64,000 bases of DNA from Pseudomonadota bacterium. Lineage in GTDB: Bacteria; Pseudomonadota; Alphaproteobacteria; Rhodobacterales; Rhodobacteraceae. Each line of letters starts with the position of its first letter. Positions within the stretch are counted from its first letter, which is position 1. This document shows positions 1-64,000 of the stretch, in pieces. The notes under the pieces were generated by a model. It was not told where the DNA came from and did no database searches. It worked only from the letters and a program-made list of their open reading frames with translations. The translations under genes and the position numbers were made by a program. The stretch is taken from NCBI GenBank assembly GCA_038532355.1, contig JBCBAT010000016.1, positions 9,159-73,158 on the forward strand, read 5' to 3'.

Positions 1-383
1 CAGCCCGCCACGAACCGCGCGGGCAGCCCGCCATGATCGAACCGCATTGGGCACCAGGCTGGGCGATCCGTGCCAAGATGGGCAAACACGGCATCCGTCC
101 AGCCGGGCGGCAGCACCGTGTCGGCATGGAGGAAAAAGAGCCACTCTCCGGTTGCGGCCTCCGCCCCAAGCCGGAGCTGCCCGCCGCGCGATGCGGGCCC
201 CGTCACCAGACGCGCGCCCGCGGCTTCGGCAATCTGCAGTGTGCCATCGCTCGACCCACCATCGGAGATCACCAGATCGCGGATCAGACCCGCCGTCAGC
301 CCCTCCCCCAAGGCGGGCAAGGACCGTTCCAACCCGGTTTGCGCGTTCAAGGTCGGGATCACGATGGAAAGTTTCGCGGCCAT
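1..383 (-). CDS. Family 2 glycosyltransferase (TIGR04283-like), 5' part; runs off the left edge
   Basis: Manual minus-strand translation from ATG at 383 (GAGGA upstream): MAAKLSIVIPTLNA...LVISDGGSSDGT...SRGGQLRLGA...WLFFLHADT, which carries GT-A/GT2 motifs. Not in the ORF track because it is truncated. Confidence 0.85.
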   Translation of the reverse strand, partial: MAAKLSIVIPTLNAQTGLERSLPALGEGLTAGLIRDLVISDGGSSDGTLQIAEAAGARLVTGPASRGGQLRLGAEAATGEWLFFLHADTVLPPGWTDAVFAHLGTDRPAWCPMRFDHGGLPARFVAG

Positions 384-452
384 GGAGGTCCTCATTGCAC
401 TCCCCTGCCCCTATATTACAGTCCGCAGGATATTCCATGGGGCGACAGTAAG

Positions 453-1190
453 ATGCGCAAACTCTACGACATCGCGGGCAAGGATGCGGAGCCATTCCTG
501 CAAAACCTCGTGACCAATGATCTGGATGCCATGGGGGATGGGCTGCTTTACACCGCGCTGTTGACGCCGCAGGGCAAATATCTGGCGGATTTCTTTCTGC
601 ATCGCAGGGGGGATGCGATCGTGCTGGATGTGGATGCAGTGCTCGCCGAGGGTCTGGCGCGTCGTCTGACCATGTACCGGCTGCGCGCGGATGTGACGAT
701 TGAGGAAAGCGAGCTCAAAGTGTTTTGCGGCACGGGGGATGCGCCAGAGGGTGCCATGGCCGATCCGCGCCACGAAGCGATGGGATGGCGGCTTTACGGG
801 GAAAGATCGGGCGATGATGGCACGGATTTTGACGCCATTCGCGTGGTCCATTGCATCCCGCGAACGGGCGTGGAGCTGACGGAGGACACGTTCATCCTTG
901 AGGCCGGGTTTGAGCGCCTGAACGGCGTGGATTTTCGCAAGGGCTGCTATGTGGGCCAAGAGGTGACCGCGCGGATGAAGCACAAGACGGAGCTGCGCAA
1001 GGGGCTTGTGCGTGTCGGTGTAGAGGGTGCGGCGCCTGCCGGCACTGAGATTGACGCGGGCGGCAAACCTGCGGGCGTTCTTTACACGCAATCGCGTGGG
1101 CACGGGATTGCGTATCTGCGGTTTCAGCGGGCCAGCGCGGAGATGACGGCGGGTGATGCGAAGGTGGTTTGGACAGACCCGTCTGTTTGA
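453..1190 (+). CDS. ygfZ: Folate-binding Fe-S cluster/tRNA-modification protein YgfZ (GcvT family)
   Basis: KGCYVGQE signature and ALLTPQGK motif. Likely start is ATG 453; the upstream 140 codons of the track ORF look non-coding or shadow. Confidence 0.92.
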   Translation: MRKLYDIAGKDAEPFLQNLVTNDLDAMGDGLLYTALLTPQGKYLADFFLHRRGDAIVLDVDAVLAEGLARRLTMYRLRADVTIEESELKVFCGTGDAPEGAMADPRHEAMGWRLYGERSGDDGTDFDAIRVVHCIPRTGVELTEDTFILEAGFERLNGVDFRKGCYVGQEVTARMKHKTELRKGLVRVGVEGAAPAGTEIDAGGKPAGVLYTQSRGHGIAYLRFQRASAEMTAGDAKVVWTDPSV

Positions 1191-1195
1191 TTTTT

Positions 1196-1372
1196 GAGGC
1201 CGCACCGGGGCGCGGAATCAAGGCCGCAGGCCGCCGCGCCTTCGTCAGGCCCCACCCAGGGCCTGGCGAATTGGCAACTGCAGGATGTCGCTCCAGCAAC
1301 ATCCGGGAACCAAACCATAAAGCGCCGCCGCCCCAGTAACCGGATCGCCAGACCGGGGCCTGACAAAGCCGC
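1196..1372 (+). repeat. Dispersed palindromic element family A, copy 1
   Basis: Blocks GGCGCGGAATCAAGG, GCGCCTTCGTCAGGCCCC (1236-1253), GGCCTGGCGAA, ATAAAGCGC, GGATCGCCAGACC and GGGGCCTGACAAAGCCGC (1355-1372) are shared with 9224-9387 and, inverted, with 17106-17331. Confidence 0.88.
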
Positions 1373-1395
1373 TGAAGTGGTGCCTTACGCCCGCA

Positions 1396-1959
1396 TCAGG
1401 CCCGTTCCGCGTATTCCATTGTCTCTGTATTGACCACGATGTCCTCATCCGGGCCCACAAATGGCGGCACCATCACTTTCACGCCATTGTCGAGCACGGC
1501 AGGTTTGAAGCTGTTGGCCGCCGTCTGGCCTTTCACCACCGGCTCCGTCTCCTCAACTTTGCACACAACTTTTTGCGGCAAAGTCGCGTTCAGCGCCTCG
1601 TTTTCATAAAATTCGACGGTTATTGTCATGCCGTCCTGCAGAAACGGGCGGCGGTCGCCCAGCAGGTCTGCGGCCAGTTCGATCTGCTCATACGTCTCGG
1701 AATCCATGAAGACGAGCATGCCATCTGTCTCATAAAGGAACTGCTGATCCTTCTGTTCCAGCCGCACACGCTCCACCTTGTCGGCGCTGCGAAAGCGTTC
1801 ATTCAGCTTCGATCCGTTGCGCAGGTTGCGCAGCTCCACCTGGGCAAAAGCGCCGCCTTTTCCGGGCTTTACGTGATCGACTTTGACAGCGCTCCAAAGA
1901 CCGTCATTGTGTTCCAGCACATTGCCGGGTCTGATCTCATTTCCGTTGATTTTAGGCAT
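1396..1959 (-). CDS. efp: Elongation factor P
   Basis: [12 protein letters not shown]...VKPGKGGAF...[17 protein letters not shown]...Y.ERA; 187 aa from ATG 1959. Confidence 0.97.
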
Positions 1960-2061
1960 GTGGCAATTCCGTGGCAAAAGGTTGTTAAATCGTTGACGCT
2001 CCCTATATCTGGTAGCAATGCGGGGAACAAGCCAACCAGATTTCGTGCTGCACATGCAAAA

Positions 2062-2084
2062 AGCCATGCGTGATATGCATGGCT
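2062..2084. promoter_or_regulatory. Inverted repeat AGCCATGC-N7-GCATGGCT, LysR-type (T-N11-A) operator candidate
   Basis: Perfect 8-bp arms in the divergent efp / hypothetical intergenic region; the core ATGC-N7-GCAT fits the LTTR T-N11-A rule. Confidence 0.45.
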
Positions 2085-2178
2085 GCTATGCACTTTCGGG
2101 GTAGCCGAATCGCGAAAAACCCGCCATAACCCTCGCTACGCCAAAAAAGACAAGAGCAATAAAAACTAAGGACGAAAC

Positions 2179-2508
2179 ATGAAAGATTTCGTTGACGGCA
2201 CAGCCTTCAATGCAGAGCAAGGCAACCGTGCACGTAAACTCTTCGCAGCCGTGGTACTGGCTGCACTGGACGATGCCATCTCTGATGACAAGAAATATGG
2301 AAACGGTCCGGAACAGATTGCCCGCTGGGCGCGCTCTCGCGATGGTCGCGAGGTGCTCAGCTGTGCGGGCATCGACCCCAATGAGCGGGTCGTGACCGGA
2401 TTGATGGAGTTTGTGGGCAAAGGTGTCCGCACATCTGTTGCGCTCTCCCGTGAAGAGAGCGAGCGCCGCAATGCTGCCGCCCAGGCCGCACAAGCCGAAG
2501 CGGCCTAA
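2179..2508 (+). CDS. Conserved Rhodobacterales hypothetical protein (DUF6280-like)
   Basis: 109 aa, AAGGA RBS, typical codon usage. The sequence MKDFVDGTAFNAEQGNRARKLFAAVVLAALDDAI is recalled as a conserved roseobacter small protein. Confidence 0.75.
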   Translation: MKDFVDGTAFNAEQGNRARKLFAAVVLAALDDAISDDKKYGNGPEQIARWARSRDGREVLSCAGIDPNERVVTGLMEFVGKGVRTSVALSREESERRNAAAQAAQAEAA

Positions 2509-2536
2509 ACCAATCTGACAGCTGAATACCGGGTTC

Positions 2537-2588
2537 GCGCGCCTTAGGCGCGCGCCCGCAGCGTTGGCGCGCATTATTTAATAATGCG
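2537..2588. terminator. Two palindromes between convergent genes (GCGCGCC-TTA-GGCGCGC; CGCATTATT-T-AATAATGCG)
   Basis: Read directly at 2537-2553 and 2570-2588. There is no clear U-tract, so a terminator role is inferred from position only. Confidence 0.45.
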
Positions 2589-2602
2589 TCACCCGCGCGG
2601 GG

Positions 2603-3181
2603 TCACCCGGAGGAAAAGACAAACACCCAGATGAAGACAGGTGCCAGCTGCACAAGCGCCAAGGCGCAGATCACCGCGCGCGACCTCACACTGGTGTAAC
2701 GGCGCAGCAAAATCCATGTGAAAAGCGCACAAAGCGCCATTTCAATGGGCCCGATGATGCTGGCATGGGCGCTGCGATCCCAATAGCTGATGGGGCTTTC
2801 GAACACCCAGGTCGACACCGGCCAGAAATGCGCGCGCCCGTCATCGTGATGCAGCGGAAAATCCAGCGCGATATGCATCAGCGCGGAGGCCGCGAAGACC
2901 ATCCCGTTGCGCGCGTTCAGCCACCATGCCAGCGCCAGCACCCCGCCCCAGACGAAAAACGAATTGTCGATGGCAAAGACCTGTTGCCAGGCGGGGGAAA
3001 AATAGAGCTCATCAAACACCACCTGCGCAGGGATTTGCAGGATGTAGAGCGACACGCACGCCATCACGTAAAGCGACAGATCAGGGGCCAGTGCGCCCGC
3101 CACTGCGGCCAGTGTGCGGCGGCGATCATGGGGGCGCGCGAATGCGGTTGCCGCGAAAATCACGTGGGCTGGCGTATTCAA
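2603..3181 (-). CDS. Membrane-bound putative metal-dependent hydrolase (YdjM-like)
   Basis: Probable TTG start at 3181 (MNTPAH...); several hydrophobic segments; H, PDL, HxxxDxxxHxDD pattern typical of YdjM-type proteins. Confidence 0.7.
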
Positions 3182-3245
3182 GCGTTCCCCGATGTCTTGG
3201 CTTGGTCTATTGGAAAATCGTAGCACGGGTAGGCAGGGCGGCGAT

Positions 3246-4715
3246 ATGGCGAAAACCATCATGATCCAGGGGGCGGGCTCCAACGTGGGCAAGTCGATGG
3301 TCGTGGCGGGCATCGCGCGGGCGCTGACGCGGCGAGGCCTGAACGTGGCACCGTTCAAGCCGCAGAACATGTCCAACAATGCCGCCGTGACGGAAGATGG
3401 GGGCGAGATTGGCCGCGCACAGGCGCTGCAGGCACGCGCGGCGGGGCTTGCGCCGCACACGGATATGAACCCGGTGCTGCTGAAACCCGAAACGGATACC
3501 GGCGCGCAGGTGATCGTGCAGGGCAAGCGCCATGCCACGCTGCGGGCACCCGATTATGCGAAGGAAAAGCCCACGCTTTTGAAGGCGGTGTTGGACAGTT
3601 TCGCTCGGCTTTGCGACCGCGCCGATCTGGTCATTGTCGAAGGCGCGGGCAGCCCGGCAGAGATCAATCTGCGCAAAGGCGACATTGCCAATATGGGCTT
3701 TGCGGAGGCCGCAGGCGTGCCGGTGATCCTCGTGGGGGACATTGATCGCGGCGGGGTGATCGCGCAGGTGGTCGGCACGCAAGCGATCCTGCCCGACAGT
3801 GATCGCGCGCTGATCAAAGGCTTTGCGATCAACAAGTTCCGCGGCGATGTCAGCCTTTTTGACGACGGGCTGCGCGAGATTGTGGAGCGGACGGGCTGGG
3901 CATCACTGGGGGTGTTGCCGTGGTTTGCAGATGCCTGGCGCTTGCCCGCAGAAGACATCATGGATCTGCGCAGCAACCGGGGCGGCACGTTGAAGGTGGC
4001 GGTGCCGAAACTGGGGCGGATTGCCAATTTTGACGATCTTGATCCGCTCTCCAGCGAGCCGGATGTGAGCGTGGAGATCATTGAACCCGGCCGCCCCCTG
4101 CCCGGCGATGCCGATCTGGTGCTGATCCCCGGATCGAAGGCCACGATCCCCGATCTCAAGCATTTCCGCGACCAGGGATGGGATGTTGATCTGCACGCCC
4201 ATATCCGCCGGGGCGGGCATGTGATCGGGCTTTGTGGCGGGTATCAGATGCTGGGACGGGAGATTGAGGATCCGGACGGGATCGAAGGTGTTCCCGGTGC
4301 CGTGAAAGGGCTTGGGCATCTCAATATCAAGACGGTGATGAAGCCGCAAAAACGGCTGGCCCTGACCCGCGCGCGCGACCTGGAAAGCGGGGCGGAGGTG
4401 GAAGGTTATGAAATCCATCTGGGCGTCACGGACGGGCCTGATTGCGCCAATCCCTGGCTTGAGATGGACAGAGGCAAAGCCGGCGCGATGAGCCATGGGG
4501 GCCGCGTGCGCGGGTGCTACCTGCACGGGATATTCAGCGCGGATGCGTTTCGGCGGGCCTATTTGACCGGGCTTGGCGCGCGGTCAGACTTGTCGTTCGA
4601 GGACAGCGTTGAAGCCACGCTTGATGCGCTGGCCGCCCATATTGAAGCCCATCTCGATCTGGATACCTTGCTGGACTTGGCTAAGCCGCCGACCTTTGGT
4701 CAGAACAGCCCTTAA
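3246..4715 (+). CDS. cobQ: Cobyric acid synthase
   Basis: [13 protein letters not shown]-loop, [23 protein letters not shown], glutaminase [10 protein letters not shown] and GCYLHG. Confidence 0.97.
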
Positions 4716-5890
4716 TCCAACCCTTGAGACATCAGCGCGCGATTGATTTCACGCCGCACCAGCTTGCGCACATTGCGCGTGATGCGTTCGCCCAGCGCGC
4801 CTTGCAGTTCCTGGCGCACGATTTCCCCGACCATGTCGCGCAGGGCGTCTTCATCCAGCACGGCGTCTTCGCCAAACCACGGTGGCGACTGTGCTTCTTC
4901 GGCCTGAGCCTCTTCGGCCCGTGCTTGTTCGGCCTCCGCGTAAGGGTCTTCGCCCGCCTCTTGCGCCGTCATCTCCGCGGTTTCGGCTTCAATTTCCGTC
5001 CATGGCAGAGGGCGCATCCCATCACCAGACAGGGTCTCAGCCTCACCACCATCGGGTTCCCAATCCTCGGCCTGTTCGGCCACCGCAGCTTCCAGGGTTT
5101 CCAGCTTGGCCGTAAAGGACGTCTCCACCTCGGACGGTGCATCACCCTCGGCCTCTGGCGGAGTATCGGAAATCACGTCTGCGTCTTCAGGCGGGTTCAT
5201 CTGGGTCAAAGGACGGCGCAGGAATTCCGGCACGTCTTGATCATCCATCATGTCCAGATCGACGTCTTCGGGCGTCGCATCCTCGACGCTCAAACTGTCG
5301 GTCTGCGTATCCAACTGCGCGTCAATCTCGGCATCCTCGGCCATGCCGGTGTCAGCATCGGCGGCGGTTTCCAGGCTGTCTTCTTCTGACGCGTCATCTT
5401 GCGTGTCGCCCAAGTGGTCTGACAGCTGCGCGTCCAGCTCTTCTGCTGCGCCTTCCTCTGCGTGGGTTGCGACCTGATCGGCCACCATTTGCAGCAGGGC
5501 ATCTTCCGCCGCGTGCGGCGCGTCATCCCCGTCGCCATCTGCGATTTCCTCTGTGGCCTCGTCCTCCGCCACATCAGAAGTGTCTTCGGTGGCGGCCTCC
5601 GCCTCAATCTCATCTGACGGCTCAGGTTCAGCAATCTCTTCGGCGCTCACTGCTTCAGGGGCATCAACCTCCTGCGGACCCGCGTCATTGACACGCTGTG
5701 CCGGGGTCAGGACCAGTTTGGGCTGTGCGGGGCGATCCTGCGCGGTGTCATGGCCATCATTGGCGGGCTGTTCGTGGTTCGATGCGTCTTTGCCCGCGGG
5801 CGCATCCCCCTCCTGCGGTTCAGAAGACACCAAACGACGGATGGAGGACAAAACATCCTCAATCTCCACATTCGTGACGGGATCGCTCAT
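4712..5890 (-). CDS. PopZ-like polar organizing protein with a long acidic disordered linker
   Basis: N-terminal helix [14 protein letters not shown] (compare PopZ MEEILASIRRII), about 300 aa D/E/A/P-rich middle, C-terminal helices [13 protein letters not shown]...[12 protein letters not shown]; lies directly downstream of tolC, as popZ does in Caulobacter. Confidence 0.65.
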
Positions 5891-5998
5891 ACTATGTCCA
5901 CCGCTCTTGCCCCGCATTACTGTACCGTCCGAAGGGCAATCGCACAACGGGTTAGAGAAACTTCTAAACGGATTTCAAAAACCGTCAGGTCGCGCGGA

Positions 5999-7444
5999 TC
6001 AATCCCGGCCCAACGCCTTGAGCACGCGATCCAGCTTCTGTCCTTGTGGGCTGATCGGCACCGGTGCGTCTTTGACCAGATTGTAATAGCCTTCGGGATC
6101 GTAAATCTGCACCCGCAGGCGCAGATCCTGGGCCGTCAGCTCCCCAATGGTTTCCAGCACCGTGTAGGCCGCAATATAAAGGTCCGCCTCGGCCGAAATC
6201 GCGGTCGCCTGAGCATCCAGAAGATCCTGTTCCGCGTCCAACACATCGAGCGTGGTGCGCGCACCCAGCTGCGCCTCTTCCCGCAAACCGCGGAAGGCCA
6301 CGCGCGCGGCACGCACCTGTTCCAGACCGGCCTGACGGCTGGCTTGGGCCGCCAGAAGAATGGCATAGGCATTGCCCACATCCTGCACCACCCGGTGGCG
6401 TACCTCGTGCTGGGCCCCGCGCAGGGCATCGCGTTGGGCCATCGCCTGACGCACCGCAGAGCTGAGCAACCCGCCTTGGTAGATGGGCCCGGTCACCGAC
6501 AGTCCGAAACTGCCATTGCGGTTGTTGTCACTGGTGCCGAATTCATCCGCCGTGCCAAGGCGGGAGGTGAAATTGAGCGTGGGTTTCATCGCCGCTTCTG
6601 CCGCGGCCACGGTCAGTTCTGCCGAGGAGACATCAAAGCGCGCCTTGATGATATCGGGATGTTTGCGCACAGCGATGGATTTGGCCCCGTCAATATCACC
6701 TGACAGCCGGGGCAGTTGCCCGGGCGGTTGCAAATTGCCAGGCTTGCGGCCGACGGCGGCGCGAAATTCTTCCACCGCCTGGGTCAGATCGCCTTGCGCC
6801 ACGGCCAGACCTGCGCGCGCCGAGGCCAGCGCGGCTTCGGCCAAGGCCACATCGGTGCGCGTCACTTCGCCCACCTCAAACCGGTCCTTGGCGGCGCGCA
6901 GTTCTTCGCGCAGAAGGCGCAGATTGTTTTGCCGCACAGACACCAGTTCACCATTGCGGCGCACGTTCATATAAGCCGTGACCGCGCGCAACAGCACCAG
7001 CTGTTCGACAGAGCGCAGGGTTTCGCGAGTCGCCAGAACGGTTTCCTTGGCCGCCTGGATTTGCAACTGGGTGCGGCCGAAATCATAAAGCAGCAGGTCC
7101 AGCGAAATGCCCACGTTGAAATTGGTGTCGGCATTGGGAATGATGCGCTGGCTCACACGGGCGCGCCCGAAGCTGCGGGTGAGGTCCGCGCTCCAATTGA
7201 TGATGGGGCGCAGGCGCGACACGGCTTGCGCCACGTTTTCATCCGCCGCCCGCAGCAAAGCGCGATTCTGATCCAAGAGGCCGGAATGTTCATAGGCGTC
7301 TGTCAGCGTCTGGGCCAGGCTTTCGGCCATGGCAGGGCGCGGCAGGGCCATGATCGTGACCCCCATCGCCACGGCACCCGTCAGGGCCACGCGGCGCCAC
7401 CAGCTTTGCCCGCCGGGAAGGGTGTTTGCGCTGTGCTTGACCAT
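5999..7444 (-). CDS. tolC: TolC-family outer membrane efflux/type I secretion channel
   Basis: Signal peptide ending AMA, two OEP repeats (RFEVGEVTRTDV, GARTTLDVLDAEQ); GGAG RBS before ATG 7444. Confidence 0.93.
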   Translation of the reverse strand: MVKHSANTLPGGQSWWRRVALTGAVAMGVTIMALPRPAMAESLAQTLTDAYEHSGLLDQNRALLRAADENVAQAVSRLRPIINWSADLTRSFGRARVSQRIIPNADTNFNVGISLDLLLYDFGRTQLQIQAAKETVLATRETLRSVEQLVLLRAVTAYMNVRRNGELVSVRQNNLRLLREELRAAKDRFEVGEVTRTDVALAEAALASARAGLAVAQGDLTQAVEEFRAAVGRKPGNLQPPGQLPRLSGDIDGAKSIAVRKHPDIIKARFDVSSAELTVAAAEAAMKPTLNFTSRLGTADEFGTSDNNRNGSFGLSVTGPIYQGGLLSSAVRQAMAQRDALRGAQHEVRHRVVQDVGNAYAILLAAQASRQAGLEQVRAARVAFRGLREEAQLGARTTLDVLDAEQDLLDAQATAISAEADLYIAAYTVLETIGELTAQDLRLRVQIYDPEGYYNLVKDAPVPISPQGQKLDRVLKALGRD

Positions 7445-7720
7445 CTTGTTCTCCGGTTCAGGGTGGCCTGGCGCGTGCAATTTCTAATCTGCACAGCGCG
7501 GAAGGCAGCCCGCTAAATCTGTCATGCCGCGATTGGATCCAAGCAGCCTCAGACACAACCGGAACGGTTGCATCATTTCTGGCACGAAACCACCCCCGAT
7601 CAAAAGAGCAAAGACGTTAATTTTTGCACAATCACCTGTGGGATATCTGCGAAGACCTGCCAGACCGGCAAGCCCTTGCGCAGGAAAGCCCGATCCGGTA
7701 AGCGATGCGAGTTCCACGGC

Positions 7721-7794
7721 GGCGAGTTGGCGGAGTGGTGACGCAGCGGATTGCAAATCCGTGTACACCGGTTCGATTCCGGTACTCGCCTCCA
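7721..7794 (+). tRNA. tRNA-Cys (GCA)
   Basis: GGCGAGT/ACTCGCC acceptor stem, anticodon arm GCGGA-TTGCAAA-TCCGT, T-loop GGTTCGATTCC, encoded CCA end; 74 nt. Confidence 0.97.
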
Positions 7795-7923
7795 CTATTC
7801 CCATCCAAAGCACCAGAATCATGTCTGACGTGTCCCGTCCGCGAGGATGACAAAAAGGATGCGTGGCGAAGGGCATCTGATATGCCAGGGGTGTCTCAGC
7901 TTCCAAACACCAAGGATATCCGC

Positions 7924-9246
7924 ATGACCCTAACCGACCTGCTGCTTGACCTGGCAGAGATGCCGCGGGGGGCGTGTTCGGAGCGGGCGGTGAGGTTGGC
8001 GCGGTTTTCGCTGTTGGATTGGAGTGCCTGTGGCCTTGCCGGGCGGCAAGAGCCCGTGGCGCGGCATCTGCGCGCGTTGGCGGAGGCGGAAGGGGGGCGG
8101 CCCGTGGCCTCTGTCATCGGTGGGTGTCGCGCGCCTGCCCGCATGGCTGCGCTGGTCAATGGGGCGACATCCCATGCGCTTGATTATGATGACACGCATT
8201 TTGGCCATGTGGGGCATCTGTCTGTCGCGATTTACCCCGCAGCGCTGGCTGCCGCGGAAGAGGTGGGCGCATCCGCAGGCGATCTGGTGGAGGCGTTTTT
8301 GCTGGGCGCGGAAGGGGCCATTCGGGTGGGGCAGGCTCTAGGCCGGGCGCATTACGATCTGGGGTTTCACCAAACCGCCACCAGTGGTGCGTTCGGGGCG
8401 ACGATGGCGGCGGGGCGGATCTATGGGCTGAGCCGCAATGAGATGCGCGCGGCGTTGGGGCTGTGCGCGACGCGGGCCTCGGGGCTCAAGTCTCAGTTTG
8501 GCACGATGGGCAAGCCGCTCAATGCCGGGATCGCGGCGGCCAATGGCATGGAATGCGCGACGCTGGCGCGGTTGGGGCTGACCTCTGCCGAGGATGGGCT
8601 GGCCGGGCCGCAGGGGTTTATCCCGACGCACACGCCCCAGATCGGTGAGGTGACGCCGCCGGGTGTGTGGCTCTTTGAGGAGAACAAGTACAAGCTGCAT
8701 GCCTGTTGCCACGGCACGCATGCGATGATCGAGGCGCTTCTGGCGTGCGGCGTGGCGTTTGAGGATGTGGAGGCGATCCATCTGCGCACCAATCCGCGCT
8801 GGCTGCGGGTGTGCGATATCAAGGCCCCGCGCACGGGGCTTGAGGTGAAGTTCAGCTATGCGTGGCTGGCGGGCATGGCGCTGCGCGGGGATGCGACGGG
8901 GGATGATCGGGTCTATCGCGATGCGCTGGCCGGGGATGAGGAATTGGCCGGGTTTGCCCAGCGCGTTGAGGTGATCGGGGATGAAGCTGTGACGGATTTG
9001 CAGGCGGCGGGCGTGCTGCGCCTGAAAGACGGATCAGAGGTGGTGTTGCAGCATGATCTGGCCGCGCCGATTGAGGAGGCTGCGTTAGCTGCGCGACTGC
9101 GCCAGAAGGCCGAAGCGATGCTTGGGGACGAAGGTGCGGCGCTTTGGGATATGCTCAGCGGGTTGGATGCTATGCCTGCGACGTCCATTGGTAAGATTTT
9201 GTCGCGTGAAAGCGGTCAGAGCCCCGGCGCGGAATCAAGGGCGTAG
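7924..9246 (+). CDS. MmgE/PrpD family protein (substrate unknown)
   Basis: NGATSHALDYDDTH, GFHQTATSG, QFGTMGKPLNAG and KLHACCHGTH motifs; AAGGA RBS before ATG 7924. Confidence 0.9.
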   Translation: MTLTDLLLDLAEMPRGACSERAVRLARFSLLDWSACGLAGRQEPVARHLRALAEAEGGRPVASVIGGCRAPARMAALVNGATSHALDYDDTHFGHVGHLSVAIYPAALAAAEEVGASAGDLVEAFLLGAEGAIRVGQALGRAHYDLGFHQTATSGAFGATMAAGRIYGLSRNEMRAALGLCATRASGLKSQFGTMGKPLNAGIAAANGMECATLARLGLTSAEDGLAGPQGFIPTHTPQIGEVTPPGVWLFEENKYKLHACCHGTHAMIEALLACGVAFEDVEAIHLRTNPRWLRVCDIKAPRTGLEVKFSYAWLAGMALRGDATGDDRVYRDALAGDEELAGFAQRVEVIGDEAVTDLQAAGVLRLKDGSEVVLQHDLAAPIEEAALAARLRQKAEAMLGDEGAALWDMLSGLDAMPATSIGKILSRESGQSPGAESRA

Positions 9247-9387
9247 CCCGTCGCGCCTTCGACAAGTCCCACCCAGGGCCTGGCGAAATGTCAACGTTTG
9301 TTAATGGTTCACTCCCACAGCGACACGTCACCATAAAGCGCCTTCAATTGAGATCGGGATCGCCAGACCGGGGCCTGACGAATGCGC
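9224..9387 (+). repeat. Dispersed palindromic element family A, copy 2
   Basis: GGCGCGGAATCAAGG; arm GCGCCTTCGACAAGTCCC (9253-9270); CCACCCAGGGCCTGGCGAA; CCATAAAGCGCC; GGATCGCCAGACC; arm GGGGCCTGACGAATGCGC (9370-9387). Confidence 0.88.
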
Positions 9388-10382
9388 TATACAGGCACCA
9401 CCGTCGCCTGGCCCTGCGCCACGGCGACCTCCACGATGGACTCAGCCACGGCCAGATCCTGTAGCCCCACACCGGTGCCATCAAAGATCGTGATCTCGTC
9501 CTCAGACGTTCGCCCCGGATGCGTGCCGTTGATGACCGCGCCCAGTTGCTGAACATCCGCCTCTGCAATCAGACCCGCAGCAACGGCATGCTGCGCCTCC
9601 CCGATGGACACCGACTGCGCGACCTCATCGGTGAACACCGTGGCCTTGGCCAGCAGATCGGCGGCCAGTTCCTGTTTGCCCTTCGTGTCAGTGCCCATGC
9701 AGGCGATATGAGTGCCCGGGCTGACATGTTCGGCCAGAAGCGTGGCATCAAAGGACGACGTGATGGAAATGATCGCATCTGCCGCCTGCATCCCCGGCAG
9801 ATCGACGGGTTCAAACGGCACACCGGCCTCCATCGCAACCTCGGCAATGTTGGGCAGCATATCGGGGTGGTAGTTCCAGCCGATCACCTTCTCGAAGCGA
9901 TGCGTCTCAAGGGCCGCGCGCAGCTGGAACGTCGCCTGATGGCCCGCGCCGATCATGCCCAACACCTTCGCATCCTTGCGCATCAAATGCTTCAATGACA
10001 CCGAAGACGCCGCCGCCGTGCGCAGCGCGGTGAGCAGATTGCCCCCAACCATCGCCTTCACCCGGCCTGTATCGGGATCAAAGAGGAACACCGTCGATTG
10101 GTGATTGATCAACCCGCGCCGGTCGAGGTTATGCGGCCAGTACCCCCCGGCCTTCAGACCCAGCACACCGCCTGCGCGGTCAAACCCGCCTTTGAAGCCG
10201 TAAAGCGCGTCTTCGTGACCAATCGCCTCTCGCACCACGGGGAAGTTATAGGCATCCCCCGCCGCCATTGCGGCAAAGACCTTCTCCACCGCATCAAACG
10301 CGGCTTCGCGGGTCAGCATATCTGCGATCATGCTTTCTGGCACGATGGCCAGTTCGTGTTGGTTCAGCCCGGGACCATCCAT
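9387..10382 (-). CDS. bhcD: Iminosuccinate reductase (ornithine cyclodeaminase/mu-crystallin family)
   Basis: GLKAGGYW, LTALRTAAAS, IGAGHQA, FDGTGVGLQDLA motifs; last gene of the bhcABCD order; TGATG overlap with bhcC. Confidence 0.9.
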   Translation of the reverse strand: MDGPGLNQHELAIVPESMIADMLTREAAFDAVEKVFAAMAAGDAYNFPVVREAIGHEDALYGFKGGFDRAGGVLGLKAGGYWPHNLDRRGLINHQSTVFLFDPDTGRVKAMVGGNLLTALRTAAASSVSLKHLMRKDAKVLGMIGAGHQATFQLRAALETHRFEKVIGWNYHPDMLPNIAEVAMEAGVPFEPVDLPGMQAADAIISITSSFDATLLAEHVSPGTHIACMGTDTKGKQELAADLLAKATVFTDEVAQSVSIGEAQHAVAAGLIAEADVQQLGAVINGTHPGRTSEDEITIFDGTGVGLQDLAVAESIVEVAVAQGQATVVPV

Positions 10383-11545
10383 CAGAATGCCTTCCCGCGT
10401 GCCGATACCGGCCACAGCGTTTCCACCTTGCCGTCGCGCACGCCGACATACCAGTCATGAACGTTGCAGGTGGGGTCACAGTGCCCCGGCACCAGTTTCA
10501 GCTTGTCATTGACCTTCAGCACACCATCAGGGTCCGCGACCACGCCGTGTTCATCCGAACACTTGGCATAAACCACGTCCCGACGCCCAAACACGACCGG
10601 CAGGCCGCTGTCGATGGATTGCGCCTTCAGGCCCGCATCGACGATGGCTTTGTCCGCCTTGGCGTGACTCATGACCGAGGTCAGCAAAAACAGCGCATTT
10701 TCCCATTCGCCCTCATCAATCCGGTTGCCATCCTTGTCGAGGATCCGGCCATAATCGGCATCCATAAAGGCGTAGGATCCACACTGGAGTTCATTATAAA
10801 CCCCTGAATTGCTTTCGAAATAATAGGACCCGGTGCCGCCACCGCCGACGATGTCACATTCGATACCTTCGTCGCGAAGCGTGTCCACCGCGTCCTTCAC
10901 CATGGCCACGGCAATGTCGATCTTGGACTTGCGGGTGTCGTAGCTGTCCATGTGCTGCATCGCGCCCTGATAGGCTTGCAGCCCTGCAAATTTCAGCCCT
11001 TCGGCGGCATCGATGGCCGTGGCGATCTCCACCACTTCAGGCGTGGTGGTCACACCACAGCGTCCTGCGCCGCAATCAATTTCCACAAGGCATTCGATCT
11101 GCGTGCCATGGCTGACGGCGGCCGCCGACAGATCGGCCACATTGGCCAGATCATCCACACAGCAGATCGCCCGCGCGCCCAGTTTGGGCAGGCGCGCGAG
11201 GCGGTCGATCTTGGCCGGGTCGCGCACCTGGTTCGACACCAGCACATCCATGATACCGCCGCGCGCGAACACCTCCGCCTCAGACACTTTCTGGCAGCAG
11301 ACCCCGCAGGCACCGCCCAAATCCATCTGCAGCTTCGCCACATCGACGGATTTGTGCATCTTGCCATGGACCCGGTGGCGCATGCCATGGGCCTTGGCGT
11401 AATCGCCCATTTTTTTGATGTTGCGTTCCAGCGCGTCGAGGTCGAGCACGAGGGCGGGCGTCTGAATATCGGCCTCATCCATCCCCGGCAGCGCGGGCAC
11501 GTCATAGCCCACTTCAAGCTCACTATATTGGGTCAGATCTTTCAT
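10382..11545 (-). CDS. bhcC: beta-hydroxyaspartate aldolase (DSD1/D-threonine aldolase family, PLP)
   Basis: IQTPALVLDLD, HRVHGKMHKS (PLP lysine), ELQCGSYAFMD, GHCDPTCN; operon context. Confidence 0.92.
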   Translation of the reverse strand: MKDLTQYSELEVGYDVPALPGMDEADIQTPALVLDLDALERNIKKMGDYAKAHGMRHRVHGKMHKSVDVAKLQMDLGGACGVCCQKVSEAEVFARGGIMDVLVSNQVRDPAKIDRLARLPKLGARAICCVDDLANVADLSAAAVSHGTQIECLVEIDCGAGRCGVTTTPEVVEIATAIDAAEGLKFAGLQAYQGAMQHMDSYDTRKSKIDIAVAMVKDAVDTLRDEGIECDIVGGGGTGSYYFESNSGVYNELQCGSYAFMDADYGRILDKDGNRIDEGEWENALFLLTSVMSHAKADKAIVDAGLKAQSIDSGLPVVFGRRDVVYAKCSDEHGVVADPDGVLKVNDKLKLVPGHCDPTCNVHDWYVGVRDGKVETLWPVSARGKAF

Positions 11546-11556
11546 CTCAGGTCTCC

Positions 11557-12522
11557 TCAAAGTGTCCAGGGAAGGCGGTCCAAATCAACATTCCCGCCGG
11601 TTACGATCACACCGACGCGCTTGCCGGCAAAGTAGTCAGGGTTCTTCAGAATGCAGGGCAGCGGCACAGCGCAAGAGGCCTCCATCACGATGCGCAGATG
11701 CTTCCACGTCAGTTTCATCGCCTCGATGATTTCGTCCTCGGAGGCGGTGAAAATTTCCGTCACGTGGTTCGACACGAAATGCCATGTGCGTTCCTTCAGC
11801 GGCACAAGCAGCCCATCCGCGATGGTCTTGGGCGCGTCATCTGCAATGATGTAGCCTGCTTTGAAACTGCGATAGGCGTCATCAGCCTGCTCGGGTTCAG
11901 CGGCGATGATCTGCACGTCCGGGGCCAGCGTCGACAGCGTCAGACACGTCCCCGAAATCATGCCACCACCCCCTATGGGCGCGACCATCATGTCCAGCCC
12001 ATCGGTCTGTTCCATGAATTCCTTCGAACAGGTCCCCTGCCCCGCAATCACGCGTGGGTCGTTGTATGGATGCACGAAATCGCCGCCTGTTGCGGCCTGC
12101 ACCTCGGCAAAGGTCGCCTCGCGGCTGCTGGTCGACGGCTCACATTCGGTGATGATCCCGCCATAGCGGCGCACCGTATCCTTCTTGGCCTGCGGCGCGG
12201 TGCGCGGCATGACCACATTGCAGGGAATGCCCCGGCGCGCGGCGGCATAGCTGAGGCAGGAGGCATGGTTGCCGGACGAATGCGTCGCGACGCCCAATTT
12301 CGCCTGTTCCTCATCCAGCCCGAAGACCGCATTGGTGGCCCCGCGCACCTTGAACGCGCCCGGTTCCTGAAAGTTCTCGCATTTGAAGAACAGCTGCGCG
12401 CCCGTCAGGCCGTTCAGGTGATCCGACGTCATCACCGGCGTGCGGCGGATATGCGGCTTGATCCGCTCATGGGCCTCCAGCATGTCGTCATAGGTGGGGA
12501 TATCGAGGGGAAGATCCTTCAT
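11557..12522 (-). CDS. bhcB: beta-hydroxyaspartate dehydratase (Ser/Thr dehydratase family)
   Basis: FKCENFQEPGAFKVRGA, SSGNHA, PIGGGGMISG, TGGNVD; operon context. Confidence 0.92.
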   Translation of the reverse strand: MKDLPLDIPTYDDMLEAHERIKPHIRRTPVMTSDHLNGLTGAQLFFKCENFQEPGAFKVRGATNAVFGLDEEQAKLGVATHSSGNHASCLSYAAARRGIPCNVVMPRTAPQAKKDTVRRYGGIITECEPSTSSREATFAEVQAATGGDFVHPYNDPRVIAGQGTCSKEFMEQTDGLDMMVAPIGGGGMISGTCLTLSTLAPDVQIIAAEPEQADDAYRSFKAGYIIADDAPKTIADGLLVPLKERTWHFVSNHVTEIFTASEDEIIEAMKLTWKHLRIVMEASCAVPLPCILKNPDYFAGKRVGVIVTGGNVDLDRLPWTL

Positions 12523-13712
12523 TCTGCCGCCTCCAGAAAGCGTTCCAATTTGCCCATGCGATAGACGTCCTGCGCCGCCACAACGCCCGCCCCGCGCGGG
12601 ATGTCGAGGCCAAGATCAGCCATCGCCATTTCCACCGTTGCAAGCCCGCTTAGCATCATGGGCTCGGTGAGGCTGCCCAGATGGCCGATGCGGAAGACCT
12701 TGCCCGCCACATCCCCCAACCCCGCACCGAACGACATGCCATAGGCAGTATCGGCGTGGGCCACGATGCGCCCGGCGTCAAAGCCCTCCGGCGTGCGAAT
12801 GGCCGTGACGGTGTTGGAGTAAAGATCAGGCGAGGTGGCGCAGATGTCCAAGCCCCAGGCCCGCACGGCGGCGCGCACGCCCTCTGCAATCCGGGCATGG
12901 CGGGCGAACACGTTCTCCAACCCCTCAGACAGCAGCATTTTGCAGGCCTCGTTGAGGCCATTGAGCAAGCCATAAGCGGGGGTGTACGGGTATCCGCCCG
13001 TCGCCGTGGCCGCCGCCATATCCTGAATTCTGAAATAGCCCCGCGGCAGGCCCGCCTGTTCCGTGGCCGCCATGGCGCGCGCCGAAAAGGCGGCGATCCC
13101 AAGCCCGGCAGGCAGCATGAAACCCTTTTGCGACCCGGCCACGGCCACGTCGACGCGCCAGTCATCAAACCGGAAATCCATCGATCCGATGGAACTGACC
13201 CCGTCGACGAACAGCAATGCCGGATGGCCCGCGCTGTCCATTGCGGCGCGGATGGCGGCGATGTCGGATGTGACGCCCGTGGCGGTTTCATTATGTGTGG
13301 CGAGCACCGCCTTGATCGTGTGATCGGTATCTGCGGCCAGCTGTGTCTCGGCCCAATCCGCCGGGAAGCCTTCGCCCCAGGCCACCTCTGTCATCACCAC
13401 GTTCAACCCGAAATCGCGGCACATCTTGATCCATTTGTGGCTGAACATCCCATTGCGCACTGCCAGCACCGTGTCACCGGGGGAAAGCGTGTTGGCAATC
13501 GCGGTTTCCCAGCCGCCCGTGGCGGTCGAAGGGAATATGAACACCTGCGCATCCGTGGCCTTGATCACCGATTGCACACCCGCACGGGCAGAGGCCAGAA
13601 GCGCCGGAAACGCGGCGGAGCGGTGATCAATCGTGGGCAGATCACAGGCCCGGCGCAGGGCCTCGGGCATATTGGTGGGCCCTGGGATGAAAACCGGGTT
13701 TTGAAGACTCAT
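12519..13712 (-). CDS. bhcA: Aspartate-glyoxylate aminotransferase (class V PLP)
   Basis: FIPGPTN, HNETATGV, VDGVSS, GSQKG, FRIGHLG; first gene of the bhc operon. Confidence 0.9.
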   Translation of the reverse strand: MSLQNPVFIPGPTNMPEALRRACDLPTIDHRSAAFPALLASARAGVQSVIKATDAQVFIFPSTATGGWETAIANTLSPGDTVLAVRNGMFSHKWIKMCRDFGLNVVMTEVAWGEGFPADWAETQLAADTDHTIKAVLATHNETATGVTSDIAAIRAAMDSAGHPALLFVDGVSSIGSMDFRFDDWRVDVAVAGSQKGFMLPAGLGIAAFSARAMAATEQAGLPRGYFRIQDMAAATATGGYPYTPAYGLLNGLNEACKMLLSEGLENVFARHARIAEGVRAAVRAWGLDICATSPDLYSNTVTAIRTPEGFDAGRIVAHADTAYGMSFGAGLGDVAGKVFRIGHLGSLTEPMMLSGLATVEMAMADLGLDIPRGAGVVAAQDVYRMGKLERFLEAAE

Positions 13713-13775
13713 GGCTGCGCTCCTCCGTCAAGCTGAGCATGTTTTACGCAGTCCCGACGCGCATCACAATTTTTT

Positions 13776-13853
13776 TGAAAACGTTTTTCATATTTCAAGG
13801 ATTGGGGAAAAATAGCGTATTTACAGTCCTTTGCATTTTTTCATATAGTGAAA
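13776..13853. promoter_or_regulatory. Two 15-bp palindromes, candidate BhcR operators (TGAAAACGTTTTTCA; TTTCATATAGTGAAA)
   Basis: At 13776-13790 and 13839-13853 in the AT-rich divergent bhcA/bhcR promoter region. Confidence 0.55.
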
Positions 13854-13888
13854 TAGATTTTTGAATTTTGAAAAAGAGAGCGTGAGCC

Positions 13889-14707
13889 ATGGCCCAATCC
13901 ACACCCAGACGCAGCCGCGGGCGGCCCAAGGCATGGGATGACAAAACCGATCAGAACACCATCAAATCGCTCGACCGGGCGATGGATGTGTTGGAACATC
14001 TGTCCTCTCAATCCGGGGCCACGCTGTCAGAACTGGCCGAGGATCTGGGCCAATCGCCCGCCACCGTCTACCGCGTGCTGGTCACGCTGGAAGGGCGCGG
14101 GATGGCGGAGTTTGATGCGGAAAATCAGCTTTGGTATGTGGGCGCGCAAGCGTTTGTCATTGGCGCGCGGTATCTGCGGCGCACGTCGCTGGTGGATCGC
14201 GCCACACCCATCCTGCACCAACTTATGACCCGCACGGGCGAGACGGCGAACCTTGGTGTGCCGCGCGGGGGCGATGTGGTCTTCGTGGCGCAGGCTGAAT
14301 GTAATCATTCGATCCGCGCGTTCTTTCCCCACGGGTCGGCCTCCCCCATGCATGCCTCCGGCATCGGCAAGGCGCTGTTGTCAGAGATGAGTGAGGCGCA
14401 GATCGACGCGCTCATGCGCGACACGGTGTTGGAGGAATTCACCCAGTTCACCATCACCGATGCCCCCGCCCTGTCCGAAGAGATGACGCGCATCCGGGCG
14501 CGCGGCTATTCCATCGATGATCAGGAAAAAAACATCGGCATGCGCTGCATCGCGGCCCCGGTGCGCAACTGGACAGGTCATGCGGTGGCTGGCATTTCCA
14601 TATCCGGCCCAGTGGCGCGGATTGAGGATGCGGAAGTGGCGGGGTTGGCCCGTGCCGTGATGCAGGCGGCGAAGGAGCTGTCTGCCGCCCTTGGGTCTGA
14701 TGGTTGA
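13889..14707 (+). CDS. bhcR: IclR-family regulator of the bhc operon
   Basis: IKSLDRAMDVLE HTH, GETANL, HASGIGKALL, RCIAAPV; divergent from bhcA. Confidence 0.9.
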   Translation: MAQSTPRRSRGRPKAWDDKTDQNTIKSLDRAMDVLEHLSSQSGATLSELAEDLGQSPATVYRVLVTLEGRGMAEFDAENQLWYVGAQAFVIGARYLRRTSLVDRATPILHQLMTRTGETANLGVPRGGDVVFVAQAECNHSIRAFFPHGSASPMHASGIGKALLSEMSEAQIDALMRDTVLEEFTQFTITDAPALSEEMTRIRARGYSIDDQEKNIGMRCIAAPVRNWTGHAVAGISISGPVARIEDAEVAGLARAVMQAAKELSAALGSDG

Positions 14708-14749
14708 GCCCAATACGAAACCCTTGCGGGAGGCGTGAGTTTCCTTCAT

Positions 14750-14765
14750 ATTCAAATAATCGAAT
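14750..14765. promoter_or_regulatory. ATTC-N8-GAAT box, candidate SoxR operator
   Basis: ATTC-AAATAATC-GAAT just upstream of the MBL-hydrolase operon; same motif recurs at 23675, 25965 and 26902. Confidence 0.6.
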
Positions 14766-14783
14766 TTATTGGGGGTTCCAACC

Positions 14784-15689
14784 GTGCTGTCCCGTCGTTC
14801 TTTCCTGCAAACCGCTGCGGCCCTGCCGTTGGCGACCGCCTTGCCCCGCCCCGCCATGGCGGACATGGCCATCGGGTCTGCCACCCTGACCACCGTCAGC
14901 GATGGTTATCTGACCCTGCCTGGCAGCTTCCTCTTTGATCCCATGCCGCAGAAGGAACTCAGCCCGATCCTGACGGAATATGGCCTCTCGCGTGATCAAC
15001 TGACGCCGGAATGCAACCTCGCGCTTTACCGCGACGGGCAGAACACCGTGCTGTTTGACGTGGGCGCGGGACCGGATTTCATGCCCTCCTCTGGCGCGAT
15101 TGTGAACAGCCTTGATGCGGTGGGATTGGTGCCGGAGGATATCACCCATGTCCTTTTTACCCATGCCCATCCCGATCACATCTGGGGGCTGCTGGACGAC
15201 TTTGATGAGCCGCTTTTCTATGAGGCCACTTATATGATGGGCCGGGCGGAGTGGGAGTATTGGTGGAACCCCGAAACCGTCACCACGATTGGGGAGGCGC
15301 GCGCCGCCTTCGCCGTGGGGGCCAAGCGCCGGATGGAGATGATCGAGGACACCGTCACGCTCTTTGATGATGGCGATGAGGTACTGCCCGGGATTGCCGC
15401 CATTGCCACCCCGGGCCACACGCCGGGGCACATGGCTTTTGAGCTGCGGCAGGGCAATGAGGCCGCGCTGATCCTGGGCGATGCCATTGGCAATCACCAC
15501 GTGGCCTTCCGCAAACCCGCATGGGAAAGCGGTGCAGATCAGGATGCCGCCCAAGCCGTCAACACGCGGCAGATGCTGCTGGATCGGCTGACGGCGGAAC
15601 AGATGATGATGGTGGGCTTTCACCTGCCCGGCGGCGGTATGGGCCGCGCTGTGGTGGATGGCGATGGCTACCGGTTTGAAAGGGTTTGA
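14784..15689 (+). CDS. Tat-exported metallo-beta-lactamase-fold hydrolase (SoxG-like)
   Basis: LSRRSFLQ twin-arginine signal, THAHPDHIWG, TPGHTPGH, LGDA. Start GTG 14784 or TTG 14769. Confidence 0.8.
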   Translation: MLSRRSFLQTAAALPLATALPRPAMADMAIGSATLTTVSDGYLTLPGSFLFDPMPQKELSPILTEYGLSRDQLTPECNLALYRDGQNTVLFDVGAGPDFMPSSGAIVNSLDAVGLVPEDITHVLFTHAHPDHIWGLLDDFDEPLFYEATYMMGRAEWEYWWNPETVTTIGEARAAFAVGAKRRMEMIEDTVTLFDDGDEVLPGIAAIATPGHTPGHMAFELRQGNEAALILGDAIGNHHVAFRKPAWESGADQDAAQAVNTRQMLLDRLTAEQMMMVGFHLPGGGMGRAVVDGDGYRFERV

Positions 15690-15692
15690 ACG

Positions 15693-16634
15693 ATGCGCTG
15701 GATGATTGCCCTATTGACCCTCACCACCGCCGCGATTGCCCATGAGGATATCGCCGACAAATACCCCGAATCCCCGCTCTATAACAAACCGGTGGAGGTG
15801 ATCCCCCATGTCTGGTCCGCCATCGGGGCCACCGCGCCACCCACCTATGAAAACAGCGGGCACAACAACAATCTCAGCTTCATCGTGACAGGCGACGGGG
15901 TGATCGTGATCAATGGGGGGGCCGCGTACATTCTGGCCGAGGCGCTGCACGCGGAAATCAAGCAGATCACCGATCAGCCGGTGAAACTGGTGATCGATGA
16001 AAACGGCCAGGGCCACGCGATGCTGGGCAATTCCTACTGGGCCGAACAGGGCGTGCCGATCTTGGCGCATGTGGACGCCGCGCACGAGATTGAAACCCGC
16101 GGCAATCGCATTCTGGAGGGCATGAAGCGCTACAACCGCGACAAGGCAGACGGCACCTTCGTGGCCCCGCCCACGCAGACCTTCGAGGACAAGCACATCA
16201 TCGAGATGGGCGATTTTTACATTGAAGTGCTTTATCTCGGCCCTGCCCACGGGCCGGGGGACACGCAGGTCTGGCTGCCGGAACAGGGCCTCGTGATCGC
16301 AGGCGACATGGCCTTTCACGAACGCATGTTACCGATCTTTGAAGACACGATCGTCTATGACTGGATTGAAACGTGGGAGACCGGGTTTGAGGCCTTGAAT
16401 GCCACCTATGTGATCCCCGGCCATGGCCACCCCACCAACATGGATCAGGTCCGGCGCTATACGCGTGACTACCTTGTTTACCTGCGCGAGGTGGTGGGCG
16501 CGCATCTGGACGCGGGCGGTGATCTGGCCGATGCCTATTACGTGGATCAGACGCCTTATGCGCATCTGGACACCTATGAGGAACTGGCCACGCGCAATGC
16601 CGGCCGGGTCTATGAACAGATGGAATTTGAGTGA
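15693..16634 (+). CDS. soxH: Periplasmic MBL-fold protein, SoxH-like
   Basis: Sec signal, GHNNNLSFIV, ENGQGHAMLGN (non-canonical metal motif), GPAHGPGD, PGHG; adjacent to the sox cluster. Confidence 0.7.
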   Translation: MRWMIALLTLTTAAIAHEDIADKYPESPLYNKPVEVIPHVWSAIGATAPPTYENSGHNNNLSFIVTGDGVIVINGGAAYILAEALHAEIKQITDQPVKLVIDENGQGHAMLGNSYWAEQGVPILAHVDAAHEIETRGNRILEGMKRYNRDKADGTFVAPPTQTFEDKHIIEMGDFYIEVLYLGPAHGPGDTQVWLPEQGLVIAGDMAFHERMLPIFEDTIVYDWIETWETGFEALNATYVIPGHGHPTNMDQVRRYTRDYLVYLREVVGAHLDAGGDLADAYYVDQTPYAHLDTYEELATRNAGRVYEQMEFE

Positions 16635-17095
16635 TGCGACAGGCGCTGATGATGGCCGCCGCGCTGTGGCTTGCGACGGCTGAGGCGGTGCTTGCCGAGG
16701 CCGCGCTTTTGTCTGCGCCCGAGGCTGCCGAGCAGGTGGAGACGGGGGAGATGATCCTGCTCGATATCCGCTCCGCCGAGGAATGGGCGGAAAGCGGTGT
16801 GGCCCGAGGCGCGTGGCCCGTGTCAATGCATGCCGAGGATTTTCCCCAGCGTCTCAATGCCATTCTGGCGCGCTACCGCCCCGATCAAATCGGGCTGATT
16901 TGCGCAACCGGGGGCCGGTCGGCTTATGTCACGCGGGTGCTGGCGTCCAATGGGATCACGGGCGTGGTGGATGTGTCCGAGGGGATGTTTGGCAATGACA
17001 AGGGTGCTGGCTGGATCGCGCGGGAGATGCCCGTGGTGACAGTGGACGAGGCGATGAAGGGCTATGAGGCGGCGCAAGAGAGCTGGACGGACTAG
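16634..17095 (+). CDS. Exported rhodanese-like domain protein
   Basis: Signal peptide, LLDIRSAEEW, ICATGGRS active-site loop; TGATG coupling to the upstream gene. Confidence 0.85.
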   Translation: MRQALMMAAALWLATAEAVLAEAALLSAPEAAEQVETGEMILLDIRSAEEWAESGVARGAWPVSMHAEDFPQRLNAILARYRPDQIGLICATGGRSAYVTRVLASNGITGVVDVSEGMFGNDKGAGWIAREMPVVTVDEAMKGYEAAQESWTD

Positions 17096-17105
17096 GCGAT
17101 TTGAA

Positions 17106-17331
17106 GCGCCTTCGACAGGCCCCGGTCTGGCGATCCCGATCTCCGCACGGCAGCGCTTTATCTTCGGGTTCCCGCTGAGCGGTTGGGCGGCGCTTTGACG
17201 TCGACATTTCGCCAGGCCGTCGCGCCAAAGGCGCGCCACTTGTAGTTGGCACACCAAAGGTGTGACGTGGGGCCTGACGAAGGCGCGGCGGCGCAAGCGC
17301 CTTGTTTCCGCGCCAGGTGCGATGCGGCCTC
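17106..17331 (-). repeat. Dispersed palindromic element family A, copy 3 (inverted, longest)
   Basis: 18-bp inverted arms GCGCCTTCGACAGGCCCC (17106-17123) and GGGGCCTGACGAAGGCGC (17269-17286) with one mismatch; the other conserved blocks are present on the minus strand. Confidence 0.88.
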
Positions 17332-17335
17332 AAAC

Positions 17336-17371
17336 AAAAAACGGCCCCGGCGACAAAGCACCGGGGCCGTT
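17336..17371 (-). terminator. Rho-independent terminator of the sox operon
   Basis: ACGGCCCCGG-N10-CCGGGGCCGT perfect 10-bp stem with an A5 run (U5 on the minus strand), 17 nt past the soxF stop. Confidence 0.85.
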
Positions 17372-17387
17372 CAACATCAGATCAAGA

Positions 17388-18650
17388 TCAGCCGAACATG
17401 TCGGACGTGATGCCCGTGTACCAGCCTTCCGATTCCTCATAGGTCGCCTTGCGCACATCTGCGCTTTCGCCTGTTTGGGAAATGAAGCCATCCACCTTGG
17501 CGATCTTTTCTTCCGTCGCCTCGTAGGTCGCGCCCACTTTCACGCCGTCATTGGTCTCAATGAGCGACCAGCAGGTGTTGGAGAACTTGGCCGGGAACAC
17601 CTTCGATCCCGTCAGTGCCCCGCGCACGGCATTGGCGCAGACCTTGGCCTGTGAATTGGCCGAGAAGCCGGATTTGGGCATATCGCCCTGTTGGCTGGCA
17701 TCGCCCAGAACGTAGATGTCCGCGTCCGCCTTCGTGGACATATCCGCGGCGTTCACAGGCGCCCAGTTGCCATCGGTCACACCTGCCAGTTCCGCAATGC
17801 GGCCGGCCTTCATGCCCGGGATCACGTTGCAGACATCGACCTTGGTCACTTCCCCGTCGATCGACACGGTCATCGCACCGGGATCCACCGACACATTGCC
17901 ACCGCCGAAATCATCGCCGATCCAGTCAATCATGCCGGAATAGTGGTTGTTCCAGCCTTCCTCAAACAGCGCCTGCTTGGAAAACTTGGGCTTGGGATCG
18001 GCCACGAGGATCTTCGCGGTCGGGTTGTTGACCTTCAGATAATGCGCCACCATAGACACCCGCTCATAGGGGCCGGGCGGGCAGCGATAGGGGTTCGGCG
18101 GGGCGACCATGGCATAGGTGCCGCCCTGCGGCATGCTTTCCAACTGCGCGCGCAAGAGTTCCGATTGCGACCCGGCCTTGTAGGCATGCGGCATGGCGTT
18201 CTGCGCGGAAAGATCCCAGCCTTCGACCGACCCATCGACAAAATCGATGCCCGGGCTGAGGACCAGCTTGTCATAAGCCACCGATCCGCCACCTGCCAGA
18301 CCCACGGTCTTGGCGTCGCGATCCACGCCCACGGCCCAGTCATGGACCACGTTCACCCCATTCGCGGCCAGCCCGCCATAGGTGTGACCCAGATCATTCA
18401 TGTCCTTGAACCCGCCGATATAGAGGTTGGAGAAAAAGCAGGTGTAATAGCTGCGCGTAGGCTCAATGAGGGTGACATCCACCTCACCCTTGCTGTCCTT
18501 GGCGATGTAGCGCGCAGCCGTGGCCCCCCCGGCCCCGCCGCCCACGACAACCACACGCGGTTTGCCTTGCGCCATCACCATCGGCGCGGCCAAAGCGCCC
18601 GCGACGGCGGCGGCTGATCCGATAAATCCTCGTCTATTCAATGTCATCAT
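17388..18650 (-). CDS. soxF: Flavocytochrome c sulfide dehydrogenase flavoprotein subunit
   Basis: Tat NRRGFIG, VVVVGGGAGG, YRCPPGPYER, MPKSGFSANSQA, NTCWSL. Confidence 0.93.
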   Translation of the reverse strand: MMTLNRRGFIGSAAAVAGALAAPMVMAQGKPRVVVVGGGAGGATAARYIAKDSKGEVDVTLIEPTRSYYTCFFSNLYIGGFKDMNDLGHTYGGLAANGVNVVHDWAVGVDRDAKTVGLAGGGSVAYDKLVLSPGIDFVDGSVEGWDLSAQNAMPHAYKAGSQSELLRAQLESMPQGGTYAMVAPPNPYRCPPGPYERVSMVAHYLKVNNPTAKILVADPKPKFSKQALFEEGWNNHYSGMIDWIGDDFGGGNVSVDPGAMTVSIDGEVTKVDVCNVIPGMKAGRIAELAGVTDGNWAPVNAADMSTKADADIYVLGDASQQGDMPKSGFSANSQAKVCANAVRGALTGSKVFPAKFSNTCWSLIETNDGVKVGATYEATEEKIAKVDGFISQTGESADVRKATYEESEGWYTGITSDMFG

Positions 18651-18675
18651 ACTGTCTCCCATGTGATGATTTTTA

Positions 18676-19413
18676 TTATTCTAATTGGCCAAAATACGCG
18701 GCCAGCGCGGCGATCTCCTCATCGCCCAAACGCCCGGCAACCATTTGCATCACCGGGTGAGTCCTCGTTTTGTTTTTGTAGGCATGCATGGCGATCACGA
18801 AATCCTCCTCGGGCCAGAGCACGATGGATGGAATGCCGGTATCGCCGCCGGATGCCTGATGACAGGTTGTACATTCCCCGCTTAGATATTCACCGTATTC
18901 GGGGTCCCCCTTCAGCGCAAGGATCGCGGGATCAAGGTTATGATCACTCGCCTGTTTGGTGGGGGCGGCTTCGGGGATATCGGCCGGATCATCGGAAAAG
19001 GCGCGCAGATAGCCGATAAGCGTCGCCCGCTCGGATGCGTCTTTTATGCCTCGAAAGCTCATCCGCGTGCCGCTTGTCAGGCTGCGCGGGTCTTTCAGAA
19101 AGGCATCCAACATCTTGGCATCCCATGTCAGCGCGCCTGATTTTGCCCGCTGAAACGCCTCTGAATAGCGAAAATCCCCGTGGCTGCCCGCCACGCGCCC
19201 GAAAAGCCCGTTGAGATGCGGGCCAATCCCGTGTTCGGCCCCCTGTCCGATCTCATGGCAACCGCTGCATTGCTGAAACGCGTCCTCGCCCGCGGCCATC
19301 TGCGGATCAGCGGGGGCGTCGGCGGACGCCAGAACCACCTGCGCGGCGGTACCTTCCGCCAGCGCGGGTTCGGGGATGTCGGGCGTGGCGGAAAGGGCCG
19401 CCTCCTCACTCAC
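18676..19413 (-). CDS. soxE: Diheme cytochrome c SoxE (no recognisable signal peptide)
   Basis: Two CxxCH motifs (CSGCH, CTTCH), GPHLNGLFGR, GTRMSFRG; lies between soxD and soxF; GTG start overlaps the soxD stop by 8 nt. Confidence 0.82.
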   Translation of the reverse strand: MSEEAALSATPDIPEPALAEGTAAQVVLASADAPADPQMAAGEDAFQQCSGCHEIGQGAEHGIGPHLNGLFGRVAGSHGDFRYSEAFQRAKSGALTWDAKMLDAFLKDPRSLTSGTRMSFRGIKDASERATLIGYLRAFSDDPADIPEAAPTKQASDHNLDPAILALKGDPEYGEYLSGECTTCHQASGGDTGIPSIVLWPEEDFVIAMHAYKNKTRTHPVMQMVAGRLGDEEIAALAAYFGQLE

Positions 19414-20692
19414 CGAGAAAGGTGTTCAGGTACGCAATGATTGCTTCCTGATCTCCTTCCTTCTTGAGCCCACTGAATGCCATCTTGGTGCCTTTCATCG
19501 CGCCCTTTGGATCGGCGAGGAACGCGGACAGCGATGCTTCATCCCAGGTGCGGCCGTCCTCCATCGCGGCCTGGAAGACCTTGGAATAGGAAAACCCGTC
19601 CACCGATCCCATCACACGGCCCATCAGCGCATTAAGCTGCGGGCCGGATTTGTTCTTGGCCCCGTCGCCCACCGCGTGGCAGGCGGCACATTTCTTGAAC
19701 ACCTTTTCGCCTTGGGCCACCAGCGCGGCGGCCTCATCCACAGGTTCCGGCGCGGGGGCGGCGGCCTCCTCCTCTGGCTGCGCTGGAGCCTCTGGCACAA
19801 AGGCCGCGCCCTCGGCGGTAAACGACGGCAGTTCCACGTCGCGGTTGGGGTTCATTTCCGACACGCTGCCGCCTTCGGGCGGGGTATCCACAAGGAACAC
19901 GGTGCGCATGGTGATCGCGGCTTCATCCTTGCAGTTTTCCATGCAAGGCTCCCCGCGCCATTTGGAATATTCCAACTCCGGCCGGTCGTCGATGATGAAG
20001 CCCGTGGCGTTGTACATCTCAAACTCGGCGAAGTTTTCGTGGCTCAGCACGAAATCATCATCCACCTTGTCGTTGGAATAGAGGATATAGGCGACGATGG
20101 CATAGGTCTCATCCGCCGTCAGCGTGCCCGCCTCACCAAAGGGCATGGACCGGTTGATGTAATCCCACGCGGTCGACAGATGCGGCCAGTAAGACCCCAC
20201 CGTTTTCACCGGGTCTTCATCGGCCAGCGTATCAAACCCTCCGGCCAGAACGGGCCAGTTATCCACCCCTTCGGCGAAATCGCCGTGGCAGGCCGCGCAT
20301 TTTTCGGCGAAGACTTCTTCGCCCCAGAACACGTCTCCTTCACCTTCGGGCAGGCCGCGCCCATCGGGCAGAACATCGACATCCCACGCGGCAATCTCTT
20401 CCGGCAGGGCTGCGCGGCCCAAGCCGTAGCTGCCATCCGCCATCGGCGCAGGCGTGCTGAGATCGGCGACGCGGGTGAGCGCGGCCTCCTGTACCTCTGC
20501 GATCTTGGCGTCGAGGTCGGCGGCGCGTTCAGCCTCTGCCGCGGCGCGCTCTGACGTGGTGGCGACCTGCGTCTCAAGGCTCTCAATCCGGGTTTGGCCA
20601 TAATCACGATTGGCGATGAAGAGCGCCAAAGACAGCATCACGGCCACACCGCCAAAGATGGGCAGGTAGACAGTGTTAAGAGACTTCGACAT
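19406..20692 (-). CDS. soxD: Sulfane dehydrogenase diheme cytochrome subunit SoxD with an N-terminal anchor and stalk
   Basis: YGLGRAALPEEIAAWD, CAACHG, KTVGSYWP, SMPFG, second CAACHA domain. Confidence 0.93.
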   Translation of the reverse strand: MSKSLNTVYLPIFGGVAVMLSLALFIANRDYGQTRIESLETQVATTSERAAAEAERAADLDAKIAEVQEAALTRVADLSTPAPMADGSYGLGRAALPEEIAAWDVDVLPDGRGLPEGEGDVFWGEEVFAEKCAACHGDFAEGVDNWPVLAGGFDTLADEDPVKTVGSYWPHLSTAWDYINRSMPFGEAGTLTADETYAIVAYILYSNDKVDDDFVLSHENFAEFEMYNATGFIIDDRPELEYSKWRGEPCMENCKDEAAITMRTVFLVDTPPEGGSVSEMNPNRDVELPSFTAEGAAFVPEAPAQPEEEAAAPAPEPVDEAAALVAQGEKVFKKCAACHAVGDGAKNKSGPQLNALMGRVMGSVDGFSYSKVFQAAMEDGRTWDEASLSAFLADPKGAMKGTKMAFSGLKKEGDQEAIIAYLNTFLGE

Positions 20693-21941
20693 TTTCCGCG
20701 ATCCCTTCGGCGCTCACGTACCAGGTCTGGATACAGTTGTTGTGGTAGACAGCGTTTTCGCCCCGTTCTTCGCGCAGCTGATCCTTGGTGGGCTGCACGT
20801 AGCCCGTGTCATCCATCGCGCGCGCCTGCAGCAACATCGGCGCGCCGTCCCACTGGGTGTCCAGATAGAACCGCGTGAGCGCTTTCGGATCGCCCTGTTT
20901 GCCAAGACGGGCGGTTTCCCAGGTGATGCCGCCATCCTTGGACACATCGACGCGCGTGATTTGCCCATGCCCGGACCACGCAAGCCCCGAAATCACCAAG
21001 GGGCCCGCCCCGTGCTTGATGGGCATCTGAGGGCTGGGGGAGGTGATGACGGATTTTGCATCCATCACCCATGTCCATTTGCGCGCCGTGCCATCGGCGT
21101 AGACGTCCGTATATTTCGATGTCTCTTCGCGGCTTTCCACAGCGCGGTCCACCACCTCGATCCGGCGGATCCATTTGACCCACATATTGCCTTCCCACCC
21201 CGGCACCACCAGCCGCACCGGGTAGCCATGCTCCATCCGCAGCGCCTCCCCGTTGGCCTTGAAGGCAATGAGGCAATCATCCAGCGCCTTTTCCATTGGA
21301 ATGGACCGCCCGTTGGAAGACGCATCCGCCCCCTCCACATAGACCCAATTGTCGAGCGACAGATCGGCACCGGCCTCCTGCAAGAAGGTGCGCAGGGGCA
21401 CGCCGGTATATTCCATGTTGTGGATCATGCCGTGGGTGAACTGACAGCCATTGAGCTGCGCGCCCGCCCATTCCATGCCGGTATTGGCGGCGCATTCGCA
21501 GAAATAGGTGTGGTTTTCGCGGGGGAAGCGTTCGATGTCGTCATAGGAAAAGACCAGCGAGCGGTCGACCATGCCGTTGACCATCAGCCGGTAATCTTCT
21601 TTGCGCAGCTCAATCGCGCCGGAATGGTGCCTCTCAAACGCGCAGCCCTGCGGCGTGATCGTGCCTTCGAGCGCGTGAATGGGCGTGAAGTTGATCGAAC
21701 TGATCGGCGAGGCCGTCAGCCATTCCACATTGCGCCGCACCACGTGGGATTCAAATTCAATCGGCATGCCGTAGGGCGTTTCATCCACGCCTGCGCCGGT
21801 ATAGCTGGCCCAATCCTGCAATTCCGTGATCAACGGGTCAGGGCCGTCTGCTGCACTGGCCGCACCCGCGACGGTGCCTGCCGCCATAGCCGCCGACCCT
21901 TTCAGAAAGGCGCGGCGGGAGGTGTTTTTGATCTCACTCAT
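20676..21941 (-). CDS. soxC: Sulfane dehydrogenase molybdopterin subunit
   Basis: Tat SRRAFLK, AFERHHSG, FCECAAN, EHGYPVRLVVPGWEG, GLAWSG. Confidence 0.95.
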   Translation of the reverse strand: MSEIKNTSRRAFLKGSAAMAAGTVAGAASAADGPDPLITELQDWASYTGAGVDETPYGMPIEFESHVVRRNVEWLTASPISSINFTPIHALEGTITPQGCAFERHHSGAIELRKEDYRLMVNGMVDRSLVFSYDDIERFPRENHTYFCECAANTGMEWAGAQLNGCQFTHGMIHNMEYTGVPLRTFLQEAGADLSLDNWVYVEGADASSNGRSIPMEKALDDCLIAFKANGEALRMEHGYPVRLVVPGWEGNMWVKWIRRIEVVDRAVESREETSKYTDVYADGTARKWTWVMDAKSVITSPSPQMPIKHGAGPLVISGLAWSGHGQITRVDVSKDGGITWETARLGKQGDPKALTRFYLDTQWDGAPMLLQARAMDDTGYVQPTKDQLREERGENAVYHNNCIQTWYVSAEGIAENVEVS

Positions 21942-21955
21942 AAGGCCCTCATCTG

Positions 21956-23653
21956 TCAAACGCCGACAATTTCGACGCTGTTGTTTTCCGCCACCGTCAC
22001 GGTGCCCAGCTTGGCGATATGGGCTTCCACCACATCCCAGATCTGCGGCCCTTCGGTGTCCTCATTTACACTGGCCCATCCGGCCACGACGTAGTTGCGG
22101 GCGGGGTCGATGGGTTCGCCCGTGGCCAGCAAAGTCATGTTGGATATCCGGCTGCCCTGCGGCTGGCCCACGTCAATGCGGTAACCAAGCCCGCCCGTGC
22201 GCACCATGTCGCCGCCCTGCTGGTAATAGGGATCGGGGTTGAAGATGTTATCGGCCACGTCCTCCAGCACGACCTTGAGGAACTCGCCCGTGAATTCCGT
22301 GCGATAGGCCTCCCCATAGGACATGGACGTCACACCGAAAATGTCTTCCCGCGTGATATCCTGCCCGGGGATGAGGGATGGCCCCCAGCGCACACCGGGC
22401 GATAGCGCGATCTCCGCATCCCGTTCGCTCAGCAGCGCGTCGCAGATCAGATCATCCCATGTGCCGTTGAAATTGCCCCGGCGGTAGAGCAGGCTGTCGG
22501 TCTGGCCGATCACCTCCTCCATTTCCGCCTCAAAGGGCGCGCGTTCCATGTCAATGGCGGCAGCAACCTCAGCGTCCGGTTCAATCACATCGGCAAAGAT
22601 GGGGATCAGCTTGGTCTTGTAGCCCATCATCTGACCGTCGCGGATATCCAGATCCACGCGGGTGACAAACTTGCCGTTGGATCCCGACGGCAGGATAATT
22701 GTCTGCCCCACCAGCACCGGTTCGGGGAGCGCGTCATGGGTGTGGCCCGACAGGATGACGTCAATGCCAGGCACGACGCTGGCCATCTTCTTGTCCACGT
22801 CAAAACCATTATGGCTGAGCACGACAACGCATTCGGCCCCTAGGCTGCGCACCTCTTCAACCATCGCGGCCATGTTTTCATCGCGGATGCCGAAGGAGTA
22901 TTCGGGGAACATCCAGCGCGGATTGGCGATGGGCATGTAAGGGAACGCCTGCCCGATCACAGCCACCTTGGTGCCACCCCGTTCAAACATCTTGTAGGGC
23001 GGGAAAAGATCGGTGGGTTCATCCCATTCGGCATCAAAAATATTCTGGCCAAGTGCTGCGAAGGGCAAGCCTTCCACCAATTCTGCCACCCGGTCGGACC
23101 CCATGGTGAATTCCCAGTGAAAGGTCATCGCATCCGGGGAGAGCAGGTTCATCACGTTGACCATGTCCTGCCCTTGGGTCTTCAGCGTGGTGTAGGACCC
23201 GTGCCAGGTATCGCCCCCATCCAGCAGGATCGCATCGGGCCTGTCGGCGCGGATGGCCTTGATCACGGTGGCCACGCGATCAAGGCCACCCACCCGGCCA
23301 TAGGCCGCCGCCAGGGAGGAGAAATCACCGGAACTGAGCGCATAATGGCTGGGGCTGCCATCCTCGATTCCGTAAAGCTTGCGAAACGCCGCGCCCGTGA
23401 CATGGGGCACCGCACCCTTGTTGCCGCCCACGCCGATATTGATGTCGGGCTCGCGGAAATAGACGGGCTTCAACTGCCCATGAATATCCGTGACATGGAT
23501 GAGGGAGACATTGCCGAAGGTGTCAAATTCCAACAGCTGATCCTGCGTCAGCGCCTGCTGCGCGGCCAGCCGGGACCAATTGCCAAAGCCCGATCCGCCC
23601 AGGATGGCCGAGGCCGCCATGCCCACTTGCAGAAAATCACGGCGCGAAATCAT
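21956..23653 (-). CDS. soxB: Thiosulfohydrolase
   Basis: Tat SRRDFLQ, HVTDIHGQLKPVYFREP, LDGGDTWHGS, LSGHTHD, YQQGGDMVR. Confidence 0.96.
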   Translation of the reverse strand: MISRRDFLQVGMAASAILGGSGFGNWSRLAAQQALTQDQLLEFDTFGNVSLIHVTDIHGQLKPVYFREPDINIGVGGNKGAVPHVTGAAFRKLYGIEDGSPSHYALSSGDFSSLAAAYGRVGGLDRVATVIKAIRADRPDAILLDGGDTWHGSYTTLKTQGQDMVNVMNLLSPDAMTFHWEFTMGSDRVAELVEGLPFAALGQNIFDAEWDEPTDLFPPYKMFERGGTKVAVIGQAFPYMPIANPRWMFPEYSFGIRDENMAAMVEEVRSLGAECVVVLSHNGFDVDKKMASVVPGIDVILSGHTHDALPEPVLVGQTIILPSGSNGKFVTRVDLDIRDGQMMGYKTKLIPIFADVIEPDAEVAAAIDMERAPFEAEMEEVIGQTDSLLYRRGNFNGTWDDLICDALLSERDAEIALSPGVRWGPSLIPGQDITREDIFGVTSMSYGEAYRTEFTGEFLKVVLEDVADNIFNPDPYYQQGGDMVRTGGLGYRIDVGQPQGSRISNMTLLATGEPIDPARNYVVAGWASVNEDTEGPQIWDVVEAHIAKLGTVTVAENNSVEIVGV

Positions 23654-23674
23654 TCCTGTTGGTCCCTCTTACAT

Positions 23675-23690
23675 ATGCGCATAAGTGAAT
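23675..23690. promoter_or_regulatory. ATGC-N8-GAAT box upstream of soxB, candidate SoxR operator
   Basis: One mismatch to ATTC-N8-GAAT; sits between the post-soxA hairpin and the soxB start. Confidence 0.45.
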
Positions 23691-23701
23691 ATAGCGCCTG
23701 G

Positions 23702-23731
23702 AAAAAAGGCCCCGCCGCATGGCGAGGCCCC
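23702..23731 (-). terminator. Terminator-like hairpin after soxA
   Basis: GGCCCCGCC-GCAT-GGCGAGGCC (one mismatch) with an A6 run (U6 on the minus strand). Confidence 0.7.
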
Positions 23732-23743
23732 TTGTTGTTGGTC

Positions 23744-24574
23744 TCAGTTGCGGACGGACGGCGATTCCACCGAAAGGCCCTGCCCGCGCGACGCCAGATA
23801 CAGCTCCAGCGCCTTGAATTCCGGCCCGCCTTCGGCAAAGGGCGTGGCACGAATGTTCTTCATGCAGCCCTTGAACCGGCCATGGGTGGAATTCAACTTG
23901 GCGTTCTTCAACCGGTAGGTCGGGAAGCCATTGATCTGACCCTGGCTCAGGTGATCGGCGCGGATCATCACGCCGTAATTGTTTTCGTGGCAGTTGGAAC
24001 AGGACATATCGAGCTGCCCCACGCGAGTGTAGTAAAGTTCCTTGCCTTGCTCCCAAAACGGCGCGGCCTCACCATCAATGGCCACATCCACGGGCATCCC
24101 CCGCGATTGCAGACTGATCAACGCGGTCATGGAGGTCATTTTTCCCTTGGACCATTCCCAAGGCTCTGCGCCCATCCGCTCTGTCCGGCAATTGTTGACA
24201 AGGTCCTCCATCGCCACAAGCTCACCATCCTGAACCCGTGGAAGCGTCGGGCGCAGGCCTTTGAACTCAGCCACATCCGCGTGGCATGACGCGCAAGCCA
24301 TGTTTTCCGTGCCGTCCACCTTCTCCCAAAGGTCGATTGCCTTGTCGACAAACACCATGGCCGGATTTTCGAAATCATCGGTTTGCAGGTATTGCGTTTC
24401 GGGCGATCGGAAGCGCCACCCGGAATAGAGCGTATCCACGTTTTCCATATGCGCAGGCGCGGCCACTTCGGTGACCATCGCCTCGCCTTCCACGGTCAAC
24501 GTGTTGTTGTCCTGAGCCGTTGCGGTGCCTGCGGCACAGATCGCGGATGCGATCAGAAACCGTCTGAGTACCAT
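23744..24574 (-). CDS. soxA: SoxAX cytochrome subunit A (diheme type)
   Basis: CASCH and CSNCH, IRADHLSQGQINGFPTYRL, RFKGCMKNIRA, SVESPSVRN. Confidence 0.95.
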   Translation of the reverse strand: MVLRRFLIASAICAAGTATAQDNNTLTVEGEAMVTEVAAPAHMENVDTLYSGWRFRSPETQYLQTDDFENPAMVFVDKAIDLWEKVDGTENMACASCHADVAEFKGLRPTLPRVQDGELVAMEDLVNNCRTERMGAEPWEWSKGKMTSMTALISLQSRGMPVDVAIDGEAAPFWEQGKELYYTRVGQLDMSCSNCHENNYGVMIRADHLSQGQINGFPTYRLKNAKLNSTHGRFKGCMKNIRATPFAEGGPEFKALELYLASRGQGLSVESPSVRN

Positions 24575-24610
24575 GCTTGTCCCTCCCTTTGGCTGTCGAT
24601 CCGGTCTTCT

Positions 24611-24940
24611 TCAGGAGACCGTGATCGACTTGGCTGTCTCATAGATATCCCCGTCATCATCGTACCAGGTGAACTTGAATTCACCGGTCTCCGGCACGAC
24701 AGCGTCGAACTGGAAATAGGGGTTGGTGGAAATCGCGGGTTCCATCGCCACGTCGATCACGTTGTTGCCGTTAAAATCGGCCGTGAAGCGGTTGATGATG
24801 GACCGCGGGATGATGTTGCCATCATCGTCCTTGCGCTGGCCGCTTTCCATCTTGTGGCTGATCAACGTCTTGATCGTGATCGTCTCGCCTGCTGCGGCCG
24901 TCTTGGGGACCTTGACGCGGGGTTTTACACCAGATGCCAT
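24611..24940 (-). CDS. soxZ: Sulfur carrier subunit SoxZ
   Basis: IKTLISHKMESGQRKD, AISTNPYFQF, FTWYDDDG. Confidence 0.96.
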   Translation of the reverse strand: MASGVKPRVKVPKTAAAGETITIKTLISHKMESGQRKDDDGNIIPRSIINRFTADFNGNNVIDVAMEPAISTNPYFQFDAVVPETGEFKFTWYDDDGDIYETAKSITVS

Positions 24941-24962
24941 GTCATTCTCTCCTGAATTTGGG

Positions 24963-25385
24963 TCAGCCGCCGCAGCCGCCGATTGTCACTTTCACTTCGG
25001 CTTTGGCCATCTGGAAGGAACCGTCCTCCATCTTGGCCACCGCGATCACGTTCTGCGTGGTCGCAAGCCGGATCCGGGTTGAGGCACTGCGCGAGGCGCT
25101 CATGGGCCCGAACTTGAAGGTCGCCACGTTGGGCACCGGGTTGCCATCAGCAAAAAGCGTGATTTCCGCCGCACCCGGCGCATCCACGCCAATGGGCACC
25201 GTGTTGCCGTTTTCCGCAATCTCGGGCGAGGTCAGCGTCACACCGCCCTCGGCCACTTCCGCGCCACCGGTGAAGGCGGCGATCGCGTCTTCTGTCAGGC
25301 TTGCAAAAGCAGGCAAAGCGCCCATGGCGGCCATCGCCAGGGTGCTTGAACTGATTGCAAGCATGTTTCGCCGTGTCAGGGTCAT
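24963..25385 (-). CDS. soxY: Sulfur carrier subunit SoxY
   Basis: Tat TRRNML, PEIAENGNTVP, C-terminal VTIGGCGG swinging arm. Confidence 0.97.
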   Translation of the reverse strand: MTLTRRNMLAISSSTLAMAAMGALPAFASLTEDAIAAFTGGAEVAEGGVTLTSPEIAENGNTVPIGVDAPGAAEITLFADGNPVPNVATFKFGPMSASRSASTRIRLATTQNVIAVAKMEDGSFQMAKAEVKVTIGGCGG

Positions 25386-25433
25386 GTTGATCTCCGTATC
25401 GGATAGGTCAGTCGTATTGGTCAGTCAGTCGTC

Positions 25434-25889
25434 TTAGTCGTATTTCAGCGTCATCAGGTAGGCGACAACGTCTTCCACCTGCTGCGCCGTCAGGATCGAG
25501 GCACCGGCAAAATCATCCAGCGGTCGATTGTAGCCTGCATCGACATAGAAGGCCGGCATGATCGTGCCTTCGAACATCTCTTTCGAGTTGGTCACGATGC
25601 CCCGCAACTCCGCCTCGGACCACCGCTCAGAGACGCCATCCATGGGCGGGCCTACCTCCCCGTGGAAGGTTTCCTCCGAAAGGTCGTTGTTGACATGGCA
25701 CGCTAGGCAGTTGCCCTGTTTGCGGTTGGCAAAGATCGCGCGGCCCTTGACCGGATCGCCCGCCACGCCGGTCAATGATGCCTCCACGGTGCCATCTATA
25801 TAGCTTACATCGACCGGTTTGACGTCCTCCGCGAAGACGCTTGTCGACGCAAGCAGCAGCGCACAGGCCGTTCCAATTGCGTATTTCAT
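25434..25889 (-). CDS. soxX: SoxAX cytochrome subunit X
   Basis: GNCLACH, HGEVGPPMDGV, TIMPAFY, LTAQQVEDVVAYL. Confidence 0.95.
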   Translation of the reverse strand: MKYAIGTACALLLASTSVFAEDVKPVDVSYIDGTVEASLTGVAGDPVKGRAIFANRKQGNCLACHVNNDLSEETFHGEVGPPMDGVSERWSEAELRGIVTNSKEMFEGTIMPAFYVDAGYNRPLDDFAGASILTAQQVEDVVAYLMTLKYD

Positions 25890-25964
25890 GATCCCTCCCT
25901 AGGTCGATTCAGTGCCTCGGTTAAGATCAGCCTACTTCACAGGATCGTGTCCCGGCAAGAACAA

Positions 25965-25980
25965 ATTCAAAAACGTGAAT
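25965..25980. promoter_or_regulatory. ATTC-N8-GAAT box upstream of soxX, candidate SoxR operator
   Basis: ATTC-AAAAACGT-GAAT, perfect match, 76 nt upstream of the soxX start. Confidence 0.62.
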
Positions 25981-26052
25981 TTTTCAATCTGTTTGCAGGT
26001 GCAGCATTTTGCGAAACAATGTTTCCAGAAGCGCCTGCGTCCAAGCCGGGAT

Positions 26053-26117
26053 TTGAGTATTTTCAACCCAAAAGAAGCCGGGCCAAATCTGCCTTCTTTT
26101 GGGCCACAAATACTCAA
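26053..26117. repeat. REP-like palindrome family B (core)
   Basis: TTGAGTATTTTCAACCCAAAAGAAG...CTTCTTTTGGGCCACAAATACTCAA; related copies at 47569, 54482 and 59149, half copy at 43607. Confidence 0.85.
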
Positions 26118-26123
26118 TCGGTT

Positions 26124-26864
26124 TTAGCCGATGGTGCTGAACCACGGCATGTAATCCAGCATCCATTGCGCGATCACTGACATCGAATTGGTGGCAATCA
26201 GCACCCCGAAGACGATCAGCAAAAGCCCCATACCCTTTTCCACCGCCCCCAAATGGCGCCGAAACCGTGTCAGAAAGCGCATGAGGGGTCCGATCAGCAA
26301 GGCGGCCGCGATAAAGGGCAGTGTCATGCCCAGCCCATAGGAAAACAGCAGCAGCGCGCCTTCCTGCGCCGTGTCCTGCCCTGCGGCGGTGAACAGGATA
26401 GCCGCCAGTACGGGCCCCACGCAGGGTGTCCAGCCAAAGGCGAAGGCAAGCCCGATCACATAGGCCCCCACCACACCCACATTGGTGGTGTTGCTCGCGT
26501 CAGACCGGAATTGCCGGTAGAGGATGCCAATCCGCACAATCCCTAGAAAATGCATCCCCATGGCGATGATGATGCCGGCCGCCACCCAGCGCAGCACATC
26601 GAAATATTCCCTCACTAATCCGCCAAAGAGTGTGGCCGACGCGCCAAGCCCCACGAACACCGTGATCACGCCCAGCGCGAAAAAGCACGCCGCCCCAAAA
26701 GCGCGCGCCCGCACCGCGCCGCTGATCTCTGCCTCGGCAGAAATCTGGTTCGCGCCCACCCCGGCAAGGTAGGACAGGTAGAACGGCACGATGGGCAGAA
26801 TGCAGGGCGACAGGAACGACAAAAGCCCGGCAAAAGCCGCGCCCAAAATTGTGACATCAAACAT
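26124..26864 (-). CDS. soxV: CcdA-type membrane disulfide transporter SoxV
   Basis: SFLSPCILPIVP and AFGWTPCVGPVL cysteine motifs, six or more TM segments, upstream of soxX. Confidence 0.92.
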   Translation of the reverse strand: MFDVTILGAAFAGLLSFLSPCILPIVPFYLSYLAGVGANQISAEAEISGAVRARAFGAACFFALGVITVFVGLGASATLFGGLVREYFDVLRWVAAGIIIAMGMHFLGIVRIGILYRQFRSDASNTTNVGVVGAYVIGLAFAFGWTPCVGPVLAAILFTAAGQDTAQEGALLLFSYGLGMTLPFIAAALLIGPLMRFLTRFRRHLGAVEKGMGLLLIVFGVLIATNSMSVIAQWMLDYMPWFSTIG

Positions 26865-26901
26865 GCGGGGTCACCCTAAAATCCTGACCTTGCCTTGAGA
26901 T

Positions 26902-26917
26902 ATTCACATATTTGATT
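26902..26917. promoter_or_regulatory. ATTC-N8-GATT box in the divergent soxV/soxS promoter, candidate SoxR operator
   Basis: ATTC-ACATATTT-GATT, one mismatch, in the 96-bp divergent gap. Confidence 0.55.
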
Positions 26918-26960
26918 ATGATACCAGCACGACCCGCGTCAATCCAAGGCACTCACCCCG

Positions 26961-27323
26961 ATGTTCAAGCCCGTCGCCATTGCCGCCCTGCTTTCATGGC
27001 CCCTTATGGCCGTGGCAGAGCCGGTTCTGCTGATGGCGGAAGAGGATGGATGCTATTGGTGCGAAATCTGGGATGAAGAAATATCCCACATCTATCCCAA
27101 AACCGCAGAGGGGCGCACCGCCCCTCTCCGGCGGTATGACCTTCACCACGAAACCCCAGATGTCGAATTCCAAAGCCGCGTGCGCTTTACCCCCACCTTC
27201 ATCCTTGTAGAGGATGGGCGCGAACTGGCGCGGATCGAAGGCTATCCAGGCGAAGATTTCTTTTGGGCCATGCTTGCGCAGATGTTTGACCGCGCTGGCA
27301 TCGCCACAGATGCAGAGAGTTGA
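26961..27323 (+). CDS. soxS: Periplasmic thioredoxin-like protein SoxS
   Basis: Signal peptide, GCYWCEIW (CxxC), FTPTFIL cis-Pro loop, RIEGYPGEDFFW. Confidence 0.9.
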   Translation: MFKPVAIAALLSWPLMAVAEPVLLMAEEDGCYWCEIWDEEISHIYPKTAEGRTAPLRRYDLHHETPDVEFQSRVRFTPTFILVEDGRELARIEGYPGEDFFWAMLAQMFDRAGIATDAES

Positions 27324-27328
27324 CGACC

Positions 27329-27721
27329 ATGACCCTCCAGACATTTCCGACTGAGCCTGAGACCGCCCAGACGCCTGAACCCGCCTCCCGCCTGCCGGTG
27401 TTTGACAAGAACACCTGCCCCGAGGACATGGAGCGCATGATGGACAACGCACAGCGCGCGTCCAACTTCCTCAAGGCGATCAGCCATGAAGGGCGGTTGA
27501 TGATCCTGTGCCATCTGGCATCGGGCGAAAAATCGGTGACGGAGCTGGAAGAGCTTCTGTCAGCGCGGCAGGCGGCGGTGTCTCAGCAATTGTCGCGGCT
27601 GCGCCTGGAAGGGCTTGTGACGCCCCGGCGCGATGGCAAGGCGATTTACTATCGCTTGACAGATGACCGTCCGAAGCAAATCATGGAAGTGGTCTATGAC
27701 CTCTTTTGTCGTCAGGACTGA
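27329..27721 (+). CDS. soxR: ArsR/SmtB-family repressor SoxR (SqrR/BigR type)
   Basis: LKAISHEGRLMILCHL, VSQQLSRLR, IYYRL, C-terminal LFC. Start ATG 27329 or TTG 27320. Confidence 0.9.
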   Translation: MTLQTFPTEPETAQTPEPASRLPVFDKNTCPEDMERMMDNAQRASNFLKAISHEGRLMILCHLASGEKSVTELEELLSARQAAVSQQLSRLRLEGLVTPRRDGKAIYYRLTDDRPKQIMEVVYDLFCRQD

Positions 27722-27787
27722 CCAAGCGCGCACAACCAACACAAACATCACCCGCGTTTGGCCCGCATTTGATCGTGGGAGGAACAA

Positions 27788-28840
27788 ATGCTGGAAACGC
27801 TCTCAGAGGCGAATGTTGCCGCGCTCATCGGGTTGATGGGCGGGCTGGCCCTTGGGCTTGCGGCCCGGGTCGGGCGGTTTTGTACGCTGGGCGCCATTGA
27901 GGATGCGCTTTACGGGGCTGACACACGGCGGCTACGCATGTGGGCCATCGCCATTGGGGTGGCCATCATCGGCACGCATCTAGCGCAGGCCCTTGGCGGG
28001 TTCAACAGCGCAGACACGGCCTATCTGACGCGCACATGGAATCCGTGGGGCACCATCGTGGGCGGGCTGATGTTTGGCTATGGCATGGCGCTCAGCGGCA
28101 ATTGCGGCTACGGGGCGCTGGCCCGGCTGGGGGGCGGGGACCTGCGGTCATTCGTGATCGTGCTGGTGATGGGGCTGTCGGCCTATTTCGTGATGTCAGG
28201 CCCCTTGGCCCATGCCCGTGTCTGGCTCTTCCCGGTGGATATGAACGCCAGCGCGCCGCAGGGCTTTGCGCATCTTTTCAGCGATATTGGCCTGTCGCCG
28301 CTGACAACAGGGCTTGCGGCGGGTATCGCGCTGTGCGCGGTGGCGCTGGCCCGCGCGGATATGCGCCCCTCTGCGTCGCAACTCTTCTGGGCCGCTGTCG
28401 TGGGTGCCGTCATCGTGTCTGGCTGGGCGGGCACCTATTGGATCGCCACCACGGGGTTTGCGCCGGAACCCATTGAAACCCACACCTTTGCCGCCCCGAT
28501 CGGGGACACGATTTTCTACACAATGACGGCATCGGGCAATGATCTGTCCTTTTCCGTGGGCTCCGTTTTGGGCGTGGTGATGGGCGCAGCCCTTGGCAGC
28601 TATTCCAAAGGCCATTTCCGGTGGGAAGCCTGCGAAGACCCCCGCGAACTGAAGCGCCAATTGCTGGGGGCGGTCATCATGGGGCCGGGCGCGATCCTGG
28701 CGGTGGGCTGCAGCGTGGGTCAGGGGATATCGGCCTTTTCCGTGCTGGCCTATAGCGCGCCGGTGGCCTTTCTTGCGATTTTTGCCGGCGCGGCCCTGGG
28801 CCTGCGCCAGTTGATCACGGGGTTTGCCCCGGCGGAGTGA
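27788..28840 (+). CDS. soxT: YeeE/YedE-family sulfur-compound transporter (SoxT)
   Basis: RFCTLGAI, GNCGYGALARLGGGD, GCSVGQG; highly hydrophobic; GGAGG RBS. Confidence 0.85.
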   Translation: MLETLSEANVAALIGLMGGLALGLAARVGRFCTLGAIEDALYGADTRRLRMWAIAIGVAIIGTHLAQALGGFNSADTAYLTRTWNPWGTIVGGLMFGYGMALSGNCGYGALARLGGGDLRSFVIVLVMGLSAYFVMSGPLAHARVWLFPVDMNASAPQGFAHLFSDIGLSPLTTGLAAGIALCAVALARADMRPSASQLFWAAVVGAVIVSGWAGTYWIATTGFAPEPIETHTFAAPIGDTIFYTMTASGNDLSFSVGSVLGVVMGAALGSYSKGHFRWEACEDPRELKRQLLGAVIMGPGAILAVGCSVGQGISAFSVLAYSAPVAFLAIFAGAALGLRQLITGFAPAE

Positions 28841-28845
28841 GAGCC

Positions 28846-29337
28846 TCAAGCCTCAACCACAGACACGCCCTGCGCGCGCAACGCATTCGCGTAGGGCCCC
28901 GGGTCCAGCGCCACGACCTCTTGTCCCAACCAGTACATCTTCGCCGCGGCCAGTTCCGCCCCGATCAAATGCCCGCTCAGCACGGCTGCATCGCCCGCCA
29001 CTTGCGCCGCGCGCAGCCCGGCAGCCATCCGTTCCGGACGCGAGAGCGTATCAGACAGCGCCGCCATATCCGGGGTCGCCGACCCGCCCAGATCGGCCAG
29101 CAAAGCGGGCGTCAAAAACCCCATCATGCTGATCGCCTCCCCCGCGCTGACATGCACCCAGTGATGCACGCGGGCGTCGCCCAAAATGACAACCCCGTCC
29201 CAGTTGGGCCGCACACGAATATACTCCGCCACGCGCGCCCGCAAAGCGGCAGGCAATCGCGCGGGCGGGTAATCCTGCACCAGATCAGCAGGTGCCCCAT
29301 CCGCCGCCACAGGGCATGGCAGCTTGTCGCCCGCCAT
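28846..29337 (-). CDS. Short 2-keto-3-deoxygalactonate kinase (DgoK)-like protein, possibly N-terminally truncated
   Basis: WDGVVIL..HHWVHVSAGE..FLTP, LSRPER, GHLIGAELAAAKMYWLGQ resemble the DgoK C-terminal region; only 163 aa. Confidence 0.6.
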   Translation of the reverse strand: MAGDKLPCPVAADGAPADLVQDYPPARLPAALRARVAEYIRVRPNWDGVVILGDARVHHWVHVSAGEAISMMGFLTPALLADLGGSATPDMAALSDTLSRPERMAAGLRAAQVAGDAAVLSGHLIGAELAAAKMYWLGQEVVALDPGPYANALRAQGVSVVEA

Positions 29338-29339
29338 GG

Positions 29340-29756
29340 TCAGCTTTGGCTCATCTGCATGATCAGGCCGCGCACGTCATAGCCTGCCTTGGCTGCGCAA
29401 TCGATGATCTCTGCGTCATCCATGCGTCCGTGCTGGGTAAAGGCCCACAGCATGGTGCACCGTGTGCCCGACCGGCAATAGGCCAGCATCGGGCGCGGCA
29501 TTTCCTTGAGCGCGCGGTCAAACGCCTCAAGCTCCTTGGGCCCCATCGCGCCCCCCACGACGGGGATCCACGCGACCTCCAGCCCCTCTCGCCGCGCGGC
29601 CTCTGCGATGGCCGCGTGATCGGTCTGGCCCGGGTCTTCGCCATCGGGGCGGTTGCACATGATGGATTTGAACCCCGCGCCTGCAATCTCGCGCATATGG
29701 GCCACATCAACCTGGGGGGAGACGGAATAATCATCGGTGATCTTGCGGATTTCCAT
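29340..29756 (-). CDS. TIGR01244/Blh-type sulfurtransferase (DUF442, phosphatase fold)
   Basis: SVSPQV, IMCNRPDGEDPGQ, LAYCRSGTRC; start ATG 29756. Confidence 0.88.
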   Translation of the reverse strand: MEIRKITDDYSVSPQVDVAHMREIAGAGFKSIMCNRPDGEDPGQTDHAAIAEAARREGLEVAWIPVVGGAMGPKELEAFDRALKEMPRPMLAYCRSGTRCTMLWAFTQHGRMDDAEIIDCAAKAGYDVRGLIMQMSQS

Positions 29757-29890
29757 GGCAGGGTCCTTTGCGTGGTTGCGGTGATTAAGACCCATTCGCG
29801 GGCAGAGATCAATCAACCCGCTGCGCGTTGACAATCCTGCGCGCCTCCGGTCCTGATGCCTCTGACCATTTGCAAAGAGGCGGGGCAGCC

Positions 29891-32800
29891 ATGTGGGAAT
29901 TCTGGATCGACCGGGGCGGCACCTTTACCGATATCGTGGCGATGGACCCTGGCGGCGCGGTGCACACCCATAAGCTGCTGTCGGAAAACCCGGATCGCTA
30001 CGCGGATGCCGCCGTTCAGGGCATTCGGGAGGTGATGGGCGTGACGGGTGAGTTCCCGGCAGGGTCCATCCGCGCGGTCAAGATGGGCACGACGGTCGCC
30101 ACCAACGCGCTTCTGGAACGCAAGGGCGAACTGGTGCTTCTGGTCATCACCTCGGGCTTTCGTGACCTGCTGAAAATCGGCTACCAGACCCGGCCACGGC
30201 TTTTCGATCTGGAGATCAAACGCCCCGATCTCCTCTACGAACGCGTGGTCGAAATGGAGGAACGTCTGGACGCCGATGGCGCGGTCCTGACCCCGCTCGA
30301 TGAAGCTGCTATCCGAACCCAACTTGAGACCGCGCACAAAGACGGCATCCGCGCCATCGCCATCGCGGGGCTGCACGCCTATCTCAACCCCGCCCATGAG
30401 GATCGCGTCGCAGAGATCGCCCGCGAGATCGGCTTCACGCAGATCTCCACCTCGGCCTCCGTCTCTCGCCTCGCCAAACTGGTCGGTCGCGGCGACACGA
30501 CCGTCGTCGATGCCTACCTCTCCCCCATCTTGCGCCGCTACGTGGAACAAGTGGCGGGCGCGCTCGATCTGGGCCGGGCCTGTGAGCAACTGCTGTTCAT
30601 GCAATCGAATGGCGGCCTGACCGAGGCCAGCGCCTTCCAGGGCAAGGACGCCATCCTGTCCGGCCCCGCAGGCGGCATCGTCGGCATGGCAGCCACGGGC
30701 GAAGAGGCGGGCTTTGACAAGCTCATCGGCTTCGACATGGGCGGCACCTCCACGGATGTGAGCCACTATGCAGGCGAGTACGAACGCAGCTTTGAAACCG
30801 AAGTGGCCGGCGTGCGGATGCGCGCGCCGATGATGGACATCCACACCGTCGCGGCGGGCGGTGGATCGATCTGCAAATTCGAAGATGGGCGATTCCAGGT
30901 CGGTCCCGAAAGCGCGGGCGCGGATCCCGGGCCCGCCTGCTATCGCCGGGGTGGGCCGCTCGCCGTGACCGATTGCAACGTCATGCTGGGCAAACTCAAC
31001 CCTGATCACTTCCCGCCCGTGTTCGGCCCGGATGGCGATGAACCGCTGGACGCCGATATCGTCCGCGAAAAGTTCACCGCACTGAGCGAGACTGTCGCGA
31101 AGTCGACGGACGAGCGGCCCCGCTCGCCTGAGGAAATGGCCGAAGGCTTCCTGCGCATCGCCGTCGACAACATGGCCAACGCGATCAAGAAAATCTCCGT
31201 CCAGCGCGGCCATGACGTGACGCGCTACACGCTGCAATGCTTTGGCGGCGCGGGCGGTCAGCATGCCTGTCTTGTGGCGGACGCTTTGGGCATGACGCGG
31301 GTTCTCGTGCATCCCTACGCAGGCGTATTGTCCGCCTACGGCATGGGGCTCGCCTCCATTTCCGCCATGCGTGAGGCGCAGTTTGATGCGCCCTTGTCCG
31401 ATCTGCCCTCTGCCCAATCGCGCCTTGCCGATCTGGCATCTGAGGCCCGCGCCGAGGTTGAGGCTCAAGGCGGACAGGATGTGGAAGAAACCCTCTCCCT
31501 CCATCTGCGCTATGACGGCTCACAACAAACGCTCAAGACCGCCGCCACCTCCATCGAAGAGGCCACGCAAGAATTCGAAGACCGACACCGCGCCCGCTTC
31601 GGCTTTACCTCCCCCGACCGCGATATCCTGATCGACATGATCAGCGTAGAGGTCGCCGGTGCCAGCGGTGTTGAGGCCCGCGCGCAAATGACCACCGGCG
31701 ACGGTGCGCCCCAGGCCCAAGTGCCCCTCTACACCGACGGCACATGGCGAGATGTGCCCATTCATGACCGCGCCACGCTCGACCCCGCGACCCCCGTCAA
31801 AGGCCCCGCCATCATCACAGAACCCACCGGCACCAACATGATCGAACCCGGCTGGGCCGCGCGGGTGGACGCCCATGGCAATCTCGTCCTTGACCGCGTC
31901 GAAGCCGCCCCCCGCACGGCGGCGGCTGGCACGCAAGCCGACCCCGTGCTGCTGGAGGTGTTCAACAACCTCTTCATGTCAGTCGCCGATCAGATGGGCC
32001 TGACGCTGGAGAACACGTCTCATTCCGTGAACATCAAGGAACGGCTCGATTTCTCCTGCGCGATCTTTGACGCGGCGGGCGATCTGGTCGCCAACGCCCC
32101 CCATGTGCCGGTGCATCTGGGATCGATGTCCGACAGCATCAAAACCGTGATGCGCCTCAACCCTGACGCGGTCGAGGGCGACGCCTTTGTGCTCAATTCC
32201 CCCTATAACGGCGGCACCCACCTGCCCGATGTCACCGTGGTCACGCCTGTCTTCGTGGAAGGGAAAGCCGCCTTCTGGCTCGGCTCCCGCGGTCATCACG
32301 CCGATATCGGTGGCCGCACCCCCGGCTCCGCCCCGCCCGACAGCCGCCATATCGAAGAAGAGGGCGTGCTGATCGACAATGTGAAGCTGGTCGAGGGCGG
32401 CGTGCTGTTAGAAGACGCCGCGCGCACGCTGCTCGCCTCAGGCCGCTACCCCTGCCGCAACATCGACCACAACATGGCCGACCTGAAGGCGCAGATCGCC
32501 GCCAATGAAACGGGTCGGCAGGAACTGCTGAAAGTGGTGGACACCTTCGGGCTGGACGTGGTGCAGGCTTATATGGGCCATGTGCAAGACAACGCTGAAG
32601 AGAGCGTGCGCCGCGTGATCGACCGTCTGCGCGATGGGCGGTTCAGCTATCCCATGGACAGCGGTCTGCAAATCGAAGTGGCGGTCAGCGTCGACCGCGA
32701 CGCCCGCACCGCAACCGTCGATTTCACCGGCACCTCACCGCAGCATTCGGGCAATTACAACGCGCCCAAATCCATCGCGAGCGCCGTGGTGCTCTATGTC

Positions 32801-33457
32801 TTCCGCACCATGGTCGGCTCGGACATCCCGTTGAACCAAGGCTGCCTGAAGCCATTGGAGATCGTGGTACCCGAAGGCTCCATGCTGAACCCCGCCTACC
32901 CGGCGGCGGTGATTTCTGGCAACACGGAAGTCAGCCAAGCCGCCTGCAACGCGCTCTATGGCGCTTTGGGCGTGATGGCGGGATCGCAGGCCACGATGAA
33001 CAATTTCGTCTGGGGCAATGACACCTTCCAGAACTACGAAACCATCGCCGGCGGCACCGGCGCAGGCCCGGGGTTCCAGGGTTGCGACGCGGTGCAAAGC
33101 CACATGACCAACACTCGCATGACCGATCCCGAGATCCTCGAAACCCGCTTCCCCGTGCGGCTGGAAACCTTCTCCATCCGCGACGGCTCCGGCGGCGCGG
33201 GCAAATGGCGCGGGGGCCACGGCCTGACCCGGCGGCTGCGCTTTCTGGATGATGTCACCGTGACTGTCCTGACAGGCCACCGCGTGATCCCCCCCTTCGG
33301 CGGCAACGGCGGCGCACCCGGTCAGGTGGGCCGCAACTGGGCCGAACTGCCGGGTGGGGAGATCCGAGAGATGGCCAGCAACGACGAAATTGACATGCCC
33401 GCAGGGGCGGTGTTCGGCATGGACACGCCCGGCGGGGGCGGTTGGTCAAAACCCTGA
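29891..33457 (+). CDS. ATP-dependent 5-oxoprolinase (fused hydantoinase A/B)
   Basis: WIDRGGTFTD, GTTVATNALLERKG, FDMGGTSTD, SVNIKERLDFSCA, GSQATMNN, MTNTRMTDPE, TPGGGGW; start ATG 29891. Confidence 0.93.
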   Translation: MWEFWIDRGGTFTDIVAMDPGGAVHTHKLLSENPDRYADAAVQGIREVMGVTGEFPAGSIRAVKMGTTVATNALLERKGELVLLVITSGFRDLLKIGYQTRPRLFDLEIKRPDLLYERVVEMEERLDADGAVLTPLDEAAIRTQLETAHKDGIRAIAIAGLHAYLNPAHEDRVAEIAREIGFTQISTSASVSRLAKLVGRGDTTVVDAYLSPILRRYVEQVAGALDLGRACEQLLFMQSNGGLTEASAFQGKDAILSGPAGGIVGMAATGEEAGFDKLIGFDMGGTSTDVSHYAGEYERSFETEVAGVRMRAPMMDIHTVAAGGGSICKFEDGRFQVGPESAGADPGPACYRRGGPLAVTDCNVMLGKLNPDHFPPVFGPDGDEPLDADIVREKFTALSETVAKSTDERPRSPEEMAEGFLRIAVDNMANAIKKISVQRGHDVTRYTLQCFGGAGGQHACLVADALGMTRVLVHPYAGVLSAYGMGLASISAMREAQFDAPLSDLPSAQSRLADLASEARAEVEAQGGQDVEETLSLHLRYDGSQQTLKTAATSIEEATQEFEDRHRARFGFTSPDRDILIDMISVEVAGASGVEARAQMTTGDGAPQAQVPLYTDGTWRDVPIHDRATLDPATPVKGPAIITEPTGTNMIEPGWAARVDAHGNLVLDRVEAAPRTAAAGTQADPVLLEVFNNLFMSVADQMGLTLENTSHSVNIKERLDFSCAIFDAAGDLVANAPHVPVHLGSMSDSIKTVMRLNPDAVEGDAFVLNSPYNGGTHLPDVTVVTPVFVEGKAAFWLGSRGHHADIGGRTPGSAPPDSRHIEEEGVLIDNVKLVEGGVLLEDAARTLLASGRYPCRNIDHNMADLKAQIAANETGRQELLKVVDTFGLDVVQAYMGHVQDNAEESVRRVIDRLRDGRFSYPMDSGLQIEVAVSVDRDARTATVDFTGTSPQHSGNYNAPKSIASAVVLYVFRTMVGSDIPLNQGCLKPLEIVVPEGSMLNPAYPAAVISGNTEVSQAACNALYGALGVMAGSQATMNNFVWGNDTFQNYETIAGGTGAGPGFQGCDAVQSHMTNTRMTDPEILETRFPVRLETFSIRDGSGGAGKWRGGHGLTRRLRFLDDVTVTVLTGHRVIPPFGGNGGAPGQVGRNWAELPGGEIREMASNDEIDMPAGAVFGMDTPGGGGWSKP

Positions 33458-33538
33458 TCAGGGCTGCGTGCAAAGCTGGGGCTATACATCCGGTGAAAAG
33501 CCCACTATTGCCGGGCCTTTCCCATCAGGTGGTATCCC

Positions 33539-35572
33539 ATGCAAGACGTTCCCGGCCTGCCCACGACAGTGTCACAGGCTTTGGCCCAAAAGGGCTATGA
33601 CACGCTGACCCCCGTTCAGGTGACGGTGTCGGACCCCGCGCTGGCCCAAAGCGATTTGCTGGTGTCCGCCCAAACCGGATCCGGCAAGACCGTGGGCTTT
33701 GGTCTGGCCATTGCCGGTGATCTTCTGGATGCCGATGGCCGCTTCGGGCGCGCCGCCGCCCCCACCGCGCTGGTGATTGCGCCCACCCGGGAACTGGCCC
33801 TTCAGGTGCGGCGCGAATTCGATTGGCTTTTTGCAGAGGCCGGCATCGTGACCGCCTCCGCCGTGGGCGGCATGGACGCCCGGTCCGAGCGCCGCGCGAT
33901 TGAGAAAGGCGCCCATGTGATCGTGGCCACGCCCGGACGCCTGCGTGATCACATCGCGCGCGGGGTGGTCGACCTTGCCGATCTGCGGGCCGTGGTGCTG
34001 GATGAAGCCGATGAAATGCTGGATATGGGGTTTTCCGAGGATCTGGAATACATCCTCGACCAGACCCCGCCGACCCGCCGCACCCTGCTCTTTTCCGCGA
34101 CCGTGCCCAAGGGCATCGCCAAGCTGGCGCAGACCTATCAGAAAGACGACACGCAGCGCATCGACGTGGGCAGCAAAGAAGCACAGCACGCCGATATCGC
34201 CTATCACGCCCTGACGGTTGCGCCCTCTGACATTGAAAAAGCCATCATCAATCTGCTGCGCTTTCACGATGCGCAAACCGCGATTGTCTTTGCCAACACC
34301 CGGTCGATGGTGGCCCGGCTGACGGCGAAACTGTCGAACCGGGGGTTTTCGGTCGTGTCGCTCTCGGGTGAGCTCAGCCAGACGGAACGCAACCACGCGC
34401 TGCAAGCCCTGCGCGACAGGCGCGCGCGGGTTTGCGTGGCCACCGATGTGGCCGCGCGCGGCATTGATTTGCCGGGGCTGGAACTGGTGATCCATGCTGA
34501 TCTGCCCTCCAACGGCGAGGCGCTTTTGCATCGCTCAGGCCGCACCGGGCGGGCCGGGCGCAAGGGGACATCCGTTCTCATCGTGCCGGGGCGGCAACGC
34601 GGCAAGGCGCAGCGCCTGCTCAAAGCCGCCAAGCTGGAGGCCGAATGGGGCACGCCGCCTTCCGCCGAAGAGGTGCTGGCCCGTGACGAAGACCGCGTTC
34701 TGTCTGATCCGGCGTGGAACGAACCGCTGAGTGCCGAAGATCAGGGCTTTGCTGACAAATTGCTGCAAACCCGCAGCGCGGACCAGATCGTGGCGGGCTT
34801 TATCCGCCTCTACCGCGAACGCCACTCCGCGCCTGAAATTTTGGGCAGCGTGCCCGACAGCGACACCCGCAAACCGCGAGAGCCGCGCGAACACGCCGAT
34901 TTCGGTCCCAGCGTCTGGTTTTCCCTGTCGCTGGGCCGCAAACAGCGCGCCGAACCGCGTTGGCTTTTGCCGATGCTCTGCCGCAATGCCGGGATTTCGA
35001 AAAACGCCATCGGGGTGATCCGCGTGCAATATCAGGAAACCTTCGTCGAAATTTCCGCCAAGGCGGTGCCCGCGATGAAACAGGAACTGGGCCCGGAGAT
35101 GGACATCGAACAGGGCGCAAGGCTGACGGAATTGCCGGGCAAACCGGATTTCGACACGTCCCCCAAAGGGCCACCTGCCGATCGCGACCGGTCGGATCGG
35201 TCTGACAAATCGCGCACAGATAAACCCCGCACAGACAAACGCGCAAAAGATGCGCGCGCGCCCAAGTCCAAAGATCACAAGAAGGATCACAAGCCAAAGC
35301 ACCGCGACGCGCCGAAACCAGAGGCCGCGGCATCCAAACCGCCCAAAAGCCCGGACAAAACACGCAAACCCAAACCGCAGCCCAAAGCGGAAAAACCGGT
35401 CGAAAAGCGCCCTCAGCGCATCAAGGACGCCGCCGATCCGTCAAAGCCCATCGGCGCCCGCAAAGCACGGCACAAATCCGCCAAACCCGGTCAGGGCCCT
35501 ACGCGGTTCAAACCCCGCGTGGCAAAGGGTGGCGATGCCAAACCCTTCCGAAAGCCCAAACACAAATCCTGA
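33539..35572 (+). CDS. DEAD-box RNA helicase (DeaD/CsdA-like) with DbpA domain and basic tail
   Basis: AQTGSGKT, APTRELA, LDEADEM, SAT, ATDVAARGID, HRSGRTGRAG; DbpA-like domain; about 130-aa K/P/R-rich C-terminus. Confidence 0.93.
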   Translation: MQDVPGLPTTVSQALAQKGYDTLTPVQVTVSDPALAQSDLLVSAQTGSGKTVGFGLAIAGDLLDADGRFGRAAAPTALVIAPTRELALQVRREFDWLFAEAGIVTASAVGGMDARSERRAIEKGAHVIVATPGRLRDHIARGVVDLADLRAVVLDEADEMLDMGFSEDLEYILDQTPPTRRTLLFSATVPKGIAKLAQTYQKDDTQRIDVGSKEAQHADIAYHALTVAPSDIEKAIINLLRFHDAQTAIVFANTRSMVARLTAKLSNRGFSVVSLSGELSQTERNHALQALRDRRARVCVATDVAARGIDLPGLELVIHADLPSNGEALLHRSGRTGRAGRKGTSVLIVPGRQRGKAQRLLKAAKLEAEWGTPPSAEEVLARDEDRVLSDPAWNEPLSAEDQGFADKLLQTRSADQIVAGFIRLYRERHSAPEILGSVPDSDTRKPREPREHADFGPSVWFSLSLGRKQRAEPRWLLPMLCRNAGISKNAIGVIRVQYQETFVEISAKAVPAMKQELGPEMDIEQGARLTELPGKPDFDTSPKGPPADRDRSDRSDKSRTDKPRTDKRAKDARAPKSKDHKKDHKPKHRDAPKPEAAASKPPKSPDKTRKPKPQPKAEKPVEKRPQRIKDAADPSKPIGARKARHKSAKPGQGPTRFKPRVAKGGDAKPFRKPKHKS

Positions 35573-35577
35573 CGCCG

Positions 35578-36018
35578 CTACCACCGCTTGAGAGCGGCCT
35601 CATCCTCATCCTTCGCGGCAACCCAATCCGCGCCGTCCTGGGTCACTTCCTTCTTCCAAAACGGCGCGCGGGATTTGAGGTAGTCCATCAGGAAATCCGC
35701 CGCCTCAAAGGCCGCCGCGCGGTGCGGGGCGGCGGTGGCGACCATCATGATCATCTCATCCGGGGCAAGTGGCCCGTGGCGGTGAATGACAAGCACATCG
35801 CCCAAGGCGAAGCGGTCCATCGCCTCCTCAGCGATTTGGGTCAGGGCGGCCTCGGTCATGCCGGGGTAGTGTTCGATTTCCATCGTGCTGAGGCCCCCCG
35901 CCACATCGCGCACCACGCCCGTAAACGTCACGATCGCGCCCATCCCTGTCTGTCGCGTGGCAAAGGCACTGGCCTCGTGGCCCAGATCAAACGGCGCGGA
36001 TTGGACCCGGATGTCCAT
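35578..36018 (-). CDS. moaE: Molybdopterin synthase large subunit
   Basis: GAIVTFTGVVR, EHYPGM, HRAAAFEAADFLMDYLKSRAPFWKKE. Confidence 0.96.
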   Translation of the reverse strand: MDIRVQSAPFDLGHEASAFATRQTGMGAIVTFTGVVRDVAGGLSTMEIEHYPGMTEAALTQIAEEAMDRFALGDVLVIHRHGPLAPDEMIMMVATAAPHRAAAFEAADFLMDYLKSRAPFWKKEVTQDGADWVAAKDEDEAALKRW

Positions 36019-36263
36019 TAGCCGCCTGTCATGGGTGGAAAGAACGCCACCTCGCGGGCATCGCCCAGCGGCGCATCGAAATCTGAAAGCTCCTGATCCA
36101 CCGCGACGCGCAGCGCTGTCAGATCAGCAAACGCCGCCTCATAGCGCACCTCGCGCGCGCGCAACTCCTCGACCAAATCCATCACCGTGGCGGCCTTCGT
36201 CTCCACCACATCCTTTGGGCGGCCAATCCGTTCGCGCACCCATGCGAAATAGAGCACATCCAT
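36018..36263 (-). CDS. moaD: Molybdopterin synthase sulfur carrier
   Basis: VLYFAWVRE, C-terminal EVAFFPPMTGG. Confidence 0.96.
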   Translation of the reverse strand: MDVLYFAWVRERIGRPKDVVETKAATVMDLVEELRAREVRYEAAFADLTALRVAVDQELSDFDAPLGDAREVAFFPPMTGG

Positions 36264-36266
36264 GGT

Positions 36267-36932
36267 TCAATCCTTCAGGTAAGGGACAGACTTTTGGAAG
36301 TAATCAAACCCGCTGATCAAGGTCAACGCGGCCGCAAGCCACAGCATCCAAAGCCCGATCCGCCCCGACCAGATCATGCCATCCAGCTTCCATTGCAGCC
36401 CCTGCAAATCCTCCACCTGGCCGGTCAGAATGGCATCCACCATCCCCTGATCCATGCCATCCGTGCTGGCAATCAGGTAATGTTCAAACGTGCCTTGCGC
36501 GAACAGAAACGCAATCGCCACCATCTGCGCTGTCGTCTTCCACTTGGCCACTTTGGTCGCGCTGAGCGTGCTGGATTTATCGCCGAGGAATTCGCGCAGG
36601 CCAGAGATAAAGATCTCCCGAAAGAGGATCACGGTGGCAGGCAGCACCAGCCACGGCGTCCAATGCGATGACGAATACCCCACGATCACCATCAGCGCGA
36701 TCACCACCATGGCCTTATCGGCAATGGGATCGAGCATCGTGCCCAGCTTTGTCGTTTGCTTCCACGCCCGCGCCAGATACCCATCGGCCCAATCCGTGAC
36801 GGCGGCGGAGACGAAGAGGATCAGCGCAAACCAATCCGCCCAGGGCCGCGTGAAATAAAGAAACATCACAGCCACGGCGGGCGCCGCAAGCAGCCGCAGG
36901 ATCGTCAGGATATTCGGGATCGTCCAGGTCAT
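36267..36932 (-). CDS. pgsA: CDP-diacylglycerol--glycerol-3-phosphate 3-phosphatidyltransferase
   Basis: IPNILT, TDWADGYLAR..G.MLDPIADK CDP-alcohol phosphotransferase motif. Confidence 0.95.
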   Translation of the reverse strand: MTWTIPNILTILRLLAAPAVAVMFLYFTRPWADWFALILFVSAAVTDWADGYLARAWKQTTKLGTMLDPIADKAMVVIALMVIVGYSSSHWTPWLVLPATVILFREIFISGLREFLGDKSSTLSATKVAKWKTTAQMVAIAFLFAQGTFEHYLIASTDGMDQGMVDAILTGQVEDLQGLQWKLDGMIWSGRIGLWMLWLAAALTLISGFDYFQKSVPYLKD

Positions 36933-37094
36933 GGGACCTGTCTAGTGCGAAACCGATTTAGTCCGCAACCAGCGATCAACCGGATCGCCCTCAGGCCAGG
37001 GGAGGCGCAACATGGCCGCACCCCCTTTGTCATTAACCGAATGATAGAGGCATGGCGGGTATAGCACCCTGATCAGACACGGAGAGAGCATCAC

Positions 37095-38549
37095 ATGAAC
37101 GACCTGACGGGAAAAATCGCGCAGTTTCAATTGGACGGCACACAGCTGGACCGACTGGCAGAAGCGGGTGACATCCTGATCCCGCGGTTGGAAGAGGTGC
37201 TGACAACCTTTTATGAACGCGCGCTTTCAGATCCGGATGCGCGATCCTTTTTCAAAGACGATCAACGCGTCGATTTCGCCAGAAGCGCGCAGAAGACGCA
37301 TTGGGAACATCTTCTGTCAGGCCAGTTGAACTCCGAATACGCAGCCTCCGTCGACCGGATCGGGCGAACGCATGCGCGAATCAATCTGCCCCTTGAGGTC
37401 TATATGTCGGCCTATGCCGGGGCCTCTTCGCAATTGCTGGACATGATTGCCGCCGTTCCACCGCAAACCAGCCGATTTTCGCGCCCCCAGCCATCGCACG
37501 GGCATCTCGTGGGCGTCGTGAGCCGCGCCTTCGCCTTTGACATTGAACAAGTGACAACGGTCACATTCGCCGTCTGGGGGGAGGAACAGGAGATTGCAAT
37601 CCGGCATCTGACATCCGCCATGGATGCGCTGTCCAGGGGCAAGCTTTCGCATAGGATACCGTCGCCCGAAACAAGTGACTTCCCCGAACACTACACAGCG
37701 TTGCGCGACAGCTTCAACACATCCCTTGAGGGGCTGAGATTTGCAATAGAAGGCGTGGTCGATACGGCCAGCCAAATGGGCGAAACGGCGCAATCCGTGC
37801 GGTCCGCCACGTCCGAGTTTTCGATGCGCACCGAAAGTCAGGCGGCCACGCTTGAAGAAACCTCAGCCGCCATGACGGAATTGAGCGCGAGTGTTTCGGC
37901 GACGGCCGACAGCGCGCAAGAAGCATCTGCCTTTGCAAGTGATGCAAGTCAAAAGGCCAATGCCGGGTCCGGCGTTCTGATGAAAGCCGTCACGGCCATG
38001 GATGAAATCCAAAAGTCGTCCAATGAAATCCAGAACATCGTGGGATTGATTGAGGATATTGCGTTTCAAACCAATTTGTTGGCCCTGAATGCCGGGGTTG
38101 AGGCAGCACGGGCAGGCAGTTCCGGGCGCGGCTTTGCGGTGGTGGCCTCAGAAGTGCGCAGCCTTGCACAGCGATCCTCCGAGGCCGTCAGCGACATCAA
38201 GACCCTGATTGAAGCATCCTCCAAGAATGTCACGGATGGCGTCAGTTTCGTGGGAGAGACCGGAGACGTGTTTTCCGAAATCTCGGGGATGGTCGAAGGG
38301 ATCACACGCTTGGTGAAAGACATCAGCGAAGCCGCCGTGCAACAGGCGCAAGGCGTGTCCGAGGTCACCACCGCCGTCAGTGAGTTGGAAAACGTCACGA
38401 ACAACAATGCGGCGATGGCCGAGGAAACGGCCGCATCGGCAGAATTGTTGTCGCAAAATGTTCAGGCCTTGACCCAGATGACAGGCCAGTTCGACATCAA
38501 CCTGGCGGAGGAGGACATGATGTCGGAACCCTTGGCGAAGTCCGCTTGA
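37095..38549 (+). CDS. Globin-coupled methyl-accepting chemotaxis protein (HemAT-like, cytoplasmic)
   Basis: N-terminal sensor globin (TFY, QKTHW, IGRTHARINL) and MCP hairpin IAFQTNLLALNAGVEAARAGSSGRGFAVVASEVRSLAQRS; no TM segment. Confidence 0.9.
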   Translation: MNDLTGKIAQFQLDGTQLDRLAEAGDILIPRLEEVLTTFYERALSDPDARSFFKDDQRVDFARSAQKTHWEHLLSGQLNSEYAASVDRIGRTHARINLPLEVYMSAYAGASSQLLDMIAAVPPQTSRFSRPQPSHGHLVGVVSRAFAFDIEQVTTVTFAVWGEEQEIAIRHLTSAMDALSRGKLSHRIPSPETSDFPEHYTALRDSFNTSLEGLRFAIEGVVDTASQMGETAQSVRSATSEFSMRTESQAATLEETSAAMTELSASVSATADSAQEASAFASDASQKANAGSGVLMKAVTAMDEIQKSSNEIQNIVGLIEDIAFQTNLLALNAGVEAARAGSSGRGFAVVASEVRSLAQRSSEAVSDIKTLIEASSKNVTDGVSFVGETGDVFSEISGMVEGITRLVKDISEAAVQQAQGVSEVTTAVSELENVTNNNAAMAEETAASAELLSQNVQALTQMTGQFDINLAEEDMMSEPLAKSA

Positions 38550-38586
38550 CCAGGTTGAGAAGGCGCGGCGGGTCGCTTTGAGAAAA

Positions 38587-40458
38587 TCAGCCCTTTTCGT
38601 GGAAGTGATCAAACACCTTCTTGGCCAACGCCGCTGACACCCCCTCCACAGCCTTCAAATCCGCCAGATTGGCGCGGCTCACCGCCTTGGCAGATCCGAA
38701 ATGGGCCAGCAACGCGCGTTTGCGGGCCGCGCCTACGCCCGCGATGTCGTCCAAAGGCGAGGCGCTGATGGATTTGGCGCGCTTCGCACGGTGCGTACCG
38801 ATGGCAAAGCGGTGCGCTTCGTCCCGCAGGCGTTGCACGAAATAGAGCACCGGATCGTTGTGGCGCAGCGCCTTCACGGTTTTGCCCACGCGGTGGAACT
38901 CTTCCTTGCCCAGATCGCGGTCAATGCCCTTGGCCACGCCAATCATGGGAATATCCGTCACACCCAGCTCTGTCATGATCTCATGCACCGCGCTCACCTG
39001 CCCTGCGCCGCCGTCAATAAGCAGCAGGTCAGGCCACAGCCCCTTTTCGCGATCCGGGTCATCCTTCAAAAGCCGCTTCAACCGACGGGTCAGCACCTCT
39101 TTCATCATGCCGAAATCATCGCCCGGGGTCAGCTCTTCGCCCTTGATGTTGAACTTGCGGTAGTGGTTTTTCATCCACCCTTCAGGCCCTGCCACGATCA
39201 TCGCGCCCACGGCATAGGCGCCTTGAATATGGGAGTTGTCATAGACCTCGATCCGGTCGGGGACCTTTGGCAGATCAAACGCCTCCGCCAGGCCCTTGAG
39301 CAGCTTGGCCTGGGTCGCGGCCTCAGACATTTTGCGTGCGAGACTTTCGCGGGCATTGCGGAGTGCTGCATCGACCAGTTCTGCCTTTTCCCCCCGCTGC
39401 GGCACCAGAATTTCCACCTTGCGACCAATCTTCGTGCCCAGCGCGTCGGCCATCAGATCGGGGTCCTCAATCCCCTGGCTCAGAATCAACTGCCGCGCAG
39501 GATCCTTGCTGTCGTAGAACTGGCCGATGAAGGCCTCCAGCACCTCTGCCGCATCCACGTCCCCGCCCACCCGGGGGTAGAAATCCTTGTTCCCCCAATT
39601 CTGCCCCGCGCGGATGAAGAAGACCTGCACGCAAGCCTGCCCCTTTTCCATATGCAGCGCGATGATGTCGGCCTCATTGACCGTGCGCGGGTTGATGCCC
39701 TGATTGGTCTGCACGATCGTCAGCGCCTGGATCCTATCCCGCAGACTGGCCGCGCGTTCGAACTCCATGGCCTCGGATGCCGCCGCCATGTCTTTCTTCA
39801 GCCGTTCCTGCACTTCGGTCGATTTCCCGCTGAGAAAATCATCGGCCTGTTTGACCAGCTTGGCGTAATCCTGCGGCGTGATCTTGCCACAGCACGGACC
39901 CGCGCAGCGCTTCATGTGATAGTTGAGGCAAGGCCGGTCGCCCGCTTCCACCTCGCGGTCGGTACAGGTGCGCAGCAAAAACACCTTCTGCAACGTATTG
40001 AGCGTCCGGTTCACCGCACCCGCGCTGGCAAAGGGGCCATAGTACCGGCCTTTCCGCGTCTTCGCCCCGCGATGTTTTTCGAGCCGGGGAAATTCATGTT
40101 CGCTTGAGATGAAAATATACGGAAAACTTTTGTCATCCCGCAGCAGCACGTTGTAGCGCGGCTTCAGCTGCTTGATCAGGTTCTGTTCCAGCAGAAGCGC
40201 CTCGGTCTCCGTCGAGGTCGTCAGGAACATCATCGACGCCGTTTCCGAGATCATTCGCGCGATCCGCCGCGTGTGGCCGGTGGGGCGCGCATAGCTGGAT
40301 ACCCGCGCCTTAAGGTTCTTGGCCTTGCCCACGTAAAGCACCCGCGCCTGAGGATCGAGCATGCGGTACACGCCCGGTGATCCATCCAGAGACCGCAGGT
40401 AGCCCTGGATCACCTCATGGCCTGTTTTGGTGTCTTGTGTGGGTGTGTCGTCCATCAT
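38587..40458 (-). CDS. uvrC: Excinuclease ABC subunit C
   Basis: GIY-YIG (PGVYRM..LYVGKAKNLKARV), RIEVYDNSHIQG, LIDGGAGQ, QRLRDEAHRFA, C-terminal HhH. Confidence 0.97.
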   Translation of the reverse strand: MMDDTPTQDTKTGHEVIQGYLRSLDGSPGVYRMLDPQARVLYVGKAKNLKARVSSYARPTGHTRRIARMISETASMMFLTTSTETEALLLEQNLIKQLKPRYNVLLRDDKSFPYIFISSEHEFPRLEKHRGAKTRKGRYYGPFASAGAVNRTLNTLQKVFLLRTCTDREVEAGDRPCLNYHMKRCAGPCCGKITPQDYAKLVKQADDFLSGKSTEVQERLKKDMAAASEAMEFERAASLRDRIQALTIVQTNQGINPRTVNEADIIALHMEKGQACVQVFFIRAGQNWGNKDFYPRVGGDVDAAEVLEAFIGQFYDSKDPARQLILSQGIEDPDLMADALGTKIGRKVEILVPQRGEKAELVDAALRNARESLARKMSEAATQAKLLKGLAEAFDLPKVPDRIEVYDNSHIQGAYAVGAMIVAGPEGWMKNHYRKFNIKGEELTPGDDFGMMKEVLTRRLKRLLKDDPDREKGLWPDLLLIDGGAGQVSAVHEIMTELGVTDIPMIGVAKGIDRDLGKEEFHRVGKTVKALRHNDPVLYFVQRLRDEAHRFAIGTHRAKRAKSISASPLDDIAGVGAARKRALLAHFGSAKAVSRANLADLKAVEGVSAALAKKVFDHFHEKG

Positions 40459-40534
40459 CCGCCCGGAAGTCTGATTCTGCGCCCTGCTGCAATCTTACCG
40501 CGTTAAGGGCAAGGGGAAAGCTGTCCCCGGTTAT

Positions 40535-40709
40535 TGTGGATAACTCTGCTGATAACTTCTGGTCAGAGGCAAAATCCCGTGTGTTTCAGCCCGTTTCCTT
40601 GATTTGCCTAAATATTAGGCGCAATTGTAAGTGATTGATTTTGCTTATAATTTAATTGCGCGTTAAGTAAATTACTGAAATCATTAGTAATTTTTAAACC
40701 ATTCCTAAC
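40535..40709. promoter_or_regulatory. Cluster of DnaA box, IHF site and CtrA boxes with an AT-rich core; candidate oriC
   Basis: TGTGGATAA 40535-40543; TGCTGATAA 40547-40555; reverse IHF AATCAA-TCAC-TTA 40628-40640; TTAA-TTGCGCG-TTAA 40652-40666; TTAA-ACCATTC-CTAAC 40694-40709; 20 G+C in the 80 nt at 40621-40700. Confidence 0.65.
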
Positions 40710-40747
40710 GGTTTTGTGACGAAGTGCACAATTCACGCGGCATGCGA

Positions 40748-41539
40748 TCATTCCAGCCCCAGAATGTCGGGGGTTTGCCACGCCAGATGCTGCCCGCCGT
40801 CGACGCAGATCACCTGCCCTGTGACAGCCTTGGCGCGCAACAGATAGGCCAGCGCGGCGCAGATATCTTCCGGGTCTGACCCACGCTCCAGCACAGTGGC
40901 GGCGCGCTGTCGGGCGAAATGCTCTTCTGTCTGACGCCCCCCACGCATGGTCGGGCCGGGGCCAATGGCATTGACGCGGATCCCCGGCGCGAGGCTTTGC
41001 GCCGCCGTCCGTGTGAAGGCCCACAGGCCCATCTTGGCGATGGTATAGCTCATGAATTCCGGGGTCAGTTTGCGCACGCGTTGATCCAGCATATTGACGA
41101 CCATCGCTTGTGCCACCGGCTCCCCTTGCGCGTCGATCACCGCCTCAGGTGCCTGCGCGGCGAAGGCTTGGGCCAGCACGAATGGCGCGCGCAGGTTCGA
41201 TTCCAGATGCCTGTCCCAACTGTCGCGCGTCGCAGATTGCAGGTTGTCATATTCAAAGACCGACGCGTTGTTGACCAGCACCGTCAGCGGCCCGCCCAGC
41301 GCCTCAACCGCGCGGGGGATCAGCGCTTGCATGTCGTTTTCCACCAGAAGATCGGCTTGCAACGCAGCGGCCTTGCGGCCCATCGACGTGATCTCTTCCA
41401 CCACCGCGTTGGCGGCATCCGCGGAACTGGCATAATGAACGGCCACGTCATAGCCCTGCCCCGCCAGTTCCAGGGCCATCGCCCGGCCAAGGCGTTTGCC
41501 TGCGCCTGTCACCAAAGCCCGCGCATGTGTTGTCGTCAT
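40748..41539 (-). CDS. SDR oxidoreductase, pteridine reductase/FolM-like
   Basis: ALVTGAGKRLG, VLVNNAS, YTIAK (YxxxK), RVNAIGPG, TGQVICVDGG. Confidence 0.88.
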   Translation of the reverse strand: MTTTHARALVTGAGKRLGRAMALELAGQGYDVAVHYASSADAANAVVEEITSMGRKAAALQADLLVENDMQALIPRAVEALGGPLTVLVNNASVFEYDNLQSATRDSWDRHLESNLRAPFVLAQAFAAQAPEAVIDAQGEPVAQAMVVNMLDQRVRKLTPEFMSYTIAKMGLWAFTRTAAQSLAPGIRVNAIGPGPTMRGGRQTEEHFARQRAATVLERGSDPEDICAALAYLLRAKAVTGQVICVDGGQHLAWQTPDILGLE

Positions 41540-41555
41540 AGGTCTTCCTTAAAAT

Positions 41556-42512
41556 TCAGGTCAGTACCACACCGACATAGATCACGTAGAGCGCGGTCAA
41601 GGCGATGCCCCACACGCGGCCGATATCTTTGCCCATGAAGACAAACGGCACCAGCAACACCGATGCACCCAGCATCACCCACAGGTCAAATTCAAGGAAG
41701 TCCGGATCCACCGGGATCGGCGCAAAGAGCGCGGTGATCCCGATCACGGCCAGCAGGTTGAACATGTTCGACCCGATCACATTGCCCAGCGCCACATCCG
41801 CCTGCTTGCGGATCGCGGCCATCACGGTGGTGGCCAGTTCCGGCAACGATGTGCCCAGCGCCACCAGCGTCAAGCCGATCGTGGCATCACTCACCCCATA
41901 TTGCTTGGCAATAATGGAAGCATTGTCGACCAGCAGCCCCGCCCCCAAAGGCAGGCCCACAAGGCCCAGAACCAGAAAGACACCGATCTGCCACCAGGGC
42001 ATGTCGGGGTCTGCGCCTTCGACCTCTTCGGCCTCTGTCGGGGCGTCCGAGCAAGGCGCCTGATGCCTCAGCGCATCGCGCGCCGTGTCCAGCAGCATCA
42101 CGGCCAGCAGCGCCAGAAGCACCACGGCCGCCAGCAGATCGAATTGGCCCCGGAAGGCCAGCGCGATGAACACAAGCGACACACCGATCATGAACAGATA
42201 GGTCTTCCGCGTGTCACAGGTCGATGTATGAAGCACGGCGATCAACGCAGGCACGCCCAGAACCAACAGGATATTGGCCGTGTTGGACCCAACCACATTG
42301 CCCAGCGCGAGGCCGGGCTTGCCCTCCAGCACCGCGTCGATGCTGATCAAAAGCTCAGGCGCAGAGGTGCCGAAGGCCACGATCGTAAGGCTGACAAGCA
42401 AGGCCGGGACGCCGATCCGCAGGCTCAGGTTCACCGCGCCCTTGACCAATGCATCCCCCGCCAACAGCAGGATCACAAGGCCAAGGCCCGCAAGCAACCA
42501 CACCGAAATCAT
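41556..42512 (-). CDS. Calcium/sodium antiporter (YrbG/CaCA family)
   Basis: Two alpha repeats AFGTSAPEL..GNVVGSN and ALGTSLPEL..GNVIGSN. Confidence 0.93.
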   Translation of the reverse strand: MISVWLLAGLGLVILLLAGDALVKGAVNLSLRIGVPALLVSLTIVAFGTSAPELLISIDAVLEGKPGLALGNVVGSNTANILLVLGVPALIAVLHTSTCDTRKTYLFMIGVSLVFIALAFRGQFDLLAAVVLLALLAVMLLDTARDALRHQAPCSDAPTEAEEVEGADPDMPWWQIGVFLVLGLVGLPLGAGLLVDNASIIAKQYGVSDATIGLTLVALGTSLPELATTVMAAIRKQADVALGNVIGSNMFNLLAVIGITALFAPIPVDPDFLEFDLWVMLGASVLLVPFVFMGKDIGRVWGIALTALYVIYVGVVLT

Positions 42513-42682
42513 TTGCGGCCCTTCTTGCGGGCATCACAGCAGGGCGTCTTGCCGATCTGGAACTTCTTGCAGTCAGGGCATCGCATGGACGCGATCTTTT
42601 TCTGCCCCGGAAACCGCAGTTTGCCGAACATGGCGAGCACCGCCATGAACACCAGGAAAAGGGCTGCGATCTTGCTCAGCAC
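42509..42682 (-). CDS. 57-aa membrane-anchored protein with CxxC...CC (below the ORF-track cutoff)
   Basis: GTG 42682: MLSKIAALFLVFMAVLAMFGKLRFPGQKKIASMRCPDCKKFQIGKTPCCDARKKGRK; starts 2 nt after the S49 peptidase stop and overlaps the antiporter start (ATGA). Confidence 0.8.
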   Translation of the reverse strand: MLSKIAALFLVFMAVLAMFGKLRFPGQKKIASMRCPDCKKFQIGKTPCCDARKKGRK

Positions 42683-42684
42683 GT

Positions 42685-43470
42685 CTAAAGACCAAACCGT
42701 GCAAACGCCGCACGTTCTTCGATCACGCCGACCGCATCATCCATCATCTGCGCCCCGAAGCGGCCAAAGAGCCCGCGCTTGCGCCCGAATTTGGCAAAGC
42801 GCACCTTGTCGCCATAAAGCTCTTTCAGCTTGGGTTCTGCGTGGCCGATGCCATCCGCCAGACCCAGATCGACCGCCGCCTGACCCAGCCAGAATTCGCC
42901 TGTGAAGAGGTCGGTGTCTTGCGACAGCTTTTCACCCCGGCGCGATTTAATCTGCGCGATGAACGTGTCATGCAGCTGGCTCAGGATACCTTCCAGCCGC
43001 TTCACATCTTCTTTTTTCTCGGGCCGGAACGGATCGAGCATGGATTTGGATTTGCCAGCCGTGTGCACGCGGCGTTCAAACCCCTGCCGGGCGAGGAATT
43101 CATGCGCCCCAAACGTGGCGGCAATCACGCCGATGGACCCCACGATGGAACTGTCATCAATCCAGATGTCATCGGCGGCTGATGCCAGCCAATACCCGCC
43201 CGAGGCGGCCACATCTTCGACAAAGGCATGGACCGGAATATCCTTTTCATCCGCCAAGCGGCGAATGCGCGACCCGATCAGCGAGGATTGCGCGGGGGAG
43301 CCGCCCGGCGAATTGATCACCAGCGCGACCGCGACAGGTTTCTTGGCGAAGGCCTTTTCAATCACCGGGCCAATCGAGGCATCATTGAGCGCGCGCGCGC
43401 CGGAGCCGATGGCCCCTGACAGACGAATAACCGCCACTGTGGGGTGGCGGTTCACAAATGGGATCTTCAT
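42685..43470 (-). CDS. S49 family peptidase (SppA/SohB-like)
   Basis: INSPGGSP, AASGGYWLASAAD, SIVGSIGV, GKSKSMLDPF. Confidence 0.92.
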   Translation of the reverse strand: MKIPFVNRHPTVAVIRLSGAIGSGARALNDASIGPVIEKAFAKKPVAVALVINSPGGSPAQSSLIGSRIRRLADEKDIPVHAFVEDVAASGGYWLASAADDIWIDDSSIVGSIGVIAATFGAHEFLARQGFERRVHTAGKSKSMLDPFRPEKKEDVKRLEGILSQLHDTFIAQIKSRRGEKLSQDTDLFTGEFWLGQAAVDLGLADGIGHAEPKLKELYGDKVRFAKFGRKRGLFGRFGAQMMDDAVGVIEERAAFARFGL

Positions 43471-43606
43471 GTTCATCTCGACGATGTAGAGAGGCAGGCC
43501 CCCGGAAACAAGGCGGTGGGCAGGAGAGAAATCTGGTGAAACGGAAAAACCCTGCAGGATCGGGCAAATAAGTCACGTCCCGCACCGATGATCACGGGCG
43601 GGATAT

Positions 43607-43630
43607 GAGTATTTTTGGAAAGATGAAGCC
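43607..43630. repeat. Family B half-site
   Basis: GAGTATTTTTGGAAAGATGAAGCC, one arm only, 6 nt past the ABC permease stop. Confidence 0.55.
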
Positions 43631-43636
43631 GGGATG

Positions 43637-44398
43637 TCAGCTTCTGATCCGGTAGCCCGTCTTGAAGATGCGCCAGATCAGGAACAGGCAGATCGCAGTA
43701 AAGGCCGCGATGGCCAGAAGCGAAGTGCCGATGGCCACATCCGCCTCCCCGAAGAACGACCAGCGGAAGCCGGAGATGAGATAGACCACCGGGTTGAACA
43801 GCGTCACCGTCTGCCAGAAAGGCGGAAGCATGGAGATCGAATAAAACGATCCCCCGAGGAAGACGAGCGGCGTGATGATCAAAAGCGGCACCAACTGGAT
43901 CTGTTCGAAATTCTGCGCCCAGATGCCGATGATGAACCCGAACAGGGAGAAACTTAGGCAGGTCATCAAAAGGAACGCGATCATCGCACCGGGATGGGCA
44001 ATTTCGTAATCCACAAAGAAGAACGAGGTGACAAGGATCAGCACCCCGATGAACAGCGCCTTGGTCGCCGCCGCGCCGACATAGCCCACGACCACTTCGA
44101 AGAAATTGACGGGCGCGGAAAGCAGTTCAAAGATCGTGCCCGTCCATTTGGGCAAGTAAATCCCGAAAGACGCGTTGCTCACCGATTGGGTCATGACGGA
44201 CAGCATGATGAGACCCGGCACGATGAAAGCGCCGTAGCTGACGCCCTCCACCTCTTCGATCCGGCTGCCGATGGCCGCGCCGAACACCACGAAGTACAGC
44301 GAGGTCGACAGCACCGGCGACACGAAGCTTTGCATCAGCGTGCGCACGAAACGGCTCATCTCAAAGAGGTAGATCGACCAGATGGCGATGAGGTTCAT
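43637..44398 (-). CDS. ABC-2 type transporter permease (YadH-like)
   Basis: [53 protein letters not shown]. Confidence 0.9.
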
Positions 44399-45348
44399 GG
44401 CGTGTCTCCCGTATCATTGCGGGCCGGGTCTTCCTCCAGCAGCCCCACGAAAATCTCTTCCAGGCTTGATTGCGATGTCTGGATATCGCGCAGGCCCAAA
44501 CCTGCCTCGGACAGCGCCGACAAAAGCCGCGTGATCCCGGTGCGTTCGCCCGTCGCCTCATAGGTGTAGGTCAGCCGCCGCCCGCCTTCGGTGATCGCCA
44601 GATCAAAGGCGGCCAGCGCCTCGGGCAGCGCGGCAATGGGTTCGGTCAGTTCCACATCCAGCTGCTTTTGCCCCATGCGCTGCATCAGCGCGGCTTTTTC
44701 TTCCACCAGCAGGATTTCTCCGTGATTGATCACCGCCACACGGTCGGCAATCGCCTCCGCCTCTTCGATGTAATGGGTGGTCAGGATGATGGTGACGCCG
44801 TCGCGCTTCAGCCCTTCGACCACGTTCCACATGTCCCGGCGCAATTCCACATCGACGCCCGCCGTGGGTTCATCCAGAAACAGCACGCGGGGTTCATGAT
44901 AAAGCGCCTTGGCGATCATCACCCGCCGCTTCATGCCCCCCGACAGCGCCGTCACCCGCGTGTCGCGCTTGTCCCAAAGCGTCAGCTTGCGCAGGATGTC
45001 TTCGAGCAACGCCGCGTCCTGGCGCATCCCGAACAGCCCACGGGTGTAGCGCACCGTGTCGATCACCTTTTCAAAGGGCTCCAATGAGATTTCCTGCGGC
45101 ACAAGCCCCACCAATTGCCGCGCTTTGCGGTAGCCCGTGCGCACATCATGCCCACCGATGCGCGCGCTGCCCGATGTGGGCTCCGATATACCGCAGAGCG
45201 TGGAAATCAGCGTGGTCTTGCCCGCCCCGTTGGGCCCCAGCAGCGCGAGGATCTCGCCTTCCTGAATGGACAAGGACACGCCCTTGAGCGCCTCAAACCC
45301 ATCCGCGTACCGCTTGGCAAGATGTTCAACTTCGACAATGGAAGACAC
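44395..45348 (-). CDS. ABC transporter ATP-binding protein (YadG-like)
   Basis: [33 protein letters not shown]; likely GTG start at 45348. Confidence 0.92.
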
Positions 45349-45630
45349 GTGAGTCGGCCTTTTGTGGTGAATTGTGACAAGACTTAGGCATCCCACGGCC
45401 CGGCGCAATCGCACCAAACCGCGTCTGACCTGTGCAAAAATCGTGTAATGGCCGGAATTTCAAGGGGTTGTCTGCGCCTGAGAAACAATCCCGCCAAATT
45501 TTTGTTGAGAATGCGCCACCTTTCTGACACGTTCTGCCAGTGGGGGCGCCACGGTTAACTTCGCGGCGCAAATGGCAGAATGCTAACAGCGCTTTATTGA
45601 GTGACCGTCCTAAAATGGGACGTTTGTTGT

Positions 45631-46317
45631 ATGTTTTTCCCCCGCTTTCTGAAGCTTGCCCTTGCCTGTGTGGTCCTCGCCGGTTGTGGCGAAAGTGTTT
45701 CCCGCGATTTTCCCTCTCGCATCCTTGTTGTCGGTGACTCCATGCTTGCCAAAGGCCGCATCAATGATGCCGCCGTCTCTGACGTGATTGAACAGTCGCT
45801 GCGCGAAACCGTGGTGGATCGGTCGACCATCGGCGCGCGGTTCCAATACGCGCTGCCCATTTCCGGGGCGGCTGGCATGAACATCACCAAGCAATATGTC
45901 GACGGGGATTGGGACTGGATCGTGGTGAATGGGGGCGGCAATGACCTGTGGATGGGCTGTGGCTGCATGCTGTGTGACGCGAAGATCGACCGCCTGATTT
46001 CCGCCGATGGCATGAAGGGCACGATCCCCGGCTTCCTCAGCGAAATGCGCCAAACCGGTGCGAAAGTGATCTACGTGGGCTACATGCGCAGCCCCGGCCT
46101 TGCGTCCCCCATTGAGCATTGCCGCGATGAAGGGGCCGAACTGGAAGGCCGCATCGCCGCACTGGCCAAAAAGGATGCGGGCCTCATCTACCTGTCGCTT
46201 GAGGATCTGGTGCCCCATGGCGATGGCTCCTACCACATGGTCGATATGATCCACCCGTCGCAGAAAGGGTCCCGCGCCATTGGTCAGATCATCGCCAGCG
46301 TGATCGGCGGCGCGTAA
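45631..46317 (+). CDS. SGNH/GDSL-family hydrolase, predicted lipoprotein
   Basis: Lipobox VLAGC, VVGDSML, NGGGNDL, DMIHPS. Confidence 0.88.
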   Translation: MFFPRFLKLALACVVLAGCGESVSRDFPSRILVVGDSMLAKGRINDAAVSDVIEQSLRETVVDRSTIGARFQYALPISGAAGMNITKQYVDGDWDWIVVNGGGNDLWMGCGCMLCDAKIDRLISADGMKGTIPGFLSEMRQTGAKVIYVGYMRSPGLASPIEHCRDEGAELEGRIAALAKKDAGLIYLSLEDLVPHGDGSYHMVDMIHPSQKGSRAIGQIIASVIGGA

Positions 46318-46399
46318 CGCTTGAACACCTTGCGCATGTCCGGGAAGCTCAAAACCGGTTCGCACTTTTGAGCGACATGCGTCCCAAGACTATGCAGCG

Positions 46400-46433
46400 A
46401 AAAGCGCGTCGGTGAGAGCCGGCGCGTTTTTTT
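46400..46433 (+). terminator. Rho-independent terminator
   Basis: GCGCGTCGG-TGAGAG-CCGGCGCG followed by T7. Confidence 0.8.
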
Positions 46434-46460
46434 CATCAGCAGCGCGTGTTAGAAGGCCCC

Positions 46461-47534
46461 ATGTTGAAGGACATCCGCATCATCGAATTCGAAGGCTTGG
46501 GCCCCGCACCCTTCGCGGGCATGTTGCTCGCTGATCTGGGCGCGGAGGTGATCGTGGTGCACCGCCCCGGATCAGACGCCGCGCCATCCGTCCTCGACCG
46601 AGGCAAACGTTCCATCATCCTCGACCTCAAAGATACCGCCGACCTGGAGACCGCCCGCGCCCTTGTGGCCAGCGCAGATGGCCTCATCGAGGGCCTGCGC
46701 CCCGGCGTGATGGAACGCCTAGGCCTCGGGCCGGAACCCTGCCTCGCGGCCAATCCCAAACTGGTCTATGGCCGCATGACCGGCTGGGGCCAAACCGGCC
46801 CGCGCGCGCACACCGCGGGCCATGACCTTGCCTATATTGGCCTCAGCGGCGCGCTTTGGTATGCAGGCGCCCCCGGCACGCCGCCTATGACTCCAGCAAC
46901 TCTGGTGGGCGATATCGGCGGCGGGGCGATGTATCTGGTGGCGGGGATGCTCGCGGGGTTTCTCAAGGCTGCGAAAACCGGCACAGGCACGGTGGTCGAC
47001 GCCGCCATTGTCGACGGCTCCGCCCACATGATGTCCCTGCTGATGTCCATGGCGGCAAACGGTACGATGCAGGAACCCCGCGCCCGCAGCCTGCTCGACG
47101 GCCCCCACTGGTGCCGCAGTTATGCGTGCGCCGATGGACTATGGCTCACCGTGCAAAGCCTTGAGCCGCAATTTTACGCCATCTTTCTTGACCGGATGGG
47201 CCTGACCCCGGACCCTGATTTCGCCAGCCAATACGACCCCGATCTATGGCCTGCCCAATCTGAAACCCTCATCCAGATTTTCGCCAGCCACCCACGCGCC
47301 CATTGGCTGGCACTCTTGGACGGTACAGACGCTTGCGTGGCCCCAGTCCTTTCCCCATGGGAGGCCGCGCGCGACCCCCACATGGCCCACCGCGCCATCT
47401 GGCAAACCGTAGACGGCCGCCTCCAACCCGCCCCTGCCCCGCGCTTTGACGGCAAAGCACCACAACCCGCTGCCCCATCACCGCGCGGCGCAGACGGAAA
47501 GGCCATCCGCGCGGAATTGGACAGCCGGCACTGA
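46461..47534 (+). CDS. CaiB/BaiF family III CoA-transferase (alpha-methylacyl-CoA racemase-like)
   Basis: GLGPAPFAGMLLADLGAEV, RGKRSI.LDLK, EGLRPGVMERLGLG, AGHDLAY, GDIGGG. Confidence 0.92.
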   Translation: MLKDIRIIEFEGLGPAPFAGMLLADLGAEVIVVHRPGSDAAPSVLDRGKRSIILDLKDTADLETARALVASADGLIEGLRPGVMERLGLGPEPCLAANPKLVYGRMTGWGQTGPRAHTAGHDLAYIGLSGALWYAGAPGTPPMTPATLVGDIGGGAMYLVAGMLAGFLKAAKTGTGTVVDAAIVDGSAHMMSLLMSMAANGTMQEPRARSLLDGPHWCRSYACADGLWLTVQSLEPQFYAIFLDRMGLTPDPDFASQYDPDLWPAQSETLIQIFASHPRAHWLALLDGTDACVAPVLSPWEAARDPHMAHRAIWQTVDGRLQPAPAPRFDGKAPQPAAPSPRGADGKAIRAELDSRH

Positions 47535-47568
47535 TCCTCAAAAATCCCGCCTGCCGAACGCCCGGTCT

Positions 47569-47680
47569 TTGAGTATTTTTTTGCCCAAAAGAAGGGCCAG
47601 TCTGCTGCTTCTTTTGGGCCTGAAGTACTCCGGGGGGAGCGGCGAAGCCTGAAGGCTTCGACGTGGGGGGCAGCGCCCCC
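47569..47680 (-). repeat. REP-like family B, full compound copy (inverted)
   Basis: Reverse complement reads GGGGGCGCTGCCCCC...CTCCCCCCGGAGTACTTCAGGCCCAAAAGAAG...CTTCTTTTGGGCAAAAAAATACTCAA, matching 54482-54579. Confidence 0.85.
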
Positions 47681-47769
47681 GATCAACGCTCCATCACAGC
47701 CAGACCTTGTTGCCCTCTTTCGATCCAAGCTATAGCGTTGACCGCAATTGCGCACATGAAGGCCCCTCC

Positions 47770-48324
47770 ATGCAGATCGAAGAAACCAACCTCCCCGGCG
47801 TGCTGATCCTGACCCCGGCGCGTTTCGGTGATGCGCGCGGGTTTTTCTGTGAAAGCTGGAACCGGGCGCGGATGGAGGCGCACGGCATCGACCTCGATTT
47901 CGTGCAGGACAACCATTCCGTCTCCGCCGAAGTGGGCACCCTACGCGGCCTGCATTACCAATCCCCGCCCCACGGCCAGGACAAACTGGTCCGCTGCGGT
48001 CAAGGCGCGCTTTTTGACGTGGCCGTCGACATCCGCCGCGGCTCGCCCACCTATGGCCACTGGACGGGGGTGGAACTGACCGCTGAGAATGGCAAGCAGC
48101 TTCTGGTGCCCAAGGGCTTCCTGCATGGCTTTGTCACGCGGGAGCCGAACACCGAGGTGCTTTACAAATGCACCGACTACTACGCGCCCGAGGCCGATGG
48201 CGGCGTCCATTGGGACAGCTGCAGCGTGGAGTGGGGCCTTGACGGTGCGCCGATCCTGTCGGCCAAAGACACCGATGCGCCGCCTTTTGCCGACCTGGAC
48301 AGCCCGTTTACCTTTGAGGGCTGA
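47770..48324 (+). CDS. rfbC: dTDP-4-dehydrorhamnose 3,5-epimerase
   Basis: FGDARGFF, FVQDNHS, LRGLHYQ, DKLVRC, FDVAVDIRRGSPTYG, GFLHGF. Confidence 0.95.
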   Translation: MQIEETNLPGVLILTPARFGDARGFFCESWNRARMEAHGIDLDFVQDNHSVSAEVGTLRGLHYQSPPHGQDKLVRCGQGALFDVAVDIRRGSPTYGHWTGVELTAENGKQLLVPKGFLHGFVTREPNTEVLYKCTDYYAPEADGGVHWDSCSVEWGLDGAPILSAKDTDAPPFADLDSPFTFEG

Positions 48325-48333
48325 CCAGTCGCG

Positions 48334-48374
48334 TACCGACGTGATACCGACGCATTACCGACGTCATACCGACG
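48334..48374. repeat. Four TACCGACG octamers with exact 11-bp period
   Basis: Copies at 48334, 48345, 48356 and 48367; spacers TGA, CAT, TCA. Confidence 0.9.
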
Positions 48375-48415
48375 CGGAAATCCCGGACAATCCGGCCGTT
48401 AACCTTTTGTGCCGG

Positions 48416-49780
48416 TCAGGCCGCTTCAAACGCGTGCTGTGACAGCGCCTCAAGCCCCTCACCCACCGCATTGATCACCACGTCCACCTGATCCCGCTCA
48501 ATGATCAGCGGCGGGCAAAACGCCATGGCGTCAATCATGGGGCGGGAAATCACACCGCGCGCGTAAAGCTCTTTGCCCATCGCCGCGCCCATCGCGCCGG
48601 GTTTCACTTCAATCTCCGGGTGATGCAGTTGCAGCGCCGCGATCAGCCCCACGCCGCGCGTCTCCCCCACGAAGGGATGATCGTCGAATTTCGCCAGCTT
48701 TTGCCGGAAGTAAGCGCCCGTCTCAGCCGCCTTTTCCACCAAGCCACGCTCTTCAATAATGGCGATGTTTTCCAACGCCACAGCCGCGCCAACAGGGTGC
48801 CCCGCGCCGGTGAACCCGTGGCCCAAAACACCAATGCGACCGCTTTCTTCGGCAATCGGTTCATAGAAGCGGTCATTCACCAGAATGGCGGAAAACGGCA
48901 CGTAGCTCGACGTGATTTGTTTTGACAAAACAATGACATCCGGCGTCAGATCATAGGTCTGCGACCCAAACATATTGCCCGTCCGCCCGAACCCGTTGAT
49001 CACCTCATCGGCCACGAAAATGATGTCATACTTGGCCAGCACCGCCTGCACCTTTTCCCAATAGGTCTCGGGCGGCACGACCACGCCGCCAGCGCCCATC
49101 ACAGGCTCGGCAAAGAAGGCCGCGATGGTATCCGGGCCTTCCTCCTGGATCATCCGATCCAGATCTTCAGCACAGCGCGTCGCGAATTCTTCTTCCGTTT
49201 CATCCTCCTGCCCCTCCTTCCAGTAATGCGGGCAAGTCGTGTGCAGCACGCCATCAATCGGCAGATCAAAGGAGGTATGGTTATAGGGCAATCCGGTCAG
49301 CGAGGCCGACGCTATCGTCACCCCATGGTAGCCCCGGATGCGCGAGATGAATTTCTTCTTCTGCGGCATCCCCATCGCGTTCGACCGATACCACAGCATT
49401 TTCATCACCGTATCATTGGCCTCCGACCCCGAGTTGGTGAAAAACGCCTTCGACATCGGCACCGGGGCCATGCTCACTAGCTTCTCCGCAAGATCAATCA
49501 CCGCCGGATGCGCGCGGTGGGCAAAGTTATGATAATACGCCATTTTTTCCATCTGCGCGGTGGCAGCGTTGATCAAACGCTTCTCCCCAAACCCTACGGC
49601 GACCGACCACAACCCCGCCATCGCCTCGATGTAGCGTTTGCCTTGGTTGTCGAAGACATACACCCCTTCCGCGTTCTCCATGATCTGCGGACCATGGTCG
49701 GCATGGGCCATCGCATTCGTGTAGGAATGGAAGTGGTAGGCGATGTCGCGGGCTTCAGCGGAATTCGGTGCAAGGGTCAT
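48416..49780 (-). CDS. Class III PLP aminotransferase (omega-amine/polyamine:pyruvate type)
   Basis: GLWSVAVG, FTNSGSEAND, RGYHGVT, FAEPVMGAGG, ADEVINGFGRTG, LSKQITS; AAGGA RBS before ATG 49780. Confidence 0.92.
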   Translation of the reverse strand: MTLAPNSAEARDIAYHFHSYTNAMAHADHGPQIMENAEGVYVFDNQGKRYIEAMAGLWSVAVGFGEKRLINAATAQMEKMAYYHNFAHRAHPAVIDLAEKLVSMAPVPMSKAFFTNSGSEANDTVMKMLWYRSNAMGMPQKKKFISRIRGYHGVTIASASLTGLPYNHTSFDLPIDGVLHTTCPHYWKEGQEDETEEEFATRCAEDLDRMIQEEGPDTIAAFFAEPVMGAGGVVVPPETYWEKVQAVLAKYDIIFVADEVINGFGRTGNMFGSQTYDLTPDVIVLSKQITSSYVPFSAILVNDRFYEPIAEESGRIGVLGHGFTGAGHPVGAAVALENIAIIEERGLVEKAAETGAYFRQKLAKFDDHPFVGETRGVGLIAALQLHHPEIEVKPGAMGAAMGKELYARGVISRPMIDAMAFCPPLIIERDQVDVVINAVGEGLEALSQHAFEAA

Positions 49781-49891
49781 GGCGCTGTCCTTTCGGAATA
49801 GGTTCCTCGCAAGCTTGCCTGCAGCCAAGCTTGAGGTCAATTGCATCCACGCCTTCATTGATTGCTTACGCCCGCGACATAGGTGTGGGCC

Positions 49892-51205
49892 ATGAGCAGT
49901 TCAAAACCCGTTCCGATCCCGCAATCCCGCCTTGCCCGCGCCACGCGCATGGGCACGATGACCGCCGGTGTGGCGGGCAATATGGCGTTGAACGGTCTGA
50001 TGCAGCTGGGCCGAGGCCAACAACCCAACACACGCGATCTGTTGCTGACCCCCGGCAATATCCGCCGCATCGCCGATCAACTGGCGCGCATGCGCGGGGC
50101 AGCGATGAAGATCGGGCAGCTCATGTCGATGGACACGGGCGAGATGCTGCCGCCAGAGCTTGCTGACATTATGGCGCGGCTACGCGCGGATGCAGATTTC
50201 ATGCCGCCTAAGCAGTTGCAATCTGTCCTGAACTCGGCGTGGGGGGACGGCTGGCGCAAGCAGTTCGCCAGCTTTGACGTGCGCCCCATGGCCGCCGCTT
50301 CCATTGGTCAGGTGCATCGCGCGACGCTACCCGACGGGCGCGATCTGGCGATCAAGGTGCAGTACCCCGGCGTGGCGCGCAGCATCGACAGTGACGTCAC
50401 GAATGTGGGACGGCTCATTCATCTGTCTGGCCTTGCGCCGCAGGGATTTGACCTTGCGCCTTACCTCGATGAGGCCCGCGCACAGCTACACCAAGAGGCT
50501 GATTATGAAAGAGAATCCCGCTATCTGACGCGTTTTCATGAGCTGATGAAAGGGGAGGAAGACTTCCTCGTCCCCACCATGGTGCCGGAACTGACAACGC
50601 AGACCGTGCTTGCCATGACCTACATTCCCGGCGTGAATGTGGAAGAACTGGCCGAGGCCGATCAAGCAACCCGCGACCGCGCCGCGAGCCGCCTTATCGC
50701 GCTCATGCTGCGAGAGCTGTTCACCTTCCGACTGATGCAAACCGACCCCAATTTTGCCAACTACCGCTACAACGCGGAGACAGGTCAGATCGTGCTGCTC
50801 GATTTCGGCGCGGCGCGGGATCTGGATGAGGATATCATTGCCCGCTACCGCGCGGTCTTTGCCGCCGGGTTGACGGGTGATCCGCGAGAAGTGGAAGAGG
50901 CGGCCGAGCGGATGGGCATCATCACGCCGGAGACCGAAGAGCCCTTTCGCAGCCTTATCCTTGAGATGAATGACACCGTCTTTGACCACGTCCGACGCGC
51001 CGATGTGATGGATTTCGCCACCTCCACCCTGTCCGCGGAAATGAACGGCAAGGGACGTGTGTTGGCCGAAAGCAAATACGTCCCGCCGCCCCTGCCGATG
51101 GACCTGCTGTTCATTCAACGCAAGGTCGCGGGCATGTTCCTTCTGGCCACGCGCCTCAAGGCCCGCGTGCCTGTGCGAGCGTTGATTGAAGAGGCGTTGG
51201 CCTAA
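49892..51205 (+). CDS. ABC1/UbiB/AarF family atypical kinase
   Basis: MRGAAMKIGQ, AAASIGQVH, AIKVQYPG, QTDPNFANY, LLDFG. Confidence 0.92.
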   Translation: MSSSKPVPIPQSRLARATRMGTMTAGVAGNMALNGLMQLGRGQQPNTRDLLLTPGNIRRIADQLARMRGAAMKIGQLMSMDTGEMLPPELADIMARLRADADFMPPKQLQSVLNSAWGDGWRKQFASFDVRPMAAASIGQVHRATLPDGRDLAIKVQYPGVARSIDSDVTNVGRLIHLSGLAPQGFDLAPYLDEARAQLHQEADYERESRYLTRFHELMKGEEDFLVPTMVPELTTQTVLAMTYIPGVNVEELAEADQATRDRAASRLIALMLRELFTFRLMQTDPNFANYRYNAETGQIVLLDFGAARDLDEDIIARYRAVFAAGLTGDPREVEEAAERMGIITPETEEPFRSLILEMNDTVFDHVRRADVMDFATSTLSAEMNGKGRVLAESKYVPPPLPMDLLFIQRKVAGMFLLATRLKARVPVRALIEEALA

Positions 51206-51283
51206 CGCCGGTTTGACCTGAACGCGCAATCGTGACGCAACACAGGCTTTTCCTGCCCGCGCGAGGCGGGTAAGCCTGATCTC

Positions 51284-53392
51284 ATGCAAACCGAATTGCC
51301 TTTCACTCGCGATCTTGTCCTTGTCGGCGGCGGTCATACCCATGCGCTGGTTCTGCACAAATGGGCGATGAACCCGCTGCCGGGTGCGCGGGTGACGCTG
51401 ATCAACCCAGGGCCGACAGCGCCTTATTCGGGCATGCTGCCGGGCTTCGTGGCTGGGCATTACACGCGGCAGGAGCTGGACATCGATCTGGTGCAATTGG
51501 CCCGCAAGGCAGGTGCGCGGCTGGTGATGGGATATGCGCATGGGATCGATGCAGACGCGCGGATGATACAGGTGACCGGCGCACCGGATGTGGCCTTTGA
51601 CGTGGCCGCCATAGACGTGGGCATCACATCCGCCATGCCCAACCTGCCGGGGTTTGCCGAACATGGTGTTCCCGCCAAACCGCTGGGTCGGTTTGCCGAG
51701 ATGTGGGAGGCCTATGCAGAACAGTCTGGTCCCGCCCATGTGGCCGTGCTGGGCAGCGGTGTGGCAGGCGCGGAATTGGCGCTGGCCATGGCGCACCGGC
51801 TGCGGACGCTCGGGCGCGATGCGACCATCCATGTGATTGATCGCAGCAACGCATTTACCGCAATTGGGCCGCGCGCCGCCAAACACCTGCGCGCGGCATT
51901 CAAGCGCTACAAGATCACGTTGATCGAAGGCGCGACCCCTGTGGCGATCACGAAGACCGGCGTGACGTTGGAGGACGGCACGGAGATTGAGGCCGATTTC
52001 GTCACCGGGGCGGCTGGCGCCAAACCCCATGACTGGTTGGCGGCCACGGGCCTGACGAATGGCGCAGGCTTCATCCCCGTCGACACCCGCCTGCGCAGCC
52101 CGGTCCATAGCATTTTTGCGGTGGGCGATTGCGCTGACATGACGGCCTCGCCAAGATCCAAGGCCGGGGTTTTTGCCGTGCGGCAAGCGCCTGTTCTTTT
52201 TGACAACCTGCGCGCGGCGCTCTCCACCGGGACGGGGCTGCGGGAATATGTGCCGCAGAAGGATTACCTCAAACTCATCTCTTTAGGCGAAAAATCCGCC
52301 TTGGCGGAACGATTTGGGGTGACGCTTGCGGGGCCTCTGCTGTGGCGCTGGAAGGATCAGATCGACACCAAATTTATGACGCAATTTCAGGGGTCTATGA
52401 AGGCCACCGCCCCTGCCCTGCCTTGGCCGCGCGCCAAGGGGGCGAGCCCTGAAAAACCCCTTTGCGGCGGTTGCGGGGCGAAGATCGGCATGCCTGCGCT
52501 GGCAGGTGCCTTGGGGCGTGACGGGTCCGTTGGCGACGATGCGGGTATATTGACCCGCAATCAGGTGATCAGCACCGATCATCTGCGTGCGATGGTGCTG
52601 GATCCGGTCACGCTGACGCGCATTGCGGCGGTGCATGCCTTGGGCGATGTCTGGGCCATGGGGGCCACGCCGCAAGCCGCGCTGACATCGGTGATCCTGC
52701 CCCAGCAATCCCCGCAACTGGCCGAACGGGCGCTGGCGGAAATTCATGCGGCGGCCCGTGACGTGATGGAGGAGGCAGGCGCGGAGATTGTGGGCGGGCA
52801 TTCCACGATAGGCGCGGAGATGACCATCGGATTCACGGTCACGGGCCTGCGCAAATCGAAACCCATCACGCTGGAGGGTGCGCGCCCGGGCGATGACCTG
52901 GTTCTGACCAAACCCATCGGCAGCGGCGTTCTTATGGCCGCCGAGATGATGGCCGAGGCCCGAGGCGCAGATGTCAGCGCGGCGCTGCGCTGGATGGTCC
53001 AGCCTCAGGGTGTCGCCGCGCGCCACCTTGCCGCCGCCCATGCGATGACGGATGTCACTGGATTTGGCCTCATGGGGCATCTGATGAATATGGCGCAAGC
53101 CTCGGGCGTGGGGGCAGAGGTGACGCTGGACGCTGTACCGCTGATGGGTGGCGCGCTGGCGCTGTCATCGCGCGGGGTGCGGTCGAGCCTTTATGCGCAG
53201 AACCGTGCGGGGTTTGATCATATCCCCGATACCGACCATCATGCGCTGCTTTTCGATCCGCAGACCGGGGGCGGGTTGTTGGCTGCGATCCCGGATGGTG
53301 CGCGCATCGTCGACGCCCTGCGCGGCGACGGGTTCGAGGCGGCGATCATAGGGCATATCACCGACAGCGCGGGTCAGATCGAAATTATCTGA
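51284..53392 (+). CDS. selD: Selenophosphate synthetase fused to an N-terminal NADH-dehydrogenase-like FAD domain
   Basis: N-terminal LVLVGGGHTH and FAVGDCA; C-terminal CGGCGAK, GDDAG, HALGDVWAMG, LTKPIGSG, TDVTGFGL, DPQTGGGLL. Confidence 0.92.
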   Translation: MQTELPFTRDLVLVGGGHTHALVLHKWAMNPLPGARVTLINPGPTAPYSGMLPGFVAGHYTRQELDIDLVQLARKAGARLVMGYAHGIDADARMIQVTGAPDVAFDVAAIDVGITSAMPNLPGFAEHGVPAKPLGRFAEMWEAYAEQSGPAHVAVLGSGVAGAELALAMAHRLRTLGRDATIHVIDRSNAFTAIGPRAAKHLRAAFKRYKITLIEGATPVAITKTGVTLEDGTEIEADFVTGAAGAKPHDWLAATGLTNGAGFIPVDTRLRSPVHSIFAVGDCADMTASPRSKAGVFAVRQAPVLFDNLRAALSTGTGLREYVPQKDYLKLISLGEKSALAERFGVTLAGPLLWRWKDQIDTKFMTQFQGSMKATAPALPWPRAKGASPEKPLCGGCGAKIGMPALAGALGRDGSVGDDAGILTRNQVISTDHLRAMVLDPVTLTRIAAVHALGDVWAMGATPQAALTSVILPQQSPQLAERALAEIHAAARDVMEEAGAEIVGGHSTIGAEMTIGFTVTGLRKSKPITLEGARPGDDLVLTKPIGSGVLMAAEMMAEARGADVSAALRWMVQPQGVAARHLAAAHAMTDVTGFGLMGHLMNMAQASGVGAEVTLDAVPLMGGALALSSRGVRSSLYAQNRAGFDHIPDTDHHALLFDPQTGGGLLAAIPDGARIVDALRGDGFEAAIIGHITDSAGQIEII

Positions 53393-54429
53393 AGCGCCGC
53401 TTTGACATCTTGTGCCACCGCAACCAACGCCTCTGGCGTGAGATCCTGAGCGGTGACACGCGCGGCAATCCGCGCTTCCTTGTCTTTCACAGAACTGGCA
53501 TAGGCCGGATCATAATGCTCCTCCGCCAAGGCCCGGCAGAGCGCCACGTCATCGCCTGCCTCGGACAGGGCGGCCCACCCATCGACCACCGCGTGACCCC
53601 GAAATTGCCGCAAGACATCCAGCTTTTCCATCAGCACGGCTTTGTCGGCCAGAATGTCCTTGTACGCCTCTGCCAGATACCGCGCGCGGGCCTCAAGCGG
53701 CGCTTCCAGCGCGATGATCGGGGCCGCGTTCATGGCCGCCCAAAGGGTTGGTGGCAAAAGCCGCTGCCCGATCTTGGAACTTTCAGCCTCCACCAACACG
53801 GGGCGCGTAGGATCAAGCCGGGTCAGCGCCATGGCTAGGGCAGTTTCGAAACCCTTCTGGCTGGGCTGAGGCGCGGCGCGGTCACCCAGAAGCGACCCGC
53901 GGTGATTGGCCAGCCCTTCCAGATCAAGGGTCTGCACGCCCATCCCAGCCAGCCGCGCCAGAAGATCGGTCTTCGCCGTGCCGGTATCGCCCGCCAACAG
54001 AATCAATTTGTGCGGCAGCGAATCATCATAAAGCGCGCGCACCACGAGGCGGCGGAAGGATTTGTAGCCACCTTCGATTGTGTCCGACCGCCAGCCGATT
54101 TCGCGCAGCATCCAGCCAAACGCGCCCGACCGCTGCCCCCCGCGCCAGCAATAGACCAAGGGCCGCCACCCGCCGTCGTGATGGGAAAGCGCGGTTTCGA
54201 TGTGATTTGCGGCGTTGCGAAACACCAGCGCGGCCCCGCGTTTGCGCGCGGTGAAGGGGGAGATCTGCTTGAATTCCGTCCCCACGAGCGCGCGTTCTTC
54301 GTCGTTCAGAACGGGCAGGTTGATCGCGCCGGGAACATGGTCTTCAGCAAATTCTGACGGGCTGCGCACGTCGATAATGGTGTCGAATTCCAATGCGTTG
54401 AGGTCGGACAAGGTGAGCAGGGTGATCAT
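53374..54429 (-). CDS. mnmH: tRNA 2-selenouridine(34) synthase
   Basis: Rhodanese IDVRSPSEF..YCWRGGQRS plus P-loop GDTGTAKT, LEGLANHRGSLLG, EAESSKIG. Confidence 0.95.
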   Translation of the reverse strand: MITLLTLSDLNALEFDTIIDVRSPSEFAEDHVPGAINLPVLNDEERALVGTEFKQISPFTARKRGAALVFRNAANHIETALSHHDGGWRPLVYCWRGGQRSGAFGWMLREIGWRSDTIEGGYKSFRRLVVRALYDDSLPHKLILLAGDTGTAKTDLLARLAGMGVQTLDLEGLANHRGSLLGDRAAPQPSQKGFETALAMALTRLDPTRPVLVEAESSKIGQRLLPPTLWAAMNAAPIIALEAPLEARARYLAEAYKDILADKAVLMEKLDVLRQFRGHAVVDGWAALSEAGDDVALCRALAEEHYDPAYASSVKDKEARIAARVTAQDLTPEALVAVAQDVKAALQIISI

Positions 54430-54481
54430 GGAATGTTGTGTAACGGCTTTGTCCGGGACGTGAAATGCCGCAAACCAAGAT

Positions 54482-54579
54482 GGGGGCGCTGCCCCCGCCG
54501 CGTTCCGCGTCTCCCCCGGAGTATTTTCAGCCCAAAAGAAGCGGGCGCGTCAGGCTTCTTTCTGGCCATAAATACTCAA
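54482..54579 (+). repeat. REP-like family B, full compound copy
   Basis: GGGGGCGCTGCCCCC hairpin plus CTCCCCCGGAGTATTTTCAGCCCAAAAGAAG...CTTCTTTCTGGCCATAAATACTCAA. Confidence 0.85.
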
Positions 54580-54609
54580 ATCCGATCGCGCGACATGCGC
54601 GGGACAAAA

Positions 54610-55332
54610 TTATGGAGCGGGGCTGCGGTAGCTGGAGGTGAGCAGATGCGTGCCCTCTGACGTGGACCAACCAACGCGAGTGCCTTGGCGCAAGTAGGCC
54701 GTGTCACGTGCCGCGAAGACCTCTTTGCCTGCATCCGTTGTCAGGGTCAGCGCGCCCGCCAGAACCTGGATCAATAGATGGTCAGCGACCTGCAAGTCGG
54801 GGATCGTGACGGCAGAATGGGTGGATGTGCGCACCTGCATGGTGCCGGCCGCGTTCACGAAATCCACGCGCTCGGTCGTCACCGCGCCGGACGCCATCGC
54901 CGCGCCCGACAGATCCGGCACAGTGACGCGCGTCAGCGACGGGTTGCATCCAGTGTCTGGCACCGGGCCATCAAGGATCATGAAAAACTTGCGCAAATAG
55001 CCCGGCTGTTCCCACTGGCATTCCAGCCCTTTGGGGATGACGAAGGCATCGCCCGCCTTGAGGTTGATTTCCTCCCCATCCGGCATGCGCATGATCAGCG
55101 TGCCCTCCAGCAGATACATGAATTCATCGACGGTGTATTTGCCCATGTGATCGACGAAAGCCGTGTAATCCCACAGGCCCGCGATGTACCCCTCTGCCTC
55201 AATCTCATGATAGGTGTGGCCGTTCTGAACGGGGGTGCCGGAAAGCAATTCTGATGGCTCCATCTCTTCCCATCGCTCCATCCCCACGCCGGGCGGGCCA
55301 TCGCGGTGAAAGCGGGTGACTGCGTTGGTCAT
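54610..55332 (-). CDS. Tandem cupin-domain protein (EutQ/DUF861-like)
   Basis: GLWDYT..DEFMYLLEG..GDAFVIPKGLECQW first cupin; a degenerate second cupin follows. Confidence 0.8.
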   Translation of the reverse strand: MTNAVTRFHRDGPPGVGMERWEEMEPSELLSGTPVQNGHTYHEIEAEGYIAGLWDYTAFVDHMGKYTVDEFMYLLEGTLIMRMPDGEEINLKAGDAFVIPKGLECQWEQPGYLRKFFMILDGPVPDTGCNPSLTRVTVPDLSGAAMASGAVTTERVDFVNAAGTMQVRTSTHSAVTIPDLQVADHLLIQVLAGALTLTTDAGKEVFAARDTAYLRQGTRVGWSTSEGTHLLTSSYRSPAP

Positions 55333-55715
55333 GATGTTCCTTTCTTCAGAAATGGCACCTCGTCCTGCCAGCAGGTGAATATCTGATTGGCGGTGCGTGC
55401 ATACATGGCGGCATGTTCGCCGGTGACGGCGCGCATGCGGGCCTCGATATGGGCGTAGGCCGCATCCATATGGGCGCGGTCGCGGAAGGTGAGAATGGTG
55501 AAGAACTGGTGGTTGCGGTCTTCATCGGTGTCCATGGGCGTGTCAGAGACGCGCCGTCCCATGGGGCGGGCATCGATGATGAGATCCGCGTCATAGAGTT
55601 CCTGCACGAAGACGCGGTAGGCCTCAGTAAAGCTGGCTTCGTCCTGCCCGGGGCGCAGATCAAAAGTGGAAAGCAGATGGATCTGGCCCACCGGGTCTGC
55701 GTCTTTGGGGCTCAT
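55329..55715 (-). CDS. Small hypothetical protein, possibly a dimeric alpha+beta barrel
   Basis: 128 aa, 4-nt overlaps with both neighbours; beta-alpha-beta-beta-alpha pattern (FDLRPG..FRDRAHMDAAY). The fold is a guess. Confidence 0.65.
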   Translation of the reverse strand: MSPKDADPVGQIHLLSTFDLRPGQDEASFTEAYRVFVQELYDADLIIDARPMGRRVSDTPMDTDEDRNHQFFTILTFRDRAHMDAAYAHIEARMRAVTGEHAAMYARTANQIFTCWQDEVPFLKKGTS

Positions 55716-57799
55716 TCAGCGGCTCCGGGAAGCGAAACCACTTGAGCGGGGGTGTGCCAGTTGTCGGACAGTTCTGAGAGTTCGCGGTCAAAGGGCACGC
55801 CGTCGACCGCAGGCTCGCCCATTTCGCGGGCGGCGCGGTGGCCGGAATAGATGGCGGCGGCGATCGTGCCCGGGCCTAGTGCGTCGCCGATGCGGGTGAC
55901 GTTGGGCGTCCCCGCAGCAACCAGCGCGTCATAGAGCGCATCCACGGGGCGGCGCATGGTGACGAGGACGGTCGTGGCGGTCTTCAAGGTCGTCTCGCGA
56001 CCTGTGTAGACGCATTCCAGGATCGCCTCCTGCCCACGCAATTCGTGGATGTTTTGGGTGAGGTGCAGATGGACACCTGCCTCCATCAGCTTTTTCTGGA
56101 TGAAATGCTGTTCGAGCGTGTGGTTTGTCCAACCCGACACTTCCGCGCCGGGGGTGACGAAATGCACGTCACAGCCCGCCAAAAGCAGTTTTTCGGCGAT
56201 GGCCCCGCCCATATAGAAATGATCATCGTCAAAGACCACGACCGGCCCGTCCGGCACCACACCAGCCATGATATCTTCGACGGACGTCAGCGCAGCATCG
56301 TCGGCAATCGTGATGCCCGTTGGGTTTTGCCGCCCCACCCCGTCCTGAGACCATTTGGCGCCCGTCGCGATCAGGATCTGATCGGCCCCGAATTCCTGCA
56401 CGGCGGCAGCGTCCAACTCGCTATTGAGGTACAGATCCACGTTGGGCATCTGGCTGATCTGATAGATCCGATAGTCGACCGCCCGGCCCCATTCATTGAG
56501 CCCCGGAAGACGGCGTTCGCCGATGAGCCGCCCGCCCGCTTCATCCCGCGCATCGGCGAGTGTCACCTGATAGCCGCGCTGGCCCAAGGCGCGGGCCGCC
56601 TCCAGACCCGCAGGCCCTGCGCCCACGATCAAAACACTATCTTGCGTCTTGGCGGGCGCGATGCGTTCGGGGTGCCAGCCGCGCCGCCATTCTTCGCCCA
56701 TCGTGGGGTTCTGGGTGCAGCGGATGGGGACGAATTGGTGGTCGCCCGATACACAGATGTTGCAGCCGATGCATTCGCGGATGTCCTCAATGCGGCCCTC
56801 TTCGATCTTTTTGGGAAGGAACGGATCGGCAATGGAGGGACGCGCCGCGCCGATGAAATCGAGGCGGCCTGACTTGATCAGCGACACCATCGCATCGGGC
56901 GAGGTGTAGCGCCCCACGCCCACCACGGGTTTCGTGGTCACGGATTTGACGAAAGCGACATAGTCATCCTGAAAGCCCGATTGTTTGAACCGCGACGTGG
57001 CGCTGTCATGTTCCCAGCCGGAGATATTCACATCCCAAAGATCGGGCTCTTCGGCCATCATCTCGATGAAATCGCGCCCCTCGCCCTCGGAGGTGAAGCC
57101 ATCGTCACCCATCAACTCATCGACGGCAAAGCGCACAGCCACGGCGCAGGTGTCGCCCACGGCATCCTTTGTATCGGCCAGAATTTCACGGAAAAGCCGC
57201 GCACGGTTTTCCAGGGAACCGCCATATTCATCCGTGCGGTGATTGCGGTAGGGCGACAGGAAATGCGACATGGTCGACAGGTGATGGGCGACGTAGACAT
57301 AGACAATGTCATACCCCGCGCGCTTGGCCCTGAGGGCGGCATCGCGGTGCCATTTGCGCAGTGCTTTGATGTCGGTTTTGTCCATCGCGCGGGCCTGCAC
57401 GGGGTCGCCCGTGACAACCGGATGATGCGAAGGCGCAAGCGGGATTTCACGGCTGAAATTGCTGGAGGTGGTCATGCCCGCATGGTTCAGCTCCGCCCCC
57501 GCGAGGCTGCCAAACTCATGAATGCCCTCGCACATGCGCGCGTGGTAGGGGATATCGCGATCATCCCAGAGCCGCCCACCGGCCCAGGGTGTGTGATCGG
57601 CGGAAGGGTGGATTTCGATCTCTTCGGTGCAGATGACAGCCCAGCCGCCCTCGGCCTTGGTTCGGCGCATTTCGGCCATTGAGGACGGAAATGTGCGGCC
57701 CATACCGTTGCAATGAGGCACCTGGTAGAAGCGGTTGCGCGCGGTCACGGGCCCGATTTTGACCGGCTCGAACAGGATGTCGTAGCGTGGATCCCTCAT
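55712..57799 (-). CDS. Trimethylamine/dimethylamine/histamine dehydrogenase-family iron-sulfur flavoprotein
   Basis: RNRFYQVPHC (covalent-FMN Cys), YVAH, RTDEYGGSLENR, CIGCNIC-x11-C 4Fe-4S motif, IVGAGPAGLEAA ADP-binding; start ATG 57799. Confidence 0.9.
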   Translation of the reverse strand: MRDPRYDILFEPVKIGPVTARNRFYQVPHCNGMGRTFPSSMAEMRRTKAEGGWAVICTEEIEIHPSADHTPWAGGRLWDDRDIPYHARMCEGIHEFGSLAGAELNHAGMTTSSNFSREIPLAPSHHPVVTGDPVQARAMDKTDIKALRKWHRDAALRAKRAGYDIVYVYVAHHLSTMSHFLSPYRNHRTDEYGGSLENRARLFREILADTKDAVGDTCAVAVRFAVDELMGDDGFTSEGEGRDFIEMMAEEPDLWDVNISGWEHDSATSRFKQSGFQDDYVAFVKSVTTKPVVGVGRYTSPDAMVSLIKSGRLDFIGAARPSIADPFLPKKIEEGRIEDIRECIGCNICVSGDHQFVPIRCTQNPTMGEEWRRGWHPERIAPAKTQDSVLIVGAGPAGLEAARALGQRGYQVTLADARDEAGGRLIGERRLPGLNEWGRAVDYRIYQISQMPNVDLYLNSELDAAAVQEFGADQILIATGAKWSQDGVGRQNPTGITIADDAALTSVEDIMAGVVPDGPVVVFDDDHFYMGGAIAEKLLLAGCDVHFVTPGAEVSGWTNHTLEQHFIQKKLMEAGVHLHLTQNIHELRGQEAILECVYTGRETTLKTATTVLVTMRRPVDALYDALVAAGTPNVTRIGDALGPGTIAAAIYSGHRAAREMGEPAVDGVPFDRELSELSDNWHTPAQVVSLPGAAE

Positions 57800-57870
57800 A
57801 TGTGCCCCCCTGGGTTTTCGTCTGCCTTGCGGGTTTTCAAGGAAGATAGGACGGTTGCGCAGCTGGGTCC

Positions 57871-57888
57871 ATTGAATAATCATTCAAT
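57871..57888. promoter_or_regulatory. Perfect palindrome ATTGAAT-AATC-ATTCAAT, operator candidate
   Basis: 7-bp arms centred in the 152-bp divergent dehydrogenase / acyl-CoA dehydrogenase gap. Confidence 0.55.
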
Positions 57889-57951
57889 CGTATTTGCACG
57901 GGTGACGCCGCCCAGAAATGCAGCAATAGTGTGCGCGAAAGGGAGCGCTTC

Positions 57952-59130
57952 ATGGAGTTTACAAGAGCCGGGATTTCAGATCGCGCGTTGGAGATTGCCG
58001 ACCGGGTAGAGAGCTTCGTGCGCGATTTGGTCGTGCCCTATGAAGGCGACGCGCGGGTGAGCTTTCACGGGCCATCAGACGAGATGGCGCTAGAGTTGAA
58101 GAGCCTTGCGCGGGAGGCGGGTGTGCTGACGCCGCACATTCTGGAGGATGCCAGCCACCTGACCCAGCGGGAGACGGCTGCGGTGTTGATGCGATCGGGC
58201 CTGTCGATCCTGGGGCCGCTTGCCTGCAACACGGCTGCGCCGGACGAAGGGAATATGCTGCTGATCGGCAAGGTGGGCAGCGCAGAGATGAAAGAGCGGT
58301 TTCTGGAGCCACTGGTGCGCGGCGAAAAACGCTCTGCCTTCTTCATGACGGAACCTGCATCTGAGGGCGGCGCAGGGTCCGATCCGATGATGCTGAAAAC
58401 CACCTGCGTGCCGGATGGCAATCACTGGGTGATCAACGGACGCAAAGCGTTCATCACGGGTGCTGATGGCGCGGGCGTGGGGATTGTGATGGCCAAAGCC
58501 GAGGAAGGCGCCTGCATGTTCCTCGTCGATCTGCCCCACCCGGCCATCCGGGTTGAGCGCGTGCTGGACACAATCGACAACGCCATGCCGGGCGGCCATT
58601 CAGTGGTGGCGATCGACAACCTGCGCCTGCCTGCCGATCAGATGCTTGGCGAGGCAGGCGAAGGGTTCAAATATGCGCAAGTCCGCCTTGGGCCAGCGCG
58701 GCTGTCGCACTGCATGCGCTGGCTTGGGGCCTGCGTGCGTGCGCAGGAGATCGCGACGGATTACGCCAACCGGCGCGAGGCGTTTGGTAAGCGGCTCATT
58801 GACCACGAAGGCGTGGGCTTCATGCTGGCCGAAAACGAAATTGACCTGCGCGCGGCAGAACAAATGACCTATTGGTGCGCCGATGTGCTGGACAGCGGCG
58901 CGCGCGGCACGTCGGAGAGTTCCTCGGCCAAGGTGTTTGTCTCCGAGGCGCTGATGCGTGTGGCGGATAGATGCGTGCAATGCATGGGCGGCACGGGCGT
59001 GACGCAGGATACGATGGTCGAACAGGTCTTCCGCGAACTGCGCGCGTTCCGCATTTATGACGGCCCCACGGAAGTGCACAAATGGAGCCTTGCCAAGAAG
59101 ATCAAGCGCGATTGGGAGCGGGGCCGGTAG
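57952..59130 (+). CDS. Acyl-CoA dehydrogenase (ACAD10/11, FadE-like)
   Basis: NTAAPDEGNM, FFMTEP, WVINGRKAFITG, RLGPARLSHCMR, RIYDGPTEVHK. Confidence 0.93.
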   Translation: MEFTRAGISDRALEIADRVESFVRDLVVPYEGDARVSFHGPSDEMALELKSLAREAGVLTPHILEDASHLTQRETAAVLMRSGLSILGPLACNTAAPDEGNMLLIGKVGSAEMKERFLEPLVRGEKRSAFFMTEPASEGGAGSDPMMLKTTCVPDGNHWVINGRKAFITGADGAGVGIVMAKAEEGACMFLVDLPHPAIRVERVLDTIDNAMPGGHSVVAIDNLRLPADQMLGEAGEGFKYAQVRLGPARLSHCMRWLGACVRAQEIATDYANRREAFGKRLIDHEGVGFMLAENEIDLRAAEQMTYWCADVLDSGARGTSESSSAKVFVSEALMRVADRCVQCMGGTGVTQDTMVEQVFRELRAFRIYDGPTEVHKWSLAKKIKRDWERGR

Positions 59131-59148
59131 ATTTCATGCCTCCGGTGG

Positions 59149-59206
59149 GAGTATTTCCGGCCCAAAAGAAGCGCGCAATCTGGCTTCTTTCTGGCCAAAA
59201 ATACTC
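59149..59206. repeat. REP-like family B (core)
   Basis: GAGTATTTCCGGCCCAAAAGAAG...CTTCTTTCTGGCCAAAAATACTC between convergent genes. Confidence 0.85.
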
Positions 59207-59223
59207 ATGTCCTGACCTGACCG

Positions 59224-60477
59224 TCAGCGCAATTTAAGATCAGACAGAATGCCCGGGATTTTCTTTTTCAACCCGAAAAACCCTTTGGTCGCGTGGGGCC
59301 ATGTCAGCGTGTCATAGTCGCGCCGGATTTCCGTCAGCGTGAGACCGGCCTCAGCCAGATCGGGCGCGGCGTTTTGCAATGCCTCGGATACCGGGCCAAC
59401 AGGCGCATAGGGCGTGACTATGTGGCTGACTTTTGCACGGCGCGCGGCGTCGCAGATGGATGTCGCCCAATCGCCCTGCCCCATGTCGCCATCGACGTCG
59501 AAATGATCAGAGGCACGGACAAGCGCATCTTTCACACCCTCAAGGGCAAACTGCTGCGCGGCCTCACCCACCTCGTGGGGGGAGCGCGCGTCGGTCGCGG
59601 TGAGCGCGTGGATGGAGGCAGGCGCGCGGGTCAGGACCTGATCAGGCGTGCCGTCCTCTTCGGTGATCAATAGCAGGAAGGGCTCAGAAGGCACCGCCTC
59701 CGGCAAGGGCAGCGCGACGCGGGGGTGATCTTCGTCTTCCACTAGCGCGTCTGTCTGGCTGGAAAGCTGGTGCAGCGGGTTGAACCGACCGCCAGTGTAT
59801 TTGTTGATGTTGGAGGCGCGCGCGGCGTAGGTTTTGCCTTTCGTGTGCAGCCCTGCAACCCAGCGCCAGCTGAGCGTGTTGGACGCGGGATCACCATCGA
59901 GCAAATGGCGCAGGAAGAAATCTGCCCCCACCTCCCATGGCAGGCGCAGGGTGAAAATCCAGATGGAGGCAAACCACATCCGCGCGTGATTATGCAGATA
60001 CCCTGTCTTCACCAATTCGCGCGCCCAGGCATCAAAAGCGTCGATGCCTGTGCGGCCTTCCATCGCGGCCTCGATGTCCGCGCGCAAACCGCGGTCGCGC
60101 GCGGCGTCTTCCATCGCCACGTCTAGCCCTGCGCGATAGGCCGTCCAGACCGATGGGCGCTGTTCCATCCAGCCTTTGAAATAGCCGCGCCAGAACACTT
60201 CCTGGATGAATTTCTCCGCCGATGACGGGTTATGCCGGGTCAGAACGGTGCGCAGCACCTCCTCTTCGGAAATCAGCCGGTGGCGGATCCAGGGCGACAG
60301 GCACGACACGTTGGACCGCTTGTCAGGGCCAAAATCATAATTGCGCTGAGAGCTGTAGGTGCGCGCCGTTCGGGGGGCAAACGCCTCCAGCCGGGCAAGG
60401 GCGGCGGCGCGGCTTGGGGTGAAGGACATCGTCTCATTTTCGGGTTCAAACCCCGGTAACGGCAGTGTTTCGTTCAT
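59224..60477 (-). CDS. Short photolyase with N-terminal FAD-binding domain (inverted-topology, NewPHL-type)
   Basis: SCLSPWIRHR, KFIQEVFWRGY, GYLHNHARMWFASIW, LLDGDPASNTLSWRWVAG in the N-terminal half; no N-terminal antenna domain. Start 60477 or 60429. Confidence 0.82.
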   Translation of the reverse strand: MNETLPLPGFEPENETMSFTPSRAAALARLEAFAPRTARTYSSQRNYDFGPDKRSNVSCLSPWIRHRLISEEEVLRTVLTRHNPSSAEKFIQEVFWRGYFKGWMEQRPSVWTAYRAGLDVAMEDAARDRGLRADIEAAMEGRTGIDAFDAWARELVKTGYLHNHARMWFASIWIFTLRLPWEVGADFFLRHLLDGDPASNTLSWRWVAGLHTKGKTYAARASNINKYTGGRFNPLHQLSSQTDALVEDEDHPRVALPLPEAVPSEPFLLLITEEDGTPDQVLTRAPASIHALTATDARSPHEVGEAAQQFALEGVKDALVRASDHFDVDGDMGQGDWATSICDAARRAKVSHIVTPYAPVGPVSEALQNAAPDLAEAGLTLTEIRRDYDTLTWPHATKGFFGLKKKIPGILSDLKLR

Positions 60478-60592
60478 CAGGTGGCGCGCTCCGCTGTGGT
60501 CGGGTCCGGTGAGGGTCACATAGGGTGATTTTCCGCGCTGTCCCGTGCGTTTGGCGCTTTTCCCCGGGGCGCATCGCAATAGGTTGCAGTCC

Positions 60593-61245
<653 letters not shown>

Positions 61246-61249
<4 letters not shown>

Positions 61250-63639
61250 TCCGCGCGGGGTTAACTGCGCTGTGGTCCCATTGGAGGCAAAGCAAGCTGC
61301 AATTGGTGACGTTGCTGGCAGGCCTCGCGCTTGCCACCGCGCTTTGGTCTGGCGTGCAGGCGATCAATTCGGAAGCGCGTGCCAGCTATGATGCTGCGGC
61401 CGCTGTGCTGGGTGAGGGACGGTTTGATCAGCTGGTTCCGGCCAGTGGTGAGGCCATCGCGCTGGACACCTATGTTGCGCTGCGTCGCGCCGGTTGGCAG
61501 GTGTCGCCAGTGGTGGAGGGCGATATTGCTCTGGGCGGCACCCGCGCGCGGATCGTGGGTGTGGATCCCCTGACCGCGCCAGGCGGGTCCGGCACGTCTG
61601 TCCTCAGCGCGCCGCCGGAGCCGCAGGAATTTTTGGGCGACGGGGTGATCTTTGCCCATCCCGGCGTGGCAACCGCGCTGACGGACCGAGTGAGCGCACA
61701 GGTGATCGCCGATGCGGGCGTGGCACCGGATACGGCCCTGATGGATGTGAGCGTGGCCGCGCGGCTGTTGGAGACATCCGATCTGTCGCGCCTGATCGTA
61801 GTGCCGGACCAACCCATGGGCCTGCCGCCTTTGTCAGAGGTGGCCCCCGATCTGATCCGCCAGGGCGCGCAAGACGGGGCGGAGGTCGGGCGGCTGACAG
61901 ACAGTTTTCACCTCAACCTCACGGCGTTCGGGTTGCTGGCCTTCGTCGTGGGGCTTTTCATCGTGCATGGCACCATCGGGCTGGCCTTTGAACAACGCCG
62001 GGGCATGGTGCGCACGCTGCGCGCTTTGGGGATGCCGTTGCGGGTTTTGATTGCCTTGCTGGCGATGGAGATGGCGGCTTTTGCCCTGATCGCGGGTGGG
62101 GTGGGTGTGCTTTTGGGGTACCTGATTGCCGGTGCGCTGCTTCCGGATGTCGCGGCCACATTGGAAGGTCTCTACGGCGCGCAGATCTCCGGCGCGTTGC
62201 AGCTTCGACCGGATTGGTGGCTCACGGGGCTGGGCATCGCTTTCGCAGGGACCCTGATTGCCGCCTCTGGCGCGCTGTGGCGGATTGCGCGGATGCCGAT
62301 TTTGGCCAGCCCTGGTGGCCGCGCCTGGGCCGTGGCCTCGGGCAAAACGCGGGGTTGGCTGGGTTTGGCCGCGATTGCGTTGGGCGCGCTGGCGGCGGTG
62401 GCTTTGGTCTTTGGTCAGGGTCTGCTTGTGGCATTCGCGGGGCTGGGCGCGCTTTTGATGGGCGCAGCCCTTGCCCTGCCTGCGCTTCTGGACCGCGTGC
62501 TGGCCTGGGCGGAGGCCCGGGCGCGTGGCATACGCGCCCAATGGTTCTGGGCCGACACGCGCCAGCAGGTGCCGGGGCTGTCACTGGCCCTGATGGCGCT
62601 CTTGCTGGCGGCGGCGGCCAATGTCGGTGTGTCGACCATGGTGTCAAGCTTTCGCCTGACCTTCGTGGATTTTCTGGATCAACGGTTGGCCTCTGACCTT
62701 TACATTCAGGCCGAGGATGAAACCCAAGCGGCAGAGGTGGAGGCGTTTCTGCGCCCGATCACATCAGAAATCATGCCACTGCTTTACGTGGACACGCGGC
62801 TTGCTGATCAGCCTGCGGAACTCTACGGCGTGCGCGTCGGTGCGACCTATCGCGAAAACTGGGGGTTTCTGGCGGGCCGCGACACCGCGTGGCAGGATGT
62901 GGCCCAAGGCACCGCCGTGGTCATCAACGAACAGATGGCGCGCCGGGCGGGGCTGTGGCTGGGTGATGACTTGGTCGTGGCCCCGGGCGTGACATTGCCA
63001 ATCGCGGGCGTTTTTGGGGATTACGGCAACCCTGTGGGGCAAGCCGTGCTGGGCGAGGATCTGTTCCTCACCCTATACCCGGATGCGCGGCCCACGCGCT
63101 TTGGCATTCGAGTGGACAGCAAAGAGGCGGCCCGCGCGGCGCTGCTGGAGTTCGGCCTGAAGGAGCCGCAGATCATCGACCAACAGGTGATCAAGGATTT
63201 CTCACTCGACGTGTTTGAACGCACTTTCACGGTCACGGCGGCGCTCAATGTGCTGACGCTGTCTGTGGCGGGCTTTGCCATTCTGACCTCCCTCCTGACG
63301 CTGGCGGCGATCCGGGTGCCGCAACTGGCACCGGCCTGGGCGATGGGGCTGACGCGCGCGGCCCTTGGCCGGTTGGAGATGGTGCGCGCCGTGGTGTTGG
63401 CGGCGCTCACGATGCTCTTGGCTGTGCCCTTGGGGTTGATGCTGGCCTGGGTGCTGCTGGCCGTGGTGAATGTGGAGGCGTTTGGCTGGCGGCTACCGAT
63501 GTTCATCTTTCCGCTGGATTACGCCACGCTTGCGGTTTTCGGCGTCCTTGCGGCGGCTTTGGCCGCGCTTTGGCCGGCGCGGCGTCTGGCCCGCACGCCG
63601 CCTGCCGATTTGCTGAAGGTGTTTTCCAATGAACGCTAG
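61246..63639 (+). CDS. FtsX/MacB-like ABC permease (duplicated, 797 aa)
   Basis: Two periplasmic plus TM modules; FHLNLTAFGLLAF, RTLRALG, FERTFTVTAALN. Confidence 0.88.
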
Positions 63640-64000
63640 GGTGGTCATTTTAGCGGTGTTTCTGCCATTGGCGGCATGGGCGCAGGGCTTTGCAGGGCTT
63701 GGCACGGATGCCGATGGGTTTTCCGTGCCCGAACGCGGTTATTCCTTCACCTTCCCTACGGACCACGGGCCGCATCCCGATTTTCGCATCGAATGGTGGT
63801 ACCTAACGGCCAATCTGGAAGCTGAGGATGGCACGCCTTACGGGCTGCAATGGACGCTCTTCCGTTCTGCCCTAGCCCCGGAAGACCGTGACGGATGGGA
63901 GAGCCCGCAAATTTGGTTCGCCCATGCCGCCGTCACCACGCCGGACGCGCATCACGTGGCTGAACGCGTGGCGCGCGGCGGGATCGGCCAGGCGGGGGTG
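63629..64000 (+). CDS. Secreted lipocalin-like protein (AttH/CrtC-like), 5' part; runs off the right edge
   Basis: Manual translation from ATG 63629: MNARVVILAVFLPLAAWAQGFAGLG...FPTDHGPHPDFRIEWWYLTANL...GLQWTLFR; overlaps the permease stop. Confidence 0.85.
   Translation, partial: MNARVVILAVFLPLAAWAQGFAGLGTDADGFSVPERGYSFTFPTDHGPHPDFRIEWWYLTANLEAEDGTPYGLQWTLFRSALAPEDRDGWESPQIWFAHAAVTTPDAHHVAERVARGGIGQAGV

Follow-up and report, generated by a model that had tools for sequence, protein, structure and literature searches.

The three similar elements that lie between genes in the window, by which we mean the whole analysed stretch of 64,000 nt, probably belong to an undescribed family of structured, dispersed intergenic repeats, which is restricted to Rhodobacteraceae and is of the ERIC/REP/BIME/RIME kind. 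BLAST and nhmmer searches of the 3.80-Mb Roseovarius assembly that contains the window (60% G+C, 75 contigs) revealed about 113 genomic copies, which make up 17.6 kb or 0.46% of the genome, so further copies do exist outside the window. About 100 of the 113 are full length, and the remainder are variants. An HMM trained on 76 genomic copies gave a full-length core of 163 nt (a unit of about 165 nt) bounded by GGCGCGGAATCAAGG and GACGAAGGCGCT. A full-text literature search by the exact block sequences and by topic returned no description of such a repeat. At the gathering threshold of Rfam only a tRNA was matched within the 64-kb window, and a permissive scan of copy 1 gave only chance-level matches (E 0.3–3), hence no relevant catalogued RNA family was found at either setting. 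The elements are best classed as a new family among the structured intergenic repeats that are dispersed through genomes and for which no mobiliser is known.

All three window elements were present and could be aligned block by block (Table 1). The initial annotation had placed their ends correctly to within 1–2 nt; the starts of copies 1 and 3, however, had been set too far out and included 13–17 nt of an extra left flank, TTTGAGGCCGCAYCG, which is common to these two copies only. Each unit opens with a 5' hairpin, H1, composed of an outer stem GGCGCGG/CCGCGCC, an invariant unpaired GGAAUCAAGG (AAUCAA) and a variable inner stem of 4–5 bp, the variants of which are compensated (GGGC/GCCC, GGCC/GGCC, GGAC/GTCC, GGCGC/GCGCC). 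The rest of the unit is a long imperfect palindrome, P1/P2, folded around a centre of about 75 nt. P1 is the 18-bp outer palindrome; its left arm is internal (core positions 28–45), and its first 5 nt overlap the 3' arm of H1, thus the sequence can pair in two alternative ways. The inner helix, P2, is 10 bp long and contains a conserved C.A/A.C mismatch site, which would read as a G.U wobble if the opposite strand were folded. The initial annotation had described an 18-bp outer inverted pair; this pair proved to be the family consensus, from which the window copies depart by 1–4 mismatches, and the inner pair CTGGCGA/TCGCCAG is indeed unbroken in all three.

Table 1. Positions of the repeat copies, their parts and their neighbours, numbered from the first nucleotide of the window.
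Feature	Position	Strand	Details
Copy 1 core, long form, central subtype b-like	1209..1373	+	nhmmer full-length match C16:10367-10531; CM E 6e-35
Copy 1 neighbour, YgfZ-like gene	33-1190	+	
Copy 1 neighbour, efp	1396-2067	-	
Copy 1 H1 hairpin	1209..1240	+	Outer stem GGCGCGG/CCGCGCC, unpaired AAUCAA, inner 4-bp GGCC-GCA-GGCC
Copy 1 P1 5' arm GCGCCTTCGTCAGGCCCC	1236..1253	+	Pairs with 1355-1372
Copy 1 P2 5' arm GGCCTGGCGA	1260..1269	+	Pairs with 1345-1354
Copy 1 centre, poorly constrained	1270..1344	+	AUAAAG box at 1317-1322
Copy 1 3' arms and terminal T	1345..1373	+	P2 3' arm 1345-1354, P1 3' arm 1355-1372
Copy 2 core, long form, subtype a	9226..9388	+	nhmmer match C16:18384-18546; CM E 4e-36
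Copy 2 neighbour, MmgE/PrpD-family gene	ending 9246	+	Pfam
Copy 2 neighbour, OCD-family gene	9387-10415	-	Pfam
Copy 3 core with insert module X	17105..17314	-	nhmmer split match C16:26472-26425 and 26393-26263
Copy 3 module X	17218..17266	-	Hairpins CACACC-TTT-GGTGTG and GCGCGCC-TTT-GGCGCGC, after core position 47
Copy 3 neighbour, rhodanese gene	16631-17095	+	Pfam
Copy 3 neighbour, SoxF/FCSD-like gene	17388-18662	-	Pfam
Terminator of the SoxF/FCSD-like gene	17372-17339	-	Terminator scan; copy 3 lies downstream of it

The centre occurs in two main subtypes, a and b, that have little in common beyond GTCGCTC and the box ATAAAGCGC, in which ATAAAG is near-invariant both within the genome and across genera. 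No RNAalifold consensus was obtained for the centre on either strand, and helices picked by hand were paired in 45–80% of cases with no consistent wobble strand. The spacer hairpins that had been named for copies 1 and 3 are real, those of copy 3 being an insert that we call module X. The more general proposal of interchangeable stem-loops applies to module X, to a second insert, module Y, and to some single copies, but not to the family as a whole, since its centre is mostly unconstrained and has no consensus fold. Module X (about 48–50 nt, two small hairpins) follows core position 47 in five copies, including window copy 3; it is 96–100% identical over its full length among three of them, and the two others match it partially. 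Module Y (38 nt) follows core position 38 in 12 copies and was found on subtype a and b backgrounds as well as in one short form. Both modules occur exclusively inside family members and always at their one fixed point. In the short forms, which are about 80 nt long, H1 is joined to a simple hairpin; judging from the sequence, such a form would be the expected product of a deletion between the direct repeats GGCCTGRCGAA at core positions 53–63 and 147–157. Neither a short palindromic unit of the REP type (20–40 nt) nor inverted doublets of it were seen among the genomic copies.

The stems are maintained by compensatory change, as the check proposed with the initial annotation bore out both within the genome and across genera. 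In 47 copies from the host genome 93% of the stem cells were paired and ten pairs were changed on both sides; the observed covariation score was reached by none of 500 shuffles, and slid controls collapsed. At the level of single copies, the outer stem of H1 was 97–100% paired and the inner stem showed G-C, C-G and A-T exchanges. Over 20 further genera carry copies whose H1, P1 and P2 arms have been rewritten yet still pair (for example, CAUCGCCGGGCCGC/GCGGCCCGGCGAUG versus CAAAGCCAGCCCC/GGGGCUGGCUUUG), with GGCCCGG/CCGGGCC, GGUGCGG/CCGCACC and GCACGG/CCGUGC as compensatory variants of H1, and the unpaired GGAAUCAAGG and AUAAAG are nearly invariant. Where the 5' arm of H1 reads GCACGG, its 3' arm and the 3'-terminal GGCACGG are altered jointly, therefore both alternative helices are supported. 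Covariation alone could come from an RNA, from single-stranded DNA that folds or from paired arms bound by a protein; taken together with the conserved unpaired boxes, it favours a folded single strand.

Both strands of the element fold better than shuffled sequences. The two strands are not equivalent, though: non-Watson-Crick cells in P1/P2 were of the A.C rather than the G.T type in 145 versus 24 cases within the genome and in 34 versus 3 across genera, counts that do not represent independent events, as part of the signal is one inherited internal loop. The reverse (complement) strand was the more stable one in 72 of 100 copies (p 5e-8). For copy 1 the minimum free energy was −83.1 kcal/mol (z −3.0) in the forward and −99.5 kcal/mol (z −3.9) in the reverse direction. 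From the asymmetry of wobbles we infer that a folded single strand is the form that is recognised.

The window copies lie between genes for a YgfZ/CAF17-like protein and EF-P (copy 1), for MmgE/PrpD-family and ornithine-cyclodeaminase-family proteins (copy 2), and for a rhodanese and a SoxF/FCSD-like flavoprotein (copy 3). All three pairs are convergent, as initially noted; this is, however, a trait of the window and not of the family, because only 31 of the 107 copies with an assignable context (29%) are between convergent genes, whereas 58 are in tandem and 18 in divergent arrangements. Convergent spacers are nevertheless enriched about twofold, 5.7% of them being occupied versus 2.6–3.3% of the others (p 0.001), and their median length is 190 nt when occupied (element included) versus 50 nt when unoccupied. 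The elements keep close to the ends of genes: the median distance is 11–12 nt to a neighbouring stop codon and 70–109 nt to a neighbouring start codon, and copies lie 3–15 nt past stop codons in either orientation. At three loci the upstream open reading frame even extends into H1 by 20–21 nt, where the TAG in the hairpin loop terminates it; one of them is window copy 2, where the frame enters by 21 nt. With respect to the upstream gene of tandem pairs, 27 copies are sense and 29 antisense. Orientation showed no bias relative to GC skew (29/27 versus 24/22, p 0.43), a weak test in an assembly of 75 contigs. A sequence scan gave no promoter-like sites inside the elements, and no stem of the scaffold scored in a terminator scan, its sole match in copy 1 being a weak 7-bp central hairpin.

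The distribution of the family among genomes was searched for with its covariance model. Full-length matches were present in all 24 other Roseovarius species searched, in 1 to more than 50 copies, and 52 of 121 Rhodobacteraceae genera carry the repeat. Within genera the occurrence is patchy (one species has 20 copies, for instance, and two of its congeners have 0), and the copy numbers of close relatives span 0 to more than 100. No covariance-model match was obtained in 16 alphaproteobacterial genomes outside Rhodobacteraceae, and none of 72,556 plasmids matched the repeat. The family is non-autonomous and chromosomal.

Comparison of orthologous junctions, by which the initial annotation had suggested looking for empty sites, revealed differences in presence and absence. 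The ygfZ and efp genes are adjacent in 16 other Roseovarius species, and 15 of these 16 spacers (0–109 nt) are element-free. Some of the element-free ygfZ/efp spacers contain an ordinary bidirectional terminator. For 66 elements of related MAGs both flanks mapped close together on one host contig, and about one third of these sites were empty in the host. Together with more than 100 copies, a patchy distribution and no transposase nearby, such differences bear out the view of a dispersed repeat. Only one remnant, of 25 nt, was found genome-wide in a search for deletion scars at empty sites (C5:181953). Exact insertion boundaries could not be recovered from the empty sites, because the relatives are too diverged (mostly coding flanks, 74–93% identical) and the spacers unalignable. 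What looked like a 46-kb inversion through a copy on contig C25 was rejected: the contig end cuts that copy.

Sites that are occupied in both genomes proved most informative about the way the copies evolve. Among the positional pairs the element was at the identical nucleotide position in 36, and its orientation was common to 32 of 37 (binomial p 7e-6). The flanks of shared sites were 86% identical, and 71% at third codon positions (29% differing); the elements themselves were 74% identical overall versus 72% for random non-orthologous pairs. In 34 of 36 cases (p 3e-7) some paralogue from the same genome resembled the element more than its positional orthologue did, and the latter was no closer than the average paralogue. 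Where both members of a shared-site pair could be typed, relatives mostly had subtype b against subtype a in the host (17 of 28), and the genome-wide ratio of a to b was 56:24 in the host versus 10:55 in nine related genomes (p 2e-11). These data indicate that, in each lineage, resident copies have been replaced or made uniform without a change in the scaffold. That elements inserted again and again, independently, at extremely specific targets is less likely, because the empty sites have no common motif. The blocks of positional orthologues differ at 4–17% of positions, their centres at 48–50%, and there were zero differences over GGCGCGGAAUCAAGG. Purifying selection thus appears to act on the blocks of resident copies. 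The strong conservation of unpaired boxes, seen in each resident copy, is explained by a function in the host no less readily than by selfish spread, and the constraint may stem either from a benefit to the host or from continual conversion. Sites have been gained, lost and replaced, and the blocks are constrained. In the host genome there is no near-identical pair of copies, the best central identity being 0.90, therefore no recent movement is documented there.

Candidates for a mobiliser were sought in 31 Roseovarius genomes. The Y1 transposase of RAYT type (Y1_Tnp, PF01797) is absent from the host genome and from 25 of the 31, and the six genomes that do have it are mostly low-copy for the repeat. 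TnpB (PF07282), which along with the Y1 enzyme TnpA would mark elements derived from IS200/IS605-TnpB (PATE, omega-RNA), gave no match above the cut-off in the 31 genomes, and PDDEXK_3 (GxxExxY, PF13366) was found in none of them. IS110 is present but was rejected, as copy number did not track it: it is missing from the high-copy genomes G005, G012, G015, G022 and G023 and counts 9–10 in the low-copy genomes G001 and G016. Among 81 copies, target-site duplications of k = 2–8 were not enriched at any of 16 × 18 = 288 boundary offsets; k = 2 came closest, with 14 observed versus 5.5 expected, the copies being old. Neither clean termini nor extra terminal inverted repeats were found, and no long or split copy that could represent a parent IS was detected in the host genome.

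Several other explanations of these data have to be weighed. That the elements are ordinary bidirectional intrinsic terminators which merely resemble each other would agree with their location at the 3' ends of genes and with the fact that occupied convergent spacers leave little room for another terminator. Such an explanation does not account for a conserved 165-nt architecture with sequence-specific unpaired boxes. The stems are not followed by a T-tract, the terminator scan did not pick up the scaffold, copy 3 is preceded by a strong, bona fide terminator of its neighbour, and 18 copies lie between divergent genes; the scan and the gene-context counts effectively refute the terminator reading, which we regard as extremely improbable, in agreement with the initial annotation, where simple terminators had been discounted. 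A classical MITE, namely an internally deleted derivative of a DDE-type IS that is moved by an IS transposase through its terminal inverted repeats, had been among the initial suggestions and was not borne out. The elements are small, non-coding and numerous, contain an 18-bp inverted pair and are polymorphic in presence between species, all of which such an origin would predict; against it stand the lack of target-site duplications at 288 boundary combinations (k = 2–8), a left inverted arm that is subterminal, behind the 32-nt H1, the lack of a parent-like IS copy, split or long, in the host genome, and the absence from the 72,556 plasmids, replicons that commonly carry IS and MITEs. Besides, the resident blocks seem to be kept under selection, unlike those of decaying MITE copies, and we consider this origin quite unlikely.

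It is hardly more credible that the repeat is a duplex-DNA binding platform for a nucleoid or architectural protein (IHF-like or gyrase-like), comparable to enterobacterial BIMEs of the RIB/RIP class. Two invariant A/T-containing boxes within a GC-rich element, restriction of the family to chromosomes and an irrelevant orientation would suit that role, and AATCAA matches the core hexamer of the IHF consensus WATCAANNNNTTR; the second half of that consensus (TTR) is missing from most copies, however, and binding of duplex DNA explains neither the covarying stems nor the strand-asymmetric wobbles. A cis-acting structured RNA in 3' UTRs, such as a stabiliser or a protein-bound processing site, with dispersal being secondary, has more to recommend it. 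Covarying stems with GGAAUCAAGG and AUAAAG unpaired and invariant across genera are a classic signature of a functional fold, and the purifying selection that presumably acts on the blocks of resident copies, the position directly after stop codons and the wobble pairs tolerated by one strand would all be expected of such an RNA. Since tandem copies are 27 sense and 29 antisense, half of them would nevertheless be transcribed as the wrong strand; moreover, there is no promoter inside the unit, close relatives have anywhere between 0 and more than 100 copies, and Rfam gave no match. On balance, we find a cis-acting RNA unlikely.

The preferred reading, that of a dispersed repeat family, can be related to known systems. 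Going by the published descriptions of those repeats, its architecture and behaviour appear to be like those of ERIC, REP/BIME, RIME and Correia elements. ERIC (IRU) sequences are 127-bp imperfect palindromes of Enterobacteriaceae and Vibrionaceae with no known transposase; their properties are, reportedly, those set out by Hulton in 1991, by Wilson and Sharp in 2006 and by De Gregorio in 2005. Like ERIC, the present repeat is a family-wide, chromosomal, intergenic imperfect palindrome of 100–200 nt whose copy number varies greatly between related species, with shorter variants arising by deletion and longer ones by inserts at fixed internal points, a likeness that is one of description. It differs from ERIC in its host family, in the extra asymmetric 5' hairpin H1 and in that no TA target duplication was detected. 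With REP/BIME it shares GC-rich extragenic palindromes at gene 3' ends, a mosaic build, a species-specific consensus and a strand-specific G.T mismatch in the stem; gene conversion is said to have been proposed by Higgins in 1988 for keeping REP copies alike. The transposase RAYT (TnpA_REP) has been described elsewhere (PMC2817692). Unlike REP/REPIN, the unit is a composite of about 165 nt instead of a unit of 20–40 nt or an inverted doublet, has no GTAG-type head and, unlike REP/RAYT, has no Y1 transposase to accompany it in the host genome or in most high-copy congeners, which also speaks against a BIME of the RAYT-dependent sort as initially considered. In short, the repeat lacks those hallmarks of REP/RAYT and classical MITEs that could be tested.

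In Neisseria, the Correia elements (CREE/NEMIS) end in inverted repeats of 26 bp, come with a TA duplication and are co-transcribed with their neighbours. They resemble the present family in being abundant non-autonomous repeats of 100–160 nt with long inverted arms and an unknown transposase; the Rhodobacteraceae repeat, by contrast, has an internal left arm and showed no duplication. RIME1 and RIME2, reportedly described by Osteras in 1995, are said to be Rhizobium-specific intergenic mosaic elements of Rhizobiaceae. Similarity to them, again by description, lies in an alphaproteobacterial intergenic mosaic of 100–200 nt with large palindromes and no known mobiliser, whereas the host range differs, the covariance model of the repeat having no match in the 16 alphaproteobacteria outside Rhodobacteraceae. 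The RIME work of Osteras (1995) is cited in PMC2573895. A MITE from the same bacterial family, MITEPye1 of Paracoccus yeei, has IS1182-like terminal inverted repeats and direct repeats and occurs in 1–3 copies per chromosome and also on plasmids (PMC11578231). It is likewise non-autonomous and intergenic and forms a long stem-loop (PMC11578231). Identity with MITEPye1 was rejected, as the Roseovarius repeat has neither its IS1182-like ends and direct repeats nor its low copy number and plasmid occurrence.

From these results, a scheme of propagation may be outlined. Copies would be spread and overwritten by copy-and-paste or by gene conversion that depends on the conserved blocks, carried out either by a putative protein or by host recombination. 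If a trans-acting protein takes part, it probably reads the blocks as a folded single strand, and the complement of the consensus would be the likelier strand, because its mismatches become G.T/G.U wobbles. The absence of GC-skew bias counts weakly against a replication-coupled single-strand mechanism, which predicts such a bias. Upon read-through from a neighbouring gene, the near-palindromic P1/P2 would form a stable stem-loop at the 3' end in either orientation, and this would explain why the elements persist or are tolerated only behind stop codons. A tentative extension of the scheme, to which we give a rather low but real chance, is that the repeat might be the nucleic-acid partner, as DNA or RNA, in a repeat-plus-enzyme system that differs from REP/RAYT and has so far gone unrecognised; in such a system, a putative conserved Rhodobacteraceae protein would recognise the GGAAUCAAGG loop of H1 and AUAAAG on one folded strand, copy the element to gene ends and overwrite the residents.

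Rhodobacteraceae, that is, the roseobacter group and its relatives, are heavily studied marine bacteria, yet an element as abundant as this one lacked a description in the literature and Rfam checks. It matters for genome annotation, as it occupies entire intergenic spacers and provides the stop codon for some genes. How dispersed palindromic repeats remain similar to one another is an old question, for which this family is a clean example with no RAYT to explain it, and the invariant unpaired boxes are a concrete bait in a search for the partner protein. If the repeat-plus-enzyme system were true, it would account at once for the homogenisation within genomes, the selection on blocks at every site and the absent target duplications.

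The repeat was found to supply the ends of neighbouring genes at three loci. The MmgE/PrpD-family ORF upstream of copy 2 enters the repeat at window positions 9226-9246, and such an extension of the upstream ORF, by 20-21 nt, was also observed at two further loci of the Roseovarius assembly G000 (contig C6, position 172334, and contig C2, position 128670). At all three loci, the ORF overlaps the 5' hairpin H1 and terminates at the TAG made by the hairpin loop (GGGC-GTA-GCCC); hence, the stop codon and the seven codons that precede it are derived from the element. As for the other end of the MmgE/PrpD-family gene, the Pfam domain starts only at residue 91 of the mechanically listed ORF (7705-9246), so the true start must lie later than 7705. 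The 5' portion of this ORF also contains a tRNA gene.

Features in and outside the window
Feature	Location	Strand	Details
tRNA gene	window 7721-7791		Rfam, 65 bits
Strong intrinsic terminator of SoxF-like gene	window 17339-17372	-	14-bp stem, T-run
IS110-family recombinase gene	G000 C1:287021-287458		single in genome; outside window
Repeat remnant, GACGCGGATTTAAGGCGCTCTGTCG	G000 C5:181953-181977		25 nt; outside window
Tandem repeat copies (L153)	G137:C54:18560-19050		genus other than Roseovarius

The real termini of the repeat may be located 7-12 nt beyond the core. Of the 81 full copies in G000 whose flanks were examined, 44-51% have GCGC, GCAC or GTGC tetramers in the 12-13 nt adjoining each end, compared with 19% for the intergenic background, and in many copies the right flank reads CTGTTGCGC, which is able to pair with the terminal GGCGC. 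A left-flank extension, TTTGAGGCCGCAYCG, is common to copy 1 (1193-1208) and copy 3 (17336-17315), which are 16 kb apart, while its motif GAGGCCGCA, allowing up to two mismatches, matched at other copies at chance level only; this flank may have been carried along by one duplication event. Directly upstream of copy 3 lies the terminator of the SoxF-like gene.

The sole remnant consists of the first 10 nt of the element fused to its last 15 nt and looks like the product of a deletion between two AAGG(CGC) direct repeats; in a related MAG (L073) the site is occupied by a full copy. A contig binned as Planctomycetota (JBCBZM010000007.1), from the same metagenome series as the Roseovarius-like MAGs, carries a single sequence that matches the H1 pattern exactly; the Planctomycetota label is likely due to mis-binning. 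At the tandem locus, two full copies and a partial third follow one another in head-to-tail arrangement, the repeating unit being ~180 nt long, and the repeat family is therefore able to form short tandem arrays.

Follow-up and report, generated by a model that had tools for sequence, protein, structure and literature searches.

A dihaem cytochrome SoxE without a signal peptide in a small marine roseobacter clade, and a possible +1 frameshift that would tether it to SoxD

c-Type cytochromes cannot mature without export; normally, they cross the membrane unfolded via the Sec route and receive their haem in the periplasm. In the Paracoccus-type soxCDEF arrangement, the cytochrome SoxE is encoded between soxD and soxF, contains two CxxCH motifs and starts with a cleavable Sec signal. 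Hitch-hiking occurs in the Sox pathway: SoxZ, devoid of a signal peptide, leaves the cytoplasm along with the Tat-targeted SoxY. A different solution is found in cytochrome c_y of R. capsulatus (PDB 6xkx/6xkw) and c552 of P. denitrificans (3m97), which possess an N-terminal transmembrane anchor of their own, followed by a long and flexible acidic Ala/Pro linker and a c2-like haem domain. With respect to translation, bacterial programmed +1 frameshift sites such as that of prfB (RF2), and shift-prone sites of the UUU-pyrimidine type, feature a short overlap that ends in a zero-frame UGA and a P-site UUU codon whose tRNA can re-pair on UUC. At UUU-pyrimidine sites, high +1 shifting is possible without a pause codon, the example cited in PMC2790909 being argI (UUU UAU).

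The soxCDEF block considered here lies on the minus strand of a window of 64,000 nucleotides (the whole stretch of DNA analysed) and comprises the following genes:

20676 to 21959, minus strand: soxC, encoding the SoxCD molybdenum subunit, which bears a twin-arginine signal (TIGR04555 at 4.5e-174)
19406 to 20692, minus strand: soxD, the dihaem cytochrome subunit of the sulfane dehydrogenase SoxCD (428 aa)
18676 to 19413, minus strand: soxE, a dihaem c-type cytochrome without a signal peptide (245 aa counted from GTG 19413)
17388 to 18662, minus strand: soxF, coding for a flavoprotein of the FCSD type that has a twin-arginine signal, immediately 3' of soxE

From its N-terminus onward, SoxD comprises a membrane anchor and a coiled coil, the haem-1 domain (residues 89-273 match PDB 2xts_B at 6.7e-73), and then an acidic Ala/Pro linker that leads into a c2-like haem-2 domain (matched by cytochrome c2/c552 over residues 326-425). 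The identity of SoxE is confirmed by its position between soxD and soxF, by its two haem motifs (CSGCH, residues 49-53; CTTCH, residues 181-185) and Met ligands, and by full-length homology to SoxE proteins, hundreds of which from roseobacters are 62-83 % identical to it. A second SoxE paralogue was not found when its own genome was searched. SoxF, a member of the FCSD flavoprotein family, is encoded directly downstream of soxE in the window as well as in the related lineages L001, L081, L181, and L183, and its twin-arginine signal reads MTLNRRGFIGS, that of SoxC SRRAFLKGS. Annotation pipelines disagree on the length of SoxE and offer five N-termini (218, 220, 234, 237, and 245 aa).

The difference from other SoxE proteins lies at the start of the protein. 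A cleavable Sec signal peptide is present in more than 190 SoxE homologues and absent only in one clade of five lineages, to which the window belongs. Judged by sequence comparison, the SoxE signal peptide of this small marine roseobacter clade is decayed into an acidic flexible tether, which in the window occupies the following segment:

19294 to 19413, minus strand: acidic, Ala/Pro-rich, tether-like segment, the first ~40 soxE codons (net charge -7, no Lys or Arg)

Paracoccus-type SoxE carries its cleavable signal at this place, whereas operon position, the two CxxCH motifs, and the level of constraint are the same. Translated from the GTG, the window protein reads (M/V)SEEAALSATPDIPEPALAEGTAAQVVLASADAPADPQMAAGEDAFQQCSGCH, and its n-region charge is -5 as compared to a median of +1, and never a negative value, in 117 other homologues. 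Its best 10-residue hydrophobic stretch (KD10) scores 1.44, as compared to a median of 2.44 in these homologues. A positive n-region is found in none of the five lineages (charge -2 in both L001 and L081); hydrophobicity falls below that of all intact homologue signals in the window and in L001 (1.08), and comes close to the 5th percentile of genuine signals in L081 (1.99). The motif VVLASA|DA within the window segment looks as though it derives from the end of the former signal peptide. The segment evolves fast and almost freely (dN 0.42-0.56), and in an AF2 model residues 1-36 are devoid of secondary structure, at a low confidence (mean pLDDT 47.5) that is too poor for fold searches. In composition, it matches both the internal linker of SoxD and the linkers of tethered SoxE variants (see below), and alignments of SoxE (residues 10-143) to the membrane-tethered cytochromes c_y and c552 take in the acidic N-terminal linker. 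The lack of a signal peptide described in the initial annotation is thus confirmed, and its view that SoxE begins with a linker-like sequence is supported. While c_y and c552 bring their own anchor, the soxE reading frame encodes none: it has no hydrophobic helix and is closed four codons upstream of the start; the closest anchor belongs to SoxD, which is read in a different frame.

The signal-less lineages (the window, L181, L001, L081, and L183) are monophyletic (SH-aLRT 99). Two members of the clade were obtained from cluster look-ups, and no further ones were found among GTDB genomes, JGI metagenomes, and 40 relatives. Despite separation by dS 1.2-1.9, each of the five lineages has kept the reading frame intact, with a SoxE body as constrained as that of signal-bearing relatives (omega 0.06-0.09, as compared to their median of 0.097). 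The two CxxCH motifs and the Met ligands do not vary at all, as would be expected only of a protein to which haem is attached. As a c-type cytochrome under full purifying selection, SoxE must therefore still be exported to acquire its haem, and this conserved, selected, yet signal-less protein represents a real puzzle rather than an annotation quirk.

Read on the minus strand, soxD ends with AAC ACC TTT CTC GGT GAG TGA (stop at 19408-19406), and soxE lies in the +1 frame relative to it. The soxE frame is closed by a TGA (19428-19426), continues with the four open codons ACA CCT TTC TCG and then enters the GTG at 19413-19411, such that the soxE start and the soxD stop overlap by 8 nt. The end of soxD, the +1 frame, the four open codons before the GTG, the translation from it, and the lack of a Shine-Dalgarno-like sequence upstream of it had been correctly described in the initial annotation; a perfect Shine-Dalgarno hexamer downstream of the GTG had been missed. 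The junction features are:

19406 to 19425, minus strand: sole region where a +1 shift might connect the SoxD and SoxE frames (six sense codons and the soxD stop, beginning right after the +1-frame TGA)
19417 to 19420, minus strand: UUU_C, candidate +1 slip site (identical in the five signal-less lineages), with UUC as the predicted new pairing partner of tRNA-Phe(GAA)
19411 to 19413, minus strand: GTG, the soxE start codon, which precedes the soxD stop by 5 nt
19401 to 19406, minus strand: AGGAGG, perfect Shine-Dalgarno hexamer overlapping the soxD stop, downstream of the GTG and inside the invariant block TGAGGAGGCGGC
19401 to 19421, minus strand: possible weak hairpin CUUUCUCG, 5-nt loop, UGAGGAGG (8 bp, unproven)

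At the position of the GTG, L181 likewise has GTG and L001 has ATG, and L081 and L183 have ATC, which is not a start codon. In both L081 and L183, the AGGAGG is followed by a GTG after 11 nt, and in L001 after 14 nt; no start codon was found downstream of the hexamer in the window or L181. A perfect AGGAGG and, close to the junction, a start codon that could be used are present in five of five lineages, which suggests that soxE continues to be initiated separately. Variation at the junction is confined to the loop of the putative hairpin, the CUUUCUCG/UGAGGAGG stem being invariant; its predicted stability (-7 to -9 kcal/mol) is not better than that of shuffled sequence, and covariation is absent. 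The +1 layout also occurs in signal-bearing relatives, in which soxE either overlaps the soxD stop or starts 4 nt after it, and which thus indicate an ancestral and ordinary geometry; indeed, coupled and overlapping soxD-soxE junctions are the norm among relatives. Synonymous sites at the junction are highly conserved, although this is also seen elsewhere in the genes.

The reading that we consider best, at a probability of roughly one in three, is that some ribosomes shift +1 at UUU_C and thereby produce a membrane-anchored SoxD-SoxE protein. Of the conceivable export routes, it is the most mechanistic one. A fraction of the ribosomes ending soxD would slip on UUU_C in the short overlap that precedes the soxD stop, with tRNA-Phe exchanging its wobble pair for a Watson-Crick pair on UUC, and would continue into soxE to yield a tetrahaem SoxD-SoxE of ~671 aa with the predicted trans-frame junction …EAIIAYLNTFSVSEE…. 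Such a fusion would be targeted and anchored by the N-terminal transmembrane helix of SoxD, and the old signal-peptide region would become an interdomain linker that keeps SoxE beside SoxCD. We infer the shift, its site, and its efficiency from what is observed, namely the junction geometry, the loss of the signal, conservation, selection, and the tethered relatives. In favour of frameshifting, ACCTTTCTCG, which contains UUU_C, is invariant in the five lineages, and the following 5 nt vary. Additional support comes from the restriction of signal loss to one clade whose SoxE body stays constrained, the single SoxE gene of the genome, the existence of tethered relatives, and the linker-like N-terminal segment, which can be aligned to the cytochrome c_y and c552 tethers.

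Other observations argue against a frameshift. The junction shares with prfB-type sites the short overlap, the zero-frame UGA, and the UUU that can re-pair as UUC, but its slippery codon adjoins neither the stop nor a rare codon, no Shine-Dalgarno-like stimulator lies upstream of UUU_C (UUU_C is preceded by UACCUGAACACC, and the one AGGAGG present sits 11 nt downstream), and the downstream reading frame, in contrast to the prfB type, has start codons and a Shine-Dalgarno sequence of its own. The features of efficient +1 sites described in PMC2790909 are accordingly missing here. No slow A-site codon directly follows UUU: the codon in question is CUC, which is common (15.4 per 1000) and served by a tRNA-Leu(GAG) that is present, and a hungry-codon model was rejected on these grounds. 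The codons before UGA (GAG, GAC, CCG, CCA) differ among lineages and are unable to re-pair. Downstream RNA structure is not conserved and its consensus fold shows little covariation; among the window, L001, and L081, a significantly stable hairpin occurs in the window only (z = -3.2), and a conserved downstream stimulator is thus unsupported. Moreover, soxE has its own initiation signals in every lineage, be it the overlapping GTG or ATG or the GTG after the AGGAGG, and the +1 geometry was inherited from signal-bearing ancestors. Despite dS > 1, no lineage has fixed the one-nucleotide change needed for a constitutive fusion, and no single uninterrupted SoxD-SoxE reading frame was found in the clade, the UGA stop and the +1 offset being present in five of five lineages. 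The invariant site and the relatives with tethered or fused SoxE speak for the initial proposal of slippage at UUU-C, whereas the absence of a rare A-site codon and of an upstream Shine-Dalgarno sequence, as well as the start codon and strong Shine-Dalgarno sequence at the junction of each lineage, speak against it. Two further recoding mechanisms were rejected. Read-through of the stop, or selenocysteine insertion, is contradicted by a zero-frame continuation past UGA that is not conserved and ends after 11-34 codons, and a forward hop of the GAG-U-GAG type is feasible in the window and L001 but cannot be a shared mechanism, since the take-off codon elsewhere is GAC, CCG, or CCA.

The main rival to the frameshift is a separate SoxE, made by re-initiation at the GTG or ATG that overlaps the soxD stop, or at the GTG after AGGAGG in L081 and L183, and exported in a non-canonical manner without a Sec signal. 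We consider it rather unlikely, even though the conserved AGGAGG with nearby starts, the canonical Shine-Dalgarno-11 nt-GTG order of L081 and L183, and the usual coupling of soxD and soxE in relatives all speak for it. The product might hitch-hike on the twin-arginine proteins SoxF or SoxC, given that soxF with its RR signal adjoins soxE in all lineages and SoxC also carries an RR signal. Alternatively, and stranger still, a signal-less cytochrome might enter the Sec channel through the very ribosome that, docked at the translocon for SoxD, re-initiates on soxE and is handed from one protein to the other. No fitting mechanism is known, however. c-Type cytochromes normally travel unfolded, an unfolded apocytochrome of 245 aa would be a poor Tat passenger, and cytoplasmic folding and partner binding before Tat export conflict with haem attachment in the periplasm; in addition, the window and L181 lack a start downstream of the Shine-Dalgarno sequence, and, as described above, the n-region is strongly acidic and the hydrophobic stretch sub-threshold.

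Improbable, by comparison, is a degenerate N-terminus that still acts as a weak, atypical Sec signal and is cleaved, for example, at VVLASA|DA, HLAAA|EP, or AVAAA|TR. Short Ala/Val-rich stretches with AxA-like motifs do occur where the homologues have their cleavage site, and L081 has the comparatively high hydrophobicity noted above; yet the absence of a positive n-region from every lineage, a negative charge seen in 0 of 117 homologues, the low values of the window and L001, and a segment that is almost free to vary all point the other way. That SoxE is not exported any more, either as a decaying gene or as a cytoplasmic protein with a changed role, would explain the missing signal and the differing start calls, but is likewise improbable in view of reading frames that remained intact over dS 1.2-1.9, an omega like that of exported homologues, and invariant haem ligation. 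Finally, the initial annotation had considered a tetrahaem fusion broken by a single-nucleotide indel, real or artefactual. For the artefact, i. e., a true in-frame soxDE with one miscalled base, nothing speaks beyond the one-base offset itself, and its probability is close to negligible: the same frame relation was counted in the window, L181/L182, L001, L081/L082/L083, and L183, which differ in sample, assembler, and junction bases, signal-bearing relatives share the layout, and the site contains no homopolymer. A geometry shared over dS > 1, together with the constrained SoxE body, argues against an assembly error and a recent indel alike.

If +1 recoding were true, it would be a rare case of a cellular programmed frameshift with a clear rationale, i. 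e., export and tethering. It would fix the ratio of SoxD to SoxDE, hard-wire the sulfane dehydrogenase SoxCD to an electron-accepting cytochrome, and point to SoxE, whose role in the Sox system is vague, as the dedicated electron acceptor of SoxCD. That a sox operon, rather than a mobile element, uses +1 recoding in this way to supply SoxD along with an anchored tetrahaem SoxD-SoxE exported wholly via the SoxD anchor is conceivable, though we hold it to be doubtful.

Tethering of SoxE as such is not confined to this possibility. Elsewhere, SoxE has independently been tethered at least four times, in the form of three-haem SoxD/SoxE chimeras, by a duplicated SoxD front end, or by a membrane anchor, suggesting a benefit from keeping SoxE near SoxD or the membrane. 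In these in-frame fusions and anchored variants (P0121, P0122, P0124, P0127-P0130, L050, and L071), a similarly acidic linker leads to SoxD or a SoxD-type anchor at the same operon position; they are, however, single reading frames of independent origin with three haems or a plain anchor, whereas the window would require a +1 shift to reach four. The in-frame four-haem SoxDE of ~670 aa that the initial annotation had suggested looking for was not found in the relatives searched, which contain only three-haem chimeras and other architectures, and a literature search for SoxD-SoxE fusions returned nothing. The independently tethered variants represent natural constructs with which the effect of tethering may be probed.

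The junction concerned lies within a four-gene cluster of the window:

20676-21959, minus strand: soxC, first in the order soxC-soxD-soxE-soxF
19406-20692, minus strand: soxD, 428 aa
18676-19413, minus strand: soxE, 245 aa, in the +1 frame relative to soxD
17388-18662, minus strand: soxF, last in this order

The sequence agrees throughout with the initial annotation's account of the junction: soxD ends in AAC ACC TTT CTC GGT GAG TGA, and the soxE frame, closed by a TGA at 19428-19426, is open again four codons ahead of the GTG at 19413 (8 nt overlap with the soxD stop), SoxE beginning with MSEEAALSATPDIPEPALAEGTAAQVVLASADAPADPQMAAGEDAFQQCSGCH. The claim that no SD-like sequence lies near this GTG holds upstream of it; a perfect AGGAGG (19406-19401), downstream of the GTG and across the soxD stop, had been overlooked.

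The lack of a signal peptide on SoxE proved to be real and unusual. Among the 120 best homologues (of 5.8 billion proteins searched), all but three carry a classic Sec signal, apart from a few truncated gene calls; the pattern, running from M via K/R and a hydrophobic core to AxA about 9 residues ahead of AGEKVF…CxxCH, is likewise standard in same-genus genomes and in 80 loci each from genomes and metagenomes. Over 117 homologues, the charge preceding the hydrophobic core has a median of +1 (negative in none) and the best 10-residue hydropathy a median of 2.44, as compared to -5 and 1.44 in the window and, at two relatives' loci, -2 and 1.08 (L001) and -2 and 1.99 (L081). A search of the window's own genome yielded no second SoxE, and AlphaFold2 gave a poor model of the window SoxE.

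In the tree, the signal-less proteins form a single clade (SH-aLRT 99) inside the signal-bearing SoxE. With two members found by cluster look-ups, it comprises five lineages, drawn from separate samples and built with different assemblers: the window, L181/L182, L001 (of the same GTDB genus, G011, as the window), L081/82/83 and L183. All five place soxE in +1 relative to soxD and have identical ACCTTTCTCG and TGAGGAGGCGGC, between which only five bases vary (GTGAG, GTGAC, ATGAG, ATCCG, ATCCA). Pairwise dS among three deep lineages is 1.2-1.9, with dN of 0.11-0.14 and omega of 0.06-0.09 in the SoxE body, indistinguishable from signal-bearing relatives (median omega 0.097); the first 40 codons change rapidly (dN 0.42-0.56), in keeping with a linker or tail. 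Neither CxxCH motif varies, nor do the Met ligands. The anomaly is confirmed as real and conserved; the signal must have been lost a single time in the distant past, with a haem-binding SoxE kept from then on. As c-type haem is attached in the periplasm, the signal-less SoxE must still be exported.

Given this constraint and these invariant motifs, loss of SoxE function is very improbable, and the chance of a sequence or assembly artefact is close to negligible, the identical +1 relation recurring across samples and assemblers. The suggestion of a SoxD-SoxE fusion broken by a 1-nt indel or mis-assembly had to be abandoned for similar reasons: five separately sampled lineages share the layout at such dS, with a constrained SoxE. 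Moreover, soxE is also in the +1 frame in signal-bearing L003, L009, L016, L020, L033 and others, where it starts either across the soxD stop or 4 nt beyond it. The offset is hence translational coupling of ancestral origin and by itself no mark of a broken fusion. A weak residual Sec signal in an N-terminus of such charge and hydropathy is very improbable. Separate, non-canonically exported SoxE, the main rival to the reading favored below, is rather unlikely; the conserved AGGAGG and nearby start codons argue that separate initiation is maintained. The start position varies within the clade: the codon at the overlap is GTG in the window and L181, ATG in L001 and ATC in L081 and L183; a GTG follows the AGGAGG after 11 nt in L081 and L183, an additional one after 14 nt in L001, and no start codon of any kind follows it in the window. 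Because this position is not conserved, pipelines annotate SoxE lengths of 218, 220, 234, 237 and 245 aa. Public annotations of the window SoxE (18676-19413) include P0200 (218 aa, apparently with a CTG start) and P0202 (220 aa); no pipeline found a convincing N-terminus.

The in-frame SoxDE sought in relatives did not materialize: with the conceptual fusion as query, no four-haem protein of ~670 aa was found. The search did reveal other in-frame architectures in which SoxE is fused or anchored:

L178, 2776-4368: three-haem soxD/soxE chimera
L176, 3235-4944: P0121, in the soxE position beside a normal soxD, before soxF
L177, 3501-5120: P0122, in the same position
L071, 2776-3681: anchored SoxE, ~300 aa, without cleavable signal peptide
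L050, 173-1180: likewise

The chimeras (P0127-P0130, P0123/P0124, L178; 516-576 aa) are encoded by one gene directly after soxC, in place of separate soxD and soxE, and join a SoxD haem-2-like c2 domain to SoxE domain 2; P0129 represents 112 sequences, and no description of such proteins was found in the literature searched. P0121 and P0122 begin with a second copy of the SoxD front part (membrane anchor, coiled coil and haem-1 domain), from which a long acidic linker leads into a whole SoxE, while L050 and L071 add a SoxD-like N-terminal transmembrane anchor, coiled coil and acidic linker to SoxE, and P0126 (716 aa) has a duplicated haem-1 domain. These forms occupy different places in the tree, so tethering of SoxE arose independently on at least four occasions. 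The linkers (77-92 % A/P/E/D/T/S/G/V/Q, hardly any K/R, net charge from -4 to -14) match both the N-terminal segment of the window SoxE and the internal SoxD linker in composition, bearing out the resemblance noted initially.

Roseobacter SoxD (window 20579-20680, residues 5-38, and relatives) bears at its N-terminus a transmembrane helix that looks uncleaved, then a 40-60-residue coiled coil, and is therefore probably membrane-anchored; Paracoccus SoxD has a cleavable signal peptide instead. In a PDB search, the membrane-tethered cytochromes c_y (6xkx, 6xkw) and c552 (3m97) aligned with SoxE residues 10-143, including the linker. Window SoxE looks like a tethered cytochrome minus its own anchor, the nearest anchor being that of SoxD.

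We tentatively favor +1 slippage yielding SoxD plus SoxDE (probability roughly 0.35), the only reading to offer both a known mechanism and an account of the tether-like segment. The shift would be confined to AAC ACC UUU CUC GGU GAG UGA, where UUU_C (invariant in all five lineages) is the only site at which re-pairing can take place, with tRNA-Phe (GAA) moving from UUU to UUC. A GAG-U-GAG hop was rejected as a mechanism common to the clade, being workable in two lineages and failing in the other three. UUU-pyrimidine sites are shift-prone even without a pause codon, for example argI UUU UAU (as cited in PMC2790909). The features behind efficient +1 sites are absent from the junction: the CUC after UUU is common (15.4 per 1000) with its cognate tRNA present, and neither an SD-like element upstream of UUU_C nor a conserved RNA structure downstream was found.

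The invariant blocks CUUUCUCG (anti-SD-like) and UGAGGAGG (soxD stop plus perfect SD) could pair as an 8-bp hairpin (19401-19421, minus strand), whose 5-nt loop takes up every junction base that differs between the five lineages. Its stability is low (-7 to -9 kcal/mol, matched by shuffled sequence) and covariation is absent; this putative, statistically unsupported hairpin could gate soxE translation by sequestering SD and stop. Separately, the linker-coding region (19340-19400, minus strand) contains a very stable hairpin (GGCGG…CCGCC extended; 101-nt fold of -43 kcal/mol, z = -3.2, window only) that is absent from L001 and L081.

Two contig ends deserve mention. The soxE ORF of L116 (metagenome contig OJEX01003507.1) starts with …GDVYKRQ…, which we take to be translated Nextera transposase adaptor; if so, this end is adaptor-derived and non-biological. 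In L001 (4045-4557), soxF at the end of the MAG contig departs abruptly after ~140 residues and is unrelated to SoxF thereafter (…IGKRPIFASGNSDGDFAMLE), probably reflecting a chimeric contig end.

Follow-up and report, generated by a model that had tools for sequence, protein, structure and literature searches.

A three-gene operon of a marine Roseovarius-type bacterium suggests a new route for an organic amine larger than trimethylamine

Results

The window analysed here is a stretch of 64,000 nucleotides from a marine Roseovarius-type bacterium. It carries a minus-strand operon of three genes with a palindromic operator upstream (Table 1). Both gene junctions read ATGA with a 4-nt overlap, the tight coupling claimed in a preliminary description of this DNA. 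The start of the 695-aa gene at 57799 is preceded by a Shine-Dalgarno sequence at 57805-57811 and agrees with the N-termini of homologues. A longer frame of 723 aa was rejected, as it would begin within the operator and solved homologues start at the equivalent of 57799. Beyond the 3' end, a 24-bp imperfect repeat (54519-54577) and a GC hairpin with a T-rich tail (54496-54482) may mark the end of the transcript, although hairpins are no more frequent there than by chance. The GC content of the operon is 60-62%, as in the remaining genome, and gives no sign of foreign origin.

Table 1. Positions of the operon, its putative control elements and the adjoining gene in the window.
Feature	Position	Strand	Evidence
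Clade-A2 amine dehydrogenase, HaDH/TMADH/Pno subfamily, 695 aa	55712..57799	-	Pfam, PDB profile scores, trees, pocket conservation
DUF6614 protein, dimeric alpha+beta-barrel (ABM/Dabb) fold, 128 aa	55329..55715	-	PF20319, structure model, conservation
DUF861/Cupin_3 bicupin, 240 aa	54610..55332	-	Cupin_3 in two stretches, structure model, conservation
Divergent acyl-CoA dehydrogenase, neighbour, probably outside the pathway	57952..59130	+	Domain search, locus comparisons
Inverted repeats 3' of the operon, possible transcript end	54482..54577	-	Repeat/hairpin search
18-bp palindromic operator ATTGAAT-N4-ATTCAAT, candidate BetI-like TetR repressor site	57871..57888		Genome motif search, conservation
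Putative sigma-70 promoter TGGACC, 17 nt, TATCTT	57843..57871	-	Conservation across six genomes; inference

That the three genes belong together is borne out by five other genomes or MAGs, in which the same order recurs at 80-94% identity with flanks that differ in some, and by metagenome contigs with the same arrangement. Clade A2, to which the large enzyme belongs, is well represented among marine metagenome assemblies. A plasmid search returned no match at A2 level (best about 57-60%) and no full-length match to the bicupin. For none of the three proteins was an NCBIfam equivalog found.

The 695-aa enzyme combines Pfam Oxidored_FMN and Rossmann domains and has the complete architecture of its subfamily, with a TIM-barrel FMN domain, a CxxCxxC-x11-C cluster and ADP-binding Rossmann domains. 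All motifs listed in the preliminary description are present: FYQVPHC with Cys30, Y169-V-A-H172 and the 4Fe-4S cysteines C343/C346/C349/C361, in addition to a GAGPAG ADP-binding motif. [quoted passage not shown] Y169, H172, D265 and Cys30 are invariant in the 120 closest homologues, and Cys30 is predicted to carry 6-S-cysteinyl-FMN. The genome encodes ETF and ETF-QO; the enzyme probably oxidises its amine with ETF as acceptor.

In trees, the enzyme forms its own clade, A2, apart from TMADH, DMADH and histamine dehydrogenase; separation from the latter is supported at 97 and 99, and no grouping with the TMADH/DMADH branch, whose reference branch is long, was obtained. Its pocket, E60/H69/W72/G74/D353, is near-invariant in the 120 closest homologues, but E60 is not diagnostic because it is common across the uncharacterised family. 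The proposed amine-dehydrogenase subfamily is thus supported by phylogeny and active site, whereas identity with TMADH, DMADH or histamine dehydrogenase is not.

For the two small proteins, the predicted structures agree with the labels 'barrel-like' and 'tandem cupin' given to them before. The DUF6614 protein scores 30.4 bits with PF20319 (gathering cut-off 25). Its model (pLDDT 83) aligns with SnoaB over 97 residues (Z 11.4, rmsd 2.4), a match with which many ABM/Dabb folds tie, so that by its modelled structure the protein is a ferredoxin-like barrel of the ABM/Dabb type, and a dimer by fold class. Invariant among homologues are a TPMDTD loop, R55, R80, H101 and CW-D. The bicupin has two Cupin_3 (DUF861) stretches and a model of pLDDT 96.7, and is best matched in fold and profile by PSPTO_0244 (3MYX). 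In its N-terminal barrel Q36/W54/D69/E70/C105/W107/K115 are invariant. The metal-binding HxH...E and H ligands are absent: Y66/D69 occupy the His positions of motif 1 and the invariant C105 that of motif 2, and no His is conserved above 80% among homologues. Its cupin family is EutQ-related. Atlas searches with the small proteins gave no names beyond DUF6614, ABM and Dabb, and a predicted complex of the bicupin with the DUF6614 dimer scored 0.02, a value that speaks neither for nor against contact. In Roseovarius sp. SYSU LYC5162 the DUF6614 and cupin genes form a read-through frame, which is weak evidence for a fusion because an internal ribosome site is kept. Of 80 metagenome loci, 25 have the DUF6614 gene behind a dehydrogenase of the paralogous clade B and 10 have it behind one of A2, which fits action in trans; on 12 of the 29 contigs of at least 5 kb, the gene has no family dehydrogenase nearby.

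The operator lies 72 bp upstream of the 695-aa gene and abuts the conserved -35 element. It occurs once in the window (0.01 expected), and genome-wide as three exact copies and one near copy, against none in shuffled sequences. A matrix built from other genomes scores four sites at 30-35 bits and the next best at 16. Its footprint and both promoter hexamer regions are kept across six genomes; with 8 of 12 consensus matches the putative promoter falls under the threshold of the promoter scan, which did not list it. Two operator copies stand before unrelated-looking genes, for a ChrR cupin and an exported protein, while one exact copy precedes a gene cluster on another contig (G000:C9:25.4-40.2 kb, hereafter C9). 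The operator is found together with a TetR cluster in about 30 loci, and a cluster-encoded BetI-like TetR is the candidate repressor.

C9 encodes a PotD-like ABC transporter, two BetI-like TetRs, a clade B dehydrogenase, an amine oxidase, a further oxidase, a transaminase, a GNAT protein and a methyltransferase, and its operon ends with an AguA-like (agmatine-deiminase-like) gene. A2, DUF6614 and cupin genes are absent from it. The pocket of the clade B paralogue is TMADH-like (Y60/D69/S74/W105/Y174). About 30 further loci of marine alphaproteobacteria unite C9-type and window-type parts in one cluster with the same operator, and the window operon therefore most likely represents a separated part of a single regulon shared with C9. 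Cultured strains that carry the intact cluster include R. indicus, R. faecimaris and R. aestuarii. This shared operator and the partner cluster are new with respect to the earlier reading. The 45 loci with close homologues contain ABC permeases (28), a cupin (28), a BetI-like TetR (27), at least two dehydrogenase paralogues (27), an amine oxidase (19), a class III transaminase (17) and DUF6614 (13). In genome G319 the arrangement is likewise split, with the operator at both loci; in G311 both loci are present and the operator was seen at the window-type locus. By descent, the genes in the window and those in C9 go back to two distinct sister versions of the cluster. Simple splitting of one cluster was replaced as an explanation by complementary remnants of two sister clusters, out of which one regulon can have been assembled, and the two loci may thus be co-regulated without acting in sequence. 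Our literature search, of incomplete coverage, found no description of the cluster.

In PotD/PotF, the carboxylates that bind polyamines are E36, D168, E171 and D257. With E. coli PotD the main binding protein of the clusters has about 22% identity; it keeps the PotD aromatics and has G, S/A/T, D and C at these positions in 22 of 22 cases, with E36, D168 and D257 lost; we rejected a canonical PotD/PotF polyamine transporter on this basis. Part of the A2 clusters rely on a further binding protein, in which E36 and D257 are retained.

Discussion

We read the operon as a sign of a pathway, not described so far, whose substrate is a larger organic amine. As the best explanation overall, to which we give slightly less than even confidence, the window operon and C9 form an amine-catabolic regulon under a BetI-like TetR that handles a larger N-methylated or N-alkylated di- or polyamine; the substrate class taken by itself likewise falls a little short of an even chance. 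Parts of polyamine type in the regulon clusters (PotD family, AguA-like, PuuB/AmaA-like, PuuC-like, PAO/LSD-like oxidase) occur together with hints of methylated amines, namely the BetI-like TetR, a PEAMT-like methyltransferase and the TMADH-like clade B. In the route that we propose, the PotD-family ABC system would import a larger cationic amine, most likely the N-methylated or N-alkylated di- or polyamine, which would free the repressor from the shared operator and allow expression of both loci. The clade B paralogue would strip N-methyl groups off the tertiary amine, and the A2 enzyme would oxidise the CH2-N bond of the less-substituted amine. Hydride would pass to 6-S-Cys30-FMN via Y169/H172/D265 and on through [4Fe-4S], ETF and ETF-QO to quinone. 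The resulting imine would hydrolyse to an aldehyde and a smaller amine, and the last steps on these products would fall to the transaminase, the PuuB-like oxidase and aldehyde dehydrogenases. For the barrel and the metal-free bicupin, the most plausible role would be to bind or convert the reactive imine or aldehyde.

A more specific form of this proposal, which we regard as rather doubtful, is a dedicated route for N-methylated polyamines, for example pieces of the long-chain methylated polyamines found in diatom silica. Each of the paralogous Fe-S flavoenzymes would act at its own degree of N-substitution, and the imines or aldehydes would go to the two cofactor-free helpers. A limited literature search found no bacterial genes for a route of this kind.

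The same regulon could serve an unmethylated polyamine or diamine (spermidine, norspermidine, cadaverine, agmatine) cut at an internal or terminal C-N bond, and the transporter family, the AguA-like gene and PuuB-, PuuC- and SpuC-like neighbours would suit this, as would the oxidation of agmatine, putrescine and diaminopropane by histamine dehydrogenases (PMC10180351). We consider it unlikely, as A2 lacks Glu74/79 of HaDH and the main binding protein lacks three of the four polyamine carboxylates, which another PotD-family protein of the same genome has. Unlikely to the same degree is an aromatic or heterocyclic biogenic amine or alkaloid (hordenine/N-methyltyramine series, gramine, N-methylpyrrolidine/piperidine types), with B, A2 and A1 enzymes for the tertiary, secondary and primary forms. 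W72/H69 with G74 would leave a roomy pocket that allows stacking, E60/H69/L174 recur in Pno, an enzyme that acts on a secondary amine with an N-methyl group and cleaves it (PMC7688666), an aromatic cage is present in the binding protein, and some clusters contain Rieske and Mo-hydroxylase genes. However, conserved ring-cleavage genes are missing from the cluster, and AguA-like and omega-transaminase genes suit aliphatic chains better. Slightly less likely again is an amino alcohol with N-methyl groups, namely dimethyl- or methyl-ethanolamine of lipid head groups. The BetI-like regulator, the PEAMT-like methyltransferase, the cupin family and a PRK06148-type enzyme near C9 are consistent with it, but the PRK06148-type gene sits in an adjoining convergent operon and is not conserved across clusters, and larger amines are a better fit to the PotD-type transporter and to an amine oxidase that has a Tat-like leader.

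The divergent acyl-CoA dehydrogenase had been suggested to belong to the same pathway, and a stand-alone operon acting with it would agree with the divergent gene order, which persists in five kin even where other flanks vary. We find this very improbable: the gene adjoins the dehydrogenase in 5 of the 45 closest loci, all in one sub-lineage, and is missing from every intact cluster; it has its own conserved promoter at variable spacing to the operator; and in the congener G303 its 75% orthologue lies beside an APH kinase instead.

Trimethylamine or dimethylamine as substrate, an oxygen-independent bypass of Tmm in line with the (methyl)amine route envisaged before, is more improbable still. 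In TMADH/DMADH, Tyr60 or Gln60, Trp264 and Trp355 form an aromatic bowl, and Ser/Thr74 and Trp/Phe105 set specificity. The enzyme shares Cys30, the catalytic triad, W262 and the Fe-S ligands with TMADH, but reads E60, W262, D353, G74 and N105 at the pocket positions (Y60 to E, W355 to D, S74 to G, W105 to N), is only about 41% identical to that branch and stands apart from it in the tree. With other residues in the TMA pocket and Tmm in the genome, the bypass is unsupported. An enoate or 2,4-dienoyl-CoA reductase can practically be dismissed: the PF00724 fold family is shared, but beside the low DCR score the Tyr of reductases is replaced by the His of the Tyr-His-Asp triad, a trait of 2-ER cluster 3 (PMC11759058), and the intact cluster has a separate reductase-type gene.

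Members of the dehydrogenase family occur in 85 of 301 sampled Rhodobacteraceae-level genomes, most with pockets unlike TMADH or histamine dehydrogenase. Since some are labelled 'dimethylamine/trimethylamine dehydrogenase', estimates of methylamine cycling could be inflated. The operator offers a practical way in: the TetR ligand, once found, would reveal what compound the entire cluster acts on, give DUF6614 and the bicupin first functions, and might uncover an overlooked marine nitrogen currency.

Comparison with known systems

The best structural relatives are the histamine dehydrogenases of Nocardioides simplex (3K30) and Rhizobium sp. 4-9 (6DE6), alike in length and domains and about 52% identical (6DE6 proxy), with Cys30, the Tyr/His/Asp triad, Trp262 and Asp353 in common. 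We compared pockets via a protein about 97% identical to 6DE6 (L159). The histamine dehydrogenase pocket of Gln60, Ile69, Phe72, Glu74, Asn110 and Phe/Tyr176 (Rhizobium numbering, PMC10180351) is changed to Glu, His, Trp, Gly, Thr/Met and, from Phe176, Leu. With this mismatch we rejected histamine dehydrogenase identity; the gene context is also unlike. The closest functional model is Pno/HisD (6L6J; Shinella ndpC), 51% identical, which cleaves a CH2-NH(CH3) bond linked to ETF (PMC7688666) and shares E60, H69 and L174. Its D74 and Y131 are not retained, and identity with Pno/HisD was ruled out by the presence of Cys30, which Pno/HisD lacks (non-covalent FMN), and by the lack of nicotine genes around the operon. 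With TMADH/DMADH (1DJN; Paracoccus aminovorans DMADH-type) the enzyme shares cofactor motifs, the triad and the W264 equivalent, but it is about 35 aa shorter, and the TMADH-like Y60/S74/W105 belong to the C9 paralogue. The P. aminovorans DMADH-type gene likewise has a cupin gene next downstream.

Choline BetI regulons of Alphaproteobacteria also have TetR_C_6 regulators and a palindrome with ATTGA...TCAAT ends that overlaps the -35, but their box is the 14-bp ATTGACG-CGTCAAT (PMC12442346). Control by choline BetI was rejected, since the window site has 18 bp and the 14-bp type sits separately before the genome's own betI. No bet genes are among the targets of the window regulon, and its cluster TetRs score 111-116 bits against a BetI cut-off of 201. 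The folds of the small proteins are common to SnoaB, OAC and PeHNL (ABM/Dabb barrels) and to PSPTO_0244, at 7-19% identity in fold alignments, a likeness that says nothing of function. Polyamine utilisation systems (PotABCD with Puu/Spu/Pau) have in common with the regulon a PotD-family ABC transporter, PuuB- and PuuC-like enzymes, an omega-transaminase and an AguA-like protein, all matched under equivalog cut-offs except PRK07036. The regulon differs from them in its paralogous Fe-S flavoprotein dehydrogenases, its BetI-like regulator and its altered binding protein.

Results

As the preliminary description proposed, the operon consists of three overlap-coupled genes, with ATGA overlaps at both junctions, and its GC content is that of the genome. 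The three genes occur together elsewhere: the exact set is found again in five close genomes/MAGs, and over 45 loci a cupin is present at 28 and DUF6614 at 13. Past ~75% identity, the gene of A2, the clade of the 695-aa dehydrogenase, is part of a larger cluster. The same 45 loci contain ABC permeases (28/45), a PotD-family binding protein (21 + 5), a BetI-like TetR (27/45), two or three tandem paralogues (27/45), an amine oxidase (19/45) and a class III transaminase (17/45). A typical intact order is TetR, A1, A2, B, reductase-type OYE, DUF6614, cupin, transaminase, where A1 and B are paralogue clades, and B is often fused to a ferritin-like domain.

Features and loci (window coordinates unless a genome, contig or locus is named; G000, window's own genome; L, loci compared)
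Feature	Position	Strand	Remark
Amine dehydrogenase, 695 aa	57799-55712	-	ORF
DUF6614 protein, 128 aa	55715-55329	-	ORF
DUF861 bicupin, 240 aa	55332-54610	-	ORF
Operator ATTGAAT-N4-ATTCAAT	57871-57888		18-bp palindrome, 72 bp before start codon
Operator	G000:C34:25735		before 124-aa ChrR-type cupin
Operator	G000:C19:43442		flanked by two exported proteins of unassigned family
Second operator	L217 (G305:C1:3842507)		before CoxMSL-like molybdenum hydroxylase; also L048, L049, L087, L209
SelD fusion	51284-54429		immediately downstream of operon
PRK06105 class III omega-transaminase	48416-49777	-	operon strand, 5 kb downstream
24-bp imperfect inverted repeat	54519-54577
Partner locus	G000:C9, 25.4-40.2 kb		parts otherwise missing at window
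Clade-B dehydrogenases, TMADH-like pocket	G000:C9:25402-27945 (L148:9370-11961)		also L037, L045, L048, L051, L057, L141
Reductase-type OYE	L040:14861-16816		and kin; intact clusters
DUF6614 and bicupin in one stop-free frame	L044:16791-17882		Roseovarius sp. SYSU LYC5162
Small cupin after DMADH-type gene	L157:10374-10730		Paracoccus aminovorans plasmid IV

The closest solved structures to the large protein are the histamine dehydrogenases 3K30 (767 bits) and 6DE6 (753), followed by 6-hydroxypseudooxynicotine oxidase 6L6J (722 bits) and TMADH (529). It groups with these amine enzymes, together assigned to cluster 3 among the 2-enoate reductases (PMC11759058), and not with dienoyl-CoA reductase (132 bits). 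Trees were built from 173 and from 51 sequences, anchored by a Rhizobium gallicum protein of ~97% identity to 6DE6 for histamine dehydrogenase, a Paracoccus aminovorans DMADH-type protein and Shinella ndpC (Pno). In both, the window enzyme falls in a separate clade, A2 (support 97). A2 and A1 (100) nest inside a larger uncharacterised clade that is distinct from histamine dehydrogenase (99) and Pno, from the TMADH branch and from clade B (100). Invariant in the 120 closest homologues are C30, Y169, H172, R223, W262, D265, D353, W72, G74, N105 and L174; E60, H69 and the four Fe-S cysteines have exceptions in at most one.

The 128-aa protein is DUF6614, and its predicted model fits the ABM/Dabb type of dimeric alpha+beta barrel (Z 11.4, with many ties). 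The bicupin, nearest to PSPTO_0244, is devoid of metal-binding histidines; its first barrel contains an invariant polar pocket (E70, C105, K115, W54, W107). Across a sample of 300 family genomes, DUF6614 gave five matches, one of them degenerate, and each had a family dehydrogenase no more than 10 kb away. Such a dehydrogenase is present at 29 of 80 metagenome DUF6614 loci (17/29 among contigs of at least 5 kb), with clade B at 25 and A2 at 10; the remaining loci, where checked, have unrelated surroundings. Putative imine or aldehyde handling by the two small proteins, as suggested earlier, is a reasonable guess. In the shared frame of L044, the cupin retains its own ribosome site. The P. aminovorans DMADH-type gene also has a cupin, which suggests that cupins are general companions of the family.

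The partner locus on contig C9 encodes a binding protein, permeases, ATPase, TetR and a second TetR. Its enzymes include clade B, a ferritin-like gene, an agmatine-deiminase-like gene, amine oxidase and a PuuB/AmaA-like oxidase; PRK07036 transaminase, PhyH, GNAT and a PEAMT-like methyltransferase are further genes, and MttB, GcvT-type and apparent carnitine genes adjoin. Exactly A2, DUF6614 and the cupin are absent from this cluster. The split recurs in congeners G319 and G311, and A2 and B are adjacent in six others. Most C9 genes are nearest to B-only clusters and the window genes to A2-type clusters; by these affinities, the window operon and the C9 locus are complementary remnants left from sister clusters.

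At the tabulated clade-B loci, the dehydrogenase precedes or is fused to a ~160-aa ferritin/rubrerythrin-like domain of no Pfam family, which may accept electrons or act as a peroxide sink. The OYE of intact clusters has an SHGY motif, is mycofactocin-OYE2-like, and is absent from the window's genome. A MAG labelled Candidatus Salinivivens marinus (L046) has an A2-cupin-methyltransferase block very close to that of L147, a small Rhodobacteraceae-level genome, a likeness we ascribe to mis-binning or transfer.

The genome contains the operator four times, three of them exact and one a near match; shuffled sequences contain none. Of these sites, one fronts the window operon, one the divergon of the C9 binding protein and amine oxidase, one a ChrR-type cupin and one an exported protein. 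With a matrix trained on other genomes and seeded by the window motif itself, these four sites score 30-35 bits and the next 16. At ~30 loci the matrix site immediately precedes the gene for the binding protein, the cupin or the first dehydrogenase, and six kin keep the operator abutting a kept TGGACC-17-TATCTT promoter. The CoxMSL-like hydroxylase, a candidate aldehyde oxidoreductase, adjoins the cluster in other genomes.

The acyl-CoA dehydrogenase, which the preliminary description named as a possible member of the same pathway, is probably a bystander: it adjoins A2 in the split lineage only, its promoter is separate and conserved, and elsewhere the orthologue is paired with an APH kinase. 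Downstream, SelD carries a pyridine-nucleotide oxidoreductase domain fused at its N-terminus and is convergent with SelU (18 nt overlap). The PRK06105 transaminase is syntenic in close kin only and lacks the operator. A sequence similar to the inverted repeat, perhaps a REP-like element, lies upstream of betI on contig C36.

Discussion

We conclude that the operon is real and belongs to a known enzyme family, in an uncharacterised clade. The structure matches, the tree, the pocket substitutions and the genes for ETF, ETF-QO and a Tmm orthologue in this genome make it very likely that A2 would dehydrogenate an amine larger than TMA or DMA and other than histamine. The TMADH-family assignment of the preliminary description holds for the subfamily (529-767 bits); TMA or DMA as substrate is not supported, given the replaced pocket and separate clade.

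An N-methylated or N-alkylated di- or polyamine is our favoured, still tentative, substrate because of the binding-protein residues, the BetI-like regulator, the methyltransferase and the TMADH-like paralogue. Plain polyamines are less probable: polyamine-type genes predominate in the cluster, but the main binding protein, with PotD's five aromatics present, has lost E36, D168 and D257 in 22/22 copies. Aromatic or cyclic amines are as probable as plain polyamines, and methylated amino alcohols slightly less so.

Relative to TMADH, Tyr60, Trp355 and residues 74 and 105 are substituted in A2. Tyr60 and Trp355 belong to the TMADH aromatic bowl, and 74 and 105 are specificity residues. Clade B shares Y60, D69, S74, W105 and Y174 with TMADH, but Trp355 is not retained. 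Gln60, Ile69, Phe72, Glu74, Asn110 and Phe176 of histamine dehydrogenase are likewise substituted in A2 (PMC10180351). Many roseobacters (L022, L024, L025, L029, L030, L160) encode what appear to be genuine histamine-dehydrogenase orthologues, with the Rhizobium pocket complete. Pno, an enzyme that breaks a CH2-NHCH3 bond with ETF as electron acceptor (PMC7688666), has E60, H69 and L174 in common with A2; E60 is widespread in the family.

For choline BetI, the box that has been characterised spans 14 bp (PMC12442346), and a box of this type sits before the genome's own betI. In contrast, the window operator is an 18-bp element that recurs across the clusters, which points to a cluster-encoded BetI-like TetR as the likely repressor of an apparently undescribed regulon.
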